Source: Saccostrea echinata
Taxonomy: Eukaryota
DNA length: 64,000 bases
Reading direction: 5' to 3'
Assembly: GCF_033153115.1 (NCBI RefSeq)
Contig: NW_026889760.1
Coordinates: 62,001 to 126,000, forward strand
Positions within the stretch are counted from its first letter, which is position 1. Each line of letters begins with the position of its first letter. The notes beneath the pieces were generated by a model. The model ran no database searches. It saw only the letters and a program-made list of their open reading frames with translations, and was not told the DNA's origin. Position numbers and translations under genes: made by a program. Below, piece by piece: positions 1-64,000 of this stretch.

Positions 1-1195
1 TATATTTCAATGTAAAACTTGGGAATCCCTATTGTGCCCCCCCCCCCCCCATCCCCGGGGTCATGATTTGAACATTTTAGAGTGTACACTACTTGATGCT
101 TCCACATAAGTTTCAGCTTTTCTGGCTCAGTGGTTCTTGAAAAGAAGATTTTTCAAGATTTTTCCTATATATTTCAATGTAAAACTTGGGAATCCCTATT
201 GTGGCCCCGCCCTACCCCCCGGGGGTCATGATTTGAACAATTTAGTATCTACAATACCCCAGGATGCTTCCACATAAGTTTCAGTTTTTCTGGCTCAGTG
301 GTTCTTGAGAAGAAGATTTTTCAAGATTTTTCCTATATATTTCAATGTAAAACTTGGATTCCCTATTGTGGCCCCGCCCTACCCCAGGGGGTCATGATTT
401 TAACAATTTAGAATCTACACTACCCCAGGATGCTTCCACATAAGTTTCAGCTTTTCTGGCTCAGTGGTTCTTGAGAAGAAGATTTTTAAAGATTTTTCCT
501 ATATATTTCAATGTAAAACTTGTATTCCCTACTGTGGCCCCGCCCTACCCCCAGGGGTCATGATTTTAACAATTTAAAATCTACATTACCCCAGGATGCT
601 TCAACATAAGTTTCAGCTTTTCTGGCTCAGTGGTTCTTGAGAAGAAGATTTTTAAAGATTTTTCCTATATATTTCAATGTAAAACTTGTATTTCCTATTG
701 TGGCCCCGCCCTACCCCCGGGGGTCATGATTTGAACAATTTAGAATCAACACTACCCCAGGATGCTTCCACATAAGTTTCAGCTTTTCTGGCTCAGTGGT
801 TCTTGAGAAGAAGATTTTTCAAGATTTTTCCTATATATTTCAATGTAAAACTTGGATTCCCTATTGTGGCCCCGCCCTACCCCCGGGGGTCATGATTTTA
901 ACAATTTAGAATCTACACTATCCCAGGATGCTTCCATATAAGTTTCAGCTTTTCTGGCTCAGTGGTTCTTGAGAAGAAGATTTTTTTATGACCCCACCCT
1001 ATTTTTGTCTTTTCTTGATTATCTCCCCTTGAAAGGGGACTTGGCCCTTTATTTTAACAATTTAAACTCCCCTTCCCCCAAGGATACTTTGTACCAAGTT
1101 TGGTTAAAATTGGCCCAGTGGTTCTTGAGAAGAAGTTGAAAATGTGAAAAGTTTACAGACGGACGGACGGACAGACGGACGGACGACGGACAACG

Positions 1196-1240
<45 letters not shown>

Positions 1241-1243
1241 TAA
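1..1243 (-). mobile_element. Helentron/HINE-like non-autonomous element with an internal ~166-bp satellite array (Cg170-like), truncated by the window start
   Basis: About 6 tandem units with ~166-168 bp period. (GGAC) microsatellite at ~1157-1190. Terminal hairpin AGCTCACTTGAGCTTTCAGCTCAGGTGAGCTAA. Same family as 18107-19041 and 62141-63429. Confidence 0.85.
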
Positions 1244-2478
1244 AACCAGAAGTCTCTGACAAGACTGTGGCTCTAATGGTTGTACTTACAAAGGAAGATA
1301 AAAATAGCACTTGGACTTGAAACTTTGCAACAGCAATAATAGAATAATGATCCTTAGTTTAGTCTCTTTTTGTGGCAAGATTTATTGCAATCAGACTAAA
1401 ACTGTAGGAGGAGTAGCCTTTTGACAGAATTTTACAGAAATTTCGATTTAAGTAACCATGGCAACATCATTCAACAAAATCAAAAAAAAACAATAAGGAC
1501 AATTATGTATCTTAGTGTAGTCTACTTGTGTGCCAAGTTATACTGAAATCAGATCAAAACTGTAGGAGGAGTAGCATTTTGAAAGTATCTCAAGGAAATT
1601 TCTATATTTAGTAACCATGGCAACACCATTCATCGAAATCAAAAACCATTAAATAGAATTATGTATCTTAGTGTAGTCTACTTGTGTGCCAAGTTATAAT
1701 GAAATCAGATCAAAACTGTAGGAGGAGTAGCATTTTGAAAGTACCTCAAGGAAATTTCTATATTTAGTAACCATGGCAACACCATTCATCAAAATCGAAA
1801 AAAAAGCCGATGTACAGAATTATCTATCTTAGTGTAGTCTACTTGTGTGCTAAGTTATACTGAAATCAGACCAAAACTGTAGGAGGAGTAACATTTTGAA
1901 AGTATTACAGAGAAATTTCTATTTTTAGTAACCATGGCAACATCGTTCATCGAAATTAACAACCAATACACATAATTATGTATCTTAGTGTAGTTTACTT
2001 ATATGCTAAGTTTTATTGAAATCAGAACAAAACTGTACGATGAGTAGCATTTTGAAAGTTTTTCAAGGAAATTTCTATTTTTAGTAACCATGGCAACACC
2101 GTTCATCAAAATCAAAAACCGATAAACAGAATTATGTATCATAATATAGTCTACTTGTTTGCAAAGTTTTATTGAAATCAGACCAAAACTGTAGGAGGAG
2201 TAGTGTTTTGAATGTATTTCCCAGAAATCTCTATTTTTAGTAACCATGGCAACACCGTTCATCAAAATTAAAAACCGATACACAGAATTATGTATCTTAG
2301 TGTAGTCTACTTATGTGCCAAGTTATATTGAAATCAGATCAAAACTGTAGGAGGAGTAGCGTTTTGAAAAATTGTTTACAGACAGACAGACAGACAGCTA
2401 CATTGTAGACAGACGGATGGACGACGGACACCTTACTATCGCATAAGCTCTTCTGGTCTCTGACCAGTAGAGCTAAAA
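1244..2478 (-). mobile_element. Second HINE-like family with a ~157-bp internal tandem array
   Basis: AAAACTGTAGGAGGAGTAG-type motif recurs at ~1399, 1556, 1712, 1873, 2030, 2185, 2341. (GACA)n/(GGAC) microsatellite at 2378-2430. Terminal hairpin AGCTCTTCTGGTCTCTGACCAGTAGAGCTAAAA. Confidence 0.75.
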
Positions 2479-2644
2479 ACCAAACAAAGAAAAAAATGAT
2501 TATCAATTCAATCTCTCATCACTTTTTTCTTTTGTACAAAAAAGTCTTAATAGCTAACATAGTTAACAGGTCACTTTTTTAAAATCATTTCCCCCCCCCC
2601 CCTTTTCCTCCTCCCTCCTTCTTAAAATTATCAAGTCTCCTAAC

Positions 2645-5600
2645 CTTTGGTGTAAATGGCTGGTTTCCACTGAACTTTCTCTTGTGTCTTGTGGGCTGTG
2701 ACTGGCCATCTTTGTTTGCGGTCCCGTCTGAAAATATGGTAAATTTGTATGATCATTATCAATGGTGGTCATATTTACTTTTGAAAAGTTTTGATATTAA
2801 ACATTTTCTAAAGCACTATGCCTCCTGAAATTATCATGTTTTTATGATGGTGATAAATTGGCAATTGCAGTATGCTGTTAAATGACTTATATTATTAATT
2901 TAGAGTCTTGAGTCCTGACTACACGTATAACACAATTTGTATAGATCTCTTAATGAAAACCTCTAGTACTGCTGAGTAGGAGGTTTATACATGTATATAT
3001 CTGTACCATTGTCTGTCTGGGGACTATTCTGACAGGAATTGAAGCCACTGTTGGGGGAGCTAAAACAACTGCCCACTTCTGATGCTGTGTCTGTACTCTC
3101 ACTCCCGGGGCCCGAGGATGTGGTGGATTCTGGGAATTTGGTCTCAATTGTCAAGGGCTTTGTAAGATCTGATGATGCTGAAGCTCCCTCTTCCATCATG
3201 GTAATCTTGCTTTTGTCAACAATGTCTGAATTACCCTCTGTTTTCTTGTCTTCCACTGGAGCTTTGCTTTCTGAATTCTGATCTTGTTCCTCACTTAGTT
3301 TCTCCTCTACATTTGAAAGCACCTCAAGCTTTTTATTTTCTTCAGTCATTTTACTTTCACTCTCCACTTTACTTTCACTTTCCACATTACTTTCACTTTC
3401 CACTTTAGTTTCATTTTCCTGTTTACTTGCAGTGTCACTGTCTGAATCATCAACACAAATGATTTCCTCTGCAGGCTCAGAATTTTGTGTAGGACATGTT
3501 GAGGCTGTTTCCTGTTTCTTTGTGTCTGTACTGGTCCTCTGAACTGGTTCCTGTCCATTCTTAAATGCTAGTTTTCCCTGTTGCTTCACTGCGGCCAGGT
3601 ATTTATCTCTGTCCGCTGACGTCAGACCTGGATTTGTCACTTTGACCATCTGAAGTCAAACATAACGTAATAATATACATGTAGCTTAATATCTAATAAA
3701 TGATATATATATTACATGTACATCTCAGTTTTCGAACATCACTGAAATTAGGGGCAACTTGATAGGCATACATTTGTTTTTCAAAAGTATTGCTAATAAA
3801 TCATGATCATTTTTGATAAATTTCTATGCATATCATCTGTTTCTCATTTGTTTTAAACCTGAAGCCTTCTATTTTCCAAATATAAACAACCAGTAATTAA
3901 TTAAGATTATTTTAACCAAGTTGCACTGATCTAGCATGTGGCATTTAGCAATAAAATCAAAGATAAAAAAAATTTCTCTCTGACAAAACAGTGATAAAAC
4001 ATCTCATCACATATAATATGGGTGGACAAAGAATTTTTTCCACAACAGTGGACATTTTCATCACAATTCTTTTTACTCTGGGTTGCAATTTCAGAGATTA
4101 AACCTTAACATAATCTTTTAAAATATATATATTAGATTTACCCAAAATTCTAAAATATGGAGAGAATTTATCAATGAAATAAAAAAAAAAGAAGTGAGAG
4201 AAAAAAAAAATTAAACTGCAGATTTTACACATGTTATAAGGAGATTTTTCAGGTAAAGTCAGATGTTAGACTAGAGCATGCTGTTAAATGGTCAAGACAA
4301 ACATAAATTTTGAAGATATTTCTGCAACTCTCTCTGCATTTCTCCTTTTCCTAATTCCTGATCACTGTTTTTCAAGCTTACTTACTATTATATAGATATT
4401 CATGCAAAGACAACAATGCACACACACACAAACAACAACTACATGTACATCACACCACAGTTCATAGGTCAAGACACCACACCACACCACAGTTCATAGG
4501 TCAAGACATCACATCACAGTTCATAGGTCAAGATCTAATCATTCCATGCATAAAAATGCTACCATGGACAAAGAGGAAATCACTTCTAGTCATATTACAA
4601 AATATAAGGCACAAAATACAAACTAAAACTGTTTTCAAAGATCCTTAATATTTATCTTTTAAATTAATCAAAAAAAAAAAAAAAAAAAAAAAAAATTGAA
4701 TAGAACAATCTTCCACATCAAGTGCAGCAAAAGAAATTAAAGTAGATATCAAGTGACTTAAAAAAAAAAAATAAATAAAAGAGAAAGAAAAGAGAGGTTT
4801 CCTGATTAAGATAGGCACAACATCCCTTCTGCGTATTTTGTATCTACCTTGTTTTCCAGAAGCTTGGGTATAAAAGGAAAACAAATTATAAAAAAAATGA
4901 CTCAAAAGTCACAAAACATATTCAGCACACCTTTTCTCAACTTACATTGTAGATGAGAATAAACATCAAAGCTTTTTGTTCAAAGGATATATTTTCTATT
5001 CATGCATACAGCGAAGTACATCATACATAATCATACATAATTGTAAACTCCATACTTGCAGGTAGCAGAGAAATACATGTATCATGAGGATAAAGCTGCA
5101 GGACTTAAAAGATGATATTTAAAGATGAGAATGGAATAACATTATAAATATAAGATCAATCAAACACTTAAAAACACCATTAAGTATTGGTGCTTACTGT
5201 TATATATGAAAGAAAAAGTGAGCAAGCTCACATACCCCACGCTCCCCCAAAACTTGACAATGCAACATGTACTGTATTTATGAAATTATTTAAGGCAAAG
5301 CACCAATTTGAAGAGGGGGGGGGGGGGATGAGAACTATCCAAGATTTTGTGTGTGTGTGTGTCAAATCATTAATATTTTGATCTCAAAATCAATAGGGGT
5401 CTTTTAAGGTCATAAAATATTTCACATAAAATTTCATTACAAAGGCTGATTCCAGTGGATTTCCTTATTACCAAGCTGAAAAGTTTCTTCAATAATAGGC
5501 AAAACTCTTAGGGCAAAAATAAAGGAATCAGAATTTCCTAGTAATATGCACATCTACACACTGTTTACTAAATATCTGCAAAGTTTGACCAAATTCTGTG

Positions 5601-8600
5601 CAGTGGTTTAAGAGGAGTTGCGCTGTTCATCTGTTCATCTCTATATTCAAGATATGGCCAAAAATCTAAATTGAAAAGTGCCGAAATTCCCAGAAAAATA
5701 ACGGAATCGGAATTTCCTGGTAATATGCACATCTACACACTGAGTCCTAAATATCTGCAAAGTTTGACCAAATTCTGTGCAGCGGTTTATGAGGAGTTGC
5801 GCTGACAAACTGTTCATCTCTATATTCAAAATATGGCCAAAAATCTAAGTTGAAAAGTGCCGAAATTCCCAGAAAAATACTGGAATCGAAATTTTCTGGT
5901 AATATGCACATCTACACATTGTGTCCTAAATATCTGCAAAGTTTGACCAAATTCTGTGCAGCGGTTTATGAGGAGTTGCGCTGACAAAAAAACAGGACTG
6001 ACGGACGGACTGACGGGTCAAAAACATTATACCCCCCCGCAACTTGTTGCGTGGGGTATAATAAGATATTGTCAATGGTGCTTAGGACTTGAAAATTGTT
6101 ATCTGTTTTCTCTGAAATAGTAAATACACAACCTCACTAACCCTAGCAATATATTGGTGGTAAAAAAAAAAGTAACCTGACCCATTGAAAAAAAAACTAA
6201 TATTTAGTTATATATGCTACTGACAATCAGTAAAGTTTACAAAGGGAACTAGTTATAACCCCAACAGTTAGTAAACTGGTGCCCAGCTACAAACATACCA
6301 AGTCTGAGCCATCAGTGTTACTCATAACCTACAATATGTAAATTACATCTCAGAAAATCAGTCCTATTCCACAATACATCTCTTATTTATAGGCAGGGTA
6401 ATTCCAGCTTAATTATTTGACTGTGTATCTATTTACTCTCATAAACCAACATTTGAAAATTAAGTACATGTATTTATTTCATAAGTAATGGAAAAGAAAT
6501 GCAACATAATTAATTCTGGGTGACCATCAAAGTTAATCATAATGATTTAAAACAATGTACAGGTAATGATAAAACTTGGCCAGCAAGGCACCTAAGCAGT
6601 CAACCGACTGACTGATGTTGTAAAACATTATACTTAGGGCTATTCCAGGAAAAATTGTATGGGGGGGTTGGAAGGCACTTTTATTTTTACCCCACCACCC
6701 ATACATTTTTAATTACCTTCTACCCCACCCCCCATCAATTTAAAATTGCTTTTGATACAACCACCCATCTAAATTTAAAAAAAAAAAAATGTGTCACACA
6801 TATATATGCAATAAAATTTTATGTACTTTTTTCAGGTATTGTAATTTATCTGACTTCGAATGAGTGTTGGGTTTTGACATCTATCCAACGAGGGCCTGTT
6901 TTACAAAAGAACTTATGACCAAGATCAAAATGTTATTATGCAAATAAATTTCTTTTTTGCATTACTTTAAAAATGTTTTAAATCTTTTTGAAAAAAAATA
7001 AGATAGTTTTATGCGAACAATTTTTAACAGAAACATAAGTTTTGTAAGCTTTTATGAACAACTAAAGTTTTTACTCTTAGTAATAAGTTTTTTTGTAAAA
7101 CAGTTCCCCATGTTCCTGCTACAGCTTAAAAAAAATATGTTCCTTTAGGCCTATGATACACACCACTGAAAGCCTTTATTATAGTGATTTGTATATCTGT
7201 TCTGATGCATGACTTTGTAATCTGTAAAGCTTAGGTAAAGCTTTTACAAGTATGTATACACATGTACTAGTAGAAATGACATTCCTACAATTAATTAAAA
7301 TTAATATTGTAAATTATAGCCTAGCTATCCTTAACAATTGTTGTTCACCTTGTTCATAACAAAACGATTCCTGCTTTTTTTTTTTTTTTTTTTTTTTTTT
7401 TTGGGGGGGGGGGGGAGGGGTACTAAACTTCTGTAGGCAGTGTCTGTGAAGTGAAAACTTTGATTAAAAAAATATATTTAATGAATCCCATCTAACAACT
7501 TAGACCATTGGTGCATACAAATTCTACAAGTTAACACTTTACAGGTTAAGGACTGGCATGTTTTTGACATAATATATTTCATATTACTCTGTATGTGGTA
7601 TAAAGTAAAATATTTGACTTGCAAACTCCGTAGTCATGCTCTAAAACGTTCATTATCAGATACGTTTTTTTTTCTACTTTCGGTTTAAAATAAAACGATC
7701 TTTCTGATTGTTTCTAATATCATTTAATTTACCAATGTAATCATGTTTGATTAAACTGGCGAAAAGAAACTAGACCAGGGAGTCCAAAGCACAACTAATC
7801 CGTTTTCCAATCCCCCACTGTCATTGCAGTTACAGTTGCACATGCTTTTATAGTTATCTGCCCTTGTTTCCGTTTTGTTCGATTCTACTTTCACTTTCAA
7901 TGAAAACACACTTTACAACTGTTTAGGACGAAAATATCAGTATTTACCGATTTATACAAAATGAGAGGAAAGAAGTACTTTGCACTTGATTATTTGTGAG
8001 GGTAGATACAACCACCCAAGGCATCTAAAAATATATCGAGTGAGGACAACCACCCATACAGATTTAATTGCTCCAGACCCACTACCCATACAAAAATATA
8101 TGAAGTGAAGTGCCGTCCAACCCTCCCGTACATTTTTTCCTGGAATAGCCCTTAGTAATTATAAATTGTAACTGAAAGCATTCCATAAATTAATGAAAAA
8201 CAACTTTTGATTTTTGGTGGATATCAAATACTGAAAAAGCAAAAATATTTGTTGAGGATTAAATTTTGTTTATTTCATTGTTAACAATTAATTATCAAAG
8301 AATTAAATCCCAAATGAAATTTTTGTATGGTTATATACATGATATACATGTACTGAATATGGCTACTTTTGAAACAACAAAATTAAACCCCCATGTAACC
8401 ATTTTCGATCATAAATCAACAAAATTTTATCCCATTGAAAATCTCTGCCTCTACAATACTTTCTACAGTTATTTGCTACATTAATTAAGAGCATAGTAAA
8501 TATATTTTCATATATTCTCCAAAATTTTACATCCAATCATACTTTTGTTTTATGCTTCCACCTAGTAAACTCTAAACACCCCCCCCCCCCAACCCCATCG

Positions 8601-11600
8601 CAAAAATATCTTTTCAATGCAATGATTTCTGCAGATGATGTAAGTCGTGTGTAAAGGTTTCTATAACTGCAATATAATCAGTAAAAACACCATGCAAAGC
8701 TTCTAACACCACTGATGAGAGCCTACCTGTTGTAACGTCTCCAGAACTATCTGTCTATTAGTCTTCAGTGTGGCCAGTTTGTGTTCGTATAGAGACCGTT
8801 TGTCTGGGACCACGGCCATTAAGTTGTAACGTATGTCATGATAGGGCTCTCTGTAAAGATATATATCACACAGTGCTTGAAATATATAAAATATATATAC
8901 TCTTGAATAAGCACAGTGTAAAACATAGGTAATCAGAGATTACAGAGCCCACCTCAACAAATGTTGTCTCTAAGTAAGGCAAAGTCCCACACTAAACTAA
9001 TAATCTAGTGGTGTGCATCCCTAGATGCAACATTTATGCAATTTTGGTCTGATAGGGCTTGCAGTTACTTGGGAATGGACTTATCTAAAAACTTAAAACT
9101 AGTCACTCATCCAGAAAATGTAAGTCAACAGTGGCGTATATTCCTTTCTGCTAATGTGTAGGCTAATGTGAAGTCACATATTTCACCTGAAACAGGAATT
9201 GCTGGTAGGCAAGGAGGGAGTCGCTCACCCTCAGTGGAAGGTGGGGGTCGGAGAACCATGTAAAAGTTGAATAGGCATAAAAGTGTGGATTGCTAAAAAT
9301 ACTTTTATTGCATTTGATGAAAAAATATTCTAGTAAACTTATAAATAAATAAGATTTATGATCAACTTTCCCCCATTTTTCAACCAAATACATGTATAAA
9401 TATAATATTTTTTACATCAAGAAAATGATGTGTAGGCTACAGCCTTTTTGCCTTATGGAATATACACCATTGGTCAAATCCAGCATCTGAAGCAAGTTTG
9501 AGAGTGTTCATCTCTTGATGCATCATCCATGCAAGTTTGAAGATGTATCATGCATGCAAGTTTGGTCAATATAGGGCTTATAGTTACTTGGAAATAAGAT
9601 CTGCCCCAAAAACTTTAACCTGGTCACTCATCCAGAAAATATAGGTCAAATCCAGCATCTGAAGCAAGTCCAGTAGTGTGAATCCTTAGATGTATCATCC
9701 ATGCAAGTTTGGTCAACATAGGAATTAAAGTTACTAGGAAATGAGATCTGCTCCAAAAACTTTAACCTGTTCACTCATCCAGAAAATATAGGTCAGATCC
9801 AGCATCTGAAGCAAGTCCAGTAGTGTGAATCCTTAGATGTATCATCCATGCAAGTTTGGTCAACATAGGAATTAAAGTTACTTGGAAATGAGATCTGCTC
9901 CAAAAACTTTAATCTGGTCACTCATCTGGAAAATATAGGTCAGATCCAGCATCTGAAGCAAGTCCAGTAGTGTGCATCCTTAGTTGTATCATCCATGCAA
10001 GTTTGGTCAACATAGGAATTAAAGTTACTAGGAAATGAAATCTGCTCCAAAAAACTTTAACCTGGTCACTCATCCACAAAATGTAGGTCAGATCCAGCAT
10101 TCAAAGCAAGTTCAGTAGTGTGCATCCTTAGATGTATCATCCATGCAAGTTTGTTCAATATAGGGCCTATAGTTACTTGGAAATGAGACCTGCTCCTGAC
10201 CAAAAATATTAACCTGGTCATTCTTTAGCTGAAATTGCAGCATCTGAAACCTTGACTGGTGCAATGAAACACACTAGAAGCATCCCCCATGCATCTCTGA
10301 TTAATATAGGGCATAGAAGTATGTGTACTTGAAAAGAAAACTGCTCCAAAAACTCTAACCTGGGACGCCAACGCTGACGCCGATGGTATTACATAAGCTC
10401 CCCCAACTTTGCTGGGGTGAGCTAATAAAAATTACTAAATGTTTCATATCATATCAGTCAAATGAATCTCAGTTACATGTATACTGAATTGGTTTCCATT
10501 AGTACTGTGGATACTTAAAAAAATGGAAAACAAAAGTGGGGGGGGCTTTTAGATCTACAACTTCTCTCCACAGGTTGATTTGCATTAAAACTTTGGCATC
10601 AATTTCTTAGAACATGTCACAGGAGGGAACACTTATTCAGATTAAATATGACAGGGAGGGATGATTTAAGGGGCATGGATGCTTAATGGAGGGAAACCAA
10701 TCACAGACAAGGTCACAGAATTATATACCCAGTCCATTTTACAGTAGTCAATGATTTCTCGTTGATTTGAAAAAGATTAACATGAAGGTATTTAACCAAA
10801 ACAGCAGTAAATTACAAGCAGGGGGTAACAGAAGATCAGTAAGTCCAAATGTAACATGGCGAACAACAAAAGAAGGGACAGGGAAATGAATGCAGAGGAT
10901 TTGGTGCAATACGGGTGGGAAAAACAGTAAGGAGGAATAAAGAAACTGTATAAAGGTTTGTTGATTGTTTTCACCCCAAGAACACTGGATTTCATACTAA
11001 ACATACATGTATTCAGTAAATATGTGCACTAAATATATACACTCAAATCTCATTATCTGGAACTAGATGAGACTGAGAAAAAAGAGAGATATCCGAGGGT
11101 TCAAGATAATAAGGGTAAAACACTTAAAGAATAAGTGGATGGGACTTTCAAATCATGATCAACATATCCATGGTATCTGAGATACCAGTGCTCCAGAAAA
11201 CAAAGTTTAACTGAGTGTTTGTAAGTAAATCGTATTTTACCCTCCCGTGGCCATGCCCAATCTCTCTGTGATAACTCTTCTGAACTTCTCTGTCCAGTAT
11301 TCATCTCTCTCCCATGGACCTGGGAAATCAATATACAGATGTTGTAAGTATACAAAGTATTAAAAAAAAAATTCACCAAGTGTACGAAAAAATTCAGGAG
11401 AATTTTTTGCATAGTCTCCATCTTGTCTTTATTCTAAATGGCTGAATCTAAAGGTGGCTAAATTAACGCTGGCTACATTACTCCAAAGTATATGTATCAA
11501 AATGCTTTTCAGTAATTTTTGAAAATTGCCAAAATTATCATTTAAAATAGTTTTTGAAAAATAACATGAGATAATAATATGATCCATTCTCAAAATTAAT

Positions 11601-14600
11601 TTAGTATAAGTAAAGATAACATTATGTTTAAATATCATTAGAAATCCATGTAGCTGTCTATATACCCAGTATGAGATTATACTGTATTGCTAGCCTAATG
11701 AAAACATCAAAATAATTCTCTTATTTAACATACCCAACTAAAAAAATCTATCAATGAAGATTACTTTGGAGAGAAATAATTATAGAATTGCTAAATGTTT
11801 CAGTATCATAACAAATCCAAACAATTACTAGTTTTATAGTAATTATCCGTCTATCAGTAATAAGAAAAACACAAGATCATTCATTAAGGCATACTACCGT
11901 GATCTATAGGGTAAGGCTTCAATCCATCCAGTTCAAATAACCGGCCATTAATGGGGACATAACTGACATAATGGAAGGCCTCCATAGTTCTCACCGTGGA
12001 CAATCCCTGTTGCTTCTCTGGTGGGTGACGAGGCTCAGGTCTAAAGAAAATGTCCCAAGTTCTTTAACTCAGTGAAATACATGTACTGTATAGTATGCAT
12101 TAGAAGTTGCAAACTCATTCAATCTTTTAATTTTAAAGGCTATATCTAATTACTGTAGATCACCAGATTTTTGCGACACCTTTATTTTAATGAGAAAGGT
12201 ATTTGGTATTTATAAGCGAGACAAAGTTTTCAAGAATTCTCGTTATTGTTGTATTTAGGCTATAATTTTAATAAAAATTATGTGAGAATAATTTTTTGTT
12301 AGCAGACAGTCTCACCTAATTACATGAAAATAATTTTTTTGCGAATAAAAAGTAATTTACAGTACTGTAGATATGAAAACACTAAAAACCTTGCATGACT
12401 GTTGTGAGCTGAAGCTAAAGCTGGCATGTTTCCTATGGCTACACCTTTATCCTGTATAAACAAAAACAGTGTAGAAATTTGAGATTTGAAATGCACATAC
12501 ATGTAACTGTTGAAAATGCAATAATGATATTCTGACAGCTACACGTTTGGTAAATAAATGTACATGTACAAAAATACACAATTGTTAAAATTTATCACAT
12601 TTGCACATACTCTGGTAAAAAATTCTAATCCAGATAAAATGTAAACACAATTATTGCTGAAAAGTTAAAAATCAATCTTGTATGGTAAATATATTTAATT
12701 TATAAAATATTTCTTTAAATATTTTGTTGCTATTTTTTTTTTTTTTGGACAGAGGCCTTCATATTTTGCTGACCTCTGGTCCCATTCCTCTGGAGAATTC
12801 CTTCAGTTTAGACAGAGCCTCCCCCAGCTTGACTCTCTCATCACAGTTCAGCAGCACACTCAGCAAGGCATGGGTGGCACAGGAGTTAGGTATCACCTAC
12901 AGTAAAGTCAAGCATACAATGTCAGGAGTAAGGTATCACCTACAGTAAAATCCAACATACAACAATAGAACACAGAACTTAGGTATCACCTTCATGTAAC
13001 AATGGTAATGTTAAACATACAATGTCATCACCTATGTGTCACAATGGTAAAGACAAACATACAATGTCATCACCTACATGTACCAAGTAACAACAGTAAA
13101 GTCAAACAGTCAGCTATCACCTAACAACAGTCTTGTCAAACATATTAAAAATGTGCTGGAATTAGATGTCACCTACCAACAGGAAAGTCACACATAGAAT
13201 AATAGTATGTGGGAGTTAGATGTCACTTAACAACGGTCTCTTGAAATGTTCTCACAACTAAAACCTTATGATGTTATTTTAACAAAATAATTTAATAACC
13301 TGTTTGTACAACTTTTATCTAACATCTGTACATGTTGCAGAGTTTTAAAAATGTCGCTTTAAATGTTCTCACAACTCAAACCTTATAATGTTAATTATTA
13401 TTTTGATAAACTAATAATTAATAAATAACCTGTTGTGCAAAGAAAATGTTGTTGACAACATTCTCATCCTGTACAAACGATTCTTCTTCCGTTGTTGTTT
13501 TACGTCGACTTCTTCTTTCCTCAATCCATCGGAACAGGAAAATGAACCCATACGCAGTCCTGAAAAGGTTATGATAAATAACATACATACTTAACATTTG
13601 AACATACAATTCATTTCAAACATATAACATGTATACAGGTGCAAGATAAGAGTTAATTAACATATATTTAAAAAAGTTCCAAGTTCAGTGCGCATATGTA
13701 CATTAGCTTGCTTATTTTGTAAGAATGTATCTGAATACAGATGCTGAGTAAAACAAATTGAAAACAGATTTAAGGAGGTTGGATCCTGCCATCAAAAGTA
13801 ATGAGAATTTTTTATCAAGTATATTTTTAGAATTTATACACATAGCTTTATTAAAAATCAAAACAAAAAATGGGGGTCAATGCGCTTCTTTTGGCGCTAC
13901 AGAGCATTTAGTTTGACCTTTTTGCACTGTAAATACGTCTTACACATAAATCAATTTTTAAAGTTTTTCCTTCAATATTTTTTGTTCAAATAAATTATGG
14001 TGAACAAACACAGTCTTATTTCATCTTAAATAGACACATTAAAATTTGTAACAACGAAGAAATTTTTGAATTACTCCGCATGTTCAATTATTTGACCTTT
14101 TTGCACTCAAACATTTTCATTTTTCTGGTATTAAAATTTAACAAGCAAAAAAAATCATTTGAAAGTAATGACATTTTACTGAATTTAAGAAGAATGATTA
14201 AAAGTATCGTATATATTCAGAAAAGAAAATTAAAAGTGGGGGTCTGTGATGTTAATTTTTAGATATTACTAAAATAGTGCTAATTTTAAGCTGAAATTAG
14301 GGCTATTTTTTTCTTCATTTCCACAATATATTTGCTATATTTATCAAATATGATGATAGAATTCATGACAGTTTTTTTAATAGATAATTTAGGACCAGTA
14401 TAAAACAGTTCACTGCACAAAAGAACTATGTGTGCAGACTACATGTAAAAATAGGAATCCAAACTTAACATACTTTTAATTCTTCGAAAGAGAAAAAATG
14501 ATCATTTTCTTCTAAAAAACCTTCCGCCACAAAATATAGTTCCTCACTTAATGCTTTTGGTATGGAATTTAATCATGGAGTTTTAACTGAATATAGTTAA

Positions 14601-16532
14601 ATTGGCATTGTAGAATCCAAATTTATTGTAAGAATTAAAACATTATGCAGAATTTTTGAAATATAGGTTAAGATAAGAATCTGCTCAAAAGCTCAGGAGC
14701 GAACCTCGTTAAAGAGATTCTTTCTTTGCTACGTTTGATATTGAAGACTTCACTAATACTTTTCTTTTATTTCTGTCCACAAACAGTCTAGTGAAATCAA
14801 TATGTTCAACAAACCCTTCAATTGCCTTTTGAAGATCATAGATTTCTTCAACCTGGACATCTTTCACACCTGGAATTTGCAAAAACAAAATAGAACTTGT
14901 TGTTCTCAACAAAAAAACCCCCTAATAATAAAGCTTGAAATAGCTATACAGCTAACTTCAGTTATTCCAAACAATTTGATTATGCTGATTAAGTTTTATT
15001 TTAAATGTTTTTCCCCTTAAAAGTGCATTTTTTTTTAATGTGCAAAAAGTTGTAATTTGCTGACTTGATAGTTCTATACATTCTACTGTTTTTTAAATTA
15101 ATACAATTCATGATAAAATGTGTCTCCTTCAAAGCATTTGCAAAAAAGATAAAGTTCTAAAAATTTTAAGGCTATAAAGAGAAATTGATTTGTGATCAAA
15201 CAGGTCATCCTCACAATACCAGGGGTCCTGAGTCAAAACGTTGCCGTTGGACCCCTGGCATATTTCATTTGATATTTTAGGACTTGCTTCTCTCATTGAG
15301 AAGCACCAATCAAATTAAAGCTTTCATAAATAATTAGATAAGGATTCAGTTGACACCTCAAATGCACATATTACAAGCCTTTCTTATCATAGAATGGCTT
15401 AATGTGATTGGTTGAAAGATAAGGAAACAATCAAGATTTGTAATTTTTCCGAAAGACTTAATTCGCTTCAGCATGTTTAGTCAGCCCACAAAATATCTAA
15501 TTAAATATGCCGGGGTCCAATGGCAACGTGTTGACTCAGGACCCCTGGCATTGCGAGGATGCAAACGGGTGCTTCTTGAATGACATTATAACAGAGGCCA
15601 ATTCTGGTAAGCATGATAATTGATTGGTAATAATTCAGCACAATGTGACCCATGCGCAGGTGATATTCAAATACATAAACACAGGAAATACATCTTTAAT
15701 TTGTTTTACAGTGTTCAAAAGTAGGATTGCTTGAACAGATAATGGTGCAGTGCAAACAGTGAAATGGACAAATTTCACATTTTTAAGAGTCATCTCCCAT
15801 TGTAAGAGTCATTTTTCTCATTATGTCCTTTGTTAGTTATCTGTTAATATTTTCAACCTTCAAATGGTCTAGGATGATTTTGATCCTTTCCTGTATTGCC
15901 ATAGTATGGGGCAACATAAAACTCATAATGAACATATTCATACAGATTTCAAATTTACATTTCTGCCCCATAAATTTGGCAATATGCTATAGAAGGAAAC
16001 TAGTGCTAGCTGGTTGACCCCAGATTGACCCTTAAAAGGGAAATAACTTTTGTAAATGTGAAAGTCATCTCTATGATTCAGTTTTAAGTGAAACACGTGA
16101 CTGAATATTAATTGCAAATTAAAAAAAGGCAATGAAATACCTTCTTCAAGCTTTTTTGCAAAGCTTACCAAAGCTATTTAGCTAAACCAAATTTAATAGC
16201 TTAATCAAGAGACCGAGCTAGACCTTGTCAATTAAAAATTACTCATAATCACGGATTTTTCATGTTGAGGGGAAAAAAGGATTTCTGTAACGTTACCCCA
16301 TTAAAAACAGTTATGTTACTTACCCATATCTTCGATCAGCAAGGTAAACAAGCCTGCAAAATTTATATAATTCACAGGTATATTAGTTTATCAGATATAA
16401 TCATATACAAACGAATTTACTTCAAAAACATGATCTGAAATGATCGAAATTTATTTGCTGAAATTAGGAAAAAGTGCATTATTGTTATTGCTCACCAGGA
16501 TCGCTCTCCAGCTCCAGCCATCCTTTGTTCAT
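2645..16532 (-). CDS. BAP1: Ubiquitin C-terminal hydrolase BAP1 (Calypso orthologue), 11 coding exons visible; C-terminal ULD exons lie left of the window
   Basis: GT-AG exons: 16496-16532 [12 protein letters not shown]; 16324-16353 [11 protein letters not shown]; 14815-14869 [18 protein letters not shown]; 13430-13559 [18 protein letters not shown]...FFAQQ; 12774-12896 [18 protein letters not shown] (catalytic Cys); 12390-12451 [21 protein letters not shown]; 11898-12040 ..[29 protein letters not shown] (catalytic His/Asp); 11241-11319 [22 protein letters not shown]; 8727-8850 [18 protein letters not shown]; 3007-3649 long acidic insert with [16 protein letters not shown]; 2645-2727 ..QPFTPK. 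Phases are consistent. Confidence 0.96.
4450..4533. repeat. Short tandem repeat, 3 x CAC(A/C)ACAGTTCATAGGTCAAGA
   Basis: Three direct copies visible in the BAP1 intron. Confidence 0.85.
5395..6062 (-). mobile_element. DINE-1/HINE-like element with ~179-bp tandem units
   Basis: Three units (GTAATATGCACATCTACAC at ~5541, 5720, 5899), GGAC microsatellite at ~5995-6020, and terminal hairpin TTATACCCC..GCAACTTGTTGC..GGGGTATAA. Confidence 0.75.
6637..8151. mobile_element. PIF/Harbinger-like MITE containing a nested smaller foldback element (~6892-7108)
   Basis: TIRs GGGCTATTCCAGGAAAAA... / ...TTTTTCCTGGAATAGCCC with a TTA target-site duplication on both sides. Confidence 0.85.
8940..10428 (-). 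mobile_element. HINE-like element with a ~140-bp internal satellite array
   Basis: Repeated CATCCATGCAAGTTTGGTCAA...CACTCATCCAGAAAAT units, terminal hairpin AGCTCCCCCAACTTTGCTGGGGTGAGCTAA. Relatives at 28032-28463 and ~44600-44780. Confidence 0.75.
9129..9472. mobile_element. CAG-terminated MITE with a 5-bp TSD, nested in the 140-bp satellite
   Basis: TIRs CAGTGGCGTATATTCC / GGAATATACACCATTG, with GTCAA duplicated on both flanks. The same left end recurs at ~57980. Confidence 0.75.
12880..13235 (-). repeat. ~8 degenerate ~43-50-bp copies of the BAP1 exon-5 acceptor junction
   Basis: Plus-strand TCACCTA(C)...TCAA(A/G)CATA motif recurs at ~12893, 12936, 12986, 13027, 13070, 13117, 13169 and 13223. 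Confidence 0.8.
13774..14464. mobile_element. Degenerate Kolobok-like non-autonomous element
   Basis: TTAA|GGAGGTTGGATCC at left and GGAATCCAAAC|TTAA at right (imperfect TIR). Confidence 0.45.
15206..15561. mobile_element. MITE with ~50-bp TIRs and a 9-bp TSD (Mutator-like)
   Basis: CATCCTCACAATACCAGGGGTCCTGAGTCAA.. / ..TTGACTCAGGACCCCTGGCATTGCGAGGATG. Flanks are CAAACAGGT and CAAACGGGT. Confidence 0.8.
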
Positions 16533-16849
16533 ATTTTAGCGAAATAAATCTGATTTTTCGATGAATATGTGTTAACACCGCAAAAGCCAAATGTACCAAA
16601 GATGTCTCCTTTTCTAGAAGAGTTCCACGGGAGGTGCTATTTATTAAAAATAATGATTAACTCATTTCTTTTTACTCCTTTATCTCAACAATGTTTATTG
16701 TACTAATAAATACAATATTTTATTCTTATAGGATTAAGTGTAAATCCATTTAAAATACATGATTAGTTATTAACATCCTGTTCAAAATACGAGTTAAATT
16801 ACTTCTCCCTTATTGATTTTTCTACCTTAATTTTCTGAAGAGCAACGTT
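16533..16849. promoter_or_regulatory. Putative bidirectional promoter for BAP1/ALG10
   Basis: Divergent start codons are only ~317 bp apart. Confidence 0.7.
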
Positions 16850-18106
16850 ATGGGACACGCAACAGAAATATTAGTTTTCGCCGGTATAGTTATATTAAGC
16901 TTGATTGTTATGTGCTTGATCAATCAAGTTCAAGAAAATCCATATATGGATGAAATTTTTCATATTCGGCAAGTTAAACATTACTGTCATGGAAATTTTT
17001 CAGTGGTAAGTATGGAGAGTTGAAAACAAGTTATATTCTCTTAACATCTTTGCTACTGTGGCGGTCAGATGGATTCGAGATAGCTCAGTTGGTAGAGCAA
17101 CTGACTGGAGATTCAGGGGGCCCGGGGTCGAACCATCACGTTTTTCTACTTTTCTGTTACATTTGGTCAGCCAGTAAGGGGGGGGGGGGGGGGGGGGACT
17201 TGCAAGGCCTGCCTTCTTCAGGTTATGTGAATTCTGCAAATTCTTAATTAAGAAGTACTGGCAGGTCGAAAACTTTTTAAGGAGGGAGGAATGTAGAAGC
17301 TTGGGCAATATGGACCATTGATTTCGGCCTTGGTAGTGGTAGAGCACCTGACTAGTGATGCAGGGGTCCCAAGTTCTATTCACAGTCCATCAGTATATTT
17401 TCGTGATTAATTCCTCCTTTCACTACATTTGGTGTCGTGCCATGCCCTGGAAGTGACAGCTGAAAAACCTGCCAGGGATGACCCTGTGTCGGTGTCATCA
17501 GAAGCTGAAGACCTTTAAGGAGGGAGAAATGTGGCGGTCAGATGGTTTTGATCACCAGTAGCCAGATAGCACAGTTGGTAGAGCATCTGACTGGAGACTC
17601 AGGGTCCTGGGTTCAAATCCCAGTCTGATCTGTCACATTTTTCTCCTTTCCTGTTACACATTACATTAAAATGACAAAATATTTAATGACAACCACAATC
17701 AGCACACAGAATACGTACAGAAAGAACAAATAATTTCTGCTGACTGTTACCAGGAGTTAAAAAATATGTGGGTACGAGATCTGGCACTTAGAGTTTATGG
17801 GGCAGACCAGCTAATAATTGCTCACCAATAGTCCATTGGACCAGTAGTATTGAGCAGAAAAAATATTTGAAAAGTACAAAAATAAAAAAAAAAATCCCAC
17901 ATATTTCAAAAGCGAGTATTATTTATCATTTCTTCTAATTAAAAGCACAACTTGAACACTAGTTTACTACACAGTACAATTAAGTCACATCAGCTAAATG
18001 TTTTAGTGTTATTTAAAATTAAAGCAGCATTCAGATTTTACAGTGCAATTCAAAAGAAAAAGTCACTAAATGAGATGATGAGTAAACACAGGGTCAACAA
18101 ACATTG

Positions 18107-18150
<44 letters not shown>

Positions 18151-18211
18151 ATTTTGTCCGTAGTCTGTCTGTCCGTCCGTCCGTCCGTCTGTAAACTTTT
18201 CACATTTTCGA

Positions 18212-18258
<47 letters not shown>

Positions 18259-21200
18259 AGCATCCTTGGGTGAAGGGGGTTCAAGTTTGTTCAAATGAAG
18301 GGCCATGCCCTCTTCCAAGGGGAGATAATTAAGAATAAGTGAAAATTTGGTGTCTTCTTTTAAAAATCTTCTTCTCAAGAACCACAGGGCCAGAAAAGTT
18401 GAAACTTATGGGAAACCTTCGTTACATAGTGTAGATTCAAGTTTGTTCAAATCATGACCCCCGGGGGTAGGGTGGGGCCACTATGGGGGATCAAAGTTTT
18501 ACATAGGAATACATAGGAAAATTCTTTAAAAATCTTCTTCTCAAGAACAACAAAGCCACAATTAGTCATATTGATATGAAATCATCCTCAGGTAATGTAG
18601 ATTCAAGTTTGTCCAAATCATGACCCCCGGGGGTAGGGTGGGGCCACAATGGGGGATCAAAGTTTTACATAGGAATATATAGGAAAATTCTTTAAAAATC
18701 TTCTTCTCAAGAACAACAAAGTCACAATTAGTCATATTGATATGAAATCATCCTCAGAGTAGTGTAGATTTAAGTTTGTTCAAATCATGACCCCCGGGGG
18801 TAGGGTGGGTCCACAATTCCGTTTCAAGAATAGCAAAACCATGATTAGTTATATGAATATAGAAGCATCCTCAGAAAGTTTAGATTCAATTTCATTCAAA
18901 ACATGGCAACTGGGGATAGGTTATGCCTAGAACAGTTGATCAAAGCTTTACGTATGAATATATAGAAGAAGAAATCTGCTGACAAAGAACAGCAGGGCCA
19001 TATTGACTCAGGTGAGCGTTGTGGCCCATGGGCCTCTTGTTTCAGATTTGTTTTAATTCATTTGTCAAGTGAATTAACATTATAGACTAGTGAATTTCAG
19101 TTCAGTAGTCCAGTAATTTCAAGCTCAGTAGTCTTAGGTCATATGAATGTTTATGGAAATTTTAAACCCCTGTGTTACCCCCACTTTATATTTTGATGTG
19201 GGGGAAAGAGTCAGAAGAGGCCCCATTTGAAAATAAACCTTGAATTCCATGCAGCCGACTGGTGTTGCAACATTCCTTACTTTTGCTTCCTAACTTGAAA
19301 CGTTTGTCCACTGCTAAAAATTTTAGTAGGCTTCCCAGTCCAGTTGACTAAGTCTAAGAGAAACTCATGACATCATCTTTTACATTACTTATTATGACAT
19401 ACTGTATGTGTACTTAAAAAAGTGGGCTTCATATTTTAGTTACTTTGGCACAGACAACAATATGTTAATCCATGAATACTGGTAAGAAATCATTTATATA
19501 TACAATATAAGGCATGGACATGTGTAGCGCTAATTCATGATTACACCAACAACTCCATACTAAGTGATTGTGCTAAATTTTGAAAACACCAATTCATGTA
19601 CATGTACAGTAACTCATTAACTCATATGTCATTAAATATGAAAAAGTCACTGCTTCTGAGTGATGAAGAACATGCATGACTGTAAAGATAAATATTTAAG
19701 TCAATACAAGTAGAACTGTCATGACACCAGTATCAGGAAAACCATTATCAATATTTTGAAATTTTTGCTTTCTCCAATGAAATTTCTTCATGTAAATTTA
19801 CATAATTTTCTTTCAGTGGGATCCAATGATAACAACCCTCCCTGGTTTATATTTAGTAACAGTTGGAATCTTGAAGCCCATAATTCTCCTTCTGGGTGCT
19901 GAATCGGTGTGTTCTGTAATGGGTCTCCGATTCATAAATGTTTTGTTCCAGGCCGGAACCTTCTACGTACTGAAAGAGATCTATAAAACAATCCACTCAC
20001 CACCGACAGGGGAGAAGGTAATATAAATGTTAAAAATTATTAATTCATCATTCATTATTATGAGTGTATGCTGTATACCAACTTATTCACGTGCGAGGAA
20101 TATCCATGAGTTTTGCGACACACTTTAACTCGCAAATACCATTTATTTTGCATTGTAATTGAAGAGAATGTTTCCTCAATCGCAAAAATTAATCGTCGCA
20201 GATTGATTTCAAACTGACGAACCGTGAATAATAGTTGGTTTACAGTACATGGTATAGGGTGCAGAAATTTCAACAATGGGGATCACTTTTGGCAGTACAG
20301 ATAAGGAACTCATGATAGATGGCAGACGTGATACTAAGCCACATAAAATTAATTTTTTGATTCTCATCTTAGCCTGTTCTTCTCATATCTGTGTAGGCAT
20401 CAATGATATGTAAACATATATCACACATAAATATATTATTATTCAGAATTACCTATAAATGCCTTATTCTTAGTAAAATACATTTTTTATTGCAGGATGT
20501 CATTAGGATGGCCCTGATTACTGCTGTGACCTTGACCTTGTTCCCTTTGCTCTACTTTTTCACCTTTTTGTACTACACTGACCCAGGATCCACATTCTTT
20601 GTGCTTCTGATGTATCTGTTTCATCTTCGTGGAAATAAATCCTTGGCAGCTTTTATGGGAGGAGAATCCATTTTGTTTCGTCAGTCGAATGTTATCTGGG
20701 TCGTCTTCATGGCAGGTTTAACAGCAGCAGACATCGTTCAGGAATGGATGAAAAGCCAAACTCATGTGAAGAAAAAAGACAAGACATCAACTCCTACCTC
20801 AGAAGGACAAGTCATCTTTAATTTCTTAAAACTTCTGTTCACAAACTTTAAATCAACACCACAGAATATCCTAAAACTAGTATGCCATATACTTATGGGG
20901 TCTTTTTATTACATTAGTGTTATAGGCCTTTTCGGGTTATTTGTACACTATAATGGGGGGATCGTTGTGGGGGATAAATCTCAACATGAGGCCTGTTTAA
21001 ACTATCCCCAAGTCTTCTATTTTGTTTCCTTTACTGTGTTGTTTTTAAGTCCATACACGATCAGTCCCTCACGAATCGCCAACTTCATCCTGTTCTGTGT
21101 AAATCACATTCCATTTACTGTAGCGTTCTTGTCAGTGTCATATGCCCTAGTCAATAAATATACCTATGTTCATCTATACTTAATATCAGACAACAGGCAT

Positions 21201-21566
21201 TATACATTCTATGTTTGGAATAAAATCTATGAGTCAAGAATACCATACATTAGATATGCCTTGATCCCAGCTTATTATTATGGAATCTTCTCCCTATTTC
21301 AAACAATGAAACACAAAAATGTCTTTTGGAAAATAGTTTTCTCAGTATGTTTGTTGGCAGCTACGATACCTCAGAAACTGTTAGAATTTCGTTACTTTAT
21401 TTTGCCTTACCTAATATACAGAGTAAATGTTAAGGATGTTTCTTGGATGAACTTGCTGTTAGAAGTCATAATTTATGTGTTAGTGAATGTCTTTACGATA
21501 TATATGTTTATTGCCAGACCTTTTAAATGGGGAGACAATGTTGAATTACAACGATTTATGTGGTAA
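16850..21566 (+). CDS. ALG10: Dol-P-Glc:Glc2Man9GlcNAc2-PP-Dol alpha-1,2-glucosyltransferase (ALG10/DIE2), 3 exons
   Basis: Exons 16850-17005 (MGHATE...NPYMDEIFHIRQVKHYCHGNFSV), 19817-20017 (WDPMITTLPGLYLV...) and 20496-21566 (YYTDPGS, FRQSNVIW, DNRHYTFYVW, LLEFRYFILPY, C-terminal QRFMW). These are DIE2/ALG10 family motifs in a multi-TM protein. Confidence 0.95.
17055..17660 (+). repeat. tRNA-derived (SINE-like) degenerate tandem repeat, ~3 units of ~240-250 bp
   Basis: A-box-like TAGC(T/A)CAGTTGGTAGAGCA at ~17081 and ~17567, with a weaker copy at ~17333. B-box-like GGTTCAAATCC at ~17610. Shared spacers TTTAAGGAGGGAG and TGTGGCGGTCAGATGG. Confidence 0.7.
18107..19041 (+). mobile_element. HINE-like element (same family as 1-1243) with a short satellite array
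   Basis: 5' TTAGCTCACCTGAGCTGAAAGCTCAAGTGAGC, (CCGT)n microsatellite, and 3' subterminal IR CTCAGGTGAGC plus palindrome GGCCCATGGGCC ending in CTTGTT. Confidence 0.85.
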
Positions 21567-21754
21567 ATTATTTGTGTTAAAAAATTTGTGTACAGTAAAA
21601 CTCCTTTGAAAGAAGATGTTGTAGTCTTTAATGATGAAGCGGCCCTCACGCTTTGGTGGTCATTTGATGGAATGAAATATTTTGAAATATTTTGAAAGCG
21701 AAAATTCAAAATTACAGTTTGATCAAGTGAAAGATGATAAGTGATAGGGCCTTT

Positions 21755-22543
21755 TAAGCTCACCTGGATAAATTTCATTCAAACTTGGCACAAAGCATCC
21801 TTGGGTAATGGATATTCAATTTTATCTTTTGAAGGGCCAAGTCCATGTCAAGAGTATGTAACTTAAGGAAATAGCAAAAATAGGATGGCGTTGTTTTAAA
21901 ATCTTCCCAAGAACCACTGGGTCAGAAAAAAAAATTTCTATTAAAGCTATAGAACGGAACTCTAAAAATCTTCTCAATATAAGAACACTGCATCAATAAG
22001 TCAAATTGATATGCTTGCATCCCTATGTAGTGCAGATTCAAATTTGCTCAAAATCACCCCAGGGCTAGGGAGGGGCACACTAAGAGGTCGGTCTGATATA
22101 GGAGAGTTTAATAGAAGAATCCTTATAAATCTTTCAAGAACAGAAGGGATGCAATTGTTCATACATAACAAGTACTTTGCATTTATTTAAAATGTACATA
22201 AGTATTCATATAAGTACCTTGTACATTTATTTAATCAATATACACATTACCAGGTATAGTGAATATTCAAGTTTGTTCAAATCATGGCCTCTGGGGCTAG
22301 AGTTAAAATTTTGAAATTCTTTAAAAATCTGAAGAACAACAGGAATCACAATTTTATATTGATATTAACAATGATTGACTTAAGTTTGTATAAGTCAGTG
22401 TCCCTGGGGCAAGTATGCAGCCAAAGTAGAGAATTAAAGTTTGACATGGGAATAAACAGGAAAAGTTCTTTAAAATCTTCTATTAAAGCATAGTAAGCTT
22501 TACAGTTCACACAGGTGAGCATTGTGGCCTATGGGTCTTTGTT
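21755..22543 (+). mobile_element. Degenerate copy of the same HINE-like family just 3' of ALG10
   Basis: TTAAGCTCACCTG at the start, CAGGTGAGCATTGTGGCCTATGGGTCTTTGTT at the end, and decayed satellite units between. Confidence 0.65.
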
Positions 22544-22697
22544 CCAGATTCTGTGACTCAGCACATTAAAACAACTAGGAAAGATAACCCAAGTAAATGC
22601 CATGGGGAAAAAATAGGAAAGTTGTAGATAAAAATGTTGAATTGCAGAAGTATGCTTTATCATGTTACAGTTCCATGACTGACTTCCATTAGTTTAA

Positions 22698-23821
22698 GGT
22701 AGTATGGGATACCTCTACGTTATGACGTATTTCCGTTTGAAGTATTGTTTTGATTTGCATGAGTGCTTATTATCGGGTCAAAATTTGTAGATACACCGTT
22801 GAAAAGAACACTCTGAAGCCTATTTCAATGCAACTTCTCACAAGTCGGCATTTTAAGTAAAAACAGACAAAAAAATCGCAAGTATATAAATTTATTATAA
22901 TTGTACAATGGACATTTAAAAAAGCAAACCCCTGTAAAAGGTAGTTTCAGCGTTGCTGCTTTTGAACACTTTTAAGCAAAAGCTGTATTTCAATTGTTTG
23001 AGTAACTGTACAGCACCTTGTGTGCAGTGAGACATGGATAAGTGCGATTACTTCACATTGTGCTGAATTATCACCAATCAATTATCACGTTTACCAGAGC
23101 TGGACTTTTTTGTTATTTAATTCAAGAAGTAACTGTTTGGTCACAAATCAGCTAGCTGTTGTATATAGTCCCAAAACGTTCAGATGAATGCAATTGCTCT
23201 GAACAAGACACGTCCTGGAAAGCGATTGTCCATGCATTGTTTTCAAAACCGCTCAAAGTTGAAAACTACAAAGTGCGATTTTTTTATGGTTGGGAAAAAA
23301 TGCTCATCATTTCTAAAACAGCACCCAGGTTTTTTCAACCCTTGGAAAATAAAGAAGGATAACTCTTCTGTTCGGATCTTTTAATTCAAAAAAATTTAAA
23401 TGCATTTTATATTTTCCATTTATATATATATTTTCAATTTGTTTATTTCACTTTGCTAACATATTAAGATACATTCTTATTGTAGACTTCCATGAAATGT
23501 TATCCGTCTGTTTTCAAGAAATAAAGTTTTCCCAGTTTTTTACGCTTATTTTTTGTTGAAAATTAAAAAAAATACTAAGACATATTTCTTGTCATTTTTG
23601 TTTTTATAAACACTTTATATTAGCAAACGCCTGCCTATAATATTAAGCTTATGAAAAAAGAATTATGCAAGAAAAAAAATCGTTTTTGTATTTCTCATTA
23701 AAATAATAAAAAAATTATTAAAATTACACTTTAATATACTGAAAGGTGGGGGTATTTCAAATCCTTCTAATTTGGGTACATAAATATGTAGGAGAAGTTT
23801 CGTTTGGTATCCCATAACACC
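22698..23821. mobile_element. Kolobok-like non-autonomous DNA transposon
   Basis: TTAA|GGTAGTATGGGATACC ... GGTATCCCATAACACC|TTAA (GG..CC termini, TTAA TSD). Confidence 0.8.
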
Positions 23822-26138
23822 TTAAGTATATGCCTCTCAGAGAAAACACTAGTTATACTGGTTTATTGCCACTTATTACCATCTAGAGCTATGCAGACCT
23901 ATTAGTAAAATGGGTTAAGGGAACTAATTTTGCGTTTATTTTTAAAACAGAAAACTTAAATGATTCCTCCTGTATCCTTGTGCAAACACTCCTTTTCTGA
24001 CCACGGAAATTTTTAAATATCTAATTGAACAAAATGTACTAGGATTTAAGCTTTTCATCTAGCCTGACTTACTTCAACTTTCAACTTTCTGTCACAATGA
24101 GACATGCAATATCCAATGGCTCCTTTGACATCTGAACCACTGACCTCTTGAACATGTTGAAATTAGGGCTTTATATTTAACACAAAATAGTCATCTGCTA
24201 CACGTCTTCCAGACTTTGCAAATTGCACATCTAATATACAAGTACATATCTTTTAAATCCATGATCAGATGGTGACAATGACACATCTGTTTGGGATGTG
24301 TAAATACAATACGTACATGTAAAAACTTTCAATGAGCTGTGTCATATCCTGGATACCCAATCACTCAATTTTAGCATATTAGATTACTTCTAAATAAAAT
24401 CATGCTTCCACTCCTTAGTCCTTGGAAACACCTGTCATAAATGTTCTCAAATACATAAATATTAAATGTACATTTCTTATTTATTGATCAATTCATTATA
24501 GATTTACAGTAATGCTCAAAATTATACTCAATATAAATTGAATTGTGTACTTGTACACATACATGTATAAGGATATCCTATTGCAGTTGTGGGAAAAAGG
24601 AGTAACTTTGCATACAGTCATGTTTTATAGAAAAAAAAAAGAACATTTATTTAATAAAATGGTCATCATTGATGCACAATGTACATTTTTCACAGAGATC
24701 TCCTGTAGGTAGAACAAAGAAACTTTTAAAACTATGCATGTTGTTATGATGCAAATAATATTAAAATTGACACTTCTCAATAGAGTACTTTGACAGAAGT
24801 GGACACTGTAGCTATAACAAAAATAATAATTTTTTGAAAGTGTTTGATTTCCCTTGTTCGAGATAATATTGAGGCCTTAGAGATATAACACTGATCATCT
24901 ACACAGAAAAACAAAAACACATGAAGCAGGTAACTCTAAATCTCAAATCCATCCACAGAATAAAAACCAAGATTATTTTTAAATATTTCATTTAAATAAC
25001 AAGAGCGTAAAACTGATAACAAAAAAAAATTAACGTTTAACAGACTCTGAAATGTACCTGTATCTAAGTACAAAGATCTGAGGATTCATTATTTCGAATG
25101 ATCCAACTTTATCCAACAATTTTCATAGCTTCAGAATTTTTTCAATTGACAGTGAAAAAAACAATTTAATCATCAAAATGGTCTACAGTTTGTAAACATA
25201 CAAGTTGTGAACGACATGAGACCTGAACTTGATGAAACATTTCACGAACACAGCAAGACCTCACTTGTACAAAAATATTCTGAAACCCTGTCTTCTACAA
25301 ATCTGAGAACTACAGACAATTATATTATATCATCTAATTTTTTTTTTTTAAATGTTTCACATAAAGTCAACTTTTCTTTAAAATTACAGTACTGTACAAT
25401 TTAACAAAAAAGTGTCTAAAATTTCTAATGCTTCACTGAAATACCAACACGTACAAGACCACAGAATCCACATAATCTATAGAGTATAAAAATAATTTTA
25501 AATTCAGCTTCAGTTAATTAAAATATCTATTAGTCCAGAGAGACTTTCTCAAACTACTAAAATTGTTTGCGCTAGTTGATATGTAAGCACTTTCTAAATT
25601 GCATGCCTTAAAGATTTTGTTTTATTCAATTCCATAAAAAAAACATGGCTTAAAAAATCTCTATCAAAAAATGGGTAAATTTTACTTAACCAACATGTAT
25701 ATAAGCAGCAAATCACAACATTTGTTAACCTCTTGGCAGATAATTTAGATTTTTTTCTTATTTGAGCATGGCAAAGGAGAGGAGCATATCACATTCCTAT
25801 CATAACAGAGAAAAAAAGAAAATCTTGTAAAATTCTGATTCAAATCACAAATAAATTAACGCAACTTCCATGGACCTGTCCTGGATCTGTGGGAGTCATT
25901 TAACCTAACATTCGAGTATTGTCATGACAACTTCCAATCAGATGCCTTTTAACATAGTCACATTCACTCACATACACACCTCAAATTCATACTGCTCAGT
26001 GATTGGTCATTTCATCTTCACTCCCAAGAAACGTCTATGTGGTCCATGAATGAAAATTGTGTGCTAAATGAAACCATTTTTTTTTCGCATGTTCTTTCAT
26101 GAAGATAAACAATTTTTACAGAGAAGAAGTTATTCCTA

Positions 26139-29710
<3,572 letters not shown>

Positions 29711-30879
29711 AATACTGTCCTGAAAATATCCAAAAAATCTCAGTTATATTTTTTTTTCATTACTGTACAGTACTATTTATATATCTCCTTAAATTTTTAA
29801 TATGTGTTCACCTGCATTGATTTTTTTCTCTCCTAAGATGACCATCTCCATAAACTTTAAAACCCATGAAGTTCATGAAGGTGTATTATACAAAATTAAC
29901 ACCCATAATAATATTTTACTACTGAAAAAAAATCATACCCTTGTTATTGTTATGTCTATAATCAAGCTCCATGTTCATTCTATACATTCAAACTAAAAAC
30001 TCGGGTCTAACTCAAAACAGCCTTTGTTGCCAAATTTTAAACAAGGCAAAAATGAAATAACATGCATTGTGAAAATTTTCCATACACTGTAAACGAGCTT
30101 CACCTATCAAGTGTCAACAGTCTCATTGTACCAGGGCATCACATACACCATGTGTACTCATGCTTTTTAATTTTTCTTTCACATAGATAAAGTAAATCAA
30201 ATGTTTCCCCCATGAGATGATGGTTTAAACACCAAGCTTACAAAACAAAGCATGCCCTAAGTTATCTTTGAATAAAAGACTTCCTCTGTTTATTTTCTTC
30301 CTTAGATCAGATGTAACAGACCTCTATTATACGACACAAATCTTCACAATCAAAACGAAACTTGCTGGTGTAAAGAATAACCTCAGGTATCAAAATCTAA
30401 ATTTTAACTTACCACTTTGGTGATCGCCCAAATTTGAATACATTTTTTTTTCAATAATTATACATAGAAAAGCACACAATGAAAGAAGTTTCTATTTATA
30501 AACATAGTCAGCTGATCACCACTTGATGTTATCAACGGCCAAGAATCAAAGCGTTAGGAAACTTAATAAAATATCATTAAATGTTTTCTCCTAAACAAAA
30601 ACTCATCAATACATTTAAAAAACATTGACATGTCAAATATCCAGTACTTTTTTCACGTAAAGAAGAAATAAGAAAAATTACACATGAATCCTTGACTAAA
30701 CCAAAGATTTCACCAATAATTTCCTTCAATACTGAAGCTTTTATAATAAATGATTTCTACACAAGTCATAGAGAGCATTAAGCTTTGCTAAAACCGTACC
30801 TGTTTAACACAATAACGATCAACAATGAGTTTCTTTGTGAGTGATGAATATAGAAAATTATTTCATCTACGAATGACAC

Positions 30880-30950
30880 CTCCAATATGGCTCCTACAGT
30901 CTCGTGACCTGTGACGTCATTCAAACTTCCGACCTCATTTTCGATCCATT
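30880..30950. promoter_or_regulatory. Putative bidirectional promoter for RAB7/EEF1AKMT2
   Basis: Cluster of YY1-like AATATGGC, CRE TGACGTCA (30912-30919) and ETS-like ACTTCCG immediately upstream of the EEF1AKMT2 ATG. A minus-strand donor at ~30799 fits a RAB7 5'UTR exon. Confidence 0.6.
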
Positions 30951-45500: not shown

Positions 45501-48500
45501 CTATGTATGATCGATTACTAAAATGAGGCAAGCTATTGATATACAAGTTGATGAAAAAAGAACATCAACAGTCTTGTTTAAAGTCAAATTTTCGCAAATT
45601 CTATGGACAATACAGGGTTGTCCCTAAGACCCGTGGGCTGGAGAATTTTCCCACCTATAATGATGTAATCCCCCAGTTATTTTCGTATTCCTCCTAAACT
45701 CCCCATTAGGGAAGGAACCCCAGTTCCCCATCTACTTTTTAAATGTCCTCTTCTTTTTCAATTCTTAGGGACAACCCTGACGATACTATGACCTTGCCAG
45801 CACATACAGTCCATCAATAAGTCAAATGTTGACTGACATTTTTCATACAAATTGTTAGGCCTTTTTTTTTTTTTTTTTTTTAACATTGAATAGCCTATGG
45901 ATTTTTCTGTTTGCCCAGGGGTGTGTGAGCAGTCAACAGGGGATGCTTACTCCTCCATGGCACCTGATCCCACCTCTAATGTTTTTAGAGGTCCATGTTT
46001 GCTTCGCTCCAAATTTGTATTGTTTCAACAGACTTTTGAGCTTGAATACTGTTTGTTATCTTCATACATGTATTTCATGTACATATACTACGGTCACTCA
46101 CTGAAGGCCACATCAACACATTTATGACAATGAGACAAGTTTCACCTGTGACAGCAGCTGATAAATCCAAGGGTGCATCAATCCCTTCTGGTGCCTCTCA
46201 CTGGCGATTCTCATGATTTCAGGGGATACCTGTGGGATTTTAGAGTCTCCTGAGGTTGACTTGTTCTGTTGTTTGCTGTGCATTTGCTGAAACAGAAACA
46301 TTCCAGCATTTAAACAAAGGAATAAGTGACAAATTAGTCAATATTTCACTGAAATCTCTAAGACAAACTGTATGATAAATAATAGATATCTGTTACGAAA
46401 TGATTATGGTATAATAATGCAAACTTATTGTCTAGATTTTGTGGGAGAAGGTATAAAAAATGTACAAAGTCATTGCCTGGATTTTGAGGCCGGGGAATAT
46501 TAATACAAACTTACTGCCTGGATTTTGAGGCAGGAGGTATTATAATACATGACTGAACAGACTTACTGCCTGGATTTTGAGGGACTGGGACCAGTTGGCC
46601 TCTGGGCTGTTTCTGTTGGGACTAGAACCACTGCTGCTGGATGAGGAGGAGGATACAGCGGCTAACATATCTTGACGAATTCCTACAAAACACACCAAAC
46701 TTACTGTGATTTCCTACAAAACACACCAAACTTACAGTGAATTCCTACAAAACACACCAAACTTACTGTGATTTGCATACATATCATGATATTTTTCACT
46801 GGTCCAGTGATTGGGAAGGCCATAAAGGTCAATGGGACTATGGCGCAACTGTCAAAGTTTTTGAAAGTGAATGGGCCATCTTTATATTCTGATGGGCCAT
46901 TTCAAGAAGAAAAAAAATGACTTGTAAACAAAATGTGAAATAAGAAAGGAAACATGTTTCTTTATTAACCAAATCTTATTTTTCACGTATGTTTATGGAG
47001 TGTTGCACATTTAATGGAACACGCAAACAATATAATTTTCTCATATTTTGGATCAATAACGTCAAAATTGGGAAATGAGTGAGGTAATGTACCTTTGATG
47101 TCCTAAATAAAGCGCTTCATGTAACAGGAAACAGTTTTTGCCGGGTTTTAACCAATGAGATTTGTTGTATTAAAATGACTGCATTTAAAACGAAAGTAAA
47201 ACAAGCAAGAAAGTCGTACGCAATATATTTCCAACTAACATAGCTTAAATTTGAATGCCCACCTTGGCACCACCAATGGTTGATTTAATGCGCCAATTAT
47301 CACTTCAATGTGACTATGGCGCATGGCGCAAGCCCTTCCCAATCACTGCTGGTCAAGAAATTTTCATTGTATTGAATAAACAATATTACATTTCTTCACA
47401 AATACATGCAAGAATATATGTACATGTACATAGTTTATGAATCTATATATCTGTTGTAAAACAAAATTATTTTTAAAAAGTGCTGTTTAGTAATTATTAC
47501 ATATTTCTGATTTATATTTAAAATATTTGTTAAACATCTTAAACAGTCAGGGGTGAGACTGAAATCCGTCATTTCTGAAAAATGATGGATAATCGTCATA
47601 TTTACTAACTACGTATTTTCGTCATTTTTGTCAATATGACTTACTATCGTCATATTTCTTTTTCAACTTAATTCTTCTATCCTGGTTACATAAAAGCGAA
47701 ATTTGAATTCACCACTGAAAGAAGAGTGTTTACGCAAGTTTCATTTCATCCGGGTCACTAATTACTGCCAACCACGTGTATTAGACCATCAACATGGAAG
47801 GTGAACGTTATTATTTTGCGGTAAAATGTCGAATTTTGGTAGAACTAATTCGCCATTTTTACATGGCTTTTAGCCCTATAAAAACATATAGTACACCGTC
47901 TGGAAGAATACGTACTTGTAGAGAAAAGTCTCGACAAAAAGTTAAAGCCATAAAAAAGTAGTGCGCCACGTAAAACAAGCGAGATATTTCAGTGAGCCCA
48001 GACCCTCCATTTTGAAAAAAGACGGAATATCGTCATTTTCGTCTTCTTTCCTATTTAATGCAAATAAATTGACAAATAACTCTTCCACTCTTATTTTTGC
48101 TTGGGAAATTTGTACTGTCAACATAACCAGTATTGTAGTCAACTGTATTAGAGAAATGAAGTTTGTTTACGATGTTTTTTGTCCTTTTTTCGGTGTTTAT
48201 GACTGTTTTTCGTCATTTTCTTAAAAATGACGAGTTTAAGTCATAATAAAAATTTTATTTTATGACTAAAAATCGTCATTTTAAAAATGACGGATTTCAG
48301 TCTCAACCCTGACTGTTTAACCTAAAACATTAAAAGTAAAACAGAGACTGAAAAAATATATATTGTAAGTCTGAAAATTTGTTTTTCTGTGTCAATATTT
48401 CTACACACGTATCGAAACATGTATTATCATCACACAAAGTCCATATTATCGATAATTTGATATATCATCCCAGTCCTAATTTGTACTAAGTTTTTTCAAA

Positions 48501-51500
48501 CCAAAAATATAGGGGAATTTTACATAAATCTGTGTTTAAAATGTCCATGGTGACACAGTTCACCAAATCAAAAACAGATACAAGAAAATTGGGGTGCACC
48601 AAGGTTTCATGTATCTGTTTTACTGAAACTTAACTGGATGAAATCTGTACTTTTGAAAAATCTGCGAATGAATCATTTCTAAATAAGCACACTACCGCTG
48701 TTTCTTTAATAAAACAAAACCTACCTGGTGGGATATGGTTAAAGTTGGCATTTCCACCCGTCGGGGGATCAACCACCACCTGAGGCACATGATCGCCAGA
48801 AAATCCAGTGTTATCCTAAATGTAAGTTACAAAACTGTCTCAATCTACTCGAAACTTATCTGAGGCCAGAGTTATTATATCTTTCGGTTTACGGATCCGA
48901 CGACCCAATTTTTTCAGGTTTTTGAAAATAAAAATTATGGATTTTATCACCCCTGTCGTTAATTTTCCGGAAAATTCATGTCTGATCATCAGGGTTTAAG
49001 TATTTATAATGCGTCTGGGTCCAATACATGCATTAAAAACAGCTCGCTGTTTCAAACATTTCGGTGATCATAAACAGAAACGTGTAAACATGGCGGCAAG
49101 CATGTCTTTATTTTAAAGTAAAGTAATCAAAAGCCTGAAAGGCTTCAATGACGTCGAAGAAGAAAAACAATTTCAAAAGATCATTTTGAATTTGAAGATA
49201 GCAATAAGTCAAGTGAGTGACTCAGGAGAAATAATAAAAAAAAAATAGTTTTAAACAAAATATCACAATTACAGTTTGGGGCCTTATGTCATGGTCCGAA
49301 TGAAGCAGGGTTCGAATTGACCAGACACCGTCGAACATGTTCATGTTAAATTCTTTTCAGTCAGTTGAAGAACTATGAAGGATTTCATGAATTTATATAA
49401 TATTTTTTCTAATTGCCAATGTCAAAGCGTTGTATTAGTGATTGCATCTAAACTACAACCAAGACTGTTCTGTTACAATTACGATCGAGTTACGATCGGG
49501 CGTGGTATACGGTATACTGGGAAATGGAGGAAATAGAGAAATACAGTAATACTGGTCAAAATCATCGGTTTTTAGGATAGAGTTGGTTAGAAGATTGTAT
49601 AAGTAAAGCTAAGATTTAGAAATTCAATCTTTTTAGTCTTGTAGTATTCGTGTTTATGTAATTTTTAATTATTTTACCTCCTGTTGTGTTGTTTATGTTA
49701 CACGGTTATCGTTCCGAAATGTTATTCATGTCATTTAACGCACCCTTTCTGTAGAAATTCATCCGCAACAACCATCACGTTTTTCTTGTGTGAGAATAAA
49801 ACATAATATTGTTGTTTTGCAATAGAATTAATTGCAGATATAATTGATGCAATTTTATTTTCAAGCTATTATTCATTTTGAGCGTTTTCAAAGAAATTGG
49901 TTTATAGCTATTGCTATTTTCTATTGCGGATGCATCGACTGACACATTCGGTCGCGTACATATCCGGTCGCGATTTCATACTGGGCGCTTGCTAGATGAC
50001 GTTCGAGCTCCGAGAGCTCGACGTCATAAAAATGTTTTGGAGATGGCACGTTGTCCCGAAACTTTTTTTTTGAGGATGAAAGGGTAGCAAACTATAGGGG
50101 ATGCCATATTTCCCTATCCCCCAAGAGTCGTGTTAAAAACATGTAATCACTCAGCTATGTTAAGGAAGGCCCGAGTTCACATCTGTGATGCACCGTATGT
50201 GAAGTTTCATTGTGACGTCATTGAAAATTTAACAAGCGACAAAAACCTATTTAACCACATGATAATGCGTAAATAACATCTTGCATTCATTTATTTTATC
50301 AATTATTTATAAAAGCAAGTAGAATCACAACATCTGATAACTATACTGCCGAGTTTTTAGAAGCAAATCTTGCTTCATGAATGATGTCACTAGCCTTGAC
50401 TTGACACAGTACAAGTGATCTAGGGGCGTGGATCCATTGGTTTAATAATTACAAAAATGCGTAAATAAATATTAAACCATTGCTAATGTTTAAATCTAAT
50501 TAATAAAATTAAAAGGAAATGATTTATCTAAAACACAGGGATAGACATTAACTTTTAGATTCACTTGCCCTTCGGGCAAGTGATCTCAAACTTTGACTTG
50601 TCCGAATGCAAAACTTGGTTGCCCAAAATTAGGATGGAACTTAAGACGAAAATTATTAATTACTGCAAACATTATGAAAAGAAAAAATGTGACGATATAC
50701 ACTACTGTCAATTTGGCAAGTTGAGCTACCGGGTACCTGAAAAAATTTCGATCCTGTATTTGTACATAAATGTATACCGCTGTACTTGTAAATTTAACCT
50801 GTTAACTCACACTGCCATTCAGCAATAACCCTCCGTTTCCTTTTTTAAAAATTCATATTTTTGAAAATTATTTGCGGTAGGATCATTTTGTGATTCATGA
50901 TTTTCAGCGATAACTGTGAAGCAACGCTTAAGGAAGATAGTTGCTACGGAACATACATCTTACCTGTACTTATATTCTGTGCGTGATTAATCTAATTTCC
51001 TAAAAAGAAGTTTAACAAAATGTTGTTACTCGTAGAGCGTATTTCCTATGAAAGAAAACAACGAACTCGATTTTTAAATGAACGGTATAATCCAGAAATG
51101 CTACCAAGGAATTTCGAATGCAAAACATTGTCAGTCAGGTGCGTTGCAGAAATCAAGTTCTCAATTTATTGTTTTATCTATAAATTAATGTAAACTAAAT
51201 AAATATGTACATTTGTGTGAGAAAAATTCACTTGCCCGATCGGACAAGTATGTCGATGATTTCACTTGCCCGAACTGAGAATTTACTTGTCCCGGGCAAT
51301 CGGACAACCGTTAATGTCGATCCCTGAAACAATTATGTAGATTATTAATATATCCAGGTGCTATGGAGCTGCACAAAGACAAAGTATGTCAAGAATATCG
51401 CTAACACGATGAGTGTATACCTGATTAAGCTCAAAAGTGCAAGGGCATAGACTAGACTGATTGAGCTGAAATATGGAATATCAATTGCTTATTTCATGTA

Positions 51501-54500
51501 TATTTTGAAAAGTGCTGGGAGCTGATTCTGGTCGGCATAACATTATTTTTATTCATGACAGAATTTAAGCGAAGTGGAAATTCTGGGCTATTAAACGCAT
51601 TTTCGGCAAAATTACGAGTATTTCCGAAACAGCTCAAACTAGCTCCCAGCACTTTCCGGGAAGCTGATGTTAATCTTTTTTAATATGTATCAATTTTTTT
51701 TTCTAAAAACATGGATATGCCCTTGCACTAGCCCCATTTTCTACATTCAACTGAACAATTCTATTTTATACAAGTCACGTGACACACAGCTGATACTTGT
51801 ACATGCGATGTAACTGGTACTGAGTAAGCCACAAACCTATCCATTATGGATATCTTTATTACCTGTCCTACATTTTTACAGTTACTTTGTTACAAAGATT
51901 TTAAAAATAATACATATTAAGTATGTACGTAAGATCGCATTTTCTATTTCCTTCCTTAACATAGCTGAGCAGTGAATTTTATGGGCCAAAATGCCACCGA
52001 TATTCAGCTGTTTCCCCTCACAAAAAATAGCTATTTTTTCCTAATGATAATATTTTTTTCCAGTTTCAAAAGTAATGATTAATATGCTAAAATTGGACAA
52101 AAATTACAGGAATTGCAGACAAAGACTAAGTACGTTTTTTACTTTAGTCTTCAATTTTATTTCTCCAAACCCATGAACATGCAAAATCTTTTATAATGAA
52201 TGTGTGAAACAATGGAGATATCGATATAAGCAGTTTAATACATAGCTTGTTATAGGTCCCAGGTACATGTGTTGTTGACATTTTAGTTTGACCGCCATTG
52301 GTAGATATAAGGTCAGGATAATAACATGAAATAGACAACATTGTAGGGTATGACCTTTCACTAAAATTAGTTAAGATGTTCTGTAACTTTATAATTAATA
52401 GAAGGCAGTTTAGTAGATTATGAAACCTAATACTGGTAATTAGTTTTTTTAAATAAAATTATGAGTTATTTCAAGAGAGTAAATTATAGTTATACAAGGT
52501 TTGACTAATATATGTTTAATGTTAAAAGAAGAAGATTTATTTAATGATTTTAAATAAGATCTGAAGTAAACCTTAAACAAAATCTTTTGTAGTTCTTTAT
52601 TTCTGATTCTCATTTACTACAAATGATTTTTCCCAGTTCGAGGAAAATGTTTCTAATTTTTCCCAATTCAAAAGGAGGGTGGTAGTTTAAAAAAAATCAG
52701 CAATGTTCAGTTTGAAAGAAGTTTCAATTTATTTTTATTTTGTCACCACCCAATGGATATTTTGGTTGAAAAAAATTCGTAAACCTAAAGAACTTTGGCC
52801 TGAGTAAATATATTTTTAGCCTAACACTGTTGAATTAAGTACAGAAAAGTACTGGTGTAATTTTTTGGTTTTTTGTTTTGTTTTGGTTTTTTTGTTTGTT
52901 TGTTTTTTTTTCTTCTCAAAATTGCCAGAGAAATGTTTCCATCTTTGAAGAAATATCTACAAGTCCTGTAGTACACATTTACATGTAAATGAATTATCAT
53001 CTGAAAACTATACTTACAATATTTCTCTGTGACATTGCGTAATTTCCTTGTCTTGGAGTAGCACCAACTGAAAATAAACATGTTTGCGTTCCCTTATTTG
53101 ATATTCAATTTCGATGATTTTTATGATTTTTTAATAATTTCCATGCTAATTAACTATGAACAGTTGTCAACAATTAACATTGTGCTTGTAGTAATGATAA
53201 AGACTGTCTTTCTTATGATGGTACACTCACATTGTCCAAGCCGAGGTCTGTACTTAAGAAATCCATCGTTTGTGCCATTTAAATAATACTGTACACATTG
53301 TTTGAACTTTGACACCAGCTCAGTTTTGTTCCCTTTGGAGTTCCTGTTTTGAAAGATAATTTTTGTCAATAATGTCTCCATAAAATTTGAATATACATGT
53401 ATGTACTGTGAGTGAACCCCCAAGTTCAACCACAATCAATTTACTATATCCATACTTTCGTTCATGTATATCCTGCTATTATCTCACCATTTCAATTTTA
53501 CAACTTCTAAAAATTTCAAGTGAGCAAGTACAGTTGAACTTCAATATCTTGAACACTGATATCTCAAATACCATGGATATGTCGAAGTGAGTTGGAAGTC
53601 CCCAACCTCTTATTCTTTAAGTACAGGGATTTATCAAGGCTGTTTTTACTACTGGTAAACGGTACCTTTCCCCTCTTAAGAAAGGTGCAAAAATTCCCCT
53701 TTTTCAGATAGAAAATTTGCCGATTAAACAGAGAATATTTAAAACATCGTTTGTAAATTTCCCGTTTTTGTCTGATTGAATTCTAACTGCCCCCGGACCC
53801 CCCTACATGTAGCATATTCGCGCCTCTGGCGCTCAGCTCGAGCCTGCGGCTCTCATTTTCCCCCTTAACATATAAAAATGGTAGTAAAACAAAATAGCTA
53901 GATAAATCCCTGAAGTATTTTACCTCTGGTATCTTGAATCCTCGGATATCTCGAAGTTTTTTCTTGGTCCCATTGAGTTCGAGATAATGAGGTTTGACTG
54001 TACAAGTACTTACAAAAGCCATGTGCATAATAATCATGTGCTACTGCAATAAAAAAAATTGTGTCAAGATTTACCTGAATATGATTTCTCCAACTTCATC
54101 CAGATTTTCAACACTAGGTAGATTCCTGACAAAATCCACAGCTGCCTGGATAGCATTTTCTGGAGTCAACTGAAAAAGGTTAAAGTTCAAATTCAATAAC
54201 ACAAATCATCAAACTTCAAAATGCTGGAGAATTAACTGATATTATATCTATGTGATCATAATATTCTCTTGCTATAACTTAAGAAAAATATTCACTCAAA
54301 AAAGTTTACGAGATAATGGAGATCACAGTATAAACTTTAGGGGCAACTTCAACATAATCACAAAGTTTGTACTAATTGATTTTAGTCCTGGCTGACTAGT
54401 TCCACAACAAATTGAAACTGTTTATGTCAACTTGTAACAAACAGGTGGAAGTCCAGCAGTGACCAGGACTCGTTACGAGCTTAGTTTTTGAGGTGAAAAG

Positions 54501-57113
54501 TAATATATAAAAATTATACATTGATATATATACCAAAATAGCAGTAAAGTGCCTGTGGACTTACAATAAAATTAACCCTATGTCTGCCCTAAATAAACCA
54601 TATACATGTGTAACTGTTACAAAGATTAAGTTAATATTGCACCAAGTGAATTACAAACAACATGCATAAACAGTCAGGGGTGAGACTGAAATCCGTCATT
54701 TCTGAAAAATGATGGATAATCGTCATATTTACTAACTACGTATTTTCGTCATTTTTGTCAATATGATTTACTATCGTCATATTTTCTTTTTCAACTTAAT
54801 TCTTCTATCCTGGTTACATAAAAGCGAAATTTGAATTCACCACTGAAAGAAGAGTGTTTACGCAAGTTTCATTTCATCCGGGTCACTAATTACTGCCGAC
54901 CACATGCGTTAGAACATCAACATGGAAGGTGAAAGTTATTATTTAGCGGTAAAATGTCGAATTTTGGTAGAACTAATTCGCCATTTTTACATGGCTTTTA
55001 GCCCTATAAAAACATATAGTACACCGTCTGGAAGAATACGTACTTGTAGAGAAAAGTCTCGACAAAAAGTTAAAGCCATAAAAAAGTAGTGCGCCCCGTA
55101 AAACAAGCGAGATATTTCAGTGAGCCCAGACCCTCCATTTTGAAAAAAGACGGCATATCGTCTTCTTTCCTATTTAATGCAAATAAATTGACAAATAATA
55201 ACTCTTCCACTCTTATTTTTGCTTGGGAAATTTGTACTGTCGACATAACCAGTATTGTAGTCAACTGTATTAGAGAAATGAAGTTTGTTTACGATGTTTT
55301 TTTGTCCTTTTTTCGGTTGGTGGATCTAACATTTTTCAAAGAGAGGTAACTCGGTATTCTAGAAACACTCTAAATTTTTATGACTGTTTTTCGTCATTTT
55401 CTTAAAAATGATGAGTTTAAGTCATAATAAAAATTTTATTTTATGACTAAAAATCGTCATTTTAAAAATGACGGATTTCAGTATCACCCCTGACTGATAA
55501 AAGTTTCATTGCATAAAACACAGGAGAATCACACTATGATGAATGACGAGTAACCGATATTATATACCCAAACTCCTCATTCACTTCAAGACAATAGATC
55601 AGAGTCTTCAAAATTGATTTATCTAACAATGCAGCAGATAAAAAGAAAACACTCCTTGTACTTTTTTTTTAAAAATTTTTAAAAAAAATTATAAATGCAT
55701 AGTATTTATTGCCATGGTTCTGGTTTTATGACACATTTTTGTAACAGGGGTCAACACCTTGATGCAACTTCCACCACTTGGTTACGATATTTTTTTTGAG
55801 TTTTCAAGTCAGTCATGCAGTTTATAGGTTTATTTGATGCTGTACTTATTTCAAACATTACCTTTGCTGGTTTACTGGGATCAGCTCTGCTTAGAAGTTC
55901 AATGTAGAAAGAGTAGAGATCTTCATCTGGGAGAATATGGTTGCCTGTGTATATTCATAATGGTATCTGATTAGTCAATGGCCATTAGTCAAGTACTTTA
56001 AAAAAAAATATATCATGAAAGAGAAAATAAGGCATGTATAAAAATACAAAAGCATCTGAAAATATGATCATGTACAGGAAAATGCTCGTAATGACTTCCC
56101 ATAATCTATATTCAGTTTGTTTACAAGTGCAATTAAGACTTCCTGATGCAATGCAAAACATTTCATTAGAGAATGCAATACAAAGAGATATTGATGTTCA
56201 AGATATGAAATTCAACTGTATTTACTGCATGGTAAAATTACATTATTACATGCTAAATTCTTCTTCAATGATGTATCTGAAGTGTGCAAACTGCGGAATC
56301 TTCAATTCTAAATTGTTGGTTGACAGTTTCCTGCCTATGATGTATAAACCATGCACCATTTATATAGTAAAGTCTTGCAATTTGATTGCTCTCACCTAAC
56401 AAAGCTGCCAAAATACAAAATCTATTTGGATTTAGGTCCAGATTCTTTGCAATTTCATCCATAATGTATTCTTTTGTTTCCAAGGAACCTTTGTATGTCA
56501 ACTTCAGATTCTGTGATGAAAAATACCGAGGAGGATCAAAGATTGTGTAAACGGGGTCCTGTGCAATGATACCCTGCAGACCATGTTCTCTACAGTAGCC
56601 AATTACTTCTTGTGCATGATCATCCATTGAACATGCTACCCCTACACCCATCTGTCTTAGGGCCATGCGAAGGGAACCCTGCAAGAATACAGGGGGGATC
56701 CACCAGACCTTTGGGGGAGGGGTCCCTTTGTTGTTGATGTGACGCAAGACAAAAGTGACTTTTTTCTTTGCATTCAATTGATCTGCATACCATTCGTTTA
56801 ATTTTTGGCTCTCTAATGCACCGTTGAAAAATACCACCATATCTAAATTGGCCGAGTGACATGCCTGCATCAGGTTGTTTAGGAACGCTATCATACGATT
56901 CCATTGTCCCCCGCAAACCCAATCCGAGAAATATCCCCCGTACAGACGGTCTAGGCAGCTCTCTGCATCGACCACAAGGCAGAAGCGCTCATTTCCGGGT
57001 TCCCTGCCACGCCTTTTTGGTATGAATCCTCTCGATATTTTCAGCAAATCCACTGACACACATGCACTTGCACAGTGCGTTTCGATAAATTCCTGTAATG
57101 ACCTAATCCCCAT
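40217..57113 (-). CDS. FAM120A: FAM120A/C-like RNA-binding protein (N-terminal PIN-like domain, C-terminal RG/RGG-rich region), ~17 coding exons
   Basis: Exons 56396-57113 (MGIRSLQEFIE..LVVDAESCLDRLYGGYFSDWVCGGQWN..KGTPPPKVWWIPP..LAALLG), 55862-55944 (NHILPDEDL), 54075-54169, 53231-53343, 53018-53067, 48725-48815, 46567-46682, 46146-46286 (ERHQKGLMHPWIYQLL), 44974-45130 (GEMKIPVSLEDE), 44041-44314, 43647-43755, 43171-43377 (PWQFFDGKLFH), 42582-42855, 41651-41819 (GGQLEIAGVVVGSWG), 41316-41481, 40917-41065, 40217-40388. Confidence 0.94.
42130..42566. mobile_element. Harbinger-like MITE
   Basis: TTA|GGCCAAATAAAAAAATATGTGTGGTTCCGGTTAC ... GTAACTGGAACCACACATATTTTTTGTTTGGCC|TTA. Confidence 0.85.
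42967..43140. mobile_element. Small Tc1/mariner-like MITE
   Basis: CAGTAAAACTTGTCTAAT / ATAAGACAAATTTTACTG|TA inverted termini. Confidence 0.55.
45270..46070 (+). pseudogene. Decayed Penelope-like retroelement RT 3' fragment, interrupted by a MITE at 45613-45779
   Basis: Frameshifted remnants DKRDDLNFSI, NIP and YGVYVSQLIQYARVCS resemble the PLE reverse-transcriptase thumb region (recalled). Followed by a GGGATGCTTACTCCTCCATGGCACCTGATCCCACC tail. Confidence 0.6.
45613..45779. mobile_element. CAG-terminated MITE with a ~6-bp TSD
   Basis: CAGGGTTGTCCCTAAGA / TCTTAGGGACAACCCTG, with flanks ACAATA and ACGATA. Confidence 0.75.
46470..46775 (-). repeat. Triplicated donor and triplicated acceptor junctions flanking FAM120A exon 46567-46682
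   Basis: (CTTAC)TGCCTGGATTTTGAGG at ~46474, 46510 and 46562. 31-bp unit TTCCTACAAAACACACCAAACTTAC(T/A)GTGA x3 at 46679-46772. Confidence 0.9.
46805..47348. mobile_element. CAG-terminated MITE with a 6-bp TSD
   Basis: CAGTGATTGGGAAGG / CCTTCCCAATCACTG, with CTGGTC on both flanks. Confidence 0.8.
47544..48315. mobile_element. CAG-terminated MITE, copy 1
   Basis: TIRs CAGTCAGGGGTGAGACTGAAATCCGTCATTT / AAATGACGGATTTCAGTCTCAACCCTGACTG. Near-identical to 54671-55496. Confidence 0.85.
50164..51955. mobile_element. Kolobok-like element nested in 48864-52800
   Basis: TTAA|GGAAGG ... CCTTCC|TTAA; the TIR match is short. Confidence 0.5.
50536..51326. mobile_element. CAG-terminated MITE with a 5-bp TSD (innermost nested element)
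   Basis: CAGGGATAGACATTAAC / GTTAATGTCGATCCCTG, with AAACA on both flanks. Subterminal CACTTGCCC / GGACAAG repeats. Confidence 0.8.
53531..54000. mobile_element. Tc1/mariner-like MITE (TA TSD) containing a CAG-terminated MITE at 53624-53912 (AAGTA TSD)
   Basis: Outer TA|CAGTTGAACTTC ... GAGGTTTGACTG|TA. Inner AAGTA|CAGGGATTTATC ... GATAAATCCCTG|AAGTA. Confidence 0.8.
54671..55496. mobile_element. CAG-terminated MITE, copy 2
   Basis: Same TIRs as 47544-48315, ATAAA TSD, and an extra ~55-bp internal segment near 55316-55378. Confidence 0.85.
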
Positions 57114-57199
57114 TTTGCAGAGTTATGCCAAATAATTATTTTTGCATACTAATCAATTAATTTTTTTGTCCAATGAAGTGAAATAGAATGGAATTTTAA

Positions 57200-57330
57200 G
57201 AGAAGAAGTAGGTTAATTTTGACCTACAAGGCGGCCATGTGCTTTTCTTGCGGCTTACGAGTTAGGTGTCATGCGCCAGTGACGTATCCCGGATGTATAC
57301 CCAGAAACCATTGCGTAACTTTTCGGAATG
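57200..57330 (-). promoter_or_regulatory. Putative FAM120A core promoter
   Basis: YY1-like GCGGCCATGT, half-CRE TGACG and ETS-like CCGGATGT about 120-190 bp upstream of the ATG. Confidence 0.5.
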
Positions 57331-58726
57331 CCAAACATTTCGGGACTTTACATTTGTTAAACAAACTAAGATCGGGAGAATCTCAAAGGCAATATTTTTT
57401 TCCTTTTGCTGGGAAGGGGGAGGGGGAGGTTAATTACAGACGATTTACAAATGTTTTTAACTTAAATAATATATTTCTTTTTTAAAAAGGAAAATTATTC
57501 AGAACAGGATTTATAGACTTTCAGGACTTCTGGACTTGGGGGAGGGGGGTTATTTCTTTAAAAAAAAAAAAAAAAAAAACAAACAAACAATGGTAACTTT
57601 ATTTTTTGGAGATGCTGCCGCAAAGGCAAAAACCTGGAGAAAATATGTTACCTCCATAAAAGACTGAGGTCAAAGATCCAAAATTTTGACCAAAGTGCAT
57701 ATTTAGCTCACCTGGTCTAAAAATGCAAATGAACATCCCCATTTAGTAGAGTCCCAAAATATGCAAAAGTTAACAGGATATAGTGTACAGTGATACGACG
57801 GTAACATTGAGACCGTATAGATTGGGGAAGGCGAGATGGAGAGAGATGTGGAGAATAGATGGATAGAACTTTCCTTATGGCATGCACAGATCTCGAGGGG
57901 TCACCCCCCCCCCTTCTTCTGGGAATTTTCAGAATTATTAAATTTCTATGCAAAAGCTAGAAACTAAAAGGAGACTTTGCAGTGGCGTATATTCCTTTCT
58001 GCTAACGTGTAGGCTAATGTGAACTTAAAGATTTAACCTACGTGCACGGATCTAGAGGAGGGGGAGGGGGCGGACCCCTGAAGTTTGCGGAGTTATAATA
58101 ATATTATGTATATACATACTGAAGCAAATAAAAAATGACTTTGGACCCCCCTAGAAAACGTGGACCCACTATGAAATATGTTTTTTTTTTCACGTTTAGG
58201 AATGGACTTTACCTTTTTTTTTTTTGCTAATTCTGGGTTGGGAATTTTTTGACTGGGATGGAACCCCCCCTCTTCCCCCGGAAAAAATCCTGGATCCGCG
58301 CCTAACCTAAATTGTGGGTAGGTGTGGAGGGGGTTGCCCGGCCCCTTCTGTTGAAAAATGGAAACTTCCTTACTCCTAAAATGGTAAGGAGAGTGATGTA
58401 TCTGAAGATAATTGACTAAGAAAAGCAGGAAACTAAGGTAAGTGTCTTCTCCTACTCCTGGACCACCCCATCCCCAAGATATATGTTTTTCGGGTATGGC
58501 TAAGTTGTTTAACTTTGTTTTGCTTGTTGCTTGCCTTAAATTTCCGAGTCTAACCTTTGCTAGAGTAGATGTGGAATCCCCCCCCCCTCCGTCCCCGGGA
58601 AAAAAATCGTGGATCTGCTCGTATCAATTAATACATCACAGTGTACGTTTCTTCAACATTATTACAATAATTGCTATTGATGTCAATCAAATGTTAGAGA
58701 TATAGACTTGAATACATTCGATTTAA

Positions 58727-59343
58727 GGTAGTCCGATCCTCAGGTTCTGAAATTAAATTAGAAGTTTAGTATATTGCAATGCTCACAAAAATGTCACTGA
58801 ATTCACCGTGGCAATGTAATGTGTATTTACCCATGGTATATCATCAAAGTTCATCATTAAAGTTAATCATATTAAAGAAAATTATCAAAACTCAAATATA
58901 TTTTCAGGAAATGCGGATGAAAGCACCAGTTATGCATTTTAATTTCTAATTGTAATTTCATCAAAAAATATATTTTAGAATAAAAAAAACTGTATAGGTA
59001 TCCAGGCATTTGGAGAGATTGCATTTTTAAAGTCTGCATATCGTCTCTTTGGAAGACATCACTGAAAGCTTTTAATTTCATATCATGTTAATAAAAAAAT
59101 TGGCATATAAGGCTAGATTAAAGGAAGTTTAATTTCTCTTAAAATGTATTTACTATTGTACTTATATGGGGTGCAAATGTCAACTTTTTACAATTTACTT
59201 TCTGGGACTTTAAAGAACCTATTGAGATGCATAAAATGAAAATTGTTGCATGAAAAATTTCAATGTCAAGTTCTATTTTTAGACTAATTAATTAAACAAA
59301 AATTTTAAGGGTTATATCCTATCTGGGTGAGGAACGGATATCC
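58727..59343. mobile_element. Kolobok-like MITE upstream of XPOT
   Basis: TTAA|GGTAGTCCGATCCTCA ... TGAGGAACGGATATCC|TTAA. Confidence 0.7.
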
Positions 59344-59951
59344 TTAAAAAAAAGTTAAATTGCCCATGTGACTTTTCCCTTACCATTCTATGTACGAGTT
59401 ATTTAAAACCTGCATCAACATGGCGACTATGGATGACGAAACGTGGCCAGAGAAATTTGAAATCCAGTAAATAATCTATCTTTAGGTAATTTTATCTTTA
59501 TTGCATCACCATGAAAAGATCAACGAGAGATTATATATTAAAGCTGAAAATATTTGAATCATAATTCAGTGTTTATTTAAATTTTGGTCATGCTACATAA
59601 AGATTTGAGGCGTATTTATATATTTTGTGGAAACGTGAATTTTGATGAAACAGCTGAAAAAAAAAGTTTATGTACAAAATGGAATAAATTTGCTTGACCA
59701 TAATATAGCCATTTTAAGCAGTTGAAGTTAATTGTAGTTAATCTTCGTTGAAATGCTTCATTCAGGTTCGTATGTTATCTGTTTTTGTTTATATTTCGAG
59801 TTTCCTCTGTTCATGTAAATTTTGCGCAATATGTTAACATTTACTTTTCTAAAATATTTGTTTAATGAATTTTATATCGTCCTACTATTATATTGTTTTA
59901 AATAAAATGGCATGTAATCCCTTTTATGGGTATAGATCTTTCCATTGTTTG

Positions 59952-60872
59952 CATACATGTGACAGAACTGAAAAATCACAACTGGAGATTTGAAAATTTT
60001 CAGCTGGAGTTTTGGTCTCAAAGCTGGAGATTTTTTATCGACATTTTTTCAAATCGCAAAAGACCATCCAACCCCCAAAATTCAGGAAAAAATACCTTCT
60101 CCCAGTTTATTACTTTACAAATTTTATTTTATAAAGTTGTTGTCTATAGTTTTAAGAAAAATATGATAAAGTTTTTATTCAAATGACGTGAAATTGAGTA
60201 TTCAAAATGAAATCAACTCATTTCCTAGTAAATTAATTAAGAGTTAACAGCATCATTAAAACATTGGATAAAATTTTATTTTTGATTTAGTATTGATATA
60301 TCAACTAGTAAGTGAAGTAAAACTTAGCTAGGTTTTATGTAACAAATTCTATGTCAGTAATTTGTTTTTAAATAGAATATGTACAGATGAAAAAAGTACC
60401 CTCTAAAAAAATAAACAAATTAGAGTCAGGTATATTTTAGCAACACCCTGTAGTGTGATCTATTTTTAACTAGAGTGTGATCTACATTATAACTGTATCT
60501 TTTAATGACCAAAGCAGCATTAGAAGATGGCAACTGGGTATTTTAGCAACTAATTACAATGTTTTGCATTCAGTAATAAACATCAATGGTCTTTTATCAA
60601 GTTGAAATATCACTAATTTTTACAACATAATTATACGACCTCATGTTGATTCATACGAAGCCTACCGCTGTGAAAATTTATTGCACTGGCGTTGTTATCT
60701 CAATTTCTTTTCATTCTGTGCAATTACATGAAACACGATCAAAAAAATATTGCAAATAATATTTAATTTGAAGAACTTTAAAACACGGAAGATTTAAAAA
60801 TTAATCGGGAGGGGCGGAAGGGGGGTGAAATATCGGGAGATTTTGTCTCCCGCCGGAAGAATCACATGTATG
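59952..60872. mobile_element. CAT-terminated MITE with a 6-bp TSD
   Basis: TGTTTG|CATACATGTGA ... TCACATGTATG|TGTTTG. Confidence 0.7.
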
Positions 60873-61261
60873 TGTTTGTTTGATAAACATGATAAAAAAC
60901 AGTTTCTTATAAACTCTTTTCTTTTCTTTTTTTGTTGAATTCATTTAGTCTAGATATGTGAATACCAAGGACATGTGAAAGAGATTGGCTTATCTAGTCA
61001 TATTATTAATTCAAATTTCTTTTTCATTATCTTAATTATCTATATATCTAATTGTTGGAAGTTTTTCAACAGTCCTACCATGAAAGCTACAAGTATGTTT
61101 CAGATGTTGATGTAACAAAAAATGGAGAGAGAGACAGTAAAGTTGAAAAAATGTTATTGAACTACTGAAAATCGAAAAATATTTGATTCCTTGCAGGCTT
61201 TAGACATGGTGTAGATACCTCAGAAGTTTTTCTCTATCGAGAACCTGTTTTATATTTTGTG

Positions 61262-62140
61262 ATGGATGAGGATGCTCTACGTGGATTGGACCCTCGTGCT
61301 GATCCACAGCTCCAGACTAGGGTAGGTTTTATTATTTGTACATAAATGTCAGTCACATTGGTAGTATTTTGCATTTTTGTCATTTATTTCATGAGGTTAA
61401 GTTTGTTAATTACCTATGGTAAAGAAAAGTATTTTCAATTAAGTAAAACAGTTCTCTTTTTTGGGGGGGAGGGGGGGGGGGGTACAGATTTCAAAGGAAA
61501 CAACTCAGTCTAATATCATGAATATTCACATTTAAGATTTTCAACTGGAATTTAAAAAAAAAATCATGATGTACATTTATTTTGTTGATCAAAGGTAACT
61601 TATAAACAGCATGATGGGGGGGGGGGGGTTGAAAGTCAAGTAGTATTTATACCAACCTCTGGTTTAATTCTGTCATTCAATCTTGTGGAATTTTTGTAGA
61701 CTGACATTCATTATAATGGCAGAGTTCAAGATCTTATCAGTCCATTAAAGATTATTTTATTTTGATCATTAGTTTTTCATCTTGACTGAAATGCCCAAGG
61801 ATTTCATTAGTTGGTTAGTTATACCTCTTTGCCCCTGCAGGGGCATAGGGCCTTGTCAACAACTCTCCATCTTGGGCTGCATGTTTCACTTCCCTCCACA
61901 TGCTCCAGGACATTCAGATAGATCAAAGCTCTGCATCAAGGATCCCTCTCAATGTTGTTGCTGGACGCTTTCTTTTTCTATTGACGTATTGGTTCCAGTT
62001 CAGAGCATGCCTTGTGATGCTATTTTGTGGTCTTCAAAGTATATGACTTATCCAACACTATTTTTGCAGTTTGATAGTCTCTGCTTTGGTTTCTGTTCAA
62101 AAGGAATTCTGTCTCAATCTTTAATTCTTGTTTTGATGGG

Positions 62141-62187
<47 letters not shown>

Positions 62188-62242
62188 CATTTTGTCCGTC
62201 GTCCGTCCGTCTGTCTGTCTGTCCGTCTGTTTTCACATTTTT

Positions 62243-62273
<31 letters not shown>

Positions 62274-63748
62274 TGACCAAACTTGGTACAAAGCATCCTT
62301 GGGTGAAGGGGAATTTAAATTGTTAAAATGAAGGGCCAAGTCCCCTCACAAGGGGAGATAATCAAGAGAAGTCAAAAATAGGGTGGGGTCATTAAAAAAT
62401 CTTCTTCTCAAGAACCACAGGGCCAGTAAAGCTGAAACTTATATGGAAGCATCCTGGGGTAGTGTAGATTCTAATTTGTTCAAATCATGACCCCCGGGGG
62501 TAGGGCGGGGCCACAATGTGGAATCAATGTTTTACATAGAAATATATAGGAAAAATCTTTAAAAATCTTCTTCTCAAGAACAACTGGGCCAGAAAAGCTG
62601 AAACTATTGTGGAAGCATCCTGGGGTAGTGTAGATTCTAAATTGTTAAAATCATGACCCCCGGGGGTAGGGCGGGGCCACAATAGGGAATCCAAGTTTTA
62701 CATTGAAATATATAGAAAAAATCTTTAAAAATCTTCTCAAGAACCATTGGGCCAGAAAAGCTGAAACTAATGTGGAAGCATCTTGGGGTAGTGTAGATTC
62801 TAAATTGTTAAAATCATGACCCCAGGGGGTAGGGCGGGGCCACAAGGGGGAATCCAAGTTTTACATTGAAATATATAGAAAAAATCTTTAAAAATCTTCT
62901 TCTCAAGAACCACTGGGCCAGAAAAGCTGAAACTAATGTGGAAGCATCTTGGGGTAGTGTAGATTCTAAATTGTTAAAATCATGACCCCCGGGGATAGGG
63001 CGGGGCCACAATAGGGAATCCAAGTTTTACATTGAAATATATAGAAACAATCTTTAAAAATCTTCTTCTCAAGAACCACAGGGCCAGAAAAGCTGAAACT
63101 AATGTAGAAGTATCCTGGGGTAGTGTAGATATAAATTGTTAAAAGCATGACCCCCGGGGGTAGGGCGGGGCCACAATAGGGAATCCAAGTTTTACATTGA
63201 AATATATAGAAAAAATCTTTAAAAATCTTCTTCTCAAGAACCACAGGGCCAGAAAAGCTGAAACTAATGTAGAAGTATCCTGGGGTAGTGTAGATTCTAA
63301 ATTGTTAAAATCATGACCCCAGGGGATAGGATGGGACCACAATAGGTGTATTACATGGGGGAAAGTCTGGTGAAGAACAGCTGGGCCAAAGTTACTCAGG
63401 TGAGCGTTGTGGCCCATGGGCCTCTTGTTTCAACTTGTACATGTTGTAAAATTACCGAAGTGAAATAGTATGTATATTATTGTGCAGACGATGCCAATTT
63501 TATTATTTGTAGGCTCTCCAGTACTTTGATTATTATTTGTAGACTCTCCAGTACTTTGGTTATTATTTGTAGGCTCTCCAGTACTTTGATTATTATTTGT
63601 AGGCTCTCCAGTACTTTGATTATTATTTGTAGGCTCTTCAGTACTTTGATTATTATTTGTAGGCTCTCCAGTACTTTGAGCAACTGAAAACATCAGGAGA
63701 TGGATGGAAGTTATGTGCTGCAGCATTTACAAATGGAAGTTACTTTGG
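61262..63748 (+). CDS. XPOT: Exportin-T (tRNA exportin), first two coding exons; a third exon starts at 63998 and continues beyond the window
   Basis: 61262-61321 MDEDALRGLDPRADPQLQTR|gt and 63663-63748 ALQYFEQLKTSGDGWKLCAAAF|gt resemble the exportin-T N-terminus (MDEQALLGLNPNAD...RALAYFEQLK, recalled). Not present in the supplied ORF track. Confidence 0.85.
62141..63429 (+). mobile_element. Complete HINE-like element with ~6 units of the ~165-bp satellite, in an XPOT intron
   Basis: 5' TTTTAGCTCACCTGAGCCGAAGGCTCAAGTGAGC, (GTCC/GTCT)n microsatellite, internal array, and 3' CTCAGGTGAGCGTTGTGGCCCATGGGCCTCTTGTT. Inserted in a T-run. Confidence 0.9.
63498..63678 (+). repeat. 6 x 30-bp tandem repeat spanning the XPOT splice acceptor
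   Basis: Unit TTATTATTTGTAG|GCTCTCCAGTACTTTGA; AGs end at 63512, 63542, 63572, 63602, 63632 and 63662. Confidence 0.95.
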
Positions 63749-64000
63749 GTAAGTGAATAAAAATGACAGTATGTTTTTATGATGCCAATAAATAGCAGGG
63801 ATTTTTATTTTTGCATGTTTTTTCTTGTCAGATTTTTTTTTTTCAAGCAATGTTTATATTCATTAAGATATTCAGTATCCTAGGCAATGAATGAATAATA
63901 CATGTACATGTATCTGAGCTCCAAACTTTTGATTTACTTTCATATGAATGTAGTAAGTTGAAGAACATTCTGTTTAATAGAGTTTCCCATTTTTCAGGAA

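What the first reader, a model, noticed from the sequence alone, without database searches (positions are those of the whole stretch)
63498..63678. XPOT acceptor sextuplicated in a young 30-bp array where each decoy creates an in-frame stop
Six near-identical units each contain a pyrimidine-rich tract, TAG and the first ~16 exon bases. The period is a multiple of 3. Splicing to any upstream AG reads GCT CTC CAG TAC TTT GAT TAT TAT TTG TAG, so the next acceptor's own TAG is the stop codon. Only the sixth AG (63662) gives ALQYFEQLK. The spliceosome must skip five essentially identical 3' splice sites, which is not what first-AG scanning predicts. This makes a natural test of exon definition, or a copy-number-dependent NMD rheostat (inference).
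Basis: partly seen in the sequence, partly recalled or inferred. Interest (0 to 1): 0.75.

Follow-up and report, generated by a model that had tools for sequence, protein, structure and literature searches.

The report
Sixfold repeated splice acceptor in exportin-T
A 30-base piece made of the end of an intron plus the start of the next exon of the exportin-T gene has been copied six times in a row; the available transcripts fit use of the last, genuine copy, so this looks like one more example of a known repeat type and not a special gene control.

Summary
Window 63500-63679 is an exact six-copy, 30-bp tandem array (96% matches), and it occurs nowhere else in the 923-Mb assembly. Each unit holds the last 13 intron bases and the first 17 bases of the second coding exon of an exportin-T (XPOT) gene. 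Splicing to any of the five upstream AGs meets an in-frame TAG after nine codons. Only the AG at 63661-63662 gives the open frame.

Spliced contigs from two RNA runs of what is probably the same species have footprints that fit a join from 61321 to 63663 with no extra units. This is indirect: no joint row was shown, and it is unknown whether those animals carry the array.

The "violates first-AG scanning" argument is weak, because four of the five unit junctions create a branch-point-like TTGAT 13 nt before the next AG. Only the last copy is followed by purine-rich exon and a GTAAGT donor. The NMD-rheostat idea is untested and has no support here.

This is a known kind of repeat: "mirages" in amphioxus, the human F7 IVS7 VNTR (donor side) and CBS 844ins68 (acceptor side). 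Four of ten short-period arrays in this window span acceptors. The scan had already noted many such arrays elsewhere in this genome.

The parts
61197..61321 (+). First coding exon of exportin-T. ATG at 61262-61264, 20 codons (MDEDALRGLDPRADPQLQTR), preceded by an acceptor (cag at 61194-61196) and so joined to an upstream 5'UTR exon.
   Evidence: Sequence. X1 contig record 1 covers L005 95-220 (window 61195-61320) with 0 differences, and 60 further letters of the record lie upstream of the laid stretch.
61322..63662 (+). Phase-0 intron of 2341 nt, from GTAGGT to TAG, if the sixth AG is used.
   Evidence: Contig footprints.
62142..63430 (.). High-copy dispersed element inside the intron, with an internal 166-bp tandem repeat (62395-63346). 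It ends 70 nt before the array.
   Evidence: Depth jumps by factors of 1,000 to 100,000, and loose ends with low-agreement consensus sit at L005 1041/1042 and 2329/2330. TRF rows.
63500..63679 (+). Junction-spanning minisatellite: 6 units of 30 bp, each holding 13 intron bases ending in TAG plus the first 17 exon bases.
63511..63632 (+). Five decoy AGs (G at 63512, 63542, 63572, 63602, 63632). Each would add 30 to 150 nt carrying in-frame TAG stops.
63646..63650 (+). Branch-point-like TTGAT created at a unit junction, with its A at 63649, 13 nt before the true AG. The same motif has its A at 63529, 63589 and 63619. It is lost after unit 2 (TTGGT). Inferred role, not shown.
   Evidence: Motif enumeration.
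63661..63662 (+). AG of the authentic acceptor, the exon-side edge copy of the array.
   Evidence: Footprint of 42 positions in bin L005 2467-2603 in both X1 and X3.
63663..63749 (+). Second coding exon, 87 nt (ALQYFEQLKTSGDGWKLCAAAFTNGSYFG). Bases +18 to +57 are 65% purine.
63750..63755 (+). GTAAGT donor of the next intron.

Best explanation
This is a young, locus-specific junction-spanning minisatellite (a 'mirage'). A 30-bp segment straddling the 3' splice site of the first coding intron of exportin-T was duplicated in tandem and expanded to six copies. Every extra copy lies upstream of the genuine one, so the gene stays intact as long as the spliceosome joins exon 1 to the last AG. The extra copies then simply become intron. 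The available transcripts fit that outcome. The likely reason the last copy wins is inferred, not shown. Every copy has the same AG and pyrimidine tract, and most copies have a junction-made TTGAT branch-like motif. Only the last copy is followed by real exon, which is purine-rich and has a GTAAGT donor 87 nt downstream, so exon definition would stabilise U2AF/U2 there. Any leakage to a decoy gives a transcript with a premature stop, presumably removed by NMD. The in-frame stops follow from the acceptor being TAG and the period being a multiple of 3, so they need not be designed. The array is most likely neutral or slightly deleterious, and it is one of many such arrays in this genome.
For: Anatomy. 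Unique to this locus: 6 of 6 genome matches lie in the array, and the flank 63690-64000 has 1 match in the assembly. Gene identity. Transcripts (arithmetic): X1 record 1 (346 nt, depth 7.9) matches exon 1 with 0 differences. At L005 2580 and 2591 the total depth equals that single contig's depth (7.9 in X1, 6.7 in X3). The three bins give footprints of 42, 44 and 58 positions in both runs, which fits exon 2 from the sixth AG and a whole exon 3. In X3 record 16, exon 5 starts at record position 309, and the depth switches between L005 126 and 150. That leaves room for no extra 30-nt unit. Youth: 3 differences in 180 bases. The organism-B contig piece starts exactly at the first base of unit 6 (from_end arithmetic), which fits a single copy in a relative about 10% diverged. 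No RNA structure hides the decoys: z = +1.94, and 99 of 100 shuffles fold at least as well. Recurrence: 4 of 10 short-period loci in the window span acceptors. Precedent: amphioxus BflGb6 acceptor-side mirages with regular splicing, and CBS 844ins68 with the distal site favoured.
Against: No joint row for 61321>63663 was displayed, because the tables were filled by the high-copy element (688 joints not shown). The junction is therefore inferred from depths and record coordinates. X1 and X3 are Logan contigs, which drop rare isoforms, and both come from one study. It is unknown whether those animals carry six units. The raw RNA run laid (X21) is from a diverged organism and gave only 2 reads on exon 2. 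The TTGAT branch role is a motif match only, and 13 nt is short for a branch-to-AG distance. The single-copy state in organism B rests on where one alignment piece starts. Other X6 contigs contribute depth in bin 2467-2603 and were not shown.
Confidence: 0.72

Rival explanations
1. Leaky decoys with NMD. A substantial share of pre-mRNAs splice to upstream AGs, the stop-containing products are degraded, and XPOT output falls with copy number.
For: All five decoys carry the same 13 intron and 17 exon bases as the true site. Each gives an in-frame stop that lies many exons upstream of the transcript's end. Contigs cannot exclude minor or unstable isoforms.
Against: In 2 of 2 same-species contig sets a single contig runs unbranched from exon 1 into exons 2 and 3, and no second contig adds depth just after the array. 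Similar arrays sit in unrelated genes in the same window, which argues against an XPOT-specific function. The published mirages and CBS 844ins68 splice normally.
Confidence: 0.13
2. Allele-specific expansion. The six-unit array is real, but it is one allele of a length-polymorphic locus. The canonical mRNA seen came from animals or haplotypes with one or few units, so nothing is yet shown about the spliceosome skipping five decoys.
For: Minisatellites of this type are length-polymorphic in F7 (5-9 copies) and in BflGb6 (6 versus 3 units in two haplotypes). No read or contig evidence for the array itself was recovered from X1 or X3, because bin 2330-2466 is swamped and bin 2467-2603 is explained by exon 2 alone.
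Against: None directly. This is a caveat on the transcript evidence and is compatible with the best explanation of what the array is.
Confidence: 0.1
3. Assembly artefact: the array is a collapsed or expanded mis-assembly.
For: No independent DNA reads across the array were seen.
Against: The units carry 3 private substitutions in a fixed order and the boundaries are exact at 6.0 copies. The contig is 5.1 Mb long. Older, decayed arrays of the same kind lie nearby.
Confidence: 0.03

Closest known systems
[quoted passage not shown] PMC3087553 abstract and passages; PMC3902484 passage. The original Adh3 paper was seen only as a citation.
   Same: A tandem array whose unit contains a splice junction. 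BflGb6 is acceptor-side (3' end of the intron plus 5' part of exon 2), with 6 and 3 units in its two haplotypes. Regular splicing is reported despite the repeated AG signals. Units are 81-100% identical.
   Different: The units here are much shorter (30 bp against 150-160 bp in BflGb6). The animal phylum and the gene differ. Polymorphism and splicing in carriers were not shown here.
Human F7 IVS7 37-bp VNTR, and the same arrangement in IFI6 (6-16), CBS IVS13, LMNB2 and PDGFA. PMC1557585 abstract, Introduction and passages.
   Same: A minisatellite whose edge monomer spans an exon/intron boundary, giving 4-8 pseudo-sites of identical sequence that stay silent. It is already used as a natural model of splice-site choice.
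   Different: Those arrays are on the donor side and the most upstream site is used. Here the array is on the acceptor side and the most downstream site fits the transcripts. The 5'-to-3' scanning shown for F7 cannot be carried over to this case.
Human CBS c.844_845ins68. PMC2630376 Introduction passage. Romano et al. 2002 was seen only as a reference title.
   Same: A duplication of an intron/exon acceptor junction. The distal (downstream) site is strongly favoured and normal mRNA is made, so the duplication is harmless.
   Different: Two copies of 68 bp there, six copies of 30 bp here.
Tandem genomic duplication model of intron gain. PMC3443670 section 8.
   Same: A tandem duplication that includes splice signals can be absorbed by splicing without changing the coding sequence.
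   Different: No new intron is created here. An existing intron is lengthened by 150 nt.

Membership tests
Junction-spanning minisatellite ('mirage' / F7-type) | Tandem array whose repeat unit contains an exon/intron boundary | tested here: met
   Six units of 13 intron bases plus 17 exon bases.
Junction-spanning minisatellite ('mirage' / F7-type) | The authentic junction is the edge copy next to the exon body | tested here: met
   Only the sixth AG continues into an open frame. The five others meet TAG.
Junction-spanning minisatellite ('mirage' / F7-type) | Regular splicing persists in carriers | tested here: inconclusive
   Footprints in 2 of 2 same-species contig sets fit the canonical join. 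No joint row was shown and the genotype of those animals is unknown.
Junction-spanning minisatellite ('mirage' / F7-type) | Length polymorphism or instability | not testable with these tools
   No raw DNA reads of the species were on offer, and the single read-laying run was used.
Exportin-T (XPOT/Los1) | Xpo1 domain followed by an Exportin-T domain, in order | tested here: met
   PF08389 hits on 2 pieces. PF19282 hits on 5 pieces at profile positions 6-75, 175-224, 364-462, 467-524 and 587-622. The 29-aa exon 2 alone gives no hit.
Regulated unproductive splicing coupled to NMD | A stop-containing isoform is made at a measurable level | tested here: inconclusive
   None was seen in contigs, but contigs drop rare variants, and the raw run was from a diverged organism.
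Regulated unproductive splicing coupled to NMD | The poison element is conserved in relatives | tested here: inconclusive
   The organism-B contig piece starts at the first base of unit 6, which suggests a single copy there. It is one alignment piece and other contigs were not shown.

The most novel reading that the evidence does not exclude
Decoy acceptors are used at a low rate that rises with copy number, so that a length-polymorphic array tunes exportin-T (and hence tRNA export) through NMD. More broadly, splice junctions in this genome may be preferred sites for minisatellite birth through a junction-linked mutational process, given that 4 of 10 short-period arrays in 64 kb span acceptors against well under 1 expected by chance.
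Probability: 0.1. Interest if true: 0.65.

Novelty: new member of a known kind. Interest (0 to 1): 0.3.

Why it matters
Taken alone, this is one more harmless-looking junction minisatellite. Its value is as a clean natural substrate for studying 3' splice-site choice. It offers six acceptors identical over 30 nt, one natural knock-out of the junction-made TTGAT (after unit 2), and a read-out that is either a normal or a stop-containing mRNA of an essential gene. Together with its neighbours it adds to the case that this genome makes or keeps such arrays at splice junctions far more often than chance. The cause of that excess is unknown and is the more interesting question.

Tried and rejected
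Structure-based hiding of the decoys is rejected. The 321-nt RNA folds worse than its shuffles (z = +1.94).

Recursive splicing is rejected by reading the sequence. Joining exon 1 to a decoy does not recreate a donor.

Intron gain by tandem duplication is rejected for this intron, because the intron ends do not repeat the exon ends.

A dispersed repeat or a pseudogene as the origin of the unit is rejected.

The 29-aa exon 2 matched nothing useful in solved structures (4 hits, all a designer PPR protein, E >= 0.28) and nothing in Pfam.

A survey for more junction arrays went as follows. In a random 200-kb sample of the same contig (L006-L025), TRF gave 41 rows of period 15-80. I inspected 7 loci, chosen for longer period and higher identity, and found 0 with a clear exon after the last copy. 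L022 7300-7388 and L016 8850-8904 have acceptor-like motifs only. The gene content of that sample is unknown, so this says little. A Pfam-anchored exon survey was dropped (below).

The read laying design was poor. I laid the whole intron, and the high-copy element at L005 1042-2330 filled the tables, so the exon 1 to exon 2 joint rows were not displayed. A stretch without that element would have been better.

Pfam gave no significant hit for the exon after the 33.1-kb array (best E = 0.062, INO80E) or for the exon after the 46.7-kb array.

Exons were scanned one by one. Supplementary files were not opened. Additional files 4-6 of PMC3087553 (mirage unit alignments) may bear on the comparison.

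Full report
THE OBSERVATION. Window 63500-63679 is a perfect-register tandem array: period 30, 6.0 copies, 96% matches, no indels, score 339 (family D1). Each unit is 13 intron bases ending in TAG followed by 17 exon bases. Four of the 6 units are identical. Unit 2 has two private changes and unit 5 has one. The unit occurs 6 times in the 923-Mb assembly, all in this array, with 0 hits for the reversed control. The flank 63690-64000 is single-copy. The array is therefore real in the assembly, locus-specific, and far beyond chance. The AG at 63662 and the exon end at 61321 are correct.

THE GENE. The first coding exon runs from about 61197 to 61321, with ATG at 61262 and 20 codons, and ends in phase 0 before GTAGGT. 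The exon after the sixth AG (63663-63749) reads ALQYFEQLKTSGDGWKLCAAAFTNGSYFG and ends before GTAAGT. I fetched 30 kb downstream and listed open segments. I scanned ten exon-sized pieces one by one against Pfam. Two hit Xpo1 and five hit Exportin-T, at profile positions rising from 6 to 622. Six of these seven were above the curated cut-off, and three pieces, including the 29-aa exon 2, hit nothing. The gene is an exportin-T orthologue. My impression that the N-terminus resembles vertebrate XPOT is recalled, not tested. Exons 3 to 6 were placed by reading L001.

CONSEQUENCE OF USING A DECOY. Translation from the first AG gives nine codons and a stop, five times over, before the genuine exon begins. 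This follows from two facts: the acceptor is TAG, and the period is a multiple of three. It needs no selection to explain it.

TRANSCRIPT EVIDENCE. One run search found no run holding more than 0.23 of the sampled words. I laid two contig sets of organism A (X1, X3), a contig set of organism B (X6, probably DNA) and a raw oligo-dT RNA run of organism B (X21) on L005, which is window 61101-65200. A high-copy element at L005 1042-2330 flooded the tables, and no joint row for this intron was displayed (688 joints not shown). What can be read is indirect.
- X1 record 1 (346 nt, depth 7.9) matches exon 1 (L005 95-220) with no differences. It has 60 letters upstream and 160 downstream that lie elsewhere, so it is a spliced mRNA contig of the same or a very close species.
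- At L005 2580 and 2591, just past the array, total depth equals that single contig's depth (7.9 in X1, 6.7 in X3).
- Converting bin depths to covered positions gives 42, 44 and 58 positions in both runs. That fits exon 2 starting at the sixth AG (41 positions plus one ambiguous G), the rest of exon 2 (44 of the 46 positions expected), and a whole 57-nt exon 3.
- In X3 record 16, exon 5 begins at record position 309. With canonical exons this puts the contig start near L005 128. That agrees with the depth switching from 2.48 at position 126 to 6.7 at position 150. One extra 30-nt unit would not fit.

Both same-species sets therefore fit the canonical join with no extra unit. Three caveats apply. 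Contigs hide rare isoforms. Both runs are from one study. It is unknown whether those animals carry six units. X21 gave two reads on exon 2, each with at least 9 differences, so organism B is a diverged relative and told us nothing about junctions.

AGE. There are three differences in 180 bases. In X6, contig 17 aligns to exon 1 and its flanks with 22 differences and 7 gaps in 208 bases. Its second piece runs from L005 2550 to 2627 by the from_end values, so it starts exactly at the first base of unit 6. That is what a single-copy relative would give, but it is one alignment piece, and other X6 contigs add depth in that bin.

HOW THE LAST COPY COULD WIN (INFERRED). The intron between the element's end (63430) and the array has no yUnAy motif. 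The junctions after units 1, 3, 4 and 5 each create TTGAT, with its A 13 nt before the next AG. Unit 2's last-base change destroys the motif there. The question becomes which copy recruits U2AF and U2. Only the last copy is followed by exon body: 65% purine at +18 to +57, against 35% for decoys 1-4 and 45% for decoy 5, with a GTAAGT donor 87 nt downstream. Exon definition is the simplest account. RNA structure is not, because the region folds worse than its shuffles (z = +1.94). Thirteen nucleotides is short for a branch-to-AG distance, so the branch assignment is only a lead.

CONTEXT IN THE WINDOW. TRF over the whole window gives ten loci with period 15-70. Four of them are acceptor-junction arrays.
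- About eight decaying copies lie before an exon on the minus strand, with its first base at 12896. That exon hits Peptidase_C12 at E = 2.5e-9 and looks BAP1-like.
- The intron at 32942-33107 is built almost wholly of copies of its own acceptor junction.
- A 31-bp array of 3.1 copies lies on the minus strand at 46680-46774, before an exon-like open frame. The donor junction of that frame is also present twice.
- The fourth is the XPOT array.

Under random placement the expected number is 0.27-1.05 for 50-150 acceptors, and P(4 or more) is 0.0002-0.02. The acceptor count is assumed, not measured. A random 200-kb sample of unknown gene content gave no clear case among the 7 loci I inspected, out of 41 TRF rows.

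EARLIER NOTES OF THIS SCAN. The notes list many junction arrays elsewhere in this genome. Two follow-ups report transcripts using only the last acceptor copy, in MED15 and in a CFAP157-like gene. Others call the donor-side arrays 'mirages' and report an excess over chance. These are unchecked AI notes. They gave me the word 'mirages', which I then checked in print. They also call the animal an oyster, which I did not verify.

WHAT IS KNOWN IN PRINT.
- PMC3087553 (abstract and passages) describes amphioxus 'mirages'. They include the acceptor-side BflGb6 array, with 6 and 3 units in two haplotypes, and splicing is regular.
- PMC3902484 (one passage) adds PGBD5, Adh and troponin C.
- PMC1557585 (abstract, Introduction and passages) describes the F7 IVS7 37-bp VNTR and lists IFI6, CBS IVS13, LMNB2 and PDGFA. 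All of these are donor-side.
- PMC2630376 (Introduction passage) describes CBS 844ins68, a duplicated intron 7/exon 8 junction in which the distal site is favoured and the mRNA is normal.
- PMC3443670 (section 8) covers intron gain by tandem duplication.
- Gao & Lynch 2009, Zhuo et al. 2007, Romano et al. 2002 and the original Adh3 paper were seen only as citations; the first two were not held.
- Searches listed no paper on such arrays in molluscs or in XPOT. That holds for this library only.

VERDICT. The array is a new member of a known kind. The regulatory reading is unsupported. The specific case has modest interest. The genome-wide excess of junction arrays is the more interesting question, and it has already been raised by the scan.

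Noticed in passing
window 12880-13235, minus strand: About eight progressively decayed copies of an acceptor junction lie upstream of an exon (first base 12896, last base 12774). The exon hits Peptidase_C12 (E = 2.5e-9), carries the catalytic-cysteine motif region, and looks BAP1-like.
   Followed up: partly
window 32942-33135, plus strand: A short intron (about 166 nt) consists almost entirely of four to five copies of its own acceptor junction (TRF periods 29 and 64).
   Followed up: partly
window 46500-46775, minus strand: A 31-bp array of 3.1 copies contains an acceptor-like motif and ends at an exon-like open frame. The donor junction of that frame also occurs twice, about 48 nt apart, and use of the second copy would give an in-frame stop.
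   Followed up: partly
window 62142-63430; also 1-985 and 18359-18817: A very high-copy dispersed element with an internal 166-bp tandem repeat. It is shared at huge depth by organisms A and B in the laid runs. One copy sits inside the XPOT intron, 70 nt before the array.
   Followed up: partly
window 9541-10196; L002 1565-2150 and 5073-6095: A second repeat family with a 147-bp period occurs in the window and twice in XPOT introns downstream.
   Followed up: no
window 61125-61236 (L005 25-136): An X3 contig (387 nt, depth 2.48) reads through the acceptor of the first coding exon. It may be an unspliced transcript or an alternative first exon.
   Followed up: no
window 61465-61482 and 61614-61629: Two long G runs lie in the XPOT intron.
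   Followed up: no
window 41433-41483: A 21-bp repeat of 2.4 copies. On the minus strand it would encode a Pro/Gly/Met/Arg-rich repeat and may be coding.
   Followed up: no
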